Assembly: GCA_965112735.1 (NCBI GenBank)
Contig: OZ218953.1
Span: forward strand, 186,001-250,000
Length of the DNA: 64,000 nucleotides
DNA from: Phaeosaccion multiseriatum
Lineage: Eukaryota; Protista; Ochrophyta, other classes
Direction: 5' to 3'
Below, piece after piece: positions 1 to 64,000 of this stretch. The translations under genes were made by a program, and so were the position numbers. Under the pieces are notes generated by a model. The model worked only from the letters and a program-made list of their open reading frames with translations. It made no database searches and was not told the origin of the DNA. How positions within the stretch are numbered: position 1 is the first letter of the stretch; the number at the start of each line of letters is the position of its first letter.

Positions 1-76
1 CTCCCATGTCTCCCACCTCTTCCTCGTCTCTGTTCCGCGAGAAACAAAGTTCCGTTGCTGCGCTGCTGAACAGGCT
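1..76 (-). mobile_element. Left (A) end of split-direct-repeat element, inverted, running off the window edge
   Basis: Exact reverse complement of 3661-3736 / 5031-5106 (AGCCTGTTCAGCAGCG...). It joins the satellite at the element's terminal base. Confidence 0.8.
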
Positions 77-2360
77 GTGTTGGGTCGAGCGAAGGGCGAG
101 ATTGGGCCTTTCGAGCCCAACCCATGCCCTGTTTGGCGCCATTCCAGCTAGCAAGTGTCTGGCTCGGGCGATTCGTGCTCGACCCATGCCCGATGTAGGC
201 ACTTCGTGGCCAGCAAATGCCTCGTTTCGGATGCTTGTGCCCTTCAAAGGCCCGCTTGGGGCGTGTTGGGTCGAGCGAAGAGCAAGATTGGGCCTATGTC
301 CTGTTTGGCGTCATTCCAGCTAGCAAGTGTCTGGCTCGGGCGATTCGTGCTCGACCCATGCCCGACGTAGGCACTTCGTGGCCAGCAAATGCCTCGTTTC
401 GGATGCTTGTGCCCTTCAAAGGCCCGCTTGGGGCGTGTTGGGTCGAGCGAAGGGCAAGATTGGGCCTTTCGAGCCCAGCCCATGCCCTGTTTGGCGTCAT
501 TCCAGCTAGCAAGTGTCTGGCTCGGGCGATTCGTGCTCGACCCATGCCCGATGTGGGCACTTCGTGGCCAGCAAATGCCTCGTTTCGGCTGCTTGTGCCC
601 TTCAAAGGCCCGCTTGGGGCGTGTTGGGTCGAGCGAAGGGCGAGATTGGGCCTTTCGAGCCCAGTCCATGCCCTGTTTGTCGCCATTCCATCTAGCAAGT
701 GTCTGGCTCGGGCGATTCGTGCTCGACCCATGCCCGACGTAGGCACTTCGTGGCCAGCAAATGCCTCGTTTCGGATGCTTGTGCCCTTCAAAGGCCCGCT
801 TGGCTGCGTGTTGGGTCGAGCGAAGGGCAAGATTGGGCCTTTCGAGCCCAGCCCATGCCCTGTTTGGCGTCATTCCAGCTAGCAAGTGTCTGGCTCGGGC
901 GATTCGTGCTCGACCCATGCCCGATGTGGGCACTTCGTGGCCAGCAAATGCCTCGTTTCGGCTGCTTGTGCCCTTCAAAGGCCCGCTTGGGGCGTGTTGG
1001 GTCGAGCGAAGGGCGAGATTGGGCCTTTCGAGCCCAACCCATGCCCTGTTTGGCGCCATTCCAGCTAGCAAGTGTCTGGCTCGGGCGATTCGTGCTCGAC
1101 CCATGCCCGATGTAGGCACTTCGTGGCCAGCAAATGCCTCGTTTCGGATGCTTGTGCCCTTCCAAGGCCCGCTTGGGGCGTGTTGGGTCGAGCGAAGAGC
1201 AAGATTGGGCCTATGTCCTGTTTGGCGTCATTCCAGCTAGCAAGTGTCTGAGTTGGGCCTTTCGTGCTCGACCCATGCCCGATGTAGGCACTTCGTGGCC
1301 AGCAAATGCCTCGTTTCGGATGCTTGTGCCCTTCCAAGGCCCGCTTGGGGGGCGTGTTGGCTGGGTCGAGCGAAGGGCGAGATTGGGCCTTTCGAGCCCA
1401 GTCCATGCCCTGTTTGGCGCCATTCCAGCTAGCAAGTGTCTGGCTCGGGCGATTCGTGCTCGACCCATGCCTGATGTGGGCACTTCGTGGCCAGCAAATG
1501 CCTCGTTTCGGATGCTTGTGCCCTTCCAAGGCCCGCTTGGGGCGTGTTGGGTCGAGCGAAGAGCAAGATTGGGCCTTTTGAGCCCAGTCCATGCCCTGTT
1601 TGGCGCCATTCCAGCTAGCAAGTGTCTGGCTCGGGCGATTCGTGCTCGACCCATGCCCGATGTGGGCACTTCGTGGCCAGCAAATGCCTCGTTTCGGATG
1701 CTTGTGCCCTTCCAAGGCCCGCTTGGGGCGTGTTGGGTCGAGCGAAGAGCAAGATTGGGCCTTTTGAGCCCAGTCCATGCCCTGTTTGGCGTCATTCCAG
1801 CTAGCAAGTGTCTGAGTTGGGCCTTTCGTGCTCGACCCATGCCCGATGTAGGCACTTCGTGGCCAGCAAATGCCTCGTTTCGGATGCTTGTGCCCTTCAA
1901 ATGCCCGTTTGGGGGGCGTGTTGGCTGGGTCGAGCGAAGGGCGAGATTGGGCCTTTCGAGCCCAGTCCATGCCGTGTTTGGCGCCATTCCAGCTAGCAAG
2001 TGTCTGGCTCGGGCGATTCGTGCTCGACCCATGCCCGACGTAGGCACTTCGTGGCCAGCAAATGCCTCGTTTCGGATGCTTGTGCCCTTCCAAGGCCCGC
2101 TTGGGGCGTTTTGGGTCGAGCGAAGAGCAAGATTGGGCCTTTTGAGCCCAGTCCATGCCCTGTTTGGCGCCATTCCAGCTAGCAAGTGTCTGAGTTGGGC
2201 CTTTCGTGCTCGACCCATGCCCCACGTAGGCACTTCGTGGCCAGCAAATGCCTCGTTTCGGCTGCTTGTGCCCTCCAAAGGCCCGCTTGGGGCGTGTTGG
2301 GTCGAGCGAAGAGCAAGATTGGGCCTTTTGAGCCCAGTCCATGCCCTGTTTGGCGCCATT
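77..2360 (+). repeat. 186-bp tandem satellite array (~12 units, with 172- and 192-bp variants)
   Basis: Unit ...TTGGGTCGAGCGAAGGGCRAGATTGGGCCTTTCGAGCCCAG...CCAGCTAGCAAGTGTCT...GCTCGACCCATGCCCG...GGCCAGCAAATGCCTCGTTTCGG... recurs every 186 bp. Confidence 0.97.
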
Positions 2361-4596
2361 GGAGGATGGGAGAGAACAGGGCTTGTGGCTCGCTCTGCTT
2401 GCACGACTTACTTCCGGTAGTATGGATGGACTACCCTCTTGCTATCGTGCTCGGTGGTCGAGGGATTGGTGCCGCCGCGCTTGAGATATCGGACTTGTTC
2501 ATTTTTCGGGCCCGCAGCACCGAGGTGTTTGGCATTCGCTGTATTGCTCAGCTGGTACAGCGGAAGTCCACGGCGGACGGTTGGAATCGCCGCAGAGTGG
2601 TCTTGGTACGGCGTGTGCAGAAGGGTAACTTCTACGAGTTGATGTTCGAAGAGCTTGGAGCGGAAAACATGAGCGCTTCTGTGAGGGCATTTTCGGCTTT
2701 TCTACAGGGGTTGGATATATGGACACTTTTGGATCTGTGATTCCGAAAAGAATCCGAATTTGCTGGTTTGGGCGCGCTTTGCTGCTTCCACCCGCCGTGC
2801 CAGAGGACTGCGCAGTGTATTTCGCTCAGTGGCTCGCCCCCCCCCCAGCACACCATCCCAAGCGAGTGGGGGGTGTGTGATGGTCAGCAGGGGGCGTGCG
2901 AAGGGACCTCTTCAAAGGACACTGAATCTGCCCGTGGCGACACCAGCGGCTCCTCCCTCGCCATCATTCCTCCCCCAGCAGCGGGGAGCGCAGCCCTTGG
3001 CAACAGCACCAGCAGCCCTACACCGGTACACGCGGCGGGTGTTTGTATGTGTGTGTGTACTGGTGTGCGTCTGTGTCTACTGTTGCCCCTGTATGTGTAT
3101 TATTTTGTCTGTGTGCGTATGAATGTTTGTGTATCTTTGTGTTTTGTGTACCGGCCGACTACGATCGGGAGAGTGGGCTCCCGACTAGGCTGGGGCAGGT
3201 GCTGCTGCACCCTCGCAGCGCACCGGTGGGTACTCGGATGGGTGGGGGTGAAGCGGGACTTGGGGTGCTCACTGCGGTGGCACCCCAAGCTCCACTACAT
3301 CCGAAACCCGGTGCCCGCCTCCCTCCATGGAGGCGGCCCCCTTGGAGGCGCTCTGCGCTCCCAAGGTGGGAGTCCCTCACGGGACTGCCCCCCCCTACTA
3401 ATGATGAGTCCTTCCCCCAACGTTAGCTACCCCTGGTCCACGACCTCTCCACCTGCGGAGCAGGTGGCCACTTGGGAGTCCAGCCCTATTCCTCTTGGCC
3501 TCGAACAGCCGGCTACGGCGTGGATGTGGATAGTCCTCAGCTTGCATACTGCGACGCCTTGGAGCGGGAGTCGGACATCTCCCGGGCCCTCGCCTACGAC
3601 TGAAGGGAGGAGGCCTCTCACTGGCTTCCCACCTTCGCCCGAGCGCCGCGACGGCGCGAAAGCCTGTTCAGCAGCGCAGCAACGGAACTTTGTTTCTCGC
3701 GGAACAGAGACGAGGAAGAGGTGGGAGACATGGGAGCCAGCAGGGCGAAGCGTCAGCGTAGGTGCTTGGTACCGCCCCAAGGGGGGGGGTCCCCTCTGGG
3801 GAGATGTACAGTATGTCAGTGAAGCAGGGAATTTAGATTTTTCAGAAGAGGAGAGACCTTGGCGTGTGCTGTCACTTACTGAGGCGCCGGAGACAGAGCC
3901 CAGGAAGAGTGGAGCACACTGTCAAGGAGGAGAGTAGATACTGGTGTGGTGGAAAGCGAGCCTCTTGTCCTGGGCCCGGACAGAGCGCTTGTGTCGGCCA
4001 AGGGGACCCGCCTGGTGTTGAGTACCGGGGTCCTCGTGGGCGAGGGAAGGAGAGATAGGGAGACTGTGTCTGGTGTTGAGTGCCGACAGTGTCCACGGTG
4101 TTGAGTGCCGGAACTCTTCTTTTCTTTCCCACCCACCCACCCTCAGTCTTAGTTTTAGTTTTAGATACTCATACATTATGGGGGTGAAGCGGGACTTGGG
4201 GTGCTCACTGCGGTGGCACCCCAAGCTCCACTACATCCGAAACCCGGTGCCCGCCTCCCTCCATGGAGGCGGCCCCCTTGGAGGCGCTCTGCGCTCCCAA
4301 GGTGGGAGTCCCTCACGGGACTGCCCCCCCCTACTAATGATGAGTCCTTCCCCCAACGTTAGCTACCCCTGGTCCACGACCTCTCCACCTGCGGAGCAGG
4401 TGGCCACTTGGGAGTCCAGCCCTATTCCTCTTGGCCTCGAACAGCCGGCTACGGCGTGGATGTGGATAGTCCTCAGCTTGCATACTGCGACGCCTTGGAG
4501 CGGGAGTCGGACATCTCCCGGGCCCTCGCCTACGACTGAAGGGAGGAGGCCTCTCACTGGCTTCCCACCTTCGCCCGAGCGCCGCGACGGCGCGAA
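2361..4596 (+). mobile_element. 5'-truncated split-direct-repeat element: internal-B1(3243-3660)-A2(3661-4130)-48-bp spacer-B2(4179-4596)
   Basis: 2361-3660 matches ~6912-8211; 3661-4130 matches 5031-5500; 4179-4596 duplicates 3243-3660. The B1-A2-B2 order is the established 3' end of Ngaro/PAT-type elements. Confidence 0.75.
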
Positions 4597-5030
4597 ATGC
4601 CTCGTTTCGGATGCTTGTGCCCTTCCAAGGCCCGCTTGGGGCGTGTAGGGTCGAGCGAAGGGCAAGATTGGGCCTTTCGAGCCCAGTCCATGCCCTGTTT
4701 GGCGCCATTCCAGCTAGCAAGTGTCTGGCTCGGGCGATTCGTGCTCGACCCATGCCCGATGTAGGCACTTCGTGGCCAGCAAATGCCTCGTTTCGGATGC
4801 TTGTGCCCTTCAAATGCCCGCTTGCGTGTTGGGTCGAGCGAAGGGCAAGATTGGGCCTTTTGAGCCCAGTCCATGCCCTGTTTGGCGCCATTCCAGCTAG
4901 CAAGTGTCTGGCTCGGGCGATTCGTGCTCGACCCATGCCTGATGTGGGCACTTCGTGGCCAGCAAATGCCTCGTTTCGGATGCTTGTGCCCTTCCAAGGC
5001 CCGCTTGGGGCGTGTTGGGTCGAGCGAAGG
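4597..5030 (+). repeat. 186-bp satellite (2 1/3 units)
   Basis: Same unit as 77-2360. Confidence 0.96.
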
Positions 5031-8000
5031 AGCCTGTTCAGCAGCGCAGCAACGGAACTTTGTTTCTCGCGGAACAGAGACGAGGAAGAGGTGGGAGACA
5101 TGGGAGCCAGCAGGGCGAAGCGTCAGCGTAGGTGCTTGGTACCGCCCCAAGGGGGGGGGTCCCCTCTGGGGAGATGTACAGTATGTCAGTGAAGCAGGGA
5201 ATTTAGATTTTTCAGAAGAGGAGAGACCTTGGCGTGCGCTGTCACTTACTGAGGCGGCGGAGACAGAGCCCAGGAAGAGTGGAGCACACTGTCAAGGAGG
5301 AGAGTAGATACTGGTGTGGTGGAAAGCGAGCCTCTTGTCCTGGGCCCGGACAGAGCGCTTGTGTCGGCCAAGGGGACCCGCCTGGTGTTGAGTGCCGGGG
5401 TCCTCGTGGGCGAGGGAAGGAGAGATAGGGAGACTGTGTCTGGTGTTGAGTGCCGACAGTGTCCACGGTGTTGAGTGCCGGAACTCTTCTTTTCTTTCCC
5501 TTTGCCGGTGTTGTGGGGCTCTACGGCTTAGGAGCGGTGTCTGGTGTTGAGTGCCGACCGCCTCCCCGGTGTTGAGTGCCGGCGCCTTTTGCCCTCTTCG
5601 CCCTTTCTTCCTTGCTGGTATCGCCGTAGGATCCGCGTCCGGTGTTGAGGCCGACGCCCTACTCATCTCTCCGCCCTCTCCTCTCTCCCGTGGCCCAAGG
5701 TTTGGGGGGTGTGGTCCACGGCATTTTTTGTCTTTTTACGAGACGAAAGGGGCTCCCGGGTGACGGCAGGCCCCTTAGCTCTTCCAGGTGTTTGTCTGTA
5801 TGTTTGTGTGTGTATGTCCAGACGGTGTTTCTGTGTGTAGGGTGCGTATTTCCTGTGTTTGGCGTGCGAATATGGGCCTCCTCCGCAAAGGAGGCTGGCT
5901 CTGCGCGCGGTGACAACAGCGGCTCATCCCTCGCCATTCCGGCCCTCAACGGCGGGCGGGGCAGTCCTAGGCAACAGCAGCCGTGGTCACTGCCCCTACA
6001 CACGATGTGTGTTTGTATCTGTGTGTGCTGGTCTGCGTCTGTGTGTGCTAGTGTGCGTTTGTGGGTGCTGGTGTCCCTGTATTGTGCCTTTGTCTATATC
6101 TGTGTGCCTGTGAATGTTTGTGTACGTCTGCGTCTTTAAGTGTACCTCCCTTGTTGTTGGAGTGTCTCCCACCTACAACAGCAGTATGGCCAGAAGGAGG
6201 CGTACGTGGTCGCCACTGGGCTTGCCTGCAGTCTCTCTGGATGGGTGGGGGCGTAGCTGACCTTCGATACGGGAGCTCGCACGGCTCACCTCCGGCGGCT
6301 ACATCCGAGAGACATATCGGGCCGAGGAGCGGCGAAGGGAAGGAGACGGACTACAGCTGTACCTCCCTCACCATCTCGAACGCATGGGAGGGGGAGGGGG
6401 GGGGTCCGATGGAGGCTCAGCTCTCAGGACAAACAGCAACCGCAAGGCAGTTAGTACGAGCGTCAAAGGTGGCAGCATGGATGCGAAGGCAGCTATTCGG
6501 GCTGTTGGAAGGAACCGGAGAGCCCTTTGATCGTGGTTGGCGCCTCGAGTTTCCGTGTGGAGCGGATATGGGACCTGTGGCCATAACAGCGAACCGATGG
6601 GCGACAAGAGAGGCACAGCATACGAGGGAGAATTGGGAATTGGAAGGCGGCATTGGGAGTGTACGGTACTCGCATTTCGGGAGGTACGGCAGCGTTTGGT
6701 GACCGTCTACGGAGTGTACGGCGATGTACGTCGTCCGGTGCTGAAGGAAATTGGGGCATTGAGCAATCTGGCTACTTATCTGTAACGGACGGCGGAAGCA
6801 TGATGTTTGGTCGTTCACAACAGCTATGGAGTGGAAGTCGGGGCCTGCCTGTGATGCAGAAGAGAAGGTGATGGTTTTTTCGGCGTTGGGGCTCGTGAGC
6901 GGTGTGAACATGGAGGATGGGAGAGAACAGGGCTTGTGGCTCGCTCTGCTTGCACGACTTACTTCCGGTAGTATGGATGGACTACCCTCTTGCTATCGTG
7001 CTCGGTGGTCGAGGGATTGGTGCCGCCGCGCTTGAGATATTGGACTTGTTCATTTTTCGGGCCCGCAGCACCGAGGTGTTTGGCATTCGTTGTATTGCTC
7101 AGCTGGTACAGCGGAAGTCCGCGGCGGACGGTTGGAATCGCAGCGGAGTGGTCTTGGTACGGCGTGTGCAGAAGGGTAACTTCTACGAGTTGATGTTCGA
7201 AGAGCTTGGAGCGGAAAACATGAGCGCTTCGGTGAGGGCATTTTCGGCTTTTCTACAGGGGTTGGATATATGGACACTTTTGGATCTGTGATTCCGAAAA
7301 GAATCCGAATTTGCCGGTTTGGGCGCGCTTTGCTGCTTCCACCAGCCGTGCCAGAGGACTGCGCAGTGTATTTCGCTCAGTGGCTCGCCCCCCCCCCCGC
7401 ACACCATCCCAAGCGAGTGGGGGGTGTGTGATGGTCAGCAGGGGGCGTGCGAAGGGACCTCTTCAAAGGACACTGACTCTGCCCGTGGCGACACCAGCGG
7501 CTCCTCCCTCGCCATCATTCCTCCCCCAGCAGCGGGGAGCGCAGCCCTTGGCAACAACACCAGCAGCCCTACACCGGTACACGCGGCGGGTGTTTATATG
7601 TGTGTGTGTACTGGTGTGCGTCTGCGTCTACTGTTGCCCCTGTATGTGTATTATTATGTCTGTGTGCGTATGAATGTTTGTGTATCTTTGTGTTTTGTGT
7701 ACCGGCCGACTACGATCGGGAGAGTGGGCTCTCGACTAGGCTGGGGCAGGTGCTGCTGCACCCTCGCAGCGCACCGGTGGGTACTCGGATGGGTGGGGGT
7801 GAAGCGGGACTTGGGGTGCTCACTGCGGTGGCACCCCAAGCTCCACTACATCCGAAACCCGGTGCCCGCCTCCCTCCATGGAGGCGGCCCCCTTGGAGGC
7901 GCTCTGCGCTCCCAAGGTGGGAGTCCCTCACGGGACTGCCCCCCCCTACTAATGATGAGTCCTTCCCCCAACGTTAGCTACCCCTGGTCCACGACCTCTC

Positions 8001-8211
8001 CACCTGCGGAGCAGGTGGCCACCTGGGAGTCCAGCCCTATTCCTCTTGGCCTCGAACAGCCGGCTACGGCGTGGATGTGGATAGCCCTCAGCCTGCATAC
8101 TGCGACGCCTTGGAGCGGGAGTCGGACATCTCCCGGGCCCTCGCCTACGACTGAAGGGAGGAGGCCTCTCACTGGCTCCCCACCTTCGCCCGAGCGCCGT
8201 GACGGCGCGAA
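5031..8211 (+). mobile_element. Split-direct-repeat element copy A1(5031-5500)-internal(5501-7793)-B(7794-8211), inserted without TSD
   Basis: The flanks GAGCGAAGG (to 5030) and GCGAGATTGGG (from 8212) rejoin into an uninterrupted satellite unit. The A and B blocks match those of the first copy. Confidence 0.8.
6400..7291 (+). pseudogene. Possible decayed DIRS-type RT C-terminus/RNase H remnant
   Basis: Frameshifted fragments TARQLV..WMRRQLFGLL, VTDGGSMMFG, VWMDYPLAIVLGGRG and FGIRCIAQLVQRKSAADGWNR occur in the order of DIRS RNase H motifs (TDAS, TDN..A, HIPG..N.ADALSR). Judged by eye only. Confidence 0.4.
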
Positions 8212-8987
8212 GCGAGATTGGGCCTTTCGAGCCCAGTCCATGCCCTGTTTGTCGCCATTCCATCTAGCAAGTGTCTGGCTCGGGCGATTCGTGCTCGACC
8301 CATGCCCGATGTAGGCACTTCGTGGCCAGCAAATGCCTCGTTTCGGATGCTTGTGCCCTTCCAAGGCCCGTTTGGGGCGTGTTGGGTCGAGCGAAGGGCA
8401 AGATTGGGCCTTTTGAGCCCAGTCCATGCCCTGTTTGGCGCCATTCCAGCTAGCAAGTGTCTGGCTCGGGCGATTCGTGCTCGACCTATGCCCGATGTAG
8501 GCACTTCGTGGCCAGCAAATGCCTCGTTTCGGCTGCTTGTGCCCTTCAAATGCCCGCTTGGGGCGTTTTGGGTCGAGCGAAGAGCAAGATTGGGCCTTTT
8601 GAGCCCAGTCCATGCCCTGTTTGGCGCCATTCCAGCTAGCAAGTGTCTGAGTTGGGCCTTTCGTGCTCGACCCATGCCCGACGTGGGCACTTCGTGGCCA
8701 GCAAATGCCTCGTTTCGGATGCTTGTGCCCTTCCAAGGCCCGCTTGGGGCGTGTTGGGTCGAGCGAAGAGCAAGATTGGGCCTTTTGAGCCCAGTCCATG
8801 CCCTGTTTGGCGCCATTCCAGCTAGCAAGTGTCTGAGTTGGGCCTTTCGTGCTCGACCCATGCCCCACGTAGGCACTTCGTGGCCAGCAAATGCCTCGTT
8901 TCGGCTGCTTGTGCCCTCCAAAGGCCCGCTTGGGGCGTGTTGGGTCGAGCGAAGGGCAAGATTGGGCCTTTCGAGCCCAGCCCATGC
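8212..8987 (+). repeat. 186-bp satellite (~4 units)
   Basis: Same unit. Confidence 0.96.
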
Positions 8988-9210
8988 CTCAGTAAGTGAC
9001 AGCGCACGCCAAGGTCTCTCCTCTTCTGAAAAATCTAAATACCCTGCTTCACTGACATACTGTACATCTCCCCAGAGGGGACTTTCCCCCTTGGGGCGGT
9101 ACCAAGCACCTACGCTGACGCTTCGCCCTGCTGGCTCCCATGTCTCCCACCTCTTCCTCGTCTCTGTTCCGCGAGAAACAAAGTTCCGTTGCTGCGCTGC
9201 TGAACAGGCT
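8988..9210 (-). mobile_element. Inverted truncated A end of the element
   Basis: Reverse complement of ~5031-5253 with a few substitutions. Confidence 0.85.
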
Positions 9211-11620
9211 TTCGCTCGACCCAACACGCCCCAAACGGGCCTTGGAAGGGCACAAGCATCCGAAACGAGGCATTTGCTGGCCACGAAGTGCCTACATCGG
9301 GCATGGGTCGAGCACGAATCGCCCGAGCCAGACACTTGCTAGATGGAATGGCGACAAACAGGGCATGGACTGGGCTCGAAAGGCCCAATCTCGCCCTTCG
9401 CTCGACCCAACACGCCCCAAGCGGGCCTTGGAAGGGCACAAGCATCCGAAACGAGGCATTTGCTGGCCACGAAGTGCCCACATCAGGCATGGGTCGAGCA
9501 CGAATCGCCCGAGCCAGACACTTGCTAGCTGGAATGGCGCCAAACAGGGCATGGACTGGGCTCAAAAGGCCCAATCTTGCTCTTCGCTCGACCCAACACG
9601 CCCCAAGCGGGCATTTGAAGGGCACAAGCATCCGAAACGAGGCATTTGCTGGCCACGAAGTGCCTACATCGGGCATGGGTCGAGCACGAATCGCCCGAGC
9701 CAGACACTTGCTAGCTGGAATAGCGCCAAACAGGGCATGGACTGGGCTCGAAAGGCCCAATCTTGCCCTTCGCTCGACCCTACACGCCCCAAGCGGGCCT
9801 TGGAAGGGCACAAGCATCCGAAACGAGGCATTTGCTGGCCACGAAGTGCCTACATCGGGCATGGGTCGAGCACGAATCGCCCGAGCCAGACACTTGCTAG
9901 CTGGAATGGCGCCAAACAGGGCATGGACTGGGCTCGAAAGGCCCAATCTCGCCCTTCGCTCGACCCAGCCAACACGCCCCCCAAACGGGCATTTGAAGGG
10001 CACAAGCATCCGAAACGAGGCATTTGCTGGCCACGAAGTGCCTACATCGGGCATGGGTCGAGCACGAAAGGCCCAACTCAGACACTTGCTAGCTGGAATG
10101 GCGCCAAACAGGGCATGGACTGGGCTCAAAAGGCCCAATCTTGCTCTTCGCTCGACCCAACACGCCCCAAGCGGGCCTTGGAAGGGCACAAGCATCCGAA
10201 ACGAGGCATTCCCTGGCCACGAAGTGCCCACATCGGGCATGGGTCGAGCACGAATCGCCCGAGCCAGACACTTGCTAGCTGGAATGGCGCCAAACAGGGC
10301 ATGGACTGGGCTCAAAAGGCCCAATCTTGCTCTTCGCTCGACCCAACACGCCCCAAGCGGGCCTTGGAAGGGCACAAGCATCCGAAACGAGGCATTTGCT
10401 GGCCACGAAGTGCCCACATCAGGCATGGGTCGAGCACGAATCGCCCGAGCCAGACACTTGCTAGCTGGAATGGCGCCAAACAGGGCATGGACTGGGCTCG
10501 AAAGGCCCAATCTCGCCCTTCGCTCGACCCAGCCAACACGCCCCCCAAACGGGCATTTGAAGGGCACAAGCATCCGAAACGAGGCATTTGCTGGCCACGA
10601 AGTGCCTACATCGGGCATGGGTCGAGCACGAAAGGCCCAACTCAGACACTTGCTAGCTGGAATGACGCCAAACAGGACATAGGCCCAATCTTGCTCTTCG
10701 CTCGACCCAACACGCCCCAAGCGGGCCTTTGAAGGGCACAAGCATCCGAAACGAGGCATTTGCTGGCCACGAAGTGCCTACATCGGGCATGGGTCGAGCA
10801 CGAATCGCCCGAGCCAGACACTTGCTAGCTGGAATGGCGCCAAACAGGGCATGGGTTGGGCTCGAAAGGCCCAATCTCGCCCTTCGCTCGACCCAACACG
10901 CCCCAAGCGGGCCTTTGAAGGGCACAAGCAGCCGAAACGAGGCATTTGCTGGCCACGAAGTGCCCACATCGGGCATGGGTCGAGCACGAATCGCCCGAGC
11001 CAGACACTTGCTAGCTGGAATGACGCCAAACAGGGCATGGGCTGGGCTCGAAAGGCCCAATCTTGCCCTTCGCTCGACCCAACACGCCCCAAGCGGGCCT
11101 TGGAAGGGCACAAGCATCCGAAACGAGGCATTTGCTGGCCACGAAGTGCCTACATCGGGCATGGGTCGAGCACGAAAGGCCCAACTCAGACACTTGCTAG
11201 ATGGAATGGCGACAAACAGGGCATGGACTGGGCTCGAAAGGCCCAATCTTGCCCTTCGCTCGACCCAACACGCCCCAAGCGGGCCTTTCAAGGGCACAAG
11301 CAGCCGAAACGAGGCATTTGCTGGCCACGAAGTGCCTACATCGGGCATGGGTCGAGCACGAATCGCCCGAGCCAGACACTTGCTAGCTGGAATGGCGCCA
11401 AACAGGGCATGGACTGGGCTCGAAAGGCCCAATCTCGCCCTTCGCTCGACCCAACACGCCCCAAGCGGGCATTTGAAGGGCACAAGCATCCGAAACGAGG
11501 CATTTGCTGGCCACGAAGTGCCTACATCGGGCATGGGTCGAGCACGAAAGGCCCAACTCAGACACTTGCTAGCTGGAATGGCGCCAAACAGGGCATGGAC
11601 TGGGCTCGAAAGGCCCAATC
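9211..11620 (-). repeat. 186-bp satellite array in reverse orientation (~13 units)
   Basis: Reverse complement of the unit, with the same 172- and 192-bp variants. Confidence 0.97.
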
Positions 11621-13058
11621 ACGCCCTTTGTCACCCCCCCCCCCCCCCTTGGGGGGGCTCTTGTTGAGAATGTCGTTGAGGAGGGGCCTGCCGCGTGGGG
11701 AGTTAATATGAGGAACTCAAATCCTATGATATATACGGCATGGTTCTCAACTGAGAGGCTTGCTGAGAGCCTCCTAGTGACTGCACGTAGGTTGGTCTCA
11801 TAAGGAAGGTTTGGTGGTATAATAAGCAACTGTCTACACCCACTCTCTCTGTGATAATAGTCTACTCTGACTGCCCTGTCCCTGCCGCCGTGTCTCGGCT
11901 TTGCCCCCATATATGTGCACCTCCCACCCGCCAGTGCACCCTCTCTCCGCGCTGCTTCAGCAGCGAAGCCACGGAACTTCTGTTCTCGCGGAGTGGAGTC
12001 GACGGAGAAACAGGGTATTGAGAGCCGAGGGGAGGTGGAGCTCTCTGATACACATGATGTGCACTTGCATATAATGTGCGTCCCCTCCGCTTATTTCGCC
12101 TACATTATATCTACTCTCCTCCCTGCTCGTGCTCACCACCATCCCTGCTCTCAATCTCCGCCCAATGCCTCGGACATCGCGCCATTCCGCCCCTCTTGGG
12201 TGCCTTGTCTGGCTCGGTGGGAGGTCGCGGACCTCCCCTCACCTTCACATCGCTTTAAAGCTCTTCCATTTCATCGCAGCGAAAGTCCTGCCGGGGAAAT
12301 CATAGGTCGACTCCGTACGGCGCCGTAACTCGTCCCAACTTGCCCGTACTATACCTCCCCTCATGCCTGGGAGTGCCACGTCGGACTGAATAATGGGTGA
12401 GAATAAGGACTTTTCACCATCATCGGTAGAAGTCCTGCGCGCGCTCCGACCCAGCCCTATTCCGGACTTCCTCCCCACCTGATGAAATCCGCATGTCCAC
12501 CCGTGCGTGACATCCTCCCCCAATCAGCGGGGAGTAGTGTAGACACTTCTGCTGTCGATCGCTCTCGTCGCACTCGTTTGCATCGCCTGCTCATTCATTC
12601 TCAAACGTGAACGCAGCTGCATGCGCCGTCCTCGCACACTCCCCACTCGGCTGGCGTGGGTGCAGGAAAGTGAGGGAAAACAGGAAGGGTGTGAGACACG
12701 AGTTGACGCATCAGGAAAAACGGCTCGCCTTGCCCCGCATCCGCCCTCCGCTGCGCTGACCAACGCAACGAGAGAGGCTCCTGACTCTCCACCTTCTGTC
12801 ACGTAGGCATTGAGGCTACTGTTGTGGCCCTCCGCAGCTGCTGGAATACAGGCCAGGCCTTTCTGCTGCGACGCGCTTCAGCTCCTAAAAAGGACATCCG
12901 ATATCATACAGCTACTCCGAGAGCTCCCTGATGCTGCGAGGCAAATGCCCACCGTCCTTGGGGCCTGTCAAGCCCTTTCGGACGTTGCTGTGTAGCTCTG
13001 TAGCTGCTGAGAAAGACGACGGGGTCCTTCAATGGGGAAGAAACGCTTGGTAGCTGTC

Positions 13059-14924
13059 TCAGGTTACGAGGAGGCCGCAGGATAGCTCTGGTCTGCCTTG
13101 TCCGTGCCACAAGAAGCTTGCATGCGCCGCTTCTTGGGCCCTTGCTGCAATGTCGGTGGAAGTGAAGTCAGTACACGCAGAGTCCTCCCCCGCACGCCTT
13201 CGGCGCTCGCAAATAGAGGCCAGGTCAGACTGCAGGCTGGTGTAGACAGCATTCCCCCAGGGCGGGGTGAAAGACGGAGGAAAGCGAAATGCTGCCGGAG
13301 CTTCAAGACTGTCCTCTTTTCCCGTGATCCGCCGTGACATCTCTGTGTTGTCGAGAGAGAGAGAGAGAGGAAGGGGGGGCACATTCATCGAAGGCAGCAC
13401 CAAAAACATCGAGACACCGCCGCACCCATCTAGTCTCTCCTCACCTGTCAGACTAAACATGTAGTGAGAATGTGCCATCATTGCAAGGACGCCTTCGAGA
13501 CATTGGTGTCCAGCTTCCGCGCAGAAGGCCTCGACAGCACTCTTGATGCCACTCCAGTGATCCGAAAAAGCACGAATATGTACCAGAGATCCCATCGAAG
13601 GGACCGCTATGTAATGCTCGGGAGGCTGACCAAGCACCTCAGGCGGAGCACTTGAGGCCTGAGTTGGGAGGGAAGCGTAGAGCCGAGAAGGACGGGGTTG
13701 GGTATTGGATGCTATACGCACTCTGGCAAGACTGTCCATCCCTTAGATTCCGTTGGGGCTGAAGACCGACTCTCGTACCTGACACAGCGCCATGTAGTTC
13801 ACCACCATTGCGACGCGGTGACCTCCCAAAGGATCCAGGAGAGCGAACTCAATGGGGCTGACAAAACCGTTTGCAGACGGACTGAACAGCCACGCTGCGG
13901 CCTGAGTGGAACCAACGCAACCCGTGGCGGCATGGGTAGGGGTCTGCTGCTGCGCTCGAGCAGTTTTAAGACGCTGCTCAGTCTCGGAGAAAGCCTCACG
14001 TGCCAAGTCTCTCGCCTTGGCTTGCGTGCCCGAAGAGCTTCCCGTGAGGGAGTCAAAGCCTTGGGGAGCAATGAGCGCCGGACGCGTCATGGTGTACACG
14101 CCAGGCATGGCGTAAAGGGCGTAGTCTGCGACAGCCACGGGCGCGGCCCTGAGGTCGAAAGTGCCCACAAGCTTCAAGTCACTTGTCAGTCCCCCGGTCA
14201 TACTCATAGCGGGCCACAATCGCTCCAAAAGGTTCATCATACCCCTCCGATGGACAAGCATGGCAACCGTTCCGAGTAAAAGCATCCCATCCGTGTTACA
14301 AGCACATCGCGGAGTCGCCAAATACCCCTCATCCCAATACAGCCGTCTCATTTTGTCCATTTGGCCTTGCGAAAAGATTGTTGCCTCCAGCTGCAGGAGG
14401 CTCCAGTCATCAGGCAGAGAATCCACGGCCCGACCGACGTCACGGGCTCCCAACACATCCAAGGGCGCAAAGCTCGCGTCATCCTCCAAGAGCAAGGCTC
14501 GCTCGTGCCCAGCCTGGGAGGCAAGGAACACTGCCTTCAAGTGGGACAGAGTGCAGGCCAGCTGAGACGCAATAATGCCTCCAAAACTCTCACGATCCCA
14601 TGCCACCACTTGGAGCCCCCCTGATACCCAACGTGAGACACCCGCTTCACCATCGTGCGGCTGCTTCACCAAAGCAGAGCCGTCCACTGCAGTCACCCAT
14701 GTCACCCGATCTGGGCTCACTTCAGCCGCATCCAGTTGCATCTGCATGCGCCGTCGTCTCTCCACACTACGTTCCAAGTTGATTATGTAGATCTGGTCCG
14801 TCACTTCAGGGCTCAACATGGCTTGCACAGAAGGAGAGACAGTCACGTGCGGCGCCTCACCTGCGACGGCATCACGTGCCCCGAAGACTGCTGATGCTGC
14901 CATTACGACGGCAAAAAGCCTCAT
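13059..14924 (-). CDS. Glycosyltransferase family 25 protein with signal peptide and C-terminal extension (probably 3 exons)
   Basis: IYIINLERSVERRRRM, AVDG, ACTLSHLKA and LLLEDDA motifs. Phase-consistent GT-AG introns at ~13659-13777 and ~13345-13444 join it to ORF 13059-13739. Confidence 0.8.
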
Positions 14925-15329
14925 TTTGCTACAGCTTCCCCCCCACCCCCTCCTCCCCCAAGAGGAAGTGAATCACGGGCCCAGCATTCAAAGCAGGAGC
15001 GGAGAATTGCTTGAAGGATCGTTCTTCCCTTTGGCGGGATGCTGTGGAGTATGTCAACGGAATTCGTTGACATGTGCTCACCTGCCGCTGGCAAATCTTA
15101 CCCGTTTATCCAAGAGCAGCGGGAGGGAGAATAGCACAACCCACATCAGAAAGGTGAGAAGGTGGAGAGGAGAATGAGTATGGCTGCTTGTTCAGCAGAT
15201 TCTTTCGCTCGCAACAACGAGCCTGCTGCTTGTGGCTCACCCCTTCTTCTCATGTCTCTTCTCTTCACTCCCTTCCACACAGTCGACATACTTGCTCTGC
15301 GCAGAACGGCTTGCGTGCGGTAGGGAATC

Positions 15330-17524
15330 ATGGCGACTCCTACAAAGCTCGTTAACCCCAATGCTGAAGGTGAGGAGTCCTGGTTCTGTTTACCGTAGCG
15401 ACCATCCTCAAGAGCCGCTCTGTGGAACATGGTCGAAATCCCGCGGGAACAGAGGGACCCTGTCTCCCCTCTACGCGCCGGATGGGTGTGATTTGATGTT
15501 CACCAACTTCTCTTTGTCGCTCGCACGTGTTGTCAATTTCTCAGTGGTCAGTAAGACGCAGGCCCTCATGGTTAACGTAGCTGCTGCCCGAGGGCTGCAG
15601 GGAGTGCTAAAGTCGAATCTAGGTACGGTCGTCGAACTCCAAACAGCACCCTTCAGAGGGTGGGGTGTTGGCCGGTCTGCTTGTACTCGTCGTAGTTCTT
15701 GCGGCGTACTCCCTCATCAACCTCATCCCCTTGGCGGGCTTCATGGGGGCTCCAGAACTAAACTGAAGTCACCTGATGTTTGCCGTGTTTAGGTCCCCGT
15801 GGTACACTAAAGATGCTCGTGGGAGGGGCGGGTCAGATCAAACTCACCAAGGACGGACGGGTGCTGCTGTATGAGATGCAGATCCAGCATCCCACTGCCA
15901 TGATGATTGCCAGGACCGCCACGGCGCAGGACGATATTACTGGAGATGGGACCACGACCAGCGTGTTGCTGACAGGGGAGCTTCTGAAGCAAGCGGAGCG
16001 CTACCTTTCGGAGGGTCTGCACCCCCGTGTTGTCACAGAGGGTTATGATGTTGCTCGGGACCACACGCTCGCGCTCCTTGATACCTTCAAGCAGGTGTGT
16101 GCGAAAGAGGGGCGAGTCTGTCTGCCTGCCCTCCCTCTCACCCCAAAGCCGGTCTTTGCCCCTTGCTCAGTGCGTTCACCCCCTCCGCCCCCTCCTCCCT
16201 CTATTGTAAATCAGACGCGTACTGATGTGCACAAGGACCGCGAGGTGCTGATTTCTGTCGCGCGCACGGCCCTGCTCACCAAGCTGCGGGACGAGCTTGC
16301 CGCCAATTTGGCAGAGACAGTGACGGACGCTGTGCTGACTGTGATGCGGGGGCCGGAGCAGATTGACCTGCATATGGTCGAGATTATGTCAATGCTGCAC
16401 AAAGATGCACGAGACAGTCGTCTCGTTAAGGGCATTGTGCTGGACCACGGAGCGAGGCATCCGGACATGCCCACTCGACTCAGCAACTGCCACATCATGA
16501 TCTGCAATGTGTCGTTCGAATACGAGAAGACGGAGGTGTCAAGTGGGTTCTTTTACAGCAATGCCGAAGAACGCGAGAAGCTGGTAGAATCGGAGCGGAA
16601 ATTCACCGACGCAAAGGTGTGTGCGGCCCAGATGATGCCTTCGGCCATGGTTACAAGAAGTAACACGCATTGTGGTGTTTCATTCCACTCCACTCACACC
16701 CCTCCCCCCGTATATAGGTGAAGCAAGTGCTGGACTTCAAGCGCTCGGTTTGCAAAGAAGGAGAGAGCTTTGTCATTATAAACCAAAAGGGAATTGATCC
16801 TCTGTCCCTGGACATGTTCGCAAAGGAAGGGGTTATTGCACTTCGACGGGCAAAGCGTCGGAACATGGAGCGTCTCAGTTTGGCGTGTGGTGGGATGGCC
16901 ATCAACTCGACGGAGGATATGACGGCAGACATGTTGGGCTGGGCAGGAGAAGTGTACGAGCAAACGCTGGGGGACGACAAGTTCTTCTTCGTAGAAGGTG
17001 TCACCAATCCTCTGTCGTGCACCGTGCTGGTCAAAGGACCCAACGAGTACACCATCAACCAAATCAAAGACGCGACGAGGGATGGACTTCGGGCGGTGAA
17101 GAACACCATTGACGATGGGGCGGTGGTGGCCGGGGCAGGGAGCTTTGAAGTTGCCGCGTACATGTCGCTCATGAAGTTCAAGGACACCGTAAAGGGCCGG
17201 GCCAAGCTAGGTGTGCAAGCCTTCGCGGAGGCAATGCTGATAGTGCCGAAGACGCTAGCGGAGAATAGCGGCTTTGATGTCCAGGACTCTGTCATCAAGC
17301 TCATTGACGAGCATAATGAGGCAGGCGAGGGCGTCGCAGTGGGCTTGGACCTCATGACGGGAGAGCCCATGTTGGCGGATCAGGAGGGTGTGTGGGATAA
17401 CTACTGCGTGAAACGCCAGTGCTTACATCTGAGCACAGTCCTAGCCACCCAGCTCCTGCTGGTCGACGAGGTGATGCAGGCAGGCAAGCAGATGGGCAAG
17501 CCCAAGGAGGAGGAAGGCGAGTAA
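15330..17524 (+). CDS. CCT6: T-complex protein 1 subunit zeta (chaperonin CCT6), multi-exon
   Basis: [62 protein letters not shown]. Confidence 0.96.
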
Positions 17525-17610
17525 GTGAGCTTTAAAAGACTTGTTGTTCGACGAGCTCGACACACTTCCATTACTTACAGAGGTACACAAAGGGGGAGTG
17601 CAGGATGCAT

Positions 17611-18232
17611 TTATCCGATTTTCTTCTTTCCCTTGGCCTTTGACGCCTTTGACTTGCTTAGATCCAATCGATCGGTGGACAGCCCGGCCGTCAGGTTGCC
17701 CCCACCCGACAGCAACACAAAGGGCTTGGCAGTGGCAGCCTGGGCGGCTTGCAGGGATCCTAGAGAATCAAAGTCGCCCCTGGCCTTGGAGCGCTTGGCC
17801 TCTTCGTCTTTGAGGCGCAAACGTTTCTCCACCTTCTTCTTGCCCGGACCGTATCCGTGAAAGCTGTAGCAAAGCTGCCGAAAAGCCTCCTTGCCCGTCA
17901 AGGGACGCCCGAATTCATCGCGGTATTCAATGGCCAAACCTTCATTCGACGCTGCGGCTGCGGATCCCTTCTCCCCCCTCGATAAGTCCTTTGCTCTGCC
18001 AGACAGCGTCTGCGTCTGCTTCAGCGCGCCGCTTTGGTTAAACAGCGCCAGGGCGGCTGCGACGCCTCCTTGGGGGGCTTGGCCGCCCCCGCTCTGCGGT
18101 AAGTGGGTGATAGTGCTGGTGTCTCCTGTTCCTACTCCTGCCGCTGCCCCGTCAGCAATCCTCGCTCCCCCCTCCTCCTCGGCGCTCTCCTTCTTTGCAA
18201 TTTTCAATTCCTCCGTATCGCCATGACCATCC

Positions 18233-18267
<35 letters not shown>

Positions 18268-20079
18268 CCCGCGCTCTTCCTTTACTACCTTGGCTCTGAG
18301 CCGGTCTTCTAGCCGCGCGTGGAGGCGAGTAGAGAATTCCGTCGTCTCCGTAAACACCATCGACCCTGTGCCTCGGCTATCGTCCCGGGGGGGGGCTTCA
18401 TCTACTTCCATTCCGTCTTCTGCGTCTCCCCTTTCCTCGGGTTTTGCAGCCCTAACACCCTCCAAAATGGCCGCCCCACCATCGGCTCGATTCGCAATCG
18501 CCTTTTGCTTCAACTGCGCTAGGCGTTGTGCACGCGCAAGCGATGCCGCCAAATCACCCTCATTCTCCTCAACTAAAGAGGGAGGCGACGACGCAGTGCT
18601 GGTGGTGCTCTTTCTGGCCGCCGGCGCAACGGCCATCTTCTGTTTCGAAGAGGCTTTTGCGGCGGCAGCCTCGAACCTCTCTTGTCTTTCCCTTGCCCCC
18701 GTGTCTGCCTCAGCAGCTGTACCGCTGGCCGCTGCCGACTGTCTGGAGGCGCGGGAGCCATGATTTCTCCCCTTCCCCCCCCCCCCGCTTTCGCCTTCAA
18801 AGCTATCGTCCTCGCCTATTAGTTCCGTTTCCTTCTTGCGCAGAGCCCTCCTTTTCCGGAGTTTCTTAGGCTTTTTGAAAACTGCCAACTCCTGGGCAGT
18901 GTAATAGTCTGACATGATCTGTTTCGCACCCCCGTCGGCGAGGCTCGCAACGTCGGCGCCCCTTTTGGCAGCAGCAGCAGCACTCTCGTTCGCTTTCCCC
19001 GAACCCTCTACGTCCCCTCCAGCGCCCAGAGTGAGACTCGCTTGGCTCCCCGTATCGGCGTCTGCATCATAGTGCCTCAAAATCCTCTTTCCCGAAGCGG
19101 CGCCGCCTTGTTGTTGCTGACCAAGCTCAAACTCCTCATCGTCGTACGCAACGTATGCCCCCTGCTTGGCCCTCTTGGCCCGCTTCTTTGCATCCTTGCG
19201 CTTGTCAGCCTCGGCGAGATGCACATTCTCGAGTTCGTCGTCGGCTTGCGCAAAACCCTGAGGCACGCCCTGCTCGACCGTCTCGAGAATGGAGCTGTCC
19301 TTCAATGTCAACACCACCCCCTCCCCATATTGGATATCTTCCGCACTGTGAGTCACCTTGAGGCCCTCCAGGTCCTTCGCCTTGTACGACTGCCGGGCCT
19401 CCGCCTCCTTCTTCTTCCGAGCCTCTTCCTCCTTCTCCTTCTTTTCCTTTTCCCTATCCGATACGACCACACGGCTTCGCTTCACCCAGTCTGCCGCGGA
19501 CAAAATTTCTTCCTCTCCTTCCCCCACTTCTCCTAACCGACTCCCCTTAATCTTCTCCTTGAGCTTTCGGCGCTGACGGGCCTTGTCCAGTTTGGCCTTG
19601 ACCTCCGCCGCCTCGCGCTCATCACGATCCACGTCCTTAGCCTTGCGCATGTTATCCTCTGCAATCTGCTCTGCACTCGCCTTCCCCACGGTGAGAGGCT
19701 TGAGGCCCAGCAGAGCTCGCACTCGGTTGGATTCCTCCACAGACATGGTCACCTCTCCGTTCCCCGACGTCTGGGTCACTGCTTTGATGCTGTCAAAGTC
19801 ATTGCTCGCGGAGGGCGGTGCCGAGCCCATACTGCCTCCCCTCTCTCCTCCCTCCTCCTCATCCCCGAAATCTAGAGACACTTGTTTGCTGCCGCCGCTC
19901 TTTGGTCTCTCCCTCGGAGCAGGGGACCGGCTTCGCTCACCACCTCTCCTGCGGCGACTCCGTTTGCTGTCGTACGACCTGCCGCTGTCCCCCCCCTCAC
20001 TGCCCCTCTCCCTGTCCACATCTCCCCCTCGCCTCCTCTTGGAACCACTGCGATCCTCGCCCTCCCCTGTTCGCGCCAT
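17611..20079 (-). CDS. SART1: U4/U6.U5 tri-snRNP-associated protein 1 (SART1/Snu66)
   Basis: HIND motif MSVEESNRVRALLGLKPL, VLTLKD, DELEN, SDYYT, IEYRDEFGR..KEAFRQLCYSFHGYGPGKKKVEKR. Intronless ORF. Confidence 0.95.
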
Positions 20080-20229
20080 TGCTCGTTGTGGGGTTGAAAA
20101 GTAGTTCAAAACAAAATCGACCCAAAAATCGATCGAGCTGAAATGGGGTCCCCCGGGGGGGCAGCGACTTTGGGGCTTGGAGGGCGGCGGCGCCCACCAG
20201 AGCAGAGGATACTTCTGTACGGGGGGAGC

Positions 20230-21644
20230 ATGCGGCAGATTTTCAGGTAGGTGTCGAAGGTGCTTACCTCATGCTGATTGGCCGCTCAGGAAGCTTGTTT
20301 GTGTGTTTTACTCGGCAGCAAGGTATGGTCTGTGCGGCTCTCTCAATCCATCGTCCCCCCCCCCCCCCAGTACGCGTTTTGTGAAGGTGCCAGAGGGCGT
20401 CGAGGTCAATGTCAATGCCCGAGATGTGCAGGTGAAGGGCCCTATGGGTGAGCTCAACAGGTCTTTCAAGCACCAGAACCTTGACATGAAGAAGATCAAC
20501 GAGACCACTCTGCGCGTCGACCTCTGGTTCGGCACTCGCAAGCAGGTGAGGCGAGGCGCTTGCTCTTGTTCGGTGGTAGGCTGTTGAGCTTGGATCCGGG
20601 CGCGTATTGCTCTTCTTCTCGCGGAAGAGTAACGGATGGAGTGGAAGGGGGGGGGGGAGAAGGAACAACAGCAAGGCAGCCAACCATGCAGCATCCCCCA
20701 CTGCCGTCCTTCGGTCCAGCCCAAGGAAGGGGGGGGGAGAAGGAACAGCAGGCAGCAAGGCAGCCAACACGCATCACCCCCCCCAACCCCTAACGACTTC
20801 CGTTTCAACCTCACTCTGAACTGCCGCCTGTCCGTGTCTTCCTCCCCGTCGCCGGTGCCCCAACTCGTCATCTGTCCATGCAGTTGGCGTGCATTCGCAC
20901 CGTGTGCTCCCACATCGAGAACATGATTACGGGAGTGACAAAGGGCTTCCTGTACAAGATGAGGTTCTGCTATGCGCATTTCCCCATCAACGTGTCCCTC
21001 ACTGGCAACGTGGTTGAGGTGCGCAACTTCCTGGGAGAGAAGCGAGTGCGCCGAGTGACGCTGAGCGACGGTGTGGAGTACGTGCGCACTGACAACGTCA
21101 AGGACCAGATTGAAATCTCAGGGATTGACCTTAGCAAAGTATCCTTGACCTGCGCTCGCATCCAGCAGTGCTGCGACGGTGAGTAGGGAGGGGGGGAGGA
21201 AGGGAAAGAGACAGGGAAAGGGAGGATGGATAGGTCGCAGCGACTGAGTGAGCTGCCAGTCTGTCGACTCTCGTATGCGGCCGCCTCCCGCCGCCTCGTA
21301 CGCCGCCCAATCTCTCACGCTCCTTACTCTCCAACCCCCTTCGTATTTGCTTGCATTGCCCTCCCCAACCTTGCATTGCCCACAAACATATACCCACACC
21401 ACACCACCCACACACTACGACAGTCAAGCGGAAGGACATCAGGTAACTCAAGTAGACTCCGGCGCGGCGTTCTGGGGTTGTTCCAGGGTGTTTTTATGGG
21501 CTCTTGAAGCTTGAGTTTCTTCCCTCTTTTTCACTTTCTGTCTCTAACAGCACCCTTCCCCACCCATCCCTTCCTCCCCACCCCAGGAAATTTCTCGACG
21601 GCATCTACGTGTCCGAGAAGACGACCATTAAGCAGGACGAATAG
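20230..21644 (+). CDS. RPL9: 60S ribosomal protein L9 (uL6), 5 exons
   Basis: [63 protein letters not shown]. Confidence 0.96.
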
Positions 21645-21867
21645 TCGTGGTGCTGCATTCCCCCTGGAATAAACTATTTTTTTGCTCAAATGAGAAGGGC
21701 TGAAATGGCTCTGTCTTTCCTCGTGAGAAGGCCCCGCCGCCTGCAGGCACGAACCCCAGAGTGTGTCTGCACTGTCTGAAATACTTCCTTTACTCCTTCC
21801 TCTATACTGATGTGTCGCTTTTTTACTCCTCTATCGTAGTCTTTTGATTTATGTCTCTATGGTGTGT

Positions 21868-23316
21868 TTAGGCCAGGAGCGCTGAGAGCTCCTCAGCAAC
21901 ACGCTTCCCCATCTCCTTGCAGCCCACCAGCGTGCACCCGTCTCGCATAATGTCCGCCGTGGCGAATCCCTTTTCCATGACCTGGTCCACCGCCTGCTCC
22001 ACCAGGTCTGCCTCCTCCCCCCTGCCCAAGTCGTAGCGCATCATCATGGCCGCAGAGAGGATCATTGCTAACGGGTTTGCCTGGTCCTGCCCCGCAATGT
22101 CCGGTGCGGAGCCGTGGCAAGGCTCAAATACGCCCGGCCCGTCGGGTTGCCCTACGGACGCACTGGGCAGCATGCCCAGGGATCCCACAAGCATGGACGC
22201 CTCGTCCGACAAAATGTCGCCAAAAATGTTCCCTGTCACAATGACGTCAAACTGCTTTGGCCAGCGAATAAGCTGCATTGCCGCGTTGTCCACGTACTGA
22301 TGTGTCAGCTCCACCTCGGGGTAGTCCTTAGCCACTTCTATGACAACGTCCCTCCACAACTGGCTGACATCCAGCACGTTGGCCTTGTCCACAGAACAAA
22401 CGCGCTTATCGCGCTTCATGGCAACATCAAAGGCAACCTTTGCGATCCTCTTGATTTCATGCTCGTAGTAAATCATGTTGTTGTAACCGACGCGTTCGCC
22501 GCTGTCCGCCTTGTCAATGCCCTTTGGAGAGAGAGAGAGAGAGAGGTACACATTAAGTCGGGGCGAAGGAGCGAGGATGCGTTAAGAGCGGGGCTGGGGG
22601 GGGGGGGGGCGAGTGTTCGGGCATGAACACACTCTCCTTGCATTCCGTGGGAGACTTGGAGTGAGCAGCTCTTGGGCCTACACAAGAGGGTTGACGTTCA
22701 ATACCTTCGGTTCGCCAAAATACACATCGCCAGTGAGTTCCCGGACCACCATGATGTCCACCCCCTCGACGATTTCCGGTTTCAATGTAGACGCATCCAG
22801 AAGCTGCTTCATCACCTTGGCCGGTCGAAGGTTGGCAAAAAGACCAAGCTCCTTGCGCATTGCGAGCAAGCCTGTCTCTGGCCTCATATCTCGAGGATTT
22901 CCATCCCACTTGGGGCCGCCAATGCAAGACAGAAGGACAGAATCCGACTTCTTAATAGTCTCGGCCGTTTCCTTCGGCCAGGGAGATCCAACGGCGTCGA
23001 TCGCTGCGCCCCCTATCAGCGCCTCCTCAAAGTTCATCTGGAATCTCTTCTCCAGGGGCGCCAACGCCGACACTGTGGCTGTGGTGATTTCGGGACCAAT
23101 ACCGTCCCCCGTCAGCAGCACAATGTCGTACGAGTCCTTCCTGTCCGTCTTCATACACAATTGGGACGACCTTCCCTGCCGTCCCCCTCCTACTGCACCT
23201 CCTCCACCTTGCGTACTCGAACGGAGTGCCACCGTCGGCAAGAAAGCTTGCACCTGTCCTCCGCTCGACATTGCGGCTACGGCCAGGACAGCCGCGAGGA
23301 CACGGAGCTCCGCCAT
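21868..23316 (-). CDS. leuB: 3-isopropylmalate dehydrogenase, plastid-targeted, 2 exons
   Basis: [63 protein letters not shown]. Leader is a signal peptide followed by VQA-FLP. Confidence 0.95.
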
Positions 23317-23597
23317 GACACCTTTTTCTTTTTGCAGGGATTTGGGCGGCTGTAGGGACAGGAGTAGTTGGTTCTCTAAATTCACAGGATTTGATTGGGT
23401 GCTTCGGCTCATCCATTGCCGAAGAGTGTTTCCGTAGGTTCCAACTTCTCGATACCCTGACAAGGATTCATAGGGATTGCAATGGTGGGATGCCTTGCAG
23501 TCCAAAAAAAGAGGTTGACGTGCGCCGACAGCTATCGAGAAATGTGCAATTCCAAAAGGCGCTTCTAGCATTGGTTAATTACAAAACGCAAGAGAGT

Positions 23598-24463
23598 CTA
23601 CGACGCTGTTGCGGGCTTGGCGCTTAAGAGGGACAAGGACAGAGAAAACTTTTTCCCGTCCCTGTCCCAATTGCTGAAGAATTTGCCCTCCGTCTTGTCC
23701 ACCTCCTCGTTCGGAATCTTGAACGCAATCGTCTCGTACGGATCGCAAGCAAACAGGACGTACTGGTAGCCTTTATCCGCCGTCTCTATGCGCTGCTCAT
23801 ACGCGCTCATGAATCTGTGCCGCGGCTGCACTCCCTCCTCTGCCTCGGGGTAGTCCACCTCGAAGAGGAGGCTCCGCTGCTGTGTCAGAGGGTCTCGACT
23901 CTTGGTGACTTTGTAGCCAGGCCGACCAATCTTGATTACATTCCTGGTCTCCACTCTTCGGAACGCCTGCGGTTGAATGGGCGTGCTCTTGGCCTCCATC
24001 GCCGCTCGGCGCGCGAGGTTCTGTTGGTGCCTTTTACCTTGAGTATGGGCCAGGTAGTTACCTTCGTTGTTGTGCAGCGTGAGGCAAAGCTTACATTCAT
24101 ACTTCCCCAAGTGGTTCTTCATAAAGTACGGATCCTTGTTCAAGTCAATCGTCTCCATGGCCAATTTCCGGAGTCTCTCCCGCCTGGGGTGGCCGGCAAG
24201 CAGCAGGGGAGGGGCCAAAGGGAAGGGAGAGGGGGCAGGAGTCAAGGGTCAAGGAGGGGTACAGGAGAGAAAGAACACACAGACTGCGCGGATAAGGAGC
24301 ACCCATGGGCGGGTAAAGCCCCAGCCAAATGCCTCCCTGAAAGCTGAAAGCTGCCCCCGTCTCTTGCTGCTGCTGCTGCTGCGCACCTGTCTGCGTTCGC
24401 CTGGGTATCCGACATGACGCCTCCGCCCCCAAATTTGCTGCCGACTCTGTTCTGCATATCCAT
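23598..24463 (-). CDS. SF3A2: Splicing factor 3A subunit 2 (SAP62), 2 exons
   Basis: MDMQNRVGSKFGGGG, ERLRKLAMETIDLNKDPYFMKNHLGKYECKLCLTLHNNEGNYLAHTQGKRHQ, IGRPGYKVTK, PRHRFMSAYEQ. Confidence 0.96.
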
Positions 24464-24754
24464 GGTGGACGTGTCGAGTCTCACGCACAACAACAAAAAG
24501 AAAAGGGTCGTGGCCTTCCCGATTATCCAGCTGCTGCTGCTCCTCTGCCGGCTCCTTCTGCTGGCTGCTCCTGCTCGCTGCTCCTGCTCGCTGCTCCTCC
24601 CGTCGCCTACTCTGCTACTCTGCTGCTCCTCCCGTCGCCTATTGCTCTGCTCCTCTGCTGTGCCCCCTTTCCTCTTCCCTCTCTTTGGTTTTTGGGGTTG
24701 ATCATTGCTTACGCTCGGGCCGCATCCTCAGTGACTTATTTAGTACCAAAATAC

Positions 24755-27700
24755 ATGTTCTCTCCCCGTAGCGAAAGCTTGAGAGAATGGCACGAGTCCA
24801 TCGGTCCAACGGTGGCGACCCTGGTGACTGAGGAGGCGGACTTGGCGTGCAGAAAGAACGGCCTCTCCTTCGAGGGCCTCGTGTCGGCCTTTTCGAGACT
24901 GGCCGACCTTCAGCAGCCCTTCCGGAGCGTCAGTACGACCTACACGATCAACTCTCTGCTGACCAGGTTTACGAGAAGCTCCGGGCTTGAGCCGACGAGT
25001 GTGTCTTCCGCGGACACACTGCTCTCGGCGGCGGTGGAGCTACGAACTGGAGAGGACGGGCTCGAAGGCAAGGTTGCCAGGGTCAAACATGGGGCAGATG
25101 GTGTTCCCAGTGCTGCAAACCCGCGGCCGGAGCAGCAGGAGTGGTGGTCTCGCTTCAGAAGGGTGCTAGAGAGCTCGCTGGAGTGTGAAGAGCATGATCT
25201 CATGCAGTGCCCTGCTGTGGTCATGTTGGTCGTGAGCACGACAGAGGCCAGCGGCGATGCCATGGCCTGCTTCGAGGAGCTTTCGAGCCCTCGCTACCTG
25301 CCCCTGCCCTACCAGACGGGACAATACGACCCCACCAGTGTGAACTACATGTATGTTCTGCTTCACGACAATTGTAAAGGCGTCACGAGCCAGGTAGGTG
25401 TGCGTGGCCTCACCTGAAGCATCCAGCAGAAACCCTCCCTGACTCTGCTTCTTTCCTTCTCTCAACCTGTCACCTACAACCCGCCCCCCCCCCCGCCCTC
25501 TAGGTGGACCCAGATGCCATACTCCGCGTAATGCGAGCGACGCTCCCGCCTGGCCAGTGCAGGCTGCTGAGCATTAATAGCCTGCCCCCGGAGAGTCCGA
25601 ATCTGGGTCAACCCAATATATGGGGAGAGAGTGGGGGCGACGTGGTTCCTTTGGTAGAATCCAGCGGCGCAGATGAGGTGTTGGGTCGATTCCTGTCCCC
25701 GGAGGACTTGGTCCGCGTGGCTGAGTTTGTCGAGGACGTGGTGAGAATGGCCGTCGTGCCTGCCATGGAGCGCCGCATTGTCACGCTCAACACGGTTGTC
25801 AGCAACGTGCGCAAGGGCATCAAAAACGTCGTGAAGAGCTGGTGGCGCAAGCCGAGAGATGCCCCACAAGATGCTGTCGACAGGCCACGGGATGACATTG
25901 CGTCAAGAAGGGGGGGCGCTGTTGCTGTGGCCTTTCGTTACGATTGCATCGAGTCTCAGATCCGGCTGCTGGCAGATAGCGCATTCATCATGCAGGACTA
26001 CGAGTCTGCACTGCGAATGTACAAAATGGTGAGGGACGACTTTAGGGGCTCGAGTCAAACCTTTCCGAAGTCGCTACTTCATTTCGCTTCCGCCGCGGAG
26101 ATGGCGGCAATGAGCTCCGTCCTGTATGATACGGAGGGGAACAAGGGCACGCGTAGGGATCTCGACAATGGCTTTTCGGTAGCGATGGAAGCGTACGAGA
26201 GATGCAGCGAGGAGGGCCTCAGAGCCGCTATTGGAGGAGACGCCGCCACCAGGCCAGAATTGACCGCCCTGGCCAATCGTCTGGCGACTCGCTCGGCTGT
26301 TCTCTACTCGGAGTTGCGAGCGTTGGGGGGGTTTGGAACGTATATTCAGGAACCAGCCTTTGTGGAGGTTGCGGATATCCTCATCCGGGCGTCCTTGCGC
26401 GAAAGTCCTCTTTGTAGGGCAGTCCTATTGGAGAGCGCGGCTTGGCGCTTTGCGCAGGCGCACTGCTTGCGCAAATATGCTTTTCATCTCATCATGGCAG
26501 GGCACATGTGGAGAACGAGCGGCCACATGGTGCATGCTGTGCGTTGTTATGCTTCCGCTCTTGGCAGCTACCACGGAAAGGGGTGGAACGCTGTGCAGGC
26601 GCACGTGCATTCTATGCTGGCCCATTCCATGCATTCTCTCGGCAGGCCTGCGGTGGCTTTGCAATTCTTTCTGCGGCTTTTGATAGACAGTGGGGGAGGC
26701 AGCAGCAGTGTCACAGAACATACCGGCACTGGAAAGACGCACCAAAGCCCGGAGCACCAGGAGAGCTTTATGCAGGCCTTCATTTCGATCTGCAGTGCAA
26801 GTCCAGAGGCTGCGAGGCTGGCAGCGAGGGAGTGGGAGAGTTCCCATGGAGAGGACCTCAGCGTGCTGGTGGAGCGGGGCATCGAGGGAGAGACTGGCAG
26901 TCCTTCAGAGAGCGAAGTGGGGGCGCCCCCTACTGATAGCGGCGTAGACTTACTGGGACTTCAGGAAGATTTTGGGCAAGTGGAGGAGAAGCCTGTACTA
27001 CAACCGGCGACTTTGGATGACGAGTCAGGCCCAGAGATTGTCTTTGAAGATCTGCCGCTGCCCTTGACTCTGGATGACACGGTGGAGATGGTTGAGAGTG
27101 GCAACGCTGCTGCTCGATTCCAAACCACTCCCCCCCTTCCCAGTCCTGCAGTAGACACAGAGGAGATGCTTCAAAGTCTTCTCTGCGAGCTGGCAGCAGC
27201 AGAAAGCGTAGCCAAGGGAGAAGGTCCTTGGTTGGATGTGAGCGTGGGTATCAAGGAGAGAGCTAGGAAGGAGGTGTTTCCTCCAAAGATTCGACCAGGA
27301 CGGCCTTGTACATTCAGTCGGAGGGCTGTGGCAGAGCCACTTAGTGTGCGCGTGCGCTTGAAGAACCCCCTGGCAATTCCCACTCGTCTCGTGGATCTAC
27401 AGCTCATATGCTGCATGCGTCAGTGCCCAGACCCAGAGACGCCTCGGGCGCTGCAGGATGCTTTTTTTCAAGAGGTGCCTTGCCTTGCCTTCTCCGCCTT
27501 GCCCGGGACGGCATTTGATGCGCAGTTTTCGCTGGAATCGAGTGGGCAAGCTCAAGCTGCTCCTCCTCCTCCTCCTGCTGCTGCTGCTGCTGCTGCTGTT
27601 GCTGCTTCTGCTGCAGTTGCTGTCGGTGTGGTGGATACTCAGGACTTGATTCTCGGGCCAGGTCAGGTGGTGGCTGTGACACTGCGAGCTGCGCCGCTCG

Positions 27701-29559
27701 TCGCGGGTGTGCTTCAAATTTGCGGAATTCGATGGCGGATATTTAGCAACAGCAATGACAGCATTGACAGCAGCAGGGTGTGGGGCAGTCACCGCTTCGC
27801 TCCCAAGGGTGGAAGACTCCTACAAGACAGTCGGGAGGAAAGGGCAACGAGAGCGAGAGCGAGCGATCTCTCCTTGTATTCGGCAGTTTTGGGGCCCATG
27901 CCATGGCTGGGCTGTGAGTTGAAGGGGTTTCCTTCGTCTCTTTTGCAAGGGGAGACTTGCAGGAGAACACTGTCGCTGACAAACCACGGGAATGCGCCAG
28001 CTGGCCACGTCATTATCAAGGCAAACTTGCCCTGGGTGAGTTTTGAAGAAAACCAGCCTCCGGCCAGCTGGTATGACTCCAGTCAGAGCGCAGCCATGGG
28101 CGGTGCGGTGGGGGCGTCCGGGACGGTACTCCGCCCGCCTGTGGGCACTCTGGAGCCGGGCCAGACGGCAGAGGTTGCCGTGTGGTTAAGGGGCCGCGGC
28201 GGGGGAAAACACACCCTTCACTTCCTGCTCACGTATCGGAGGGTGGACCTGGGGGAGGGTGGGAATGGCGAGGGGGGCGTTGACGGGATGAGCGACATGG
28301 AAAGGCTGACGGCGAACCTGGGCAGTGCTACCACCAAGGGGGCGCCGTTTTTGAGGACACTGCTCCTTTCTCATGAAATGTGCGTATTTCCGTCGCTCTC
28401 TGTGGCGGCCTCTGTGCTTCCGAGCTACAACGCCAGGGGAGAGTACGTGCTGTCCTTGGAGATTACCAACCACAAAGATGAAGGTGGGGTAAAGCTCCGC
28501 ACCATTTGCGCGCTCAGTTGCTTTTGGCGCATGGAATTCCTGGCCGGAGAGGACCGAGACGAGGTTACGGTGCACCGGCGGGAGCGCGTCACCCTCCACT
28601 TTCGTCTTTTTCCGGCCTTGGGCGAAGGAGGCGGTGCGACAAGGCCGTCTGCAGATCCGTTCCCCATTTCGAGAAGCATCTGTGCTCTGCATGCTGGCCC
28701 CGGGGCGGGCGTAGAACCGCAGGTGCAGCTCTTGTGCTTGGAACAAGCTGCGAGTGTGCACAGCATTGCACAAGAGAAGCACGAGCAGCAGCTGGTGGCG
28801 GAAGAGGCTGCTGCTAGCTCAAATCATCCCCAGACCATTCAAGCCATCAGGCGGGAGGCGAATCGAAAGCGCGCTCTGGTGCAGCTGCACGATGCCGAAA
28901 AGGAACGAGAGAGGGAGTGGCGCCTCATGCATCATGCCCACCCGACTTCATTGTCCGCTCTCTGTTCTCCAGGGGCTTCTGTAGCAAATCTCATGATCGC
29001 ATGGGGTGTGGGAGAGAAGGATGACTTGAAAGCGGGCCAGCACCACGTGCGGGGCCTCGTTATCCGGCCCTTGACGGTAGAGCGCCAGTGCCCTCTGGTG
29101 CTCACTGTGAAGTACCCACCACTTGTTGGCACCACAGACCTGGTTGGTGTCGACGTCTGCATCACCAACAGACTCGCCGGCGCACAAGGTGACGTGCGCT
29201 TCGTGTTCGAGGTGCGGCCCGACGACGGAGCTCGAGAGCTCGCCACCTCTCCGCCCTCTGCCTCTCCTGCGGCACACACCACGGGTGCTGTAGGCGGCAC
29301 CAAGCCGGGCACGGGGCAGAAGAGACCGCAGCACGGCTTTGTATGGGTGGGGCCCACGCGGCGCAGTGTCTCCAAGCTCTCCCCGGGAGATAGCTGCGTT
29401 GTGGCTCTCAAGGCGCTGTTCCTCCGGCCAGGCGTGTACGACCTCAACAGGTTCCGCTTCTCGGTAGACCTCTGTAGTCAACGTCCACAGCAGGGCAAAA
29501 TAGTCTTCGTCTTCCCCGCCAAGTTCAACATTCGCGCTGCCGACGCAGCGGCAGGATAG
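24755..29559 (+). CDS. TRAPPC8: Trafficking protein particle complex subunit 8 (Trs85)
   Basis: N-terminal CRKNGLSF, IRLLADSAFIMQDY, RKYAFHLIMAGH and C-terminal GVYDLNRF. Intron ~25393-25503; the start is uncertain. Confidence 0.88.
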
Positions 29560-29810
29560 GTGTAACAAATGAATGAATAGTAAGAGGTTTAGGTTTCAGT
29601 TTCAGTTTCAGTTTTATGTTTTAAAATATACTGGAACTGAACCCCCACCTCCCACTCCCCCTCCTTTTGCCGCTTTTCGCTCCGAAGGGAGAAGAGGAAG
29701 AGGAGCTCAGCGTGCGGTGCGGTGGGTGGGAGAGGTGGTGAGGTTGGGATCAGGCGCCGAGGAAGTAGGCCCCTCCCCGTCGGGAGAGGTCCAACCTTTG
29801 CCGTTCGGTG

Positions 29811-30593
29811 ATGTGGGCCATATCGCTCGTCCTGGGCTTTTCCTTTTTCGTTTCGGGTCACTGCTTTTTGACGCCACAGCCCGTGCAGATGCTGCTCTTG
29901 GAAAGGACTCAGATGAGTAGCCGTAACAGCGGCAGCAGCAGCAGCAGCGGTAGGAGGGGGGGGGCGTGTGGGAAGGTTGCGCTCACTCATCGATACTCTT
30001 TCAAGGCATTGCCACAAGCGTGCTTTGCGCGACCAGCGGGGGGTGTCCGGTTTGCGCGGTCTCCATCAAACGGGGGCGACGAGGAAGCAAGCGATGACGC
30101 AGACCAAAAGCCTGCGCAAAGAGGAGCCTTCGGAAGCGCCACTGCTGCTGCTGGTCAAGTGTGGAGGGCCATCCTGAGCCTCTCTCTCCTGGTTTCATTG
30201 GTGTTGGCAGCAAACTCGCTGTACACGCTCAAGACCACTCCTCTCACAGTGGGTAACGTGGGTTCGACAGTGAGCTACCTCCTTCCCCTGGCTGGCTTTG
30301 GGTACCTTGGCGCGCTGCGTCTCTTCGGCCTTGTGGCTCGAGTGGTGCGCGTCCTTCTGACTGTTCCAGTGGTTGTTGGTGGCACCTATTATTTCCTGCC
30401 GCACTTGCCCGCTATGCTGCAGCATTCCGACAAGAGTGTGGGCTCTGTCGCGTTGGTGTCTCTGGTGGCTACACCGGAGGTCTTCGAAGCAATTGCCCTC
30501 TTGGCGATTCTGTTATCCTCAGTCGTGTGGCTGCTGGGGAAAGCGAAAGACCTCGCTCCGGTCGTTAAGGACCGTGCAGGGGAAGAGGACTGA
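29811..30593 (+). CDS. Hypothetical multi-pass membrane protein, probably plastid-targeted
   Basis: Signal peptide followed by HC-FLTP, a Ser/Arg-rich transit region and ~4 hydrophobic helices. Confidence 0.65.
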   Translation: MWAISLVLGFSFFVSGHCFLTPQPVQMLLLERTQMSSRNSGSSSSSGRRGGACGKVALTHRYSFKALPQACFARPAGGVRFARSPSNGGDEEASDDADQKPAQRGAFGSATAAAGQVWRAILSLSLLVSLVLAANSLYTLKTTPLTVGNVGSTVSYLLPLAGFGYLGALRLFGLVARVVRVLLTVPVVVGGTYYFLPHLPAMLQHSDKSVGSVALVSLVATPEVFEAIALLAILLSSVVWLLGKAKDLAPVVKDRAGEED

Positions 30594-30798
30594 GTGCATC
30601 CGCGCGCATCCCACACACCACCAAGAGAGAGGGGTAGACCACGCAACGCGCGACATTCTATACTCTGGCAGATGAGCTCAACCTGGGTGGCGCACATCGG
30701 CTGCCTGGGGGGGCAGCGTGGCAAGGTTATGGACAGGCAAGTTCAAGTTCGAAGTCTTTCATTACGAAGAGGGCTCAAGTCACTTCGGGGAAGGCTCG

Positions 30799-32059
30799 TC
30801 ACGTCGCCCACGGCAAAGTCCAGTGGGTAGTCTGTGTGTCGTGGTCAACATAGTACCGGCGCCCGTCAGGTGTCTGCCTCTCTTCCCACGATGGGGGTAG
30901 TGCTTGTGGTCCACGAGGTGGCTGCTGCTGGACGTAAACCTGCTGCTGCGGCGGCGGCGGTTGCTGTACGAACGCTGGCTGCTGCTGGACGTACATTGGC
31001 TGCTGCTGGACGTAAACCTGCTGTGGTGGGGGCTGATGGTACTGCTGCGGTGGGGGCTGATGGTACTGCTGCGGTGGGGGCTGATGGTACTGCTGCGGTG
31101 GGGGCTGGTAGAACTGCTGCTGAACGTGCTGCTGTGGCGGCGGCTGCTGAGCATACCCCAACCCAGGAGAGGACTGGATCGGGTTCGGGGCTCCACTGAG
31201 TGGTGGAGCAGGACCAGAGGCCGTTGCCAGCGATGAGCCGTCACCACCCTCCATACTCAGCTCCATATTCACATGGCCAGCGGGCCGCCCCTTTTGATCG
31301 AAGAGAGGATACCTGCGGCAAGAAGAAGCAGCAAGGGTCGACTTTCTGAATACCGCTCTCACCATTCCCGGAAGAATGAAAGGACGCCCGCGGTGGGGCT
31401 TGGTAGAGTTAAGACCTGCCGGAACAGGAGAGACAAAAAGAACCCCGTGCACACACGCACCATGCATCCGTGGCTGTGGAGGGGATGGTCGCAATCTGGA
31501 CTTTGCCCATCCCTATCGTCTTGGAGTCCGTCACGTTTTTGTTTTTACACTCAATGTACAGCGAGTCGTTTGCACAGTCAGAGCAATTGAACATAAATTT
31601 GTCGCCCCATACAGCACGCTTCCCGCCGTCTTGATGCACCTGTGCAGGCAGAAACGCGCAGTGAGTCAGGGGGGCAATCAATCGGGGAGTTGTTTGTGCT
31701 TCAGTACTCTTACCCTCGTCTTGACGCGTTGGCCTCCATGGCCTGCCCAAAGAATCAAGTAGGGGTCCTGCGCAAACCAGAAAGGGGTTATTGATACTAT
31801 TTTGGAATCTCAGGGCTGCTATTCCCACCACACTGCGCAGCTTCAGCAAGTACTTACTTGCCGTCCCAGCCGCTGCGTGTCCCGCAGATCCCGAGCTCCT
31901 TTGGCTACCACTGATAACTGCCAGGTGGGGGAGAGACGGGAGGAACAGCCAGAGAAATGAGTCGACCTCTCTCTCTCCACCTCCGACAGCACCCTAAAAC
32001 AAGCGGGAAACTACTCTTTTGATCCTCTGCGACTCCTGGCACTTTACGCACGCACCATG
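30799..32059 (-). CDS. C2-domain / Pro-Gln-rich / WW-domain protein, multi-exon
   Basis: C2 exons AKGARDLRDTQRLGRQ-DPYL and HQDGGKRAVWGDKFMF..IGMGKV; WW domain LPPSWEERQTPDGRRYYVDHDTQTTHW. The 5' end is uncertain. Confidence 0.85.
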
Positions 32060-32755
32060 AGCAAGCACCAGGCAGTGGATCAAGTGTATAGAGAGGGTGC
32101 CGCGAAGGTCATTGAACCGAGAGACAATTTGTTTTTTTCAGGAGAAAGGAGGAGGAGGAGGAGGAAGAGAAAGAAGAAGAGGAGGGAAACGAGGAGGAGG
32201 AGGGGAAGACGCGGAGGAGGAGAAGAAGGAGGAGGACGAGGGCAACACGTGCAACAAAAAAGAAGCGTCTTTGATTTTGCCGAAAAGGACGAAAGGACAA
32301 GTCGCCAAAATACCCAAAGTGAAGTTGGGTCCGGCGGGGCCCAAATACACCCCATTCGGTGCGGCGTGCGCGTAGTTCCTGGCTCTGTTCATGGCAGCCT
32401 CCCTCGCCAAGGGGTTGAGGTCATTTGAGACCTTCGCCGGAGGGTTCCAACCGGAAGCGGATACCTCATCGCAAAACCGCTCGTGTGTTCCTCTCGAAAG
32501 CGGGTGTCTCAAACGCGTCGAAAGTGGGTGCCTTGGCTACCCAAAGCGCTCCGGAGTGACGGCCGACCGGGGATCCGCCTTGGCCGTGTGAGAGTTGGAC
32601 GTGCGTCCAACAACTGCAGAGTCTGGTACATCGAGTCGTGCACGGAGGACCAGGGGGTCGGGTGAGGTGGATTGGGTTGTGCGCCTTCCGCGGTCAACCG
32701 AAACCTCGCTGCACCCGCCCCTTTTATGACCACCCACTGCGTAGTGGGCCTCTCT

Positions 32756-34353
32756 TCAAGTCTGCGCCAAGTCCACCCTTACTGTCTTTCCAGAAGCGGC
32801 GCGGAACATTCGGTCGCTCACAGCCTCTGCGACACCCTCGTCGCCCTGACTCGGTACAGGAGCTAGCAAGAGGCGTTTGGCGCCCTCCTGCGCCTCTGCC
32901 CATCTCAACGATGCAAACAGCTGTGCTGCAGCGACATGGGTGTCCCCGTGGGGGGACAGGTCTCTGTAGGCCAGGGCGGGGCCGCGAAGCTGACTTAGCT
33001 GGCCTCCAAAGTCGAGCACCACGGCGTCGTCCAAGCTCTGTTGCTGCTGCTGCTGGTGCACGCTATTTACATGCTTCTTGGTAAGCACCATGTATGTGTC
33101 TATGTCGGGGGCGTAATGGCGGAGGAGCTGCCCCGGAGCTTGCGTCGCCACCGTCTCCCCCACCACCGCTCCGTGGACGACGGTGTGCACGGTGAATCCA
33201 GGAAAGTCACTGCCCAAGGCGCCCACAATTTGTGGCTCAGACACAGCCCCGCGCCGTAGCACAATGATCTTCCTGGCAGACGTATCGAGCTTGGCCACGG
33301 TGGATTCAATCCCTACTTTGCACGCCTGCTCTGCATCCCCGTCGACAATGAGCAGGGCGCTTCCGTTCAGGTCTTCCGCCACGTGCTGCGCTGAGGTTGG
33401 GCTGCGTGTGCGTGTTCGAAAAGACGAAGTGCATGGTCAGGTCTCGGGGTTCGGATGCACGGGAGGTACCAACTCGCACGCAGCCATCACCTGACGTGTC
33501 CGAATCGATTGGCACTTGGCGCGGCAATGGGCACAGCAGCCATACGAAGCAAGCTCTGCGCTACAGGATGGTCCGGGCACCTGGTGCCAACAAAACCCGT
33601 GGAGGCTGTCACACACGACGGGAGGTCCTTGCTCGCCCGGGCAATCAGGGTGAGGGGCCCCGGCCAAAATGCCTTTCCCAGGTGCAGGAAAAGCCGACGC
33701 GCCTCGGAAGCGTCGTGATAATCCTGGAGCACAGAGGAGGTGGGGCGGTGTCAAAAGAGCTGCTTGTGTGTTCTTCCCTCCCCACACAAGATACTCTCCT
33801 CGGAACAGTCAAAGTCGAGGTGGCGAAGCGCTGCCTCCGCGTCAGGCACGTGCACGATCAAGGGGTCCGTCAGCGGTCGCTTCTTGGCCTCGAAGATACT
33901 AAGCACTGAGGGGAGGAAGACGTAAGCAGCAGCAGCGGCAGCAGACAGCTTTGGGGAACGCTCCGCGCGTCACTCACCGGCAGATTCCTTCAAGGCATTG
34001 GCCCCCAGACCATACACTGTCTCCGTGGGAAAAGCCACCAAGCGTCCTTCCCTCAGCGCCTGACTCGCCTCCGCAAGGCATGCATTGTTCGCCCCGATTA
34101 TCCGGGTCGTCGCCAAAGGAGAGTTCGCCTCCTCCGCTGCTGCTCCTGCTCCTGCTCCTGCTCCTGCTGCTGATGATGATGAACCTTGGAGCGGCAGCTG
34201 CTTGGTTGTCATGGTGCAGGGAGTCCACCGCCTCGAGGTTGGTGCTGCAGGCTTCGCAAGAGAGCAGCAGCTTCGCAAGCCCCAGCCTCGAAAGCACTGG
34301 AGCATGCAAAAGAGCAGTAGTAGGAGCGGGTCAAGCTGTATCTTAGGACCCAT
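32756..34353 (-). CDS. SUA5: Threonylcarbamoyl-AMP synthase (Sua5/YrdC with SUA5 C-terminal domain)
   Basis: LVAFPTETVYGLGANA, KKRPLTDPLIVHV, FWPGPLTL, AAPSANRFG, VGIESTV, APGQLLRHYAP. Confidence 0.94.
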
Positions 34354-34472
34354 TCCAGTGGCGGAGACGCGGGAAGCCAAAAAACCGCAAGTCAACAAAT
34401 CCCCTTGACCCCGGCCTTTTCATTCCTCATGTGTTGCTTGGTGATGAAGAACAGCAGGAGCAGAAGCGGGTG

Positions 34473-35764
34473 ATGCACGACAAGGCTCGTGCTCTTTGGC
34501 TGCTTCTCCTGTATTCCTTGGTGCCGGCGGTGTGCTCGCTGCTCGGGTCCTCCCCCTGGGTGGAGAGGCAGCAACTGGAGGGGTGGGGTAGCAGCAGCGG
34601 GGGCAGCGCAGAGGCAGAGTTCGTTTCTGCTACTTCGACCACAACGACTCTCATTCTTGGGCGGAATGGAAACTCGGTTGGCGCTCAGCACGCGCGACAT
34701 GAGCGCGCGCCAGAGGTCCGTTTGTCGCCCACATACAGCTCACTGTACTGTATGGCTCCTCAACGCAGCACCTTTTCTCTGTGCAGGAGGGGACCCTCAA
34801 GTGGCTGCAGAGAGCCTTGGAAAGTGGAAGGAGGGGGGATGTTATAGCACACGTTGGAGGTGAGTTTCATGCGCAAGCTTGCCAAGAGCCTTCGCCTCAT
34901 TGGCTTGCTCCCCTTGTGACTCAACCACAGGAGTCCTGGACAAGGTGGCAGACGTAAACGATCTGCTTGGCAAGGGCTCTCACAGACGCAAGACCCCTTT
35001 CCATTCGACGGAGGCTCCAGCGGTGGCGATTCGGGACTATGTGGACAGAGTGGGGCGCCACATGGGGAAGTACTGCCCGAGCATCTGCCTCCTCATTGCA
35101 ATGGTGTAAGTCAGTTCTGTCGGGCCCTGCCCTCTTTCTCTTGCGAGAAGAGTTTTTTTGGAAGAAGGCTACCAAATGGGTCCTTGCAACAACCCAGAGC
35201 CGCCTATGCCCTTCCCCTTGAACCCAATAGTGTCCGCGCGCCCTATATTTGTCGGCGTCGTCTTGATGCCCCGTTCCCCTCCCCACAGATATCTGGACCG
35301 CTTGGCGTCTCCCGACTCTGAGCTGCACTTGCACGTGAGCAGTTTGACGGTGCACCGCCTCTTTGTGAGTGCCCTGCTTGTAGCCATGAAGTACATCGAA
35401 GAAGGCAAGTTATTTTCTTATTCCAACAACTGTCTGGAGTGAACACCAGCCAACCACCAACCCCGGTTGTCGTGTTTTCTTACGCGCGTCCACCGCAGGC
35501 CCCTCGAAGACAGTATTCGGGGAGGAGTACTACCGCCTGGCCAGCGAGGTGACTGGCTTTTCCCCCACCGAACTCATCCACTTGGAGAAGGACATGCTGG
35601 AGGCCCTCGTCAAGGACACTTTCGTCGCACATGACGAAGTCGTCGCAGCGGCGGGGAATCTTCTGCGGAGGGAGCTCGAGGTAACTGCTGTTGGGAGTGG
35701 TGGTGCTCGGAGAGAACGGCTCGTAAGAGACGGGTTCAGGGACCTCCCGCCGCCCTTCCAGTAG
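34473..35764 (+). CDS. PHO80/P-U-type cyclin, multi-exon
   Basis: TPFHSTEAPAVAIRDYVDRV, LLIAMVYLDRL, VHRLFVSALLVAMKY, TELIHLEKDML. The start is inferred from splice phase. Confidence 0.82.
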
Positions 35765-35945
35765 CTCACTATGAGGTGTGGGCAAGAGACAAGAGAGAGA
35801 GGGAGAAAAGGATGGACCACGGAACGAGAGACTGTTCATTTTCTTGCTACTTCCCCTCTCGTGCTGCTCATAACATAACTTGTACACACGCTTCTATAGG
35901 AGTTACTCTTGCTTATATACACTATTGCCTGTAGACGAGGAACCG

Positions 35946-37220
35946 CTAAGGCTTCCACGAGGAGCCGTACAGCTGTGTCTCTGACTCTCCGTGGAGCTCC
36001 TTCTTCTTGGGCACCCCGTCCGAGTTGCCTCCCTCACGGTCCCTAAAGTTGACGGCGTCACCCTTGATATCGGAGATGCCAACCATGGGCACGCCCAAGG
36101 CGGTCGAGACCTCTCCGAGGATCTTGGCGTCTCGGAAGTGCGTCACGGCTCTGACAATGGCCTTGGCGCGCTTCACAGGGTCCTCCGACTTGAAGATTCC
36201 GCTCCCCACAAACACGCCATCCATCCCCAGCTGCATCATGAGCGCAGCGTCCGCGGGAGTGGCCACCCCGCCTGCCGCAAAGTTGACCACAGGCAGTTTG
36301 CCGGTGTCGTGCACCTCCTTGACGAGGTCATAGGGGGCCTGCATATTCTTGGCCACCACAAAGAGCTCGTCCTCCGCCAGGGCCTGCACTATGCGGATCT
36401 CCTTCATGACAGTGCGGCAGTGACGGACAGCCTCCACCACATTCCCTGTCCCCGCCTCTCCCTTGGTGCGGAGCATGGCCGCTCCCTCGGCAATACGGCG
36501 CTGGAGAAGCAAGACGCGGGAGTGTCAGGCCAGTATCTCAGGATAGCAGCAGCAGAAGCGGCAAGAGCGGCAGCTCAAAAAATCTAACTTACCAGTGCTT
36601 CCCCCAGGTTTCTGCAGCCGCACACAAAGGGCACGCTAAAGCTATTCTTGTTGATGTGGTTGTCCTCGTCCGCCATGGTGAGAACCTCACTCTCGTCGAT
36701 GTAGTCCACCTCAATGGCTTCCAGGATCTGCGCCTCCACAAAGTGCCCAATGCGCGCCTGTGCGGGCGGGAGGGAGAACCAAGGTGCGGGGCGTAGTTAG
36801 CCCCCCTCCCCAGGCACCTCACAGAACAGAGTAGATCCCTCCTCACCTTGGCCATGACAGGGATTGACACTGCCTCCTTGATTTCGTTGATCATGCGGGG
36901 GTCCGACATGCGAGCAACACCCCCATCCCGGCGAATGTCTGCGGGAATACGCTCGAGAGCCATGACTGCCACTGCGCCAGCCTCCTCCGCGATGCGCGCC
37001 TGCTCCACGTTCACGACGTCTGTCGGGGGGGCGGCAAAAGGGCTGAGGTTAGCCACCACCTCACATTAGGATCAAAGTCCTCCGCATTTGCCTTACCCAT
37101 GATAACTCCGCCCTTGAGCATCTGAGCCAGGCCCGCCTTCACCCGAAAAGTGCCTGTGAGCGTGCCGGTAGGAGCGCCGTGCCCGTTGGCCTGCCCGTTT
37201 GTGCTTCCATTCGCCGCCAT
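35946..37220 (-). CDS. PDX1: Pyridoxal 5'-phosphate synthase subunit PDX1, 4 exons
   Basis: [76 protein letters not shown]. Confidence 0.97.
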
Positions 37221-37468
37221 TGCTGCTGCCCAAAGTATTGGAGGTGTGAGGCGCTTAGTAAGAGAGAGTTACAGAGGGAGTTAAGAGCTGCGGGAACCGC
37301 ACCTAGGCTGTAGGAGTGCACAGTAGTTGCAGTGGTGCGGTACGGAAGAAGCAAGCAGAGATCTTTCTCCCTCTGTATGCAATGTGTTGTGCCGCACCAC
37401 AAAGAATGACTACAGCCAGATGGCAGTGGAAGGCTAAATGACTCAGGATCGGATCGGGCATCTTTCTT

Positions 37469-39521
37469 TTATTTTGGTATGGGGTAGCTATTTAGGACGG
37501 GCGCTTGGCAAGACGTGCACCACTGGGGGACAAAGGACCTCTTGGTCATTGGGTCCAGGCCCACCAAGCCCAAGTACTGCTCCAAGGGGCGCACGGGCCC
37601 TTCCCCGTACAGGTCCAGGTGGTCCAGCAGACTCGTGGGGGAGATGACCTCCGAGGCGGACTCGGGGTACCCGACCACGTTCTTGACGCGCTCCACAACG
37701 AGGGCTTGGATCTTGTTGTGGATGCCGGGCTGCGGGATTTGGGTTCGGGTGCAAGACTGAGATGGGGGCGGCGGCGGGTTGGGGGGGGGGGGAGGGGTAC
37801 CCGCTTCCTACTGCTCACCTTCCCGAACAGCCTTCCAACGGTTTCCCAGAACTTTGGCTTGTGTCTTCTGACGTAAATGTGGGAGACCATGTTCCTGGTG
37901 GGGGAGTAAATGTCGTAGCCCCACGTCCACAGCCGCAAACTCAGCAGAATCTCCTCCCCCATGAAGATCCACGGCACGTAAGGGTCGTACGGCGCCACTG
38001 CCAAGAAGGAGGCGTGCGCAAAGTAAAAGCCCGCCCCGACGAAAGCGGCGGGACACGGCGTGTCCTTCATCTCCGAGTCCTTTGGGAAGCGAGGTACGGG
38101 AGGGAGGGGGGTAGGTAGGTACGGGGGGAAATGGTGTGATGCATGTAGGACGGTAAAGGGGGGCAGCCCAGCTTCCTACTTACCCACTGCTTGGCGGAGC
38201 CGAGGCGAACGATTCGCGACTCAATGACGGTTTCCGAAAAGACGCCGCCACAGATCCTCCATCCAGGCAAATGGCTCGACTGCACCGTCGTGCCGGGCGG
38301 GTAGTGGCTCAACACACTCCTGCAGCAAACACAGCGCGAGGGGCAGGGGGTGGCACATGAGCTCTCTGCTGTCGAGAGAAAGAGGGGGACAACCATGCAA
38401 ACTAAAGCGCTCTTCCTACTCTGCGTACTTGGGGTAGGAAGGCGTGCTCTTCATGTCCCGGATGTACTGCGTGTCCCAGCCCTCTTCGAAGAGCATGTGC
38501 GCGTCTATCTGCATGAAAAACGTCTCGCCCTGCCACAACTTGCTGGCAAAGTACCGCGCCACCGCGGGCCCCAAGGACTCGCTCTCGTTGACAAAGAAAT
38601 TGGTTACCTTGCTGCAGTACTCCTTTCCTGCCTCACTGTTGCAGAAGCTGCGCATTGGTTTTAGGGGGGGGGGGGGGGAAGATTCGTGTTAGAATATCGT
38701 AAGGCGGGGTGGGGAGGGGGGAACGCGTATCCCCAACGACACGTACTCCTGGTAGCAGTCTGGGTCCCCTTCTACCGCCTCGATGGCTCCTCCCTCAAGA
38801 ACTCCGCTCTTGCAGTCTTCGACGCAATTCTGCTGCACGAGGCCGATAAAGACCTTACTGGGGTCGGCGGCTTTCGTATATATTTCCTGTTTCGGGGCAT
38901 TGGAGAATGCTGGCGGTGAGCCGGCGTCTGCTTGCTGCTGCTGAGGACAAGTCGACTACTCTCACCTCAAGGGTATTGGCACAGTTTTCGTCTCTGTACG
39001 AGGCCACGCTCACAAAGATGCTATCGTCTGTTCGAACGGGAAATGTCCCCCAGCCCGCGCTCTTGCGATCCAGTGGGAGCAGCCACCTATGCGTTGATGA
39101 TTTCCACTTGATGGATGAGACGACCAACGCGATCCACAACCATCAGCCAGCAGGGGGGCACTCACTTGTCTGCAGCCGCTCTGTATGACCTCCATACTTC
39201 CAGAGGAGTGGGACCGTCCGGCATGGTGGCATACGTGGTGTGCAGCTCGTCCAAGAAGGCCCTCATGGCCGTCACTATCTCCGCCAGGGACGCTGCGGGG
39301 GGGCGCTGGACAGCAGGACCTCCTCTGCCCCCCCCCTCGGCCGCGCTAGGCGTCTCCGCCCGCGGCTTCCCAACGTGCTCGAGCTCCATTCGAATATTCT
39401 CCAGGCCCTTGGGCAGCAGGGTTAACGTAACTACTACCCAGACGCCGGCAATCACTCCAGCGAGTGCGAAGATGCCCCATTTCGACGACGAAGACTCGTC
39501 CTCCCGACGTCTCCGCTTCAT
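37469..39521 (-). CDS. GT60-family (GlcNAc) glycosyltransferase, type II membrane protein, multi-exon
   Basis: SIFVSVASYRD, GPAVARY, QIDAHMLF..GWD, VLSHYPP, PYDPYVPWIFMGEEI..RLWTWGYDIYSP. N-terminal TM helix. Confidence 0.88.
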
Positions 39522-41150
39522 CTAGCCCCTCCTCCTACTGGTGGCTCTGCCACTCTATACTATACTTCTATCGACATGTACAAGGGGAGGAGGAGCAGCA
39601 GCAGCAGCCGCAGCAGCAGCTGGGAGGAGGGAGGGGGGAATGCGCTACTGTCCTGCGCGCTTCTACCCTCGTTTGGGGGGGGAACTTTTTCCCATTTTAC
39701 TATTACCACTGTGGTGGACTTGTGTGGACAGACACGCGTAGGCTGAAGGCCTCACTAGAGGGCGGGGAGCTGACCTCCGGTAGCCAACAGAGAGATTAGC
39801 GTGCACCGCGGCGGCGGTGGCAGGCGTGGCTTGCATTGCTGTCAAAACTAGGCCGGGGGAGGGCCCATTTTGGGGGTGGGGGCTGGAAAGGCGAGGAGAG
39901 GAGGGACGGGCTATCGGCATCGGCCCCTGTCCACGCTGTCCCCGAAAGCTATAGAAAGGTTCGCACATGCTTGGTTTCATCTTTCTCGCTAAGCTGCTTT
40001 GGATAATTCAGTTTCCCCCTTCCCCCCCCCCCCCCAACTACTTCTTGTCGCTTACGGCGGCCCCCATGGCTGTCCCACCGTTCTTTGTTGCGCAACATCT
40101 CTCCGCTTGTGTACTCAGAGCCCAAGCTTTCCACCGATCGCTGAACAGCGAGAGTTATCACACGAGGACCAGGGTGGTCTCTTTGGAGAGGTGGGTTTTG
40201 GCTGGCAGGGAAGAGAGAAACTTCAGATTTGGGCCTTTGACACTAACACATTTTGTTCCCGGCTCTTGATCTTCCATTCATGTGCAGCTTGGCCTATCTC
40301 TTTTTTCTTTGTTTGGATAATTAACTTTTGATGCCCTCCCCTCATATTTGTGATCTCGCACTCCTCCTCGCTTTCCCCTCCCAGCATATCCCGACTAGGA
40401 AAGAGGCCGTGGCGAGGACCTTCTACACCAGTAGCAACAGTGGGGCCGGGAAGAACCGTGCGAGCAGCTTTTTGTACAGCCGTAGCAGCAAGAACATTCT
40501 ATATGATATTTAAGGGCATTCAAAGGGAAAAAAAAGGGGTTGCAAATCGACAGCTCAGTCAGCAGAGCATATAAAGCGCATCAAAGCTGTGCATTGTCAT
40601 TGGTGAGGGCCTAGCGGTGTATGTGATGTGGCTTACTCTATTGGTCGAACCCTCTCTTCCCCCCCGTTTGAGGGCCAAAATTACTGCCACAATGGGTGCA
40701 GGGCACTTTGAGCGGCATACTCTGGCCCCGAAGTTCCTGCAAGGACACTCTGAGCATCTCAGCAGCATCATCTCAGCACTATACACTCCCTTGTCTCTTC
40801 AAAAGTTTCGCCTCTGGTGCTCTGTAGTCGTAGCTCGCTCTATTGGAGCCCAAAATCGCGCCAAAAGACCCATCATATTTCGCCGCTCAACTTTCTCCAC
40901 ACAGCTCCCTCAATCGCACTTTAAGCCGCCCACCACCGATTAGACGATGTAGATCGTAGCTGTCCCGCAGATCTTCGCCTGTGGTGCTCTGTAACGTGTA
41001 CACCCCCACGTGCTCTGGGCGCCAAAAAGGGCTTCCATTTTCCCCTTTCCCCCCTTTTAATATTACTTTTACCAATGATCAGCCGCCCCCTACAGTTGTG
41101 TAAGAGGAGAATTAGAGGCAGCCACCCAACGAAGGTAGAAGCGGGGATGG

Positions 41151-42295
41151 ATGACTGTAAAGCCTAAGAATGGGAGGAGGAGGAGAGGAAAGAAGACTCC
41201 GCCAACCACGGCTGCTGGGGAAATTGAGGGAGTAGGAGCTTCTTCCGCCATCGGGTCAACCATGGTTCTGAAAACCGCCTTGGCGACCGCCCTTGTCATA
41301 GGCGGGGCTGTCGCGTTCGGCCTGGCACCGGTCGAGAAGCCGCTCGTTCCTCTGGGAGGCAGGTCGACTCAGTGGGAGCTTCTCGGAGAGTACCCGCACG
41401 ACGCTGAGGCCTTCACGTGAGTCCCGGTCATCCTTCCTCCTCCTCTCCTTCTCTCTCCCGTCTCACAGAACAACTCCTCTCAGCCAGGGTCTCGCGTGGA
41501 GTAAAGGGCAGCTTTACGAGAGCACAGGCCTAAAGGGCGGGCGCTCGAGCGTGAGAAAGGTGTGGCTTGAATGAGAATCTACAGGCGCACTGCTATACCG
41601 CTAACCCAGAAGCGAACCCCCCCCAAACAGGTGGATGTCGAAACAGGCAAGGTGACTGCGATACGGAATCTGGAAGCCCACTACTTTGGAGAGGGTATGG
41701 TGGTCCACGACAACACGATTCATCAGCTGACGTGGCAGTACCGCGACGGCATGTTGTGGGATGCCGATACCCTGGAGTCAACAGGAACGTTCAAGTTCAA
41801 TACGAGCAATGGCCAGGGCTGGGGCATCACCTCCGACGGATCTGAGCTGATTGTGAGCGATGGAAGCCAGTACCTTATGTTCTGGGACCCTCTCACGCAC
41901 GAGGAGTCAAGGAGAGTGGAGGTCGTTGTCGGGGGACGGCCCCTGCGAAAGATTAACGAGCTTGAGTACATTGAGGTGAGAGAGGGGAAGAAACAAGCAA
42001 GAATCGTCAGTACTTCGGGGAGACTCTCCCGCTAACCGCCCCCCACGCACACACACAGGGCTACGTGTTTGCCAACGTGTGGTTTGACGACAGGATTTAC
42101 AAGATCGACCCGGTGCAGGGCAACGTCATCGACGTGTACGACTTTAGCCAGCTCTACCCTAGAGAGGTCATGCGCGCTGAGATCAAGTCGCGAGAGGCTT
42201 GCTTGAACGGTATTGCGTACGATGGAGAGGAGGGCGTTCTCTACCTCACCGGCAAGCTGTGGCCAAAGCTGTACAAAGTTCGATTGAAACCCTAG
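41151..42295 (+). CDS. Glutamine cyclotransferase (plant/bacterial beta-propeller type), 4 exons
   Basis: YPHDAEAFT-QGL, YESTG, FGEG, QGWGIT, SDGS, NELEYI, ANVW, LNGIAYD, TGKLWP. Confidence 0.94.
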
Positions 42296-42306
42296 GACCC
42301 TTCCAA

Positions 42307-43795
42307 TTACTTCCCATCTAATCGCATTGCCTTCGAAAGGCTACGGCTTGTTTTGCCGCTGCCGCTCCGTGGTTTAGCTGGCCGCCGAGGAGCTGTTGGC
42401 TGCTGGCCTTTCGGATGCGTTTCTCCTGGGGAAGGCGCAGCCGCACGTGGAGTCGTAGCGGCCTTTTTGCTCCTCACGCCGTCGCTAGCCCTGACCTTAC
42501 ACTCCCGCGCTTGCTGCCCCGGCACGACGAGCGTCAGTGACCCCTTTCCGGCAGCACCGCCTGCCGCGTGTTGCCGCCTCCCAACCTCCTTCCTTTGATG
42601 GTTTATAGGAGATAGATAGGGGAGAACGCCCCGCTGCTGCTGCGGTTCCTGCTGCTGCTGTGGGTGCTGCTGGCCCCATTCTGCTTCCCCAGCCCCCCCC
42701 CCTCCCCCTCCTCCCATGTCACTGTCGTCGGAGTCCGTTTCGGCGCCTTCATTTCGTTCCCCAAAGATTTCCTCCATGGGGGGGAAGCTGTCCAGCAACT
42801 CCTGGTGAATGGCTTGTGACTTGGCCTGACCTGGATCGCACAAGTCCAGCACCGCCTCGCACAGGTGGTGGCCCATCTCCTCAAAGTGCCGGGTGTTAAA
42901 GTGGAGGCCGTTCTCTGGCCCTTGATTGCACCCCATGAACGAAGCTTCCATGGTGTAACTGTTGACAATGCCCAACTGCTGCCGCACGACGACGCGTCCA
43001 CAGCCCTCTTTTCCCTTAGCCACTTCGAAGGAACAGTCTCGCATGCTGAAGGAGCTGTGGCAGGGCGTTTGGGGCGGGGTGGGGGGATTGAGTGTAGTTG
43101 GTAAAGTGGGGGCCAGGGCCCTGTCGCTGGTGAGTCACCCACCTGCACGCTCGGCTCAAGAGAGTTGGAAGAACCCTCTCTTTCAAGTAGTACTTCCCAT
43201 CGGTCAAGTTCTCGCATCCGTAGCAAAAGATGTTTTTCTTCTTGCTGTGTCCATGCATGTCCACAAAGAGCACAATCTCGCGGCCCGCCTTGAAGTTAGC
43301 CATCATTTGCTTGAAGAAAAAGACCTCTGGAAAGATATCGCGTTGGGGCGCGGCGTACTGTCTTGAGGAGGGGGAAGAGAGTGTGTGTGTGTGGGGGGGG
43401 GGGGTCGCTCAGGGGGGAACACCATTTCTTCTCGGACTTGCAAGGAATTCCATACCTGTTAAGGTCCTCCCCGGACAGGCTGCAGCGGTAGTTCCCAACG
43501 ACGACTCCATCAGGGTTTAGCATCGGCACAATCTTCCAGCAAAAGTGCTGCCTCAAACTCGCCGCCTGCAGCGAGTCGCCGATGAGAAAGTCGATGGCAC
43601 CCTTCATCATCCAGCTGCTATTTGTCTCCCCTGGGTGGACCCTCGAGGACAGCACCACGCCTTGCTTGGCGCCCCCTCCCTCTGCCGTGATGGTCAGTAG
43701 GTCACACTCGTTGCCCGCTATGGTTCGCGCCAAAGACCGCCGTCGGAAAAAGGGCTGAGCGGAGAGTCAAGGATTAGTGCTATACCTTTATCGAG

Positions 43796-43827
<32 letters not shown>

Positions 43828-44946
43828 CCTGCCCCCTCACGCACCTTTGTGAGCGGGTCGTGCTCCAGCTTGGTCAAGTAGCGCTGCAGCTCGGTGTATC
43901 GGTACGGAAAGCAGTGCGCAAAATAGACTGTGTCTTGCGGCACCTCGGCGTCATAGCAAAACGTCAGCGTATAAAAGGGCTTCGACTGTGTGCCCACTTG
44001 GTTCTTGAAGTACGCAATCTCGGCGCCTGCGCGGTGCCACCCGACACCATTCTCGGCCATGGCCTCGCTGTACACGAGCGGCTGCACCAGACCAGGAGAG
44101 GTTGCGCGTCAGATGCGAAGTGACAGCCTGCAGTGAAAGCAAAGACCACCCACCTGCATGCCGCAGCTGTACACACTCTCGTTCTTCAGCATGTTTTGGA
44201 TGTTGAACTTATACCTCCTCCCCGCCTCAAAGCCGCACACCCGAAAGTAGAACCACTGCGTGTGGCGGTCCGTGTTGATGTCCAGCGCCAGCCTCAGGTT
44301 ATACTCCCATGTAGACACCTGAGTCCAGGGGATTGGTTGTGAGATAATCGCTGGGCCAGCTTTATCCCCCCTGCGACTTCGACGACGCCGCTTGCCTTGT
44401 GTGCGCTCCGCAAATTTCCAGACTCAAAGCGGGACTCAAATAGACAGGTGCTGTCGTCCGGGCTTTTGGGCGCGTACCACTGAGGGAAATCCGCCGAGGC
44501 AACCGGGCCCTTGACCCCAACCCAGTCCCCCACGCGGTCCGGATGGGGGTGCAAAGAATCAAATACCAGCTCGTCGCTGGCCTGGGAGCCCGCGCGAGAC
44601 GCGTCCAGATGCACCTCACGGCTAACCAGCTGGGCCCCAGAGCGAGAGCGACAGGGAGCGACAGAGCAGCAGTGTGTTCAGGGAGGAGAAGAGGCAGGCC
44701 ACTAGATTCAGGGAGGAGAAGAGGCAGGCCACTAGAAAGAGGGACCTATTACCTGCTCGGAAGGAGGCGCGATGGTGGGCTCGGGCGACGGGGGCACATC
44801 AATGTGCTCGGGCGAAGGCCATATAAACGCCCGGTCCGTGCCCCTTTGAGGTAAAACAGGGTTTGGGTTAAACTCGTGTGGACGTCAGCTTGGTTTGCAA
44901 AGAGCACTCACCAATGAGGAACGTCGTCTCCTTGCTCGCCCTGCAT
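42307..44946 (-). CDS. Cytosolic carboxypeptidase (M14D, Nna1/AGBL tubulin deglutamylase family), multi-exon
   Basis: FESRFESGNL, QWFYF, YFAHCFPY, RVHPGETNSSW, PMLNPDGVVVGNYR, DMHGHS, SYTMEASF. Confidence 0.93.
44677..44736. repeat. 30-bp tandem duplication within an intron
   Basis: TTCAGGGAGGAGAAGAGGCAGGCCACTAGA occurs twice in tandem. Confidence 0.85.
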
Positions 44947-45096
44947 GTCCTACATCACTTTCTTTCATTGAAAACCTCATATCAACTGCCAACAGAGTAA
45001 GTCAGCAAAGCAATAAGTCAGTGGGAGGATTCATCAAATCCGACATCTCATATACTCCTACATCTCATCCCCTGCCCTCCCCGCGTGTGTCCTCTT

Positions 45097-46110
45097 ATGA
45101 TGGAGTTGCTCGTGTCTTCCGCGCTGGGCCCTCGGTCTTCGTTGCCGTCGTTCTTTGAACTGTTCATGACGCAGCAGATCCAGCTGAGCCTGAAGCCTGC
45201 GGCGGCTCACGCAGCCTCAGTCCTGGCGAGGCCGGCCCTGTCCGAGTGGTTCGATGAGATTTTCGCGCTTGTGTCCTTTTTCGTGGAGCGGAGTTGCTTG
45301 GCGAGCAACGGCTGCCTCCTGGCTGAAAGCTTTTACGGCTTGCAGAGGGCCAAGCTGGCGCGGAGCGGCTGCAGCTACGAGGCCGCAGAGGCGGAGATGG
45401 AGTGTGTGGGGAAGGGACACGAGCGGTGGGCGCTCCTCGCGGCGGTGCTCCTTCCGTACCTTAAGTCAAAGGCCGACAAGCTGAACGATAGGCTCCTGCG
45501 CCGCGGCCGCGCGTCTGAAGAAGCAGAAGACCAACAACATCGTCGGAGGGTGCAGCGTGTGTTTGTGATGCTGTACCCCATTCTGCATGCCTCGTATGAG
45601 GCGTCTTTTCTGCTGTATCAGTGCATGTACCTGCTCCGGCTGTCGCCCTTCTTCTCACCAGTGCTGCATGCCCTGGGGCAGGTCGTCAGACGGAGCAGCA
45701 GCATGGTATCGAGCAGCAGCAGGAGCGGAGGCGGCGGCGGGGGGGGGGGTATGGGAGAGGGGGGGCTTCGAGACAAGGCAAAGCGATACGGACAGGCTGG
45801 ACTGGTTTCCGCTATTGTTTTATTCAAGGTCATGGAGTGGTGGACAACGGCAGACGCCGTGCAGGGCACTTTGCGTCGATCGAGGAGCACACCCGTGCCC
45901 GCTCCCGCTGCCGGTGAGACGGCGCCGTACCGTGCCGACCTTTGTCCCCTCTGCGTGCAGCCCCGCACAAATGCGACACTCTGCAAGGTCTCTGGCCACG
46001 TCTTTTGCTACAGGTGCATCAACGCGCACCTCCACAAGCATGGTAGGTGCCCCGTGACGGGGACGAGGAGCGGCAGACAAGACCTCCTCAAGCTCTTTGA
46101 CGAGGGGTAG
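45097..46110 (+). CDS. PEX12: Peroxisome assembly protein PEX12
   Basis: PSFFEL, SLKPA, FDEI, AESFYGL.R, LPYLK.K, FKVMEWW and RING CPLC..SGHVFCYRCI..GRCPVTG. Confidence 0.92.
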   Translation: MMELLVSSALGPRSSLPSFFELFMTQQIQLSLKPAAAHAASVLARPALSEWFDEIFALVSFFVERSCLASNGCLLAESFYGLQRAKLARSGCSYEAAEAEMECVGKGHERWALLAAVLLPYLKSKADKLNDRLLRRGRASEEAEDQQHRRRVQRVFVMLYPILHASYEASFLLYQCMYLLRLSPFFSPVLHALGQVVRRSSSMVSSSSRSGGGGGGGGMGEGGLRDKAKRYGQAGLVSAIVLFKVMEWWTTADAVQGTLRRSRSTPVPAPAAGETAPYRADLCPLCVQPRTNATLCKVSGHVFCYRCINAHLHKHGRCPVTGTRSGRQDLLKLFDEG

Positions 46111-46492
46111 GCCGTTCGTGGGTTGGCCTTTCGTGTATGTAAATATAAACACTCTACTTCCGAGGGTGTATTTCGAGGTCGCCTATGCTGCGTCTTGCTT
46201 GGGGGGGGCGCGGGCGTTGACTCAGTGACACTCAGTCAGTCCCAGTGAAAGACGTGGCCGAGCGTGAAGCCTAGAAGGGGTGACGCTTCAGTCGGGCCCA
46301 GTGTCAATCAAGTCCAACTCCAGGGGGGGCTGCTGCGGATCTCTCCCCTCGCGCTGCCCCCCTACGCTTGTTGATGCCCCTCGTTTTTCTCAATTGAGGC
46401 CTCTTCGGCAGCAAATACACGGAGCACAAGGCCAGGGGCACGCGTTGATCGCTCTCGAGCAAGCAAGCGAGAGTAGGCCTTCTGTAAGCACA

Positions 46493-46524
<32 letters not shown>

Positions 46525-46590
46525 CAGCGGGACAATGAGCTCTCCTTAGCACTTCCCCCCCCACACGCGATGCCGACCCCCTTGTCGGAT

Positions 46591-47455
46591 TCACAAGAGC
46601 TTCTTGGACTTGAAAAAGCGTTTGAGGCACGTAATTTGCCACACACAAACTCCCACCAAGACGACGACAGAAAAGTAGCCGAACAGCGACACTCTGTTTG
46701 TAACGCTCTGGCTGGCGCTTAGCAGCCCCGCCTCCCTCGCTCTCGACCCCTCCAAGTTGAGGCTGATGACGCGAGTCGCTTCTGTGGCCCTCTGGAAGAG
46801 GCGCTCGACAGGCGTGTTCTGTGTCTCCGCTGGCTGCTGCTGCTGCTCCTGCTGCCCTCTTCCGCTCGACACCAAGAGCTCCGCCAAGTCTAACGTGTGC
46901 TGGCCTGGACGACGATGATTTCTCCTGCCAGCACTCTCCAGGCAAATCTCCCATAAGCCCGACTCGGTCGCCACGAAGGGCATCGGCCGCAGGATTGTGT
47001 CATACGCTAATGTCGTCTCCCTGGCCTCCTCCCCCTTTGGTGTTGTCAGCGATAGGTGCAGAGGGGAACGGCCACCGATGATATCTTCATCACTGCGTGG
47101 GATAGCTCGAGCAGAGATGCTCGCGGGGATGCCTGAGGACAGAGAAACCAGAGCAGAGCAGAGGAGAGAGGTTAGGAGGAAGGGTGCAAGCCCCTTTTTT
47201 GGGGGGAATGCTACAACGACTTTATACCTTACCTTTGTACAGAATCTCCGTGACACACCTGGGAGAGAGGGGGGGGGGGGGGGAAGGGCGAGGACCTCAT
47301 AGGTTAGAGTCACAAATTGTGGAGGGGGAGGGAGGGAGGGAAGGGAGAGAAACAAGCACAACTCACCTAACGGCCCCAGGTCCGACTTTCAATATCAGTC
47401 CACCCCTTTGATCCCCATCTGACCCCAGCTTCCTCTCCTCGCCCTCTTCCCCCAT
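46591..47455 (-). CDS. p24/emp24 (GOLD) family protein, 3 exons
   Basis: GLILKVGPGAVR-CVTEI, ESGLWEICL, coiled coil, TNRVSLFGYFSVVVLVGV TM helix and tail LKRFFKSKKLL. Confidence 0.85.
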
Positions 47456-47587
47456 TTAGCTTTAAAATTGAGGAGGAGGAGGAGGGGGTGCGGCGGTTCG
47501 CGGTGACGTTACTTTTAGACAAACCAACGATGGCACTTAAAGGGTGTAACATAACAAACTTCTTCCCTCCCTCATTTCACCGAGGCG

Positions 47588-50585
47588 ATGGCTGAGCTGA
47601 GTGTCGCGGCAGATGGGTCGGGCGGTAGGGCTTCGAACGAGACGGGCTTCCGGCCATGGCTGATAGACACGACCCCAACGGGGGAGGAGGTGGCCAAGGC
47701 GCAGGCGCTCTTTGACCTGAGCATGAAACAAGTGGCGGAGGAGCCTAAAAACACCGAGGTACTTGCCAGAGGCATTCTCTCGCGCTCCTTCATCGGTTTG
47801 GTAGTGTTGCTCGTGCTCGTGTCTCGCGTTTGATGCTCAGCCCTTTGCATGCCCACCTGAAAACCAACGCCTCGAACGCCCTCGAATCGACCACACACAC
47901 AACAGGTGGTGCACACGCTAGCCTCCTTCTACATGGCCTCGTGCGGAGGCGCTCGATGGTGTCGACAGAATTTTTGGGGCAATCAGAAGGAGGGTGGAGC
48001 GATTGCGGCCTTGGCGATAGATCTCTTGCGCAAGCCGCAGCAGGACGGTGAGTCGAGTCGAGAGATGCCTGACGGAACAATCCTTCCTGTTTTTTGGGGG
48101 GGATTGGCGCTCATGGGCCCCTCTTTCCCCACACAACAGAGGAGAAAAAGCTTGATGCGCACTTTTGCCTGGCACACTGCGGCCTGGCGAGGATGGGGGA
48201 CGGAGACCGCCGCGAGAAGGTCGCCATTGTGCAGGAAGCGGTGAGCCACATCCAGGCCTGTTTGGCCATTCGGCCGCAGGAGCCCAAGCTTCACCTGTTT
48301 ATGGCCACCATGCTGGCTCGCTGCGGCAGCTCGGAGCAGGCGCAGCAGGAGGCCAAGAAGGCGCTGTCCCTTGCGGAGGAAGAGCACGGCAAGGTCTTGC
48401 CCTCTTCTCTGGCCTACATTCTGTGGATGCTGGGCACGATACTCATCAATAGGTCCTCGGAGGACGTGACTTTCCGCAGACGAGGCCTGGAGATGGTGGA
48501 GAGGTTTGTCAACGAGGCAGATAGTGCACACTGGATGTACCCCACCGCGGCGCACGTGCTGACCACGGGGTTGGTGCAGAGGGAGGCGTACCGGAGCCTG
48601 GTTGGGCCCGAGGATGCCGTCATGGTCTGCCGGCGCCTGCCAGGACTCGCGCAGAAGGTCATGATGACGTACAGGAAGGCTCTCGATGCAGAGGCCATTG
48701 CAATGAAGTGGATGCCAGCCGCGTGCACCAGCAACGACAGGTGGGTTTGGGTCGTGTGTGTCCCTTTGTTCCGTCGGGTTCAGGGTATTCCTCCCCTCTC
48801 ACACTCTCGCACACGCGCGCGCGTACGCACACATATCCCGCAGTAACCTGCGCAAAATGCGGGAAGAGTCACGCAGCCTGGTCAAGACTCTGATGGAGTC
48901 GCCTTTGCTCTCAAGCCTCCCCAAGGCGGCCCTCCGACTTGAGGGCGCGCAGCCTTCCCAGCAGCAGCAGCAGCAGCAGCAAGTGGTAAAGAGGAAGAGG
49001 AGGACAAAGAAGAAGGTGTGTGTGTGCGCGCGCGTGTGTGTGTCCCTACACACAAGCACTTCTCTTACAAGCGCCGGTGTTCCCGCCCCCTCCAGAAATT
49101 TGATCCCACGTGGCAGCTGACGCCAAACAACTTTAAGGGCGTCGCAGACCTCCCTCCCTCCAAACTGCACCGGCGCCCGAGGGAGGCCATCGTGCACGTA
49201 GTGTACCACAAGAGGAAGGGGACGGCCGTGTGGCCCTCTGGGGGTAGGAGCTTCGGCCATGACCCCGAGTATGAAGGAGTGCGCTACTGGCTGTGGGGCA
49301 AGTACAAGTCGTCTGACCTGGAGGGCCAGCTCAGGCCGTGGGACATTGTTGTCCTTCTTCCTGGTGCGTCGAAGGCCAATGGCTCGTCCAGACTTACTCC
49401 GCTCGCTGGATTTGGCCAACTTGCCGCCCCTCTTAAAACCTCAACCAACCAACAAAACCACCCCTCTCAGGCGAGTATCTGCTGGAGCGGCTGGGCTTAC
49501 CGGAGAAGCTGGACTTTCCTATGGAGATTATGGGTGTCAACGGCCCCAAAGAGCAAATTGTCATAACCACTCGGCCAAGCCCCAGTGACTGGGTTCTGCG
49601 GCTGGCGCCCCCGCATGGCAGCGTCACATATCGCCTGTCCAACTTCACCCTGAAGCCCTCTTGCATCACCAGAGAGGGCATCGTCTTGATCCAGCCAGGG
49701 TACACCAAGCACCTCGTGCCCCTCGAGAGCAACTGCTCCGCCGTTGTGGAGATGGACGGTGTGGACATTCATGGCCACGCCGGGTCTGGCTTTGCCGTGC
49801 GGCTCTATTCCGGGGCGCACCTGGAGGCCTCCAACTGCTTGTGGAGGAGTGTCACGGGCTCGGCGCTGGAGGTGCGGGACTTTACCTCTTGCCTCTTGCA
49901 GGACTGTGAAATGACAGAGACGGGGCTGGGGACGGACAAGAAGAAGAGGCAGCCGCCGGGCATGCCCCCCTCGCACAAGGGCCAGTGGCCGGCCGTGTCT
50001 GTGGGCCGCAGCACAAGCGTGTGCATGCGCAACTGCCACATCCATGACAACGAGGGCTTCGCTGTGCAGGTTGGTCCATCCCTCTCTCCCCCCTCTAGCT
50101 GCCTTCGATCTTGTTATGTAGCACGTTGTACTTTATACACCAACCCTCCCACTTTCTTCAAACAGTACCAGCGAGAGGAGGACTTTGCCGTGATGGTGAA
50201 TGAGGACGGCAGCCTCGTGCCGGAGCTCGTGAGCTCCCTCAAGATGGCCAGCGCGAGGACAGGCGCAGACTACGACGAGATGGTCATCAGCGTCAGGGCC
50301 AACGCGCTGAGGTCGAGGGGCCCTGGCGAGATTGACATCGCGGTGGGAGGAGAGGGGTGCTCGTCCAACACGTTGGAGAGAAACGCGTTGGACACAGACC
50401 CCATCGGAGACCTTCCCTCGCCTTTCCACGCCCTCGAGACGCCTTTGGGCAAGCTCCTCGAGGATGAGAGGGAGGAGCTGGAGAGGCAGTCCGATTTGGT
50501 CAGCCAACAGGCGCAGCAGACGCAGGATGAGCAGGAGGCGCAAGAGGACGGGGAGGGCAAGGCAGAGCAGGGCCCGACGCTGTAA
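47588..50585 (+). CDS. Hypothetical protein: TPR-like helical N-terminus and right-handed beta-helix C-terminus, multi-exon
   Basis: Helical repeats (EAVSHIQACLAIRP..EQAQQEAKKALSL), LRPWDIVVLLPG-EY and beta-strand repeats (MRNCHIHDNEGFAV). Splice sites are consistent. Confidence 0.6.
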
Positions 50586-50651
50586 TTCACTAGACTAAAT
50601 GAATTGAGGGAAAATGGACTATGAAGAGGAAGAGAATAGAGTTCAATATCA

Positions 50652-51890
50652 TTACCCCAGTTCATAGGCCTGCTCCAGAGTGGCGACTCGGAGTCCTTGC
50701 CGGGCCAGTTGCGCGAAGATGCCCTTGAGCTTGGCCCTGTCCTCCTCCGTCATGAGCATGCGAATCACCCCAAAGCACGGCACCTTGCTCAGGCCCGACA
50801 GCAGACGCTGCGCCTCCTTGGGCTCTCGCTCGGCCAGCTCCGTGTCGATGGTGCTGTACATGGCGGTGAACACCTCTGCGCTTGTCGCCTCCTTGCACAC
50901 CTTCTTCAAGGTGCTTCCCCGGAACAGCTTGAGATACTCTGCGAGCATTTGCGGGTGCGCTCTCAGGTTGCGAAAGTTACGCTCCAGCTCGTACAGCGTC
51001 TTGGGCGCTTGGGTGGGTGCGGCGGGAGTCACGCTGGGGATGGACACGGCCCGAGGCGCTGGCACGGCTGCTGCTCGTGACGCTTGCTGCTCCTTTTTCT
51101 TGTTCACGCGGGCCACGGCCTGGAGCAGCTCGCGGCGGGCCTGCTGGTTCGCAGGGTCCACGGCAAGCACCGCCTCAAAGCACCCCACCGCCTCCTCGTC
51201 CTTGTCCTCCAAGAGCGACAGGGCCCTTCCCTTGCGAAACAGCGCCTTGACGTTGGTGGGCTCCTCCCTCAGCACCAGCTCCAAGTCCGCCAAACACTCC
51301 TCAGGTCTGCCCAACTTCAAGAGCACCATGGCGCGGTTGTTGCATGCCGATGTCAGGCCGGGCCGCAGCTCTAGGCAAGCCGAGTACGCTGCGAGCGCGC
51401 CCTCCAAGTCCGCGTCGCGCACCAGTGTGTTGCCCCTCTCCTTGTGCGCCTCTGCTCGTTGCTGCACCGCATCCGAGGAGGAAGGCGCGGACGTTGCGAG
51501 CTCACCCCCCGGCCCCTCCTCCTCCTCCTCCTCCTCCTCCTCCTCCTCCTCCTCCTCCTCCTCCTCTTCGCTCATTATGGCTACACGTGTAAAGCCTTTT
51601 AATTCTTGCGGTGGTGCCTCTGGTGTTTCCTCGCTGGCGTTACCCGACAAGCTGCAGCTGCTGCTGCCCTCCGGTGTTTCCTCCTCACTGTCCTTGGCCA
51701 CCGGACTGTCCTCCTCCTCCCTGTCCGGAGCGCAATCGTGCCTCACGAGTGGTGTGTGTGGGTACCAAGGTGTGCCGGAGCCTTGCTCCATTTGCAGCTT
51801 GCTCCGCTCCAGCTCGGACACTTGAGCTGCACAGGTCACCCCCGGCCATGACCCGTTTGCTTTTCCCACCAACGTCACCTCCCACCTCGG

Positions 51891-51927
<37 letters not shown>

Positions 51928-54432
51928 TTACCTTTCTCTTGCCCCTCGCAAAGGGCCTGGGCCTTGAGCAGCTCGGCCTGCGCAGCGTTGTTGCGGGGCT
52001 CACAAGCTACGGCCTTGACGAGGTCCTCCAGCGCCAGGCCTGCCACCGCCTGCCCAGCTTCTGCCCTCCTCAACCGGGCGCAGCCCCTCCTGTACAGCGC
52101 CTTGGCATTGTCAGGCGCCAAGCAGAGGACAATAGTGGCGTCCTGCTCGGCCTTGCGCCAGTCCTGCTTCTTCAAAAACGCCTGGCAGCGATTGTTGGCC
52201 GCCGCTACGTTTCCTGGACTCCGAAGCAGAGCCTTGGTGTAACTGCAAACGGCGTCGTCCCAGCGCCCCTCCTTCATGGCTGCGTTGCCTTCCCCCTTGA
52301 GGGCCTCGCTCGCTTCCTCATCGGCCTCGTCACGTGAGAGTAGCTTCTCAAGCATTCGCTCTGCGGCGTCTGTCTGTCGCAGCTCCACGCCAGTGCTGCT
52401 ATTGCTGCCACGAGGCTCAAGGAGGATTCTCTTGAGATCGGCTATTGCCTCCACGGAACAGCCCAGCATCTGCAGCGCCTCCGCCCGCCGCATCAGCGCC
52501 TCTCCATTGAAGCCTTGCTGCAAAACCTCGGAAGTTGCTTCCACCGCCCCTACCGGCCTTGCCTGCCGCAGGTAGCACTCACCCACAGCATTCTTCAAGC
52601 TGGTCGTGTCTTGCTGCGAGAGCAAGGGCTCCTGCAGGGCAGACGAAAAGGCCGTCAGTGCGCCGGGCACGTCACCCTCTCGGAGACGGCGCTGCCCCTC
52701 CGTCTGGAAGCGCTGCCAGGTGGCCATCTCGACCGCCGTCGGCTCGGGCGCCTCTTCCGTGTCGCTGTCATCATCGCTCTCCTCCTCTACCACAATCCTT
52801 CTAAACGCCGTCGGAGGCGTAGCTGCTGCTGCTGCTTCGCTGGGCGGTGCGATCTCCCGCTCCAGCCTGCGTAACTGCCCACTGGCCACCAATCGCCTCT
52901 GGGTCCCGGCAGGTAGGGCGGGAGCACTCCTCAGAAGCGCCACTGCAGTAGCAGCAGCGCCAGCGTCAGCGCCCACGTTGGCGCCGCGTGCCCTACACGA
53001 GATCTCTTTCATTCCCGTCCGCTCCCCCTCCACCTCCTCCCACTTGGCCCTGGTCTTGGCCAGCAGCCCCTCCACGCTCTTCTGGTTGCCTCCATCTCCC
53101 GGGAGATTGAGCTGCAGCGCGTGCTCAAAGTCCGCCATGGCCTGTCTGTACCTGCCTCTCTTATGCCTCACCATACCCCTCCTCGTCCACGCCTTGACGT
53201 AGGCTGGGTCGAGGTCAATGGCTTGGGAGCAGTCGTCCTCTGCCTGTTCGAGGCGCTCCAGCTTGATGGCAGCCATGGCCCGATTGGCAAACACAACCGC
53301 CGAGGTTGAATCCAGGGCGAGACTCTTGGTGTAAAAGGCCAAGGACTCCTCTGCGTCCCCGGCCTTGTAAGACTCGTTCCCCTTCCTCTTCTCTCTCTCG
53401 GCCAGCACCTGCCTCTCCATGCCCGACAGGTCAGGCAACGCCAGCATTTCTCCCAGTTTCGCCAACTCCTCTTCCCTCCGATGGGCCCTCTTTTGCGCTT
53501 GCTGCCTCCTCTCCTGCTCCCGCTGCTGCATGGAGTTCTGCATGGTATGTACCTGTGCCTCGTCCTCCTGGTCCACCTGTGCGACCGCTCCATCAACGTC
53601 GAACTTGTCCCACGCGCGAAAGTCGTAGCCACTCAGTCGCGAAGGACCTTCGGCGGGTGCTGTCTCTTTCGGGTTATCCACACCCTTACTACCACCTCCA
53701 GCAGCAGCACTAGCAGCACTAGCAGCACTAGCAGCCATGGTTTTGCTGCTGCCATGGCCAGGGGCCGGCCTCTGACCTCTTACCGGTGGCATCGCCCTCT
53801 CCAAGCTGCCACCCTTCGTGGTACTCTTACGGGTGCTGCTGCTGCTACTACTACTGCCGATCGTAGGCACAAGGCCTGCGGGAGAGCAGCCAGAGAGCCC
53901 TGCGTCGACCTCGCAAATGCTGCTCTGCCACTGCTGCAGCTCAGTCTCTGCCTCCGCCACCTCCAGCTGCGTGGGCTCGGCCCTCATCCGCAGCACCTTG
54001 GCCCTCTCCTTGGCCGGTATCAGAGACAGCAGCTTGTCCTCTGCGTGCTTAACGAGGTGCGGGTAGAACCTGAAAAGTGCAGACACCAGAGCAGCTGTCA
54101 GAGTACGAAGTCAAAGAATGAATCTCCCCCCACACACTCCGCCCTCACCCTTCCTTTCCCGACCGCAGCTTGAAGAGAATACTCCTGAGTGTGTCAACAT
54201 CGTCACACTTATCCACGTAGCCGTAGTCGAGGCACTCCACCTCCACATCCTAGGAGCAGGGAACGAAAGGGGAGGGCAGAGGCCAAGGTGGGTGACCAAG
54301 AAGTCCTTGCCGCTGGGAGCAACCCACTGCAAGATGGGTCCATAAGCAGGCCAAAGAAGCATAGCTCCGCCCTGACTGCCCCACCTTTGTGGAGCCCGCA
54401 GATCCAAGCAAGAGGTCCCCGAGTTCAGCCAT
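50652..54432 (-). CDS. SPAG1: SPAG1/RPAP3-like TPR co-chaperone (dynein-arm assembly factor)
   Basis: SPAG1-type N-terminus LDYGYVDKCDD..LRSGKEGFYPHL, YDFRAWDKFDVD, carboxylate-clamp TPR sets (KRKGNE, KGEGNA, KERGNT) and RPAP3_C domain PKTLYELE. Confidence 0.85.
51516..51568. repeat. (CCT)n microsatellite encoding poly-Glu
   Basis: Long CCT run inside the SPAG1 exon. Confidence 0.9.
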
Positions 54433-54552
54433 GGCGCAACGCGGGTGGCAACAATATGAGGGGTGAAACGGGCGCAGCCGGCGGATCTCTCACTGACTTA
54501 CTATCATTCAGCAAAGGTGCGAATCAAGGTGCTCCGCCACTCTCCCTCTTTG

Positions 54553-55927
54553 ATGCGGCCTACCCTGCGTGCTCTGAGGGTGGTTAGCCGTAAAAGGAGC
54601 CGAGGAGGGCTTCCACGATGCACCCCTCATGATGGCGGCTGGGCCTGCTGCTGCCGCTGCTGGACAGAGTCGCGACGAGCACAGACAGGGGAGGCTCTGA
54701 AGAGGCAGGTGCTGTCTGGGGCTGGCGTCGTTCCTTCTCTGCTGCTGCTGCGGGGAGGGTCCGGATCAGAGCGCTTCGCACGAGGCCGCAGCTTCTCTGC
54801 CAGCACTGCTACGTATGGCAACAATTCAGCAGCGCTACTCCAGCAGGGGCAAGGAGAGTCTGGCTTCACGACAGGAAAGAGACAACAGGCCCCTCGTGCT
54901 GCGCTGGTGAATGGTCGGGCGATGGCTGCGGAGATCCTGCAGGAAGTGCGGCAGGAGGTCAGCCTCATGAAGCGGCAGGGGGGCATAACTCCGGGGCTTG
55001 CTGTTCTGCTCGTGGGCGACCGGCAGGACAGCCTAAAGTATGTGTCCATGAAGGACGCGGTGGCTACCAGCGCGGGGCTCGCCTCCCTCAGCGCGCACCT
55101 GCCTGCCTCCTCCACCCATGAGGATGTCCTCAACGTCATTAATGGCTTCAATCAGGACGACAGGCGAGTGGTGTGCCTTGTTGAGGGGGAGAGAGGAGAG
55201 GAGGGGGAAGGAGGGAAGTTCGGGCAGGCGCTGGCTTGATCGCCAGTGCGTACCGTGCTCCGTCTGGCCTTGGCAGGCTTGTCTGGGGAGCTCGTTGCAC
55301 TGTTGAGACTATAACATTTTCTCGCGACTTTTGGTGTGTGTTGTATGTGTGAGCAGATGCCACGGCATTCTGCTGCAGCTGCCCGTACCCGCCCATCTGG
55401 ACCCGCGCGCTTTGCTGTCCGCCATCAAGATCGAAAAGGACGTGGAGTGCTTCCACCCCATGAATTACGGCAGGCTCAGTGCATGGAGGCGGACTGTTAT
55501 ATCTCCGTGCACCCCAAGGGGGGTGATGGAGATGCTGAAGCGGCTCAAGGCGAGTGAGGGGGGGGGGGGGCAGCAGGCTTTCCCCCGCCAACCGTGTGTG
55601 TGTGTGCGCGTCCCGCTGACCTCGATGCTTGTTCCCCCCAGGTGAAGGTGAAGGGGATGCACGCCGTGGTGATGGGTGAGTCCAGCGTGGTGGGGCTGCC
55701 CATGGCCCTCATGCTCAACGCAGCCAGAGCGACCGTCACCATGGTGCACGCAGAGACGGTGGACCCGCAGAGCGTCGTCCGCCAGGTGAGAGAGGAGAGA
55801 GGAGGTATATGAAGGTTGCGCGCCCGTTCCATTCGTTTCTAAGCTGATACTGCTCTTTCCTTCCTCCGCTGCTGCAGGCCGACCTCGTCATCACCGCCGT
55901 CGGCAAGCAGGTGCGCGCACGTACACG

Positions 55928-55966
<39 letters not shown>

Positions 55967-57112
55967 TTCCTTCGGGGAGGGAGGGCAGTCCTCTGATGTA
56001 CGTGTACTGTGCTTTGCTTTCCTTGTACCTTGTCTCAGGAGCTGGTCAAGCGGGACTGGGTCAAGCCTGGAGCGGTGGTGATTGATGTTGGCATCAATTT
56101 CGTCAAAGACTCCACCCGACCAGAAGGTTTCCGAATTGTGGGAGACGTTGACCCCGGGGTGCGCGATGTGGCCAGCATAGTGAGCCCTGTGCCCGGCGGG
56201 GTGGGACCCATGACTGTGGCTATGCTCATGCGCAATTGCGTAGACCTGGCGCTGCTGCGGGACAAGTGGGCGGAGGTGTCGGATTGGGTGCACCCGGAGA
56301 GCTCGATGGAGCACTCCCGGAGGCTGCAGGGGGCCATGCTCGACTTTGCCATGTGCCAGGGAACGGACGAAGGCTCCGGCCGCGGGCCAGCAGCAGTACC
56401 AACGCGAGAAAGGCCTAGTCCGGGCGAGGCGTCGGGCGGAGACCGGCAAGAGGCTGAGGTGATCGGGGCCATGGAGCGCATCGGAAAGAGCATCGACGAA
56501 GCGGAGCTGCTCACCATCATCAACGACTCGGAGAAGAATGCGTACAATCGGTTGAGCTTTCTGGAGATGAGCACCACCCATGGCAGGATGAGCGACCCGC
56601 ACGAGCGGAGTAGCACCCTTTGCCCCTCTGCCGCAAGCTCTCCTACCAATGGCCAAGGCGGTGGCAGCCAAGGCGAGGCCCGTGGGGGGTGGGACGAGGA
56701 GCAGCGCTTGCACATGCTCGATTCGTTCCGTCGGGAGGCCTACGGGGACTTGGGCGGGGTGGGGAGGGGGAGCTTAAAGGGGCTCTCCCGCCATTGGCCA
56801 CTTGCGCTCCGGCCACTTCGGCTACTGCCACGGCTGCTGGCGCTGAGAGCTACTTGCAGGACGAGCTTTCGCAAGCAGCCGACGCGCCAGAGTGGTGGGA
56901 GGGCGAGCAGACACAAAAGGACAAGCCGCAGCGGCGCCCATCATGACATGACGCCTCTGGGTAGTCAGTTGAGGCGGAGCGCCCTCTACCGCACAAGGGA
57001 GGGGAGGAGGGGCGGTGGTGACATTAAAATAACCTGTCCGTCTCTCTATCTGTCTCTGCGCTCTAAGGGCGGCCTCTGCCCCCCCTGCGCTGCTCCACGA
57101 AGTCCTCCATGA
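54553..57112 (+). CDS. folD: Bifunctional methylenetetrahydrofolate dehydrogenase/cyclohydrolase with C-terminal extension
   Basis: [70 protein letters not shown]. Both ends are uncertain. Confidence 0.92.
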
Positions 57113-60100
57113 GCAGCGCCGCTTGCCCCGGGCTGACAGTGCCCTTCCGCCGCGCCTCTCGCAGCAGCGCCTCAAGGTGCGGCAGGAGCTTGGCCCGCAT
57201 GGTGGCGTGCTTTTCTCTCTCCAGCACGGAGGTGGGCCGCAGCATGGCTGCCCTGCTGTGATGCCTCACGCGGATCTCGCCGGGCGGTTGCTTCCACGGC
57301 TCCCCATCCACCTGTGGCCCGAGGGTATGGCGACGGCGAGAGCGATGATGTGAGAGGGTGGGGAAGGGAGATGCGGCAGCAGACAAGTCGAGAGCAGAAC
57401 ACCAGAAGTAGGCTCCCGCTCACCTGAACTGGCAGAGTGGTGCTGGTACGCAGGACCAGCTCTGTGAGTTGTCCCACGCGATTGCCCTGACTCATGCCCA
57501 CCTGTGTGCGGGGCCAGAGCACGGGGAATGGGCGGACGGGTGGGGGCAGCAGCCCTTGAGCTAAACCACAAGTGGAGAAATGAAAAAATACCCTAGGCGC
57601 CAGCCACAAACAAGCTCTTCTTCGTCTCGAGTCCCCTCTTGCCTTGCCTGGATTTGTCCGAGGTGTAGCGCGCCTTCGACGGCCACGGCCTCCAGCACGC
57701 CGTCCCCGATGGATTGTCGGACAGCGCGAGGCCGCGCGTCCCGGCTCTGGCTCTCCGTCTCTATCGGAGCCGAGCCTTGTGACGGCAGGCCTCCATCAGA
57801 GCCTCCCTCAGGCTGGCCGGCAGTGTGGGCGGCAGTGTGGCCGGCAGTCGGTTCTCTCCACGACCTCCACCTCGAGTGGACAGAGCTATTGCTGCCGCCA
57901 CCCCCGTTGCCAGAGCCCCACCACCAGCCCGACGACGCACCAGGCCGTTGGTCCACGTCACGCTGCCCGGCCACACCACTCACACCACCAGCTGCTCCCA
58001 GACCGAACTGTGCATGCACCCACCAGCGGCACCGCAGACCGCAACAACCAAACAAACATACAAAAGAGACGCAAGCAAGGGCAGCACCCGTGCCATGGAG
58101 TCAGACCCGCAGAGCCAAAGGGAGCTCACTTCAAAAAAGTCCCCGAGATGTGTAGCCAAACAGTCAAGCAAAGCAGGCCTTCCTGCATACCCGCCCTACC
58201 TCCTCTGTCCACAGCTTGGACCCCCCCGCGTAGGAGTTGATGTTGAGCACGATGAGGCTCTCTGTTGAGGGGGGTAGCGTGACGTTCCGGCCGTCGAAGT
58301 CCACCGCCATTTGGCTGGACAGGTTCTGCGAGAAGCAGAAGCGCAGGGGGGGGAAGGGGAGGGGAGGGGAGGGGAGTGCTCACGTATCGGTCGCAGCTTG
58401 GCGATGCGCCGAGTGGGCCCCAGTCTCCTCGGTTGCTCGTGAGCCTCTGAGCAGCTCGCGTTGATGCGCCTATCTATCCATGTACTAGGCTTGCCCTTGC
58501 TTACCTTGCAGGACCTCGCGAGAATGTTCCGGGCACCCAGCTGCGCGTACCACAGCTTGTTGACGAGGCGGCTGAAGAAGAGGTGCGCGTACGACTCTCG
58601 CATTTGGTGAAAGTCCAGGGCCACCTGACAGGTATACGATGAGAGGGAGAGGAAGACATTGTTTGCGAGCAAGCACCTGAGTCACTGCGTGCCCTGACCC
58701 GTGCAGCCCCCACGATGGGAGCCGAAGGACGTGCTGCACACCTGTCCGTCCACGCCGATCCCGAGGTAGTTGTTCATTATGAGCTCCCGCGAGGCTTTGC
58801 GTGAAGCTTTTGCGTCGCCCAGACCGCCCTTGGCCTTTCTCTTTGAGGGTGTGAGCGTCACCGCCCAGCGATCCAGCATCACCACCTGCTCACATGGGGG
58901 GGGGGGCAGAGAGAGGAGTAGGGCCGGACCCATGAGAGCTGTGGCTGGGGGGACGCCCCTCCCCACGGCGGCGCATTGCCTGGCCGGTGCCGCACCTGCG
59001 CCTCCTCCACCATGTTGAGCGTGTCCTCGATAGGCTCCCCCTGATAGCCCGGCCCCCAGCCCAGCACCCGCGACAGATCGTTCCCAGTGCCCAGGGGGAG
59101 AATTGCAACCGGCGGGACTTCGGCATTCTGTGTGTGATGCCCCCCTCCTGCCGTCCGCCACTTGAGACTGTCAATGGCCTGCAGAACCCACGCCACTGTC
59201 CCGTCCCCTCCGCACACGAGCACTCGGAAGTGTGGCAGGCAGGCGAAGCGGCGCAGCGCAGACACAGGGTCGTCGTGCTGCATGTCGAACACCTTTGTGA
59301 TTTGTGAGACGCCAACACAAGGACACACGACACGCGTCATTGGATTGCTGCAGGCCGGCCGGTCGGTCTGTGGTCAGGCTTACAAGGCAGTTGTGCCCGC
59401 AGAGAGCAGGAATCTTTTCGGTCAACTGCCAAGACTCAAACCTGAACCTCTGCCTGCCTGCCTGCCTGTCTGCCTGCCTGTCTGCCGAAACGGTCCGAAG
59501 AAGGCGTACCTGCAAGGGGTTAAGCAGGCTGCTGAAGCGGTGGAGGAGGCTCAGGCCCTGCGACACGACACAAGGGGCCGATGGAGGCAAACAAGTTGAG
59601 CAACGACATGGAAGTGTAAGTTGGTGACAGGGAGAGAGCTACTTCACCTGCTTCCCTCCGCTCTTGGTGTTGACAAGCACCAGAAGGGGGCTCACGCCCG
59701 GCGGAACGGCACTTGGGTCTATGCGGAAGCGAGCCTGGCGGTTACGCTTCCTCTGCGAGACGAAATGGGCGGTCCAACAAGGTTCAGTCGAGCGAGTAGT
59801 GAGCATCTTTCGCTTGTAGCGCAGTCGGGTCGAGAAGCACCCAAAGCTGCTGGCCTTAGTATGACTCACCAGTCGCGCCGGTCTCCCCATAGGGCCTGTA
59901 CTGTCCGGAGCGGCGCCTGCGTCTCTCGGGGTCTCGATGGAAAGCTCCGCCACCCTGGCCGTCCAGGACGCGTCCGGCTCTTCCTCCTTGCCCTTATCCT
60001 TCTCCTTGGCCCCCTCTTGCGGCTCAGTCTCCGCCTCGGCGGCAGTAGCAGCCTCCGATTCGGTTCGCTCCTCTCGACTCTCTATCTGCGTCTGCGGGAG

Positions 60101-62203
60101 CTCTGACGCGCTGGTGGTGGCCAAGGTCTGTACGGCTTCAACAGACGCCTCCCACGAGGGCGGCAGAGCAGCAGCAACGTCCAGTACGTCCGATACTTTG
60201 CCCCCTGCCGTTGGCTCGTCACCGCACTCCACGCGGCGGCCACCCTGTCCCTCCTGATAGCCCTCCTCTTGATCCTCCTCTTGATCCTCGTCTTCCGAGG
60301 CGGACTCTTCTTCTCTGCCCGGTAACACGTTTCGCACCGCCTGTGGACAGAGAGGGCATGGCGCATGAGGGTGAGTGGGGGACGCACAAAGGAACGCCCC
60401 ATACAAACATGGGGGACAGGCTCAAAGGCGTATGACCCCCCCCAACCTAGGTTGCCCTCTCGCCCCTCCCCGCCCCCAGGCAGCGCCTCACTCACCCTTA
60501 TAAGCCTGTCGGTCCTACTCTGCACCTTCTCCTTCACCACCGCCAAGGGGGGCAGGATCAGCGCCCGGTGGGTCCCCAGAGAGCACTCCGAGTCCGCCCG
60601 TTCGGCCAAGCAACCCTCGTGCACCTGCGCAGGCACCGCACGGGGGGGCAAAGCTCAGTCACATGCGGGTAGGGAAGCCTCTCCCAGACGCCTGAACAGA
60701 ACGAGTGTCGACCAATCGGACGCCCTTTTCATCGACGCTCCAAAACAACACAAAACGGCCCCAGTCACGCCTCCGACCCCGCGACATGCTCCAACAGCAG
60801 CCACTCTCTGTACCTGCTCGTTGCACCAGCTGCAGTAGAAGCCGTGCAAGCCGAACAGCCCGTCGCTGCCACAGAACTGGCCGCAGGAGCTGCACGCCAC
60901 CATGTAGTCGATGTTGCCCCTCACCCAGTGGTGGCGCATGCCCCTCTCCTTCCAGCCTTCATCTTCATCCTCATCCTCTTCACTATCTTCCTCTTGCTGC
61001 TCCCCGCCCTTGCTAAGCTGAGACGCCGCCCCCTCCTCCTCTCCCCTCTCCTTGTGTAAAGGCAGCATGCCTCTCCGCTGGCTTCCCCTCTTGCGCCGAC
61101 TCAGCTCCCGTTGCTCCGACCAGGAGTCGTGTGTGGAGTCTTTCAGCCCCCTGCGTCGCCTCAGGGCAGCACCCACCCCGCCCCCGGCCCCGCCCCCCCC
61201 GTGCAACACGTCGCTGCGGCACAGGGTCTTGCACAAGATACCTGACGAACGCGCTCGGCCACTGCAGCGCGCATGAGAGTAGCAGCGACAAACCTGAGAG
61301 AGAGAGAGGCAGATAGAGAGAGAGAGAGAGCACGAGGCGGACACATACACACAGCAGGGCCGGCTTCCCGTTAGAAAAGATGCGCCCATCTGGGAGGCTC
61401 AAATCCGAACCGTCCCCCTCACCTGGCATCTCAGGATGCTGTCGCCAACACCAATCGTTGCTTGCCCACACACATTGCAGAACGGAGGGGGGAGTCGAGC
61501 AGGCACCGCCGCCCACGTGTGCCGGCCTATCAGCTGCTGCTGGCCCAGCGCGGTGAGGGAGTTGGGGAGCAGGCAGCAGCAGCAGCAGCAGCAGTATCAC
61601 GAGATCAGCCCCCACGTTACCCACTTCTTTGCTTCAAAAACACACACTTGCCTGACCCTTGTTTCCACTACCACTGCTGCTGCTGCTGCTGCTTCCGCTG
61701 CCCAGCTCGCCTCCTCCCAGCCCTCCCGGAAGCCTCAGAGTGGGCAAGTCGAACGGCGTGAGCAGAAGCGAGGCGGTGGAGAAGAGGAAGGAAGCGATGG
61801 CCGCCCCAAGCGCAATCCTTCCCAGTAGAGACGCCAATGGCCCCACTAAAGGCAGCTCCTGTAGAGCAGCATCGAGGCGCAGCAGCAGCTGGTGGCAAGA
61901 GCTGAGCAGAGTGTCCAAGGGCTGAGAGAGCAAGCGGCGCAGCCAAGACTGGGGCGGAGGAGGAGGCATTGGCAGCACTAGGAGCGGCAGCAAGCCCTGC
62001 GGTCCCAAGGCCCGCCTCCGCACTTGCAGCCATCCTTGCCCCTCTCCTGCCTGTTGCTGTTGCTGCTGCTGGTGCTGCTGCTGATACTGCTGCTGCTTCT
62101 GCTGCTGCTGCTGCTGCTGCTGGCTCCTCTCGCGCTGCTGCTTCTGGCGTCGCTCCTGTCTCAGGTGCTGCACCCACGAAGAGCGGGCCGCTGCCTGTGC
62201 CAT
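57063..62203 (-). CDS. Diacylglycerol kinase (epsilon-like: N-terminal TM, two C1 domains), many exons
   Basis: C1 domains HTW..FCNVC..RCQVC and HHWVRGN..CSSC; [48 protein letters not shown]. Confidence 0.93.
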
Positions 62204-62325
62204 ATGCCGGGCATGTGTGATGGAAGGTTCATGTTCATGTGTTGGGTATTCAAGTGCCTGGCGACGATGCGAGACTACTCGCTCCCTTGCTCCCTTTCTC
62301 TTTCCTCTCTCTTGATGTAGTCTTG

Positions 62326-63524
62326 ATGTTCGACTTCAGTAGGGGGCTTCAAAGCAGATTACAGGAAGCGGCCACGGGACTGGGACTTGATCAGCTCGGC
62401 AACCTCGACGCTTTGCAAGCGCAACAGGAGTCAGAGGGTGCAGAAGGAGTAGGAGGTGGTGGAAGCGCTCGGGTTTCCTCGAAGACGGCTCTCGCTGCTG
62501 CTTCGAAAGGCGACAGACGCGCCTCGGCGCCGAATATGCGAGACAATGGTGGGGAGAACTCCGACGAGGAAGATTGGACCCGACCTAGGCGGGGGGGGGC
62601 GACAGGGACGTCGTCTCTCCGTGCGGCGCGTGAAGGAGGAGTGGGGGGGGGGGAGGGGGGGGGAGGAGGAGGAGGAGGAGGGGGAGGAGGAGTAGGAGCA
62701 GAAGGTGGTTCTGCGCTTTCGGATGATGAAGATGACGGCGACGACCCAATTCTAGCCGAGATTCGCGGCACGAAAGGGGCGGGCAAGCAGCAGCAGAAGA
62801 TGGAGATTTCGGGACCAACTGCGGGAGAGGGAGACGTAGAGGGAGGGAGCACGAGGGAAGAGAGGAACGGGGGTGGTGCACGCTTTGCGGCGCAGGCCTC
62901 TGAGGTTTTGGGGGGCATTTCAGAAACCGGCCAAGCCATCTCCGGGAGAATCTTAAGTCTCCTGCCGGGCAGAGAAGGGACAGGAGCAGCGGTGGCAAGC
63001 GGAGCTCCTGCTAGTACTGGCGCCGGGGGGTCGTGGCTGCCAATGTCGATCGGCGGTGCAGCGGAACCTGCTCCGGCGGGGGGTTTGGGCCTTTTCGGTC
63101 GCATCCGGAGCCAACTCGTCAAGCAGGAGCAGGTAAGGGTGTGCCTCGCAGGGGCGTGTGCGTGTGCAGGAGGCCTGGTAGACCTCCTGCTTACGTGCTC
63201 CTTCCCCCTTCTTCCTCCCCTCCCCCCCTCCTCCCACCCCGCTGGGGGTGGCAGCAGCCTCAAGCCCAATCACTCAAGCGCAATGCACCGGGCGACGTCC
63301 CTACCACCACCACGGCGAGCTCTCTGCTCACGGATGAGGAGCGTGCGCAGCTTAGCAGCCTCTCTGCGGGCGCGTCATCCTCCGCTGGAAACATGTGCTG
63401 CTGCGGAGGGCGGCTACGCAAGAGGGGAAAGGTTGTGGTTTTTGTTGCAGCGGTGGCAGGCGTCATGCTGCTGTACCTGGTTTTTTCAAGAGGCGGATTG
63501 ACGCGATTCTCCCCCTCGAGCTAA
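62326..63524 (+). CDS. Hypothetical low-complexity protein with C-terminal membrane anchor, 2 exons
   Basis: Long Gly/acidic ORF, GT donor at ~63133 and final exon VVVFVAAVAGVMLLYLVFSR. Confidence 0.55.
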
Positions 63525-63658
63525 GAGTATACAAGTATTTACTTGGGTCGTCTGGACAGTTTTCGTAGCGGGAAGACCGCTTGAATTCTCTACCGCAGCC
63601 TACGATTTCCTCTCTCGCGGAATGAAACAAGCGTGTGAGTCTCTGCACTGCCCATCGG

Positions 63659-64000
63659 TCAGCCCGCCTCTGCACCGTGCGCATTGCTTCTCCGCTGCCC
63701 CGTGCCCAGGTTGCGTTTCACTCGCTGCTTACTCTGACTCTCCACGCTCGCCAAGGCTCGCTGTAAAGCCGCCAGGGAGGGCCGAACGCCACTGAACTTG
63801 GGCTTCTCTCGTCCGTGCGGCTGACGTGCCCCGCTCCCAGGAGCCCTGCCTCCGAGCGGTGAAGGCCCTCCTCCTCCTCCTCCCCCTCCCCTCATGCGCT
63901 GGCGGTGGGCGTTGTGGTGCGACCCGATCTTCGCGGCTGCACTCGTGGCCGTGCTCTCCGGTGCCCTCCTTCTCCGACTGCTGCTGCTGCTGCTGCTGCT
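63659..64000 (-). CDS. Probable 3' end of an unknown gene running off the window
   Basis: Open frame from the window edge to 63659 with CAG repeats typical of local exons. Confidence 0.35.
   Translation of the reverse strand, partial: SSSSSSSSRRRRAPESTATSAAAKIGSHHNAHRQRMRGGGGGGGGPSPLGGRAPGSGARQPHGREKPKFSGVRPSLAALQRALASVESQSKQRVKRNLGTGQRRSNAHGAEAG

Follow-up and report, generated by a model that had tools for sequence, protein, structure and literature searches.

Cryptons, which in stramenopiles are represented by CryptonS, have no terminal inverted repeats, no long terminal repeats and no target duplication, and a terminal word of 4–6 bp matches their target: CryptonF-1_cRei of Chlamydomonas ends in CACCG and targets CAYCG (PMC9977147). 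Inversions and rearrangements occur at Crypton copies and target words (PMC9977147, PMC3212892). Ngaro/PAT-like elements (DIRS order), which also lack a target duplication, have Gag, RT, RNase H and YR ORFs and split direct repeats; in the stramenopile Cafeteria, endogenous virophages harbor 91% of type 1 Ngaro elements, and AB repeats are also found in isolation (PMC8547959). DIRS-1 of Dictyostelium discoideum, an autonomous tyrosine-recombinase element with inverted terminal repeats and an internal complementary region, is piled up in heterochromatic centromeres, a single chromosomal domain (PMC7192593). Helitrons and most Replitron families likewise leave no target duplication; their insertion is orientation specific, with a 3' or right-end palindrome, and Replitrons are found in stramenopile algae (PMC10288648). 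Centromere-type domains of stramenopiles are described in the searchable literature as rich in LTR retrotransposons (Ectocarpus, oomycetes) or AT-rich (diatoms), and not as a satellite joined to a recombinase-type element. The ECR-1 family of Ectocarpus, an LTR element with an integrase-chromodomain, is confined to one repeat-rich, gene-poor domain per chromosome, and the centromeres of this alga are poor in tandem repeats (PMC11541908).

We analyzed a stretch of 64,000 nt from Phaeosaccion multiseriatum (contig OZ218953.1 of GCA_965112735.1, positions 186,001–250,000, forward strand; hereafter the window), in which a 3181-bp unit lies within a 186-bp satellite. The unit resembles Cryptons in its lack of terminal repeats and target duplication, in the match, at some of its junctions, between its last bases (GCGAA) and its target word (GC(G/A)AA), and in the inversions and rearrangements found at copies and target words. 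In contrast to Cryptons, it is non-coding, has no YR gene, has head-to-tail arrays as its main context and has a target word inside a satellite, and its one complete insertion lies 2 nt off that word. One stretch (2361–4596) has the split order B1-A2-B2 of Ngaro/PAT-like elements. Its apparent restriction to one chromosomal domain recalls DIRS-1 and ECR-1, but a fixed phase within a satellite monomer has not been described for DIRS-1, and the carrier here is a satellite, unlike that of ECR-1. The unit shares orientation-specific insertion and an end palindrome with Helitrons and Replitrons, but it shows the terminal and target signatures of neither group.

Copies were mapped by BLAST of 5031–8211 against the whole window and by direct reading of the junction letters, and the satellite monomer and its period were called by TRF. 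We refer to the first base of the unit (AGCCTG...) as the A start, to its last base (...GCGCGAA) as the B end, and to positions within the unit 5031–8211 as el n; a caret marks a junction. The left part of the window is arranged as follows.

1–76, minus strand: A-start piece (el 1–76), 100% identical over 76 nt, of a copy that continues past the left window edge; junction J1 at 76/77
77–2360, plus strand: satellite block S1, with a 186-bp monomer and a 378-bp higher-order period (TRF)
2361–3660, plus strand: 5'-truncated copy (el 1881/2–3181), 98.5% identical (BLAST matches el 1881–3181 to 2360–3660)
3661–4596, plus strand: short copy with both ends intact (BLAST); junction J4 at 4596/4597
4597–5030, plus strand: satellite block S2, which flanks the full unit on the left; paralogous (98.9%) to 9395–9831 in reverse complement
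5031–8211, plus strand: full unit, 3181 bp (BLAST and direct reading); junctions J2 (5030/5031) and J5 (8211/8212)
8212–8985, plus strand: satellite block S3; its first monomer flanks the full unit on the right and corresponds to 9211–9394 in reverse complement
8986–9210, minus strand: A-start fragment (el 1–225), 98.2% identical, at the centre of an inverted duplication; junction J3 at 9210/9211
9211–11628, minus strand: satellite block S4, inverted, with the empty-site paralogue of J2/J5 between 9394 and 9395

The termini of the unit are identical at seven junctions with five different partners, as determined by BLAST and direct reading: all A starts fall on the same first base (76, 3661, 5031 and 9210), and all B ends fall on the same last base (3660, 4596 and 8211). 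The original prediction, that five junctions between element and satellite use identical element nucleotides, was borne out by both methods, and a sixth junction is formed at 3660/3661, where a B end is joined directly to an A start (...GCGCGAA^AGCCTG..., the B–A joint). Only the copy at 5031–8211 has satellite at both ends. Two others have one intact end and one illegitimate breakpoint each, with 1–3 nt of microhomology: the truncated copy meets the satellite at 2360/2361 (1 nt, T), and the fragment 8986–9210 ends at 8985/8986 (3 nt, GGC). The fourth is the edge of the copy that leaves the window (1–76). The short copy consists of el 1–470 (3661–4130), a unique 48-bp linker (4131–4178) and el 2764–3181 (4179–4596); its B part is identical (418/418 nt) to that of the neighbouring copy (3243–3660), and both B parts differ by 5 substitutions from that of 5031–8211. 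As identity among the copies is 98.2–100%, they are recent.

The satellite blocks form an inverted duplication, a feature that was missed in the original prediction. S1 from 296 to ~2110 is paralogous to the reverse complement of ~9780–11596, and identity between S1 and S4 is 97.7% over 2065 bp, compared with a background of 92–93%. An assembly artefact caused by a fold-back read is unlikely, because the arms differ by 0.5–2.3% and by insertions. When the element is removed, S2 and the first S3 monomer align end to end with the reverse complement of 9211–9831, the only differences being 2 substitutions and a 3-bp indel; the right-arm site (9394/9395) is uninterrupted. The flanks at 5030 and 8212 rejoin to GGGTCGAGCGAAGG^GCGAGATTGGG, without a target duplication. 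The copy at 5031–8211 is therefore an insertion that neither duplicated nor removed target sequence; the claim that there is no target duplication here thus holds, on the perfect rejoining and on the empty paralogous site, and the empty site places the insertion after the local inverted duplication. The J3 site is also empty on the left arm, and S4 carries an uninterrupted counterpart of the right flank of J4. Because there are four different flank contexts, the junctions are not copies of one event, which agrees with the proposal of about four separate insertions rather than the duplication of a single one.

The word AGC(G/A)A is found at positions 6, 68 and 130 of the consensus monomer, a spacing of exactly 62. 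Three of the four independent events are near this word and in the same orientation: J3 (9210) is cut after monomer position 11, J2/J5 (5030 and 8212, one event) after position 13, and J4 (4596) after position 134 (10 modulo 62, with a 2-nt AA ambiguity). J1 (76) falls between monomer positions 180 and 181, with no target word at the junction and, as read from its flank, in the orientation opposite to that of the satellite. The distribution is thus the one originally described, with junctions near AGC(A/G)AA and that at 76 as the exception. In a simulation of 200,000 runs, at least three of four randomly placed events shared an orientation and fell inside a 4-nt span of the 62-bp phase in 0.9% of cases (p ~0.009), a value that is indicative only, because the motif was chosen after the data had been seen. 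J3 reads GAGCGAA^AGCCTG, so that GCGAA stands both to the left of the A start and at the B end, and every B–A joint carries the GCGAA word beside the A start. At J4 the satellite has GCAA, of which AA is shared with the B end. The J2 flank ends in GAAGG, 2 nt past the word, and has no word at its terminus.

In 5.9 kb of satellite the 7-mers GAGCGAA and CAGCAAA are found 63 times, and in 52 kb of genic DNA 20 times; no copy of the unit lies in this genic DNA, as had been claimed (no BLAST match past 9210). The preference for the satellite could be explained by a target word of 6–7 nt alone, without chromatin or centromere targeting. Alternatively, genic copies may be absent because they were purged by selection.

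A Pfam scan of ten ORFs of the element with E values up to 1 gave nothing credible and nothing below E = 0.1, and no remnant of RT, RNase H or YR was found among them. A 389-aa ORF that spans the B–A joint has no relatives in the protein collection, and 20 exact ORF look-ups, which included nine host-gene ORFs, were all absent from that collection. The 64-kb window contains no recombinase gene, nor was a Rep gene seen. There were 0 Rfam matches at gathering scores and 0 tRNAs by ARAGORN, and the element has no SINE-like head. Metagenome scans with the B–A joint and the A-start 22-mer gave 0 matches, and the element was not present in any public run on record as RNA. BLAST and a terminal repeat check found neither terminal inverted repeats nor long direct repeats at the ends of the unit. 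We conclude that the 3181-bp unit has no coding capacity, lacks terminal inverted repeats and has a fixed nucleotide at either end. Two features were found within it.

5384–5581, plus strand: five exact direct copies of the 14-mer GGTGTTGAGTGCCG, in the A-side region of the full unit
8194–8211, plus strand: B-end hairpin with a 6-bp G+C stem and a 3-nt loop, followed by the terminal GAA (fold of the last 80 nt, z = -2.9)

Three copies of the 14-mer, one with a mismatch, are present in the short copy (4014–4110). The window has 9 matches where 0.67 would be expected, and elsewhere a single one occurs, with 2 mismatches; the repeats are candidate protein-binding sites. The B-end stem is also present in the copies that end at 3660 and 4596. 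There are 3 nt between it and the 3' end; stems of this kind are not unusual in DNA of 60% G+C.

The public data that bear on the unit are assembled contigs of the same organism and not raw reads, and junction frequencies drawn from them are therefore crude. Contigs of three runs, which come from two samples, contain the B–A joint, and in runs X1 and X5 the contigs continue from the B end by way of this joint. Since B ends mainly continue into an A start, head-to-tail arrays appear to be common, a point also missed in the original prediction. Contig depths in run X5 were ~4080 for A, 3780–4580 for the interior and ~3200–3500 for B, which are similar and not in the ratio 2:1:2, and in run X1 one contig passes from A into the interior without a fork. 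The linker end of the short copy (4131–4178) is a loose end in contigs of run X3.

The explanation that we prefer, and to which we give about an even chance, is that a site-specific recombinase acting in trans mobilizes the unit, which would itself be a non-autonomous element; this enzyme would most likely be a tyrosine recombinase of the Crypton or Ngaro/PAT kind. We infer the enzyme class, because the window has no recombinase gene and the element is non-coding. The original prediction of a recombinase-driven, satellite-targeted system is thus upheld in part: it is favored by the constancy of the ends and by the agreement of end word with target word, both of which fit site-specific recombination, whereas the lack of a recombinase gene in the window and of coding capacity in the element speaks against it. 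The mobile form would carry the B–A joint, as a circle or as a multimer, and the enzyme supplied in trans would recombine this joint with satellite sites beside (A/C)AGC(G/A)AA, a target word that matches the last five bases of the element itself (GCGAA). As integrated copies would all end in a perfect target word, further integration events at such copies would produce head-to-tail arrays, and, with three phased words per 186-bp monomer, the satellite would offer far more targets than any other sequence nearby. The intermediate might be made through RNA, as in a Ngaro-type non-autonomous retroelement, or consist of DNA only, as in a Crypton-like element.

Judged by its letters, J3 reads exactly as would be expected for a crossover within GCGAA, and J4, with AA shared, would be compatible with one. 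A crossover that depended strictly on homology would not be expected to place J2/J5 where it is, 2 nt beyond the word and without any base in common with the B–A joint. Heteroduplex in the YR overlap was considered as a cause of this offset and rejected: worked through by hand, it predicts GAGCGAAGGCCTG, and the sequence observed is GAGCGAAGGAGCCTG. Two further points count against the preferred explanation: J1 lacks the word and is reversed, and there are only four events, three of which are incomplete.

Rolling-circle elements are just as typically marked by head-to-tail arrays and by a hairpin that stops 3 nt short of the 3' end, and the unit might be a non-autonomous element of the Helitron or Replitron type, with an HUH Rep that nicks after ...GCGAA and after a similar target word and with read-through of the terminator producing the arrays. 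Such a mechanism would suit the absence of target duplication and terminal inverted repeats, the fixed ends, the orientation-specific insertion, the 6-bp G+C stem and the main path of the contigs from the B end through the B–A joint, and Replitrons, with their right-end palindrome, occur in several stramenopile algal classes (PMC10288648). We nevertheless consider it unlikely. The termini (AG... and ...CGAA) lack the 5'-TC and 3'-CTRR of Helitrons, and insertion is not between A and T (the flanks at J2/J5 are G^G). Nor is there a short direct repeat common to both ends inside the element, as in Replitrons; left flanks end in GG, AA and AC, plus AA (from the intact site) for J4, so that the RG-3' target of Replitron-1 is found in one of four (J2). 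The lack of a Rep gene in the window is a further point against this mechanism. A Ngaro/PAT-type retroelement, also non-autonomous, with split direct repeats (A1-internal-B1-A2-B2, ~4.1 kb) is rather unlikely as well. The segment 2361–4596 would be its 3' part, and 5031–8211 would have lost A2-B2 by B1/B2 recombination. The B1, A2, B2 order is indeed present once, at 2361–4596, the identity of B1 and B2 and their equal distance from the B of 5031–8211 are as expected of one replication cycle, and the structure, isolated AB repeats and target preference of Ngaro elements have been described in Cafeteria (PMC8547959). Set against this are the 48-bp linker between A2 and B2, which is absent from the long form, the absence of the split-repeat order at 5031–8211, the lack of Gag, RT, RNase H or YR ORFs or remnants, and the contigs, in which A and B are not doubled in depth in X5 and A leads unforked into the interior in X1. 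On these depths the split-direct-repeat layout was marked down as the canonical form. This alternative is a sub-case of the preferred explanation, with an RNA intermediate.

It is very unlikely that no transposon is involved and that a 3.2-kb macrosatellite and the 186-bp satellite were shuffled by unequal exchange, fold-back inversion and microhomology joining, with GCGAA as mere microhomology. The inverted-duplication domain with its illegitimate breakpoints (2360/2361 and 8985/8986), the dominance of arrays in the contigs, and J3 and J4, where 5 nt and 2 nt, respectively, can be counted as microhomology with the B end, could all be read in this way. However, exactly one unit, complete with both native ends, occupies a site that is otherwise intact and shows neither microhomology nor lost bases, and the same two terminal nucleotides are joined to five partners, whereas random breakage would give scattered breakpoints like those of the two truncation junctions. 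The least probable explanation of all, and a very improbable one, is that the unit travels as a non-autonomous passenger with a satellite-specific non-LTR retrotransposon and inserts by target-primed reverse transcription. Template jumping in R2-type elements can give head-to-tail copies, and could do so here; the copy at 2361–3660 lacks its 5' part but retains an intact 3' end, and the position of the cut shifts by a few nucleotides. Against such a passenger, the fragment 8986–9210 has an intact 5' end and lacks its 3' end, there is no poly(A) or simple-repeat tail, the complete copy has neither target duplication nor deletion, and 5' ends are precise in four cases.

The preferred explanation, movement by a recombinase acting in trans, can be extended to a matched pair of satellite and element, in which the array would be a landing pad that confines an array-forming, recombinase-driven element to one (possibly centromeric) domain, and the recombinase would drive the inversions, duplications and turnover of that domain. 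We regard this extension as quite doubtful. The general idea is not new: DIRS-1 resides in Dictyostelium centromeres, YR elements occur in chordate centromere satellites, and Cryptons have target words. If the class of the element were confirmed, the unit would be a clear natural case of a recombinase-type element that leaves no scar and has its target word inside a satellite monomer. It would offer a sequence-level reason why some elements live only in satellite, namely that the array multiplies the target word, and it is a possible source of inversions and array turnover in a satellite domain. If the matched-pair reading were true, a centromere-type region would be shaped by site-specific recombination and not by integrase-chromodomain targeting.

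Satellite DNA built from 186-bp monomers, with a higher-order period of 378 bp, makes up four blocks in the window's first 11.6 kb. Pieces of a single repeat family separate these blocks. We placed the pieces by BLAST, searching the whole window with the 3181-bp unit at 5031-8211 (el; its first base is the A start and its last the B end).

Satellite blocks and element copies in the window
77-2360, plus strand: satellite block S1
4597-5030, plus strand: satellite block S2
8212-8985, plus strand: satellite block S3
9211-11628, inverted: satellite block S4
76-1, minus strand: el 1-76 (BLAST); the copy extends past the window edge
2360-3660, plus strand: el 1881-3181 (BLAST)
3661-4130, plus strand: el 1-470 (BLAST)
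4179-4596, plus strand: el 2764-3181 (BLAST), preceded by a 48-bp linker without counterpart in el
9210-8986, minus strand: el 1-225 (BLAST)

The pieces are 98.2-100% identical to el in the BLAST alignments. Every A start opens with AGCCTG and every B end closes with GCGCGAA, and a B end directly abuts an A start at 3660/3661. BLAST and direct reading thus reproduced all of the element/satellite junctions in the original prediction; BLAST found no match to el in 9211-64000, in keeping with the noted absence of intact copies from genic DNA.

Rather than being independent, the satellite blocks are related as an inverted duplication. Over 2065 bp, S1 (from 296 to roughly 2110) is 97.7% identical to S4 in reverse complement, against a between-monomer background of 92-93%. 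The paired segments are 296-2110 with 9780-11596, and 4597-5030 plus 8212-8395 with 9211-9831; the arms are 97.7-99.5% alike, and the asymmetric center consists of 588 bp of satellite and a 225-bp element fragment. The duplication looks like a fold-back rearrangement beside an element end. The close S1-S4 match ends somewhere within a 70-nt stretch that contains the site of J4 (4596/4597). The nearest relative of the last ~299 bp of S1 (2062-2360), which precede a breakpoint with el 1881, is the end of S3 (8705-8985) rather than the orthologous arm; the two share one identical monomer, differ at about five positions in all, and each stop at an element-fragment breakpoint, 17 nt apart in phase. 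At the outer satellite border (11634-11657), about 15 C are followed by TT and seven G, and unique DNA starts there.

The duplication supplies an empty site. When 5031-8211 is taken out, S2 and the first monomer of S3 align along their whole length with 9211-9831 in reverse complement, with two substitutions and one 3-bp indel in 618 bp, and the right arm (S4) holds GGGTCGAGCGAAGG^GCGAGATTGGG unbroken between 9394 and 9395. This site is the empty-site paralogue of the insertion bounded by J2 (5030/5031) and J5 (8211/8212), and it strengthens the earlier observation that the flanks at 5030 and 8212 rejoin without a target site duplication. The 3181-bp unit either arrived after the duplication or left the other arm cleanly, in either case without duplicating or deleting target bases or leaving filler. 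J3 (9210/9211) is the reverse case in the same alignment: past ...GGGTCGAGCGAA, the left arm stays satellite and the right arm carries an A start. At the site matching the left arm's B end at 4596, the right arm likewise runs on unbroken.

Element ends in the window have four flank contexts. The J2/J5 context is complete, with both ends present. At J4, block 2361-4596 finishes in a B end, and its left edge (2360/2361) is an illegitimate breakpoint showing 1 nt of microhomology; J3 marks the A start of the 225-bp fragment, whose other breakpoint lies at the center of the inverted duplication with 3 nt of microhomology; and J1 (76/77) is the edge of an oppositely oriented copy lying outside the window. 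Because their flanks differ in phase or orientation, the four cannot be duplicates of a single event. Of the roughly four separate insertions originally proposed, only that at J2/J5 is fully documented.

The predicted 62-bp subunits are present: AGC(G/A)A recurs in the consensus monomer, at positions 6, 68, and 130, a spacing of exactly 62. Cuts follow monomer position 11 at J3, 13 at J2/J5, and 134 at J4 (10 modulo 62; a shared AA leaves a 2-nt ambiguity), all in one orientation; J1, on the opposite strand and cut between 180 and 181, is the exception, as had been noted. Clustering this tight of at least three of four random events arose in 0.9% of simulations, a figure to be read with the small number of events and the motif having been picked afterwards.

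All of the public runs consisted of assembled contigs, which makes this evidence crude; two samples from the same organism contain the element as a high-copy repeat. The B-end-to-A-start joint, which goes back 3181, occurs in X3, X1, and X5 (all same organism), and in X1 and X5 a contig over the B end runs on into the A start. Contig depth in X5 is similar across the unit (A about 4080, interior 3780-4580, B about 3200-3500), and in X1 a single unforked contig takes in A and the interior. Taken together, these results suggest that the common form of the family is plain A-internal-B units, head to tail. A split-direct-repeat layout, B1-A2-linker-B2, is real at 2361-4596 (its B parts are identical at 418/418 nt), but the crude contig depths give no support to it as the canonical form. 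Same-organism contigs over 4990-8260 nearly all differ from copy 5031-8211 at many places (e.g., 5237, 6134, 6297, and 7231), and so this copy carries changes of its own that most of the family lacks; among the difference types in X3, C>T and G>A account for 32 of 72. In run X6, from a related organism, low-depth contigs cover the satellite joint along with parts of A and of the interior; none cover the B part (7630-8180), and the B|A joint is missing. The satellite thus seems older than the element's present form. The element was found in none of the runs listed as RNA.

The unit's ORFs gave no Pfam match, a search of the protein collection with a long ORF spanning the B|A joint returned no relatives, and no tRNA or Rfam match was found. 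The 14-mer GGTGTTGAGTGCCG occurs in five exact direct copies, in a single orientation, in the A-side region (el 354-551; window 5384-5581), and again at 4014-4110, against 0.67 expected in the whole window; these copies are a possible binding-site array. A diverged internal duplication (el 831-1116, 5861-6146, and el 2414-2673, 7444-7703; 69% identity over 290 bp), which includes TG-rich tracts, may mark the unit as a composite of two older related pieces. A strong hairpin at 7780-7870 (10-bp G+C-rich stem, z = -3.8) sits exactly at the start of the B part that the unit has in common with the short copy (3661-4596).

Site-specific recombination by an enzyme acting in trans would describe the fixed ends, the clean insertion, the B|A joint, which resembles the junction of a circle or multimer, and the match between end and target words. 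We put at about even a recombinase-type non-autonomous element, with YR the most likely class; an Ngaro-type RNA route, a sub-case, is unlikely. The closest published model is that of Cryptons, in which recombination joins a short word from one terminus to a target word almost identical to it: CryptonF-1_cRei has CACCG at its end and CAYCG as its target, and it causes inversions between its copies and target words (PMC9977147). TIRs are absent from Cryptons, whose terminal direct repeats measure 4-6 bp, and CryptonS is a stramenopile group (PMC3212892). Ngaro elements inside Cafeteria virophage elements are stramenopile YR retrotransposons with a target preference (PMC8547959). J3 (GAGCGAA|AGCCTG) would be exactly the product expected of a crossover within the GCGAA common to the B|A joint and the satellite, and J4 is compatible with it; J2/J5 is not, as it lies 2 nt further along and shares no bases, an offset that heteroduplex in the overlap region does not explain.

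An HUH rolling-circle element, which we consider somewhat less likely still than the Ngaro-type route, predicts nearly identical footprints (an end word equal to the target word, a 3' hairpin, and arrays), and the unit has a 6-bp G+C hairpin 3 nt from its 3' end (z = -2.9 over the final 80 nt); however, Helitron and Replitron signatures (PMC10288648) are not matched. Nonmobile shuffling of the two repeats is improbable beside the empty site at 9394/9395, and carriage as a passenger of a TPRT (non-LTR) retrotransposon is more improbable yet.

The original proposal of a recombinase-driven, satellite-targeted, possibly centromeric system is thus partly supported: the unit is mobile and scarless and inserts near a word resembling its own end, and the enzyme class is one that we infer from footprints. 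Elsewhere, Ectocarpus centromere-type regions have LTR elements with chromodomains and few tandem repeats (PMC11541908), Dictyostelium centromeres are filled by DIRS-1 (PMC7192593), and a 2026 atlas notes YR elements within chordate centromere satellites (10.64898/2026.09.17.752431). The combined count of GAGCGAA and CAGCAAA is 63 in 5.9 kb of satellite and 20 in 52 kb of genic sequence; the 5-mer GC(A/G)AA is more frequent in the genic DNA (211) than in the satellite (63). A 6-7-nt word alone may account for the satellite preference; selection against genic insertions is a further candidate explanation. Under the recombinase model, the trans-supplied enzyme would recombine the element's short end word with the near-identical target word, and head-to-tail arrays would arise because the end of each resident copy would itself serve as a perfect target word.

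Follow-up and report, generated by a model that had tools for sequence, protein, structure and literature searches.

TOC1 of Chlamydomonas reinhardtii has split terminal repeats. A preprint that cites Day et al. 1988 describes it as a non-autonomous DIRS retrotransposon that is active (bioRxiv 10.1101/2022.06.16.496473), and TOC belongs to a PAT/DIRS group whose autonomous members have a methyltransferase domain (PMC4157794). Ngaro elements are marked by split direct repeats in the order A1...B1A2B2, of which the internal ones follow the tyrosine recombinase (YR) gene (PMC4157794, PMC8547959). Stramenopiles with Ngaro elements include Cafeteria burkhardae (PMC8547959) and Ectocarpus (PMC12477816). 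DIRS-1 of Dictyostelium discoideum (PMC7192593) has inverted terminal repeats, an internal complementary region and a methyltransferase, while Cryptons (PMC3212892) are YR-encoding DNA transposons with neither reverse transcriptase (RT) nor RNase H.

We analysed 64,000 nt of the ochrophyte Phaeosaccion multiseriatum (GCA_965112735.1, contig OZ218953.1, positions 186,001-250,000), called the window in what follows. The window very probably holds two copies of a gene-less, non-autonomous YR retrotransposon, N, mobilised through the machinery of an autonomous family, Y2. N is a new example of an already known kind of element and implies no new mechanism. Y1 is a second autonomous family.

Repeat layout of the window

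A preliminary description of the window had reported an A repeat of 470 bp and a B repeat of 418 bp, and both were recovered at the same positions by self-BLAST and repeat search. Self-BLAST of window positions 1-14000 aligned the A repeats 3656-4130 and 5024-5500 at 99.0% identity, and 2360-3660 of copy 1 with 6911-8211 of copy 2 at 98.5%; self-BLAST likewise matched B at 3243-3668 with 4179-4606 (99.5%) and at 4179-4596 with 7794-8211 (98.8%). The features are:

1-76, minus strand: start of A1 (76 nt) from a complete unit next door (C4:182896-186076) that runs past the window start; 100% match to A positions 1-76
77-2359, plus: array of 186-bp satellite, the target DNA (repeat search)
2360-3242, plus: copy 1, interior 3' part covering unit positions 1881-2763, 5'-truncated against satellite (self-BLAST)
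3243-3660, plus: copy 1 B1, 418 bp (self-BLAST; no differences between B1 and B2)
3661-4130, plus: copy 1 A2, 470 bp; B1 meets A2 exactly as the two ends of the element would join
4131-4178, plus: copy 1 spacer between A2 and B2, 48 bp; first 40 nt identical to the Y2 spacer
4179-4596, plus: copy 1 B2, 418 bp, with the element 3' end ...GGCGCGAA (self-BLAST)
4597-5030, plus: satellite, about 2.3 monomers, between the two N copies (self-BLAST)
5031-5500, plus: copy 2 A1, 470 bp, with the element 5' end AGCCTGTTCAGC... (self-BLAST)
5501-7793, plus: copy 2 interior, 2293 bp, without recognisable coding capacity (Pfam; comparison with Y2)
7794-8211, plus: copy 2 B1, 418 bp, followed at once by satellite; A2-48-B2 absent (self-BLAST)
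8212-8985, plus: satellite resuming where it was broken at 5030/5031, nothing being duplicated or lost (flank comparison)
8986-9210, minus: lone reversed fragment of A (positions 1-225), where the satellite switches orientation (repeat search)
9211-11628, minus: inverted satellite, the end of a block of about 33 kb (C4:164.9-197.6 kb; repeat search)
11950-12035, plus: piece of about 86 nt of the Y1 5' repeat (A') at the satellite block edge (match to Y1)

N has the layout A1-interior-B1-A2-spacer-B2, and its internal junction reads GGCGCGAA followed directly by AGCCTG, as first given. Position 2361, taken initially as the element start, is rather a truncation point: copy 1 is missing its 5' 1880 bp. 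The suggested loss of A2 from copy 2 through B1/B2 recombination is plausible, since A2 is still present in sister units on C1 and C5 that are 100% identical; either this recombination, which leaves no scar, or integration of a unit-length form would give its structure. The satellite around the copies contains an inverted duplication with arms at 806-2360 and 9533-11087 (98%).

No N open reading frame (ORF) matched Pfam, and tblastx of N against Y2 matched the terminal regions only, with no decayed coding remnant. An Rfam search of the window gave no match. The GGTGTTGAGTGCC repeat region at 5370-5655 folded as RNA with z = -0.43, and shuffled sequences did as well.

Copies and ends of N in the genome

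The 67-Mb genome contains at least 18 full 3181-bp units, 96-100% identical, on at least 10 contigs and with differing flanks; the B-A junction is present at 18 loci. The 4117-bp element that had been reconstructed on paper from the two partial copies (A1-2293 bp-B1-A2-48 bp-B2) exists intact at no fewer than six other loci, and at least seven copies have the split direct repeats A1...B1A2B2. Complete copies lie at C5:2544997-2549112, C15:2005678-2009792, C10:749343-753442, C4:172330-176429 and C12:1654241-1658357.

The ends are precise. The 25 independent 5' ends all share one first base, and 11 3' ends are also identical to one another. The expected absence of a target duplication holds for copy 2 of the window and for the copy at C4:172330, which interrupt the satellite consensus exactly; the uninterrupted satellite flanks read ...gagcgaagg before N and gcgagattggg after it, and ...catccgaaac before and gaggcat after. 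The 5' flank terminates in AAA in 9 of the 25 insertions and contains AA in 17. Three copies on C14 have one common flank, which looks like segmental duplication.

The autonomous partner

N had been called non-autonomous from its lack of intact ORFs, and a genome search for an autonomous partner had been proposed. The search found Y2, a 6.9-kb family encoding RT/RNase H and tyrosine recombinase, which lies in the same satellite blocks as N and has homologous ends and the same repeat layout. Its order is A1 - ORF1 - RT/RNase H ORF - tyrosine recombinase ORF - B1-A2-spacer-B2. The copy L044 (C8:1191800-1198800) encodes proteins of 612 (ORF1), 790 (ORF2) and 390 aa (ORF3) and ends in B1(406)-A2(457)-52 bp-B2(406), then satellite; in reverse-complement coordinates the YR ORF is at 4311-5480, B1 at 5487-5892, A2 at 5889-6345 and, beyond the spacer, B2 at 6398-6802.

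ORF3 of L044 scores 31.2 bits against PF00589, where the cut-off is 27.1; the Y1 translation shows the R..HxxR..Y residues. ORF2 aligns with relatives through predicted RT motifs A (SKTDVSSAF), B (FGPCSSP) and C (HGDD) and RNase H motifs DGDA..E..RGDN..DDLSR, which follow the D..E..D..D pattern. Pfam did not recognise the Y2 RT; judged by sequence, ORF2 encodes a putative RT too diverged for Pfam, with HGDD in motif C versus the usual Y/F-x-DD. Oomycete and metagenome relatives in the alignment have YVDD or YLDD, and one has a weak RVT_1 match at the aligned place. The closest named Atlas clusters to ORF2 are RVT_1 (score 0.96). The best 50 Foldseek hits were all retroviral RTs, at E about 2e-3, a result that is weak because the AlphaFold (AF2) model, built from a 6-row alignment, has a pLDDT of 46. 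The comparison of Y1 with Y2 gives dN/dS values of 0.21 (pol) and 0.16 (YR), which indicate purifying selection on the predicted Y2 RT. PDB sequence searches with YR, pol and a pol profile returned nothing, and homologous-protein searches with YR and with pol were both blank; the nearest named relatives are unannotated oomycete proteins of Saprolegnia and Phytophthora.

N and Y2 are 73-100% identical in their ends, spacer and 5' leader. Window positions 3581-4357 are collinear with Y2 (80% over 791 nt), and identity reaches 92-93% in the 3' part of A, 93% in the leader and 40 of 40 nt in the spacer; the first ~225 nt of the copy 2 interior are homologous to the Y2 leader. Four Y2 YR ORFs are followed, at a distance of 0.4-0.6 kb, by junction-like matches of 85-87% identity. 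Only Y2-type cis parts are retained in N: the A repeat, the leader behind A1, the B end, the spacer and the B-A junction.

Relation to described elements

Y2 encodes RT, RNase H and a tyrosine recombinase rather than a DDE integrase, as YR retrotransposons do, and N encodes none of these. The preliminary label 'Ngaro/PAT/TOC-like' survives in its first part. N has the split repeats of Ngaro and Y2 has them downstream of YR; Pfam found no domain of any kind in Y2 between RNase H and YR, and there is no room for a methyltransferase, since ORF2 stops ~70 aa past the RNase H DDLSR and the YR ORF overlaps its end. Because of this missing room, in addition to the repeat layout, the pair appears from its sequence to fit better as Ngaro-like than as PAT/TOC-like, a group with split direct repeats plus the methyltransferase. 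All repeats are direct, with none of the inverted terminal repeats or internal complementary region of DIRS1-like elements.

The Cafeteria (PMC8547959) and Ectocarpus (PMC12477816) Ngaro elements have A1-[ORFs]-B1A2B2 in common with Y2, as well as a Gag-like ORF1, RT/RNase H in ORF2, tyrosine recombinase in ORF3, internal repeats downstream of YR and no methyltransferase. The A-48-B modules found here are comparable to the Cafeteria 'solo AB repeats' (PMC8547959). Unlike these elements N is gene-less, and whereas the Cafeteria elements match PF00078 and PF17919, the Y2 RT escapes Pfam. Known Ngaro elements insert into virophages or dispersed sites, but N and Y2 mostly into one satellite block per chromosome.

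N is like TOC1 in being a gene-less derivative of a YR retrotransposon with split terminal repeats, presumably mobilised in trans. It differs in that its partner lacks a methyltransferase, in its host lineage and in its confinement to satellite. Probable likenesses to DIRS-1 (PMC7192593) are the confinement of a YR retrotransposon to centromeric heterochromatin, a tendency to insert into pre-existing copies, the need for an internal copy of the end-to-end junction to restore the ends, and a short circle-junction sequence proposed to define the target; the direct split repeats and missing methyltransferase of N/Y2 set them apart. With Cryptons (PMC3212892) the pair has in common a tyrosine recombinase, no staggered-cut target duplication and a presumed circular intermediate, but Cryptons have no A1...B1A2B2 repeats.

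Alternative explanations

N could instead move only as DNA, as Cryptons do, with a recombinase excising a circle at the B-A junction and re-inserting it, and the A-48-B module would then be a small deletion derivative that stacks head-to-tail with full units. Units without A2-B2 are indeed exact insertions, tandems of the forms unit-unit-A48B and unit-A48B-A48B occur, and one array mixes subfamilies. A short Y1 derivative without ORF1 and the N-terminal part of RT nonetheless has several 100%-identical copies, and a whole-genome RVT_1 scan placed no RT beside any YR gene. That blank scan is a false negative, however: the partner families have intact RT/RNase H ORFs under purifying selection. 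Moreover, at the loci examined A-48-B always has a unit 5' of it, and in six of seven complete copies A1 and A2, and B1 and B2, differ by 0-2 nt, versus 14-22 nt between subfamilies, as expected if the whole of A1...B2 is copied as one unit. We therefore consider DNA-only movement unlikely. A Crypton reading had also been drawn from L041, a 3.4-kb locus with a YR gene and no RT, and was dropped on finding longer copies on C7 and C8 with intact RT/RNase H ORFs.

Segmental duplication and unequal crossing-over within satellite, or an assembly artefact, might imitate a mobile element altogether. The region does contain the inverted duplication described above, the three C14 copies do have their common flank, and public contigs are too short for long-range order. 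Against this, copies with identical ends and ~25 different flanks lie on at least 10 contigs whose satellites are only 66-71% alike, and a separate sample of this organism, as well as a second organism, contains N at high depth; this explanation is very improbable.

Least credible of all is that N is a non-autonomous element of LTR type (TRIM/LARD), with B+A as its LTR and a truncated 5' LTR. B1-A2, spacer and B2 do superficially resemble tandem LTR material, and the satellite blocks also contain Gypsy chromoviruses. But each of 25 copies begins at A position 1, never with B ahead of A1, there are no identical LTRs at both ends and no 4-6 bp target duplication, and the family with N's ends encodes a tyrosine recombinase and no DDE integrase.

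Proposed mobilisation

For N as a retrotransposon served by Y2, we infer an RNA step, a circle and mobilisation in trans. N RNA would be transcribed from within A1 to B2 and reverse-transcribed by the Y2 RT/RNase H, with the internal B1-A2 junction as the template that restores and joins both ends. The resulting circular N DNA would be inserted by the Y2 tyrosine recombinase through conservative recombination, which would leave exact ends and no target duplication. Preferred sites may have a left side ending in AA(A), resembling N's own 3' end ...GCGAA. None of the public sequencing runs containing N is an RNA run, and among public short Logan contigs across B1-A2 the best has 30 nt on one side, one below the bridging rule.

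Several arrangements would also result, with no reverse transcription involved, from unequal crossing-over or from a recombinase acting on DNA: unit-unit tandems, a unit next to a truncated one, units lacking A2-B2, and a unit of subfamily 1 joined directly to two A-48-B modules of subfamily 2.

Satellite blocks

N, the Y families and satellites occur mostly in one block per large contig, and these blocks look centromere-like. Satellite monomers are 186, 177 and 165 bp long. Tentatively, Y1, Y2 and N may be centromere-specific, recognising one block per chromosome despite its differing satellite, with targeting by chromatin or resident element ends and not by DNA sequence; we would put this at somewhat under an even chance. 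If true, it would be a recombinase-based counterpart of chromodomain-guided centromeric Gypsy elements, relying on an RT lineage whose active site, HGDD, is unusual. On each of 16 contigs N and Y mark a single satellite block, which is a candidate centromere.

The genome gains curated descriptions of a Ngaro-like autonomous retrotransposon and of the non-autonomous element paired with it, both of which standard annotation would miss because Pfam is blind to the RT and N is gene-less. With copies so young that identity reaches 100%, and with duplication-free insertions, the system suits the study of target choice by a retrotransposon-borne tyrosine recombinase.

Part of the copy 2 interior (6420-7376) is common, in reverse orientation, to a 3-kb element with terminal direct repeats. 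Matches of 88% to the N interior, followed as a lead to the partner, were rejected as belonging to this unrelated element, whose terminal repeats are 215 bp. A Gypsy chromovirus adjoins one of its loci.

Repeat layout in the window

Self-comparison of window positions 1-14000 reproduced the A (470 bp) and B (418 bp) coordinates of the preliminary description, which had claimed a split-direct-repeat, non-autonomous retroelement at 2361-8211. All A and B repeats of the window are embedded in a 186-bp satellite, and B is the tail of a larger shared stretch of 1301 bp (2360-3660 matches 6911-8211 at 98.5%). Long-range order is taken from the assembly alone, the public short contigs being too short to bridge the repeats.

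Features of the window.
3661-4130, 5031-5500; + strand; A repeat, two copies, 99% identity (self-comparison)
3243-3660, 4179-4596, 7794-8211; + strand; B repeat, three copies, 98.8-99.5% identity (self-comparison)
77-2359, 4597-5030, 8212-8985; 186-bp satellite (inverted at 9211-11628)
2360-4596; copy 1, interior-B1-A2-48 bp-B2, truncated on the 5' side
5031-8211; copy 2, A1-2293 bp-B1, satellite directly behind

Copies elsewhere in the genome

A search with the 3181-bp unit (A1-interior-B1) of the genome that contains the window (67 Mb in 22 contigs, labelled C1, C2 and so on; the window is C4:186001-250000) gave 18 or more full units, 96-100% identical, and behind many of these A-48 bp-B follows immediately. 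Among 30 mapped loci, complete A1...B1-A2-48-B2 copies lie on C5, C10, C12, C15 (two) and C4 (two), so the 4117-bp element, N, previously pieced together from partial copies, is real. The 160-nt B|A junction recurs at 18 loci (identity at least 98%). With copies and junction at many loci, misassembly of this one place is not the explanation and was rejected. Variants include unit-unit-A48B on C12 (A48B being the A-48 bp-B module), unit-A48B-A48B at C4:177126-182160, a unit followed by a second one cut at position 10, 375, 440 or 910, and three units with nothing 3' of B1.

In six of the seven complete copies A1 departs from A2, and B1 from B2, by 0-2 nt, versus 14-22 nt between two subfamilies, and thus A2-48-B2 is inherited together with its own unit. 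The exception is C4:177126-182160, where two modules of the other subfamily directly adjoin a unit with the same sequence as window copy 2; such a mixed array points to insertion beside, or recombination with, resident copies. The proposal that copy 2 lost A2 by B1/B2 recombination is reasonable, since on C1 and C5 sister copies of 100% identity still have A2; such recombination leaves no trace, and insertion of a unit-length form would look the same. In the 5' flank of one unit (locus L018, C15:2031146 side), a 23-nt partial A start (AGCCTGTTCAGCAGCGCAGCAAC) directly before the full A1 resembles an end that is aborted or nested.

Runs X5 and X6 were compared with window 2361-8211: coverage of N is at high depth in an independent sample from this organism, and parts of N at 95-99% identity also occur in another organism included in that study, so the family is common to close relatives.

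Element ends and target sites

All 25 independent 5' ends start AGCCTGTTCAGC; on the 3' side, all 11 ends terminate in GGCGCGAA, a single one reading CGCGCGAA. Against the satellite consensus, window copy 2 reads gagcgaagg|N|gcgagattggg and the insertion at C4:172330 reads catccgaaac|N|gaggcat; the flanks of both readable insertions rejoin into unbroken satellite with 0 duplication and 0 loss, bearing out the reported lack of a target site duplication. The triplet left of N is AAA in 9/25 cases and contains AA in 17/25, and this AA-rich flank is similar to N's own 3' end. The preference fits a proposal for DIRS elements, cited in PMC7192593, in which the target is specified by a short circle-junction sequence.

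Autonomous families

The Pfam tyrosine recombinase (YR) model has 15 genomic matches, all within the same per-contig clusters as N; in the whole-genome Pfam scan no RVT_1 match adjoins any of them. The first YR copy examined (L041, on C1) is 3.4 kb long, with a YR ORF (PF00589, 30 bits) and no reverse transcriptase (RT). The Crypton reading that it prompted was rejected on genome mapping, which identified L041 as a deletion derivative. Copies of this family, Y1, on C7 and C12 (L042, L043) hold an extra 2947 bp between the 5' repeat and position 20 of the L041 element, encoding a 697-aa ORF with no known domains and an uninterrupted frame of at least 658 codons (pol) with RT motifs A, B and C and RNase H.

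The second family, Y2, came from a junction search, with further 85-87% matches 0.4-0.6 kb downstream of 390-aa YR ORFs on C8, C10, C15 and C7.

Y2 copy L044 (C8:1191800-1198800, minus strand), in element orientation.
End of A1 (locus begins within A1)
ORF1, 612 aa
ORF2 (RT/RNase H), 790 aa
ORF3 (YR), 390 aa; PF00589 31.2 bits, cut-off 27.1
B1, 406 bp
A2, 457 bp
Spacer, 52 bp
B2, 406 bp, then satellite

Exhaustive HMMER searching with the YR as query found 1792 relatives at ~30% identity, two of which are oomycete proteins. Some are long proteins whose upstream parts align with Y1 pol and carry YVDD or YLDD; in one of these, a weak RVT_1 match coincides exactly with the aligned stretch. Y1 and Y2 pol are 62% identical, with dN/dS of 0.21 (YR 0.16, ORF1 0.43). 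The nearest named ESM Atlas clusters of pol are RVT_1 (score 0.96), and a low-confidence AF2 model (pLDDT 46), searched with Foldseek, has retroviral RTs as all of its best 50 matches (E ~2e-3). Motif alignment and selection are taken to establish pol as an RT, to which the fold contributes weakly. Motif C is HGDD in both families (L043:1-1974; L044:2508-4877, minus strand), so the odd motif is conserved and not decay, and in both some 28 aa are inserted between motifs B and C. Being invisible to Pfam RVT_1, such RTs cause whole-genome RT scans to miss these elements.

A short Y1 derivative at L041:3050-6425 (C1:5463098-5466473) lacks ORF1 and the N-terminal RT part and keeps RNase H and YR. 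With several copies at 99-100% identity, including C2:3732379-3735523 and two more on C2, it seems also to be mobilised in trans. In its C1 copy, A1' and the final 81 nt of B2' are missing, and RNase H is frameshifted relative to the C7 copy. An ~86-nt piece of the Y1 5' repeat (95-96%) lies at window 11950-12035, ~320 bp past the last satellite monomer.

Class and mode of movement

Judged from sequence, N matches Y2 along all cis parts: 92-93% in the 3' part of A, 93% over 260 nt spanning the A1 end and leader, and 40/40 nt in the spacer. Window 3581-4357 (B1 end, A2, spacer, B2 start) is collinear with Y2 at 80% over 791 nt. The N interior showed no similarity to Y2 genes and no Pfam domain; with Y2 encoding RT/RNase H and YR, the earlier view of N as non-autonomous holds.

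Ngaro elements combine split direct repeats with internal repeats that lie downstream of the YR, and they lack a methyltransferase; PAT/TOC elements add a methyltransferase to split direct repeats, and DIRS1-like elements have inverted repeats (PMC4157794, PMC8547959). Y2 ORF2 ends ~70 aa past the RNase H DDLSR motif and is overlapped by the YR ORF, leaving no room for a methyltransferase. The N/Y2 pair is, by structure, Ngaro-like, and N is supported as a non-autonomous Ngaro-like YR retrotransposon, an addition to an already known sort of element. Further interest lies in the Pfam-invisible HGDD RT and the confinement to (putatively centromeric) satellite.

The structure, young dispersed copies, clean insertions, an RT/RNase H and YR partner under selection and shared cis sequences are observed. 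N would be transcribed from A1 to B2 and its RNA reverse-transcribed by the Y2 enzyme; the B1|A2 junction may be used for restoring and joining the ends, and the recombinase would insert the circle. RNA folding of 5370-5655 gave no support for a stem-loop there. Tandem and mixed arrays and units without A2-B2 could also stem from DNA-level recombinase action or unequal exchange, so a DNA-only, Crypton-like mode is kept as the main rival, though we consider it improbable. Duplication or artefact is unlikely, as is an LTR-type reading.

Satellite and chromosomal setting

Matches to N, Y1 and Y2 fall mainly in one region per contig, C1 to C16, at varied internal positions, with a second, smaller site on each of C3 and C14. 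At 87% identity or more the 186-bp satellite occurs only at C4:164.9-197.6 kb; relatives at 66-71% form single blocks on C6, C8, C10 and C15, and the variant on C1 is 165 bp long. Every large contig carries a distinct variant (monomers of 186, 165/166 and ~177 bp, only 66-71% alike), mostly as one block of tens of kb (C4:164.9-197.6 kb; C1:5.46 Mb, at L041; C6:2.34-2.40 Mb, locus L019; C8, C10, C15). By analogy with regional centromeres, which this one-block-per-contig pattern resembles, the blocks look like candidate centromeres. The distribution recalls that of DIRS-1 in Dictyostelium (PMC7192593).

In the window, the exact point at which the satellite flips orientation is occupied by a lone A[1-225] fragment, itself reversed (8986-9210; inverted satellite 9211-11628), across which 1.5 kb of satellite is inverted-repeated (arms 806-2360 / 9533-11087, 98%). 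The pattern suggests an inversion whose breakpoint lies at the end of an element.

The repeat cluster on C3 also encodes a Gypsy polyprotein of 1728 aa, which is intact and bears a chromodomain at its C-terminus (L033:1316-6499, C3:86315-91498). An ~3-kb element with 215-bp terminal direct repeats occurs at L038:1430-4455 (C3:92429-95454) and on C10, C11 and C16; it shares 957 bp of the N interior (window 6420-7376, 88%) in opposite orientation, so that interior is partly captured or shared DNA.
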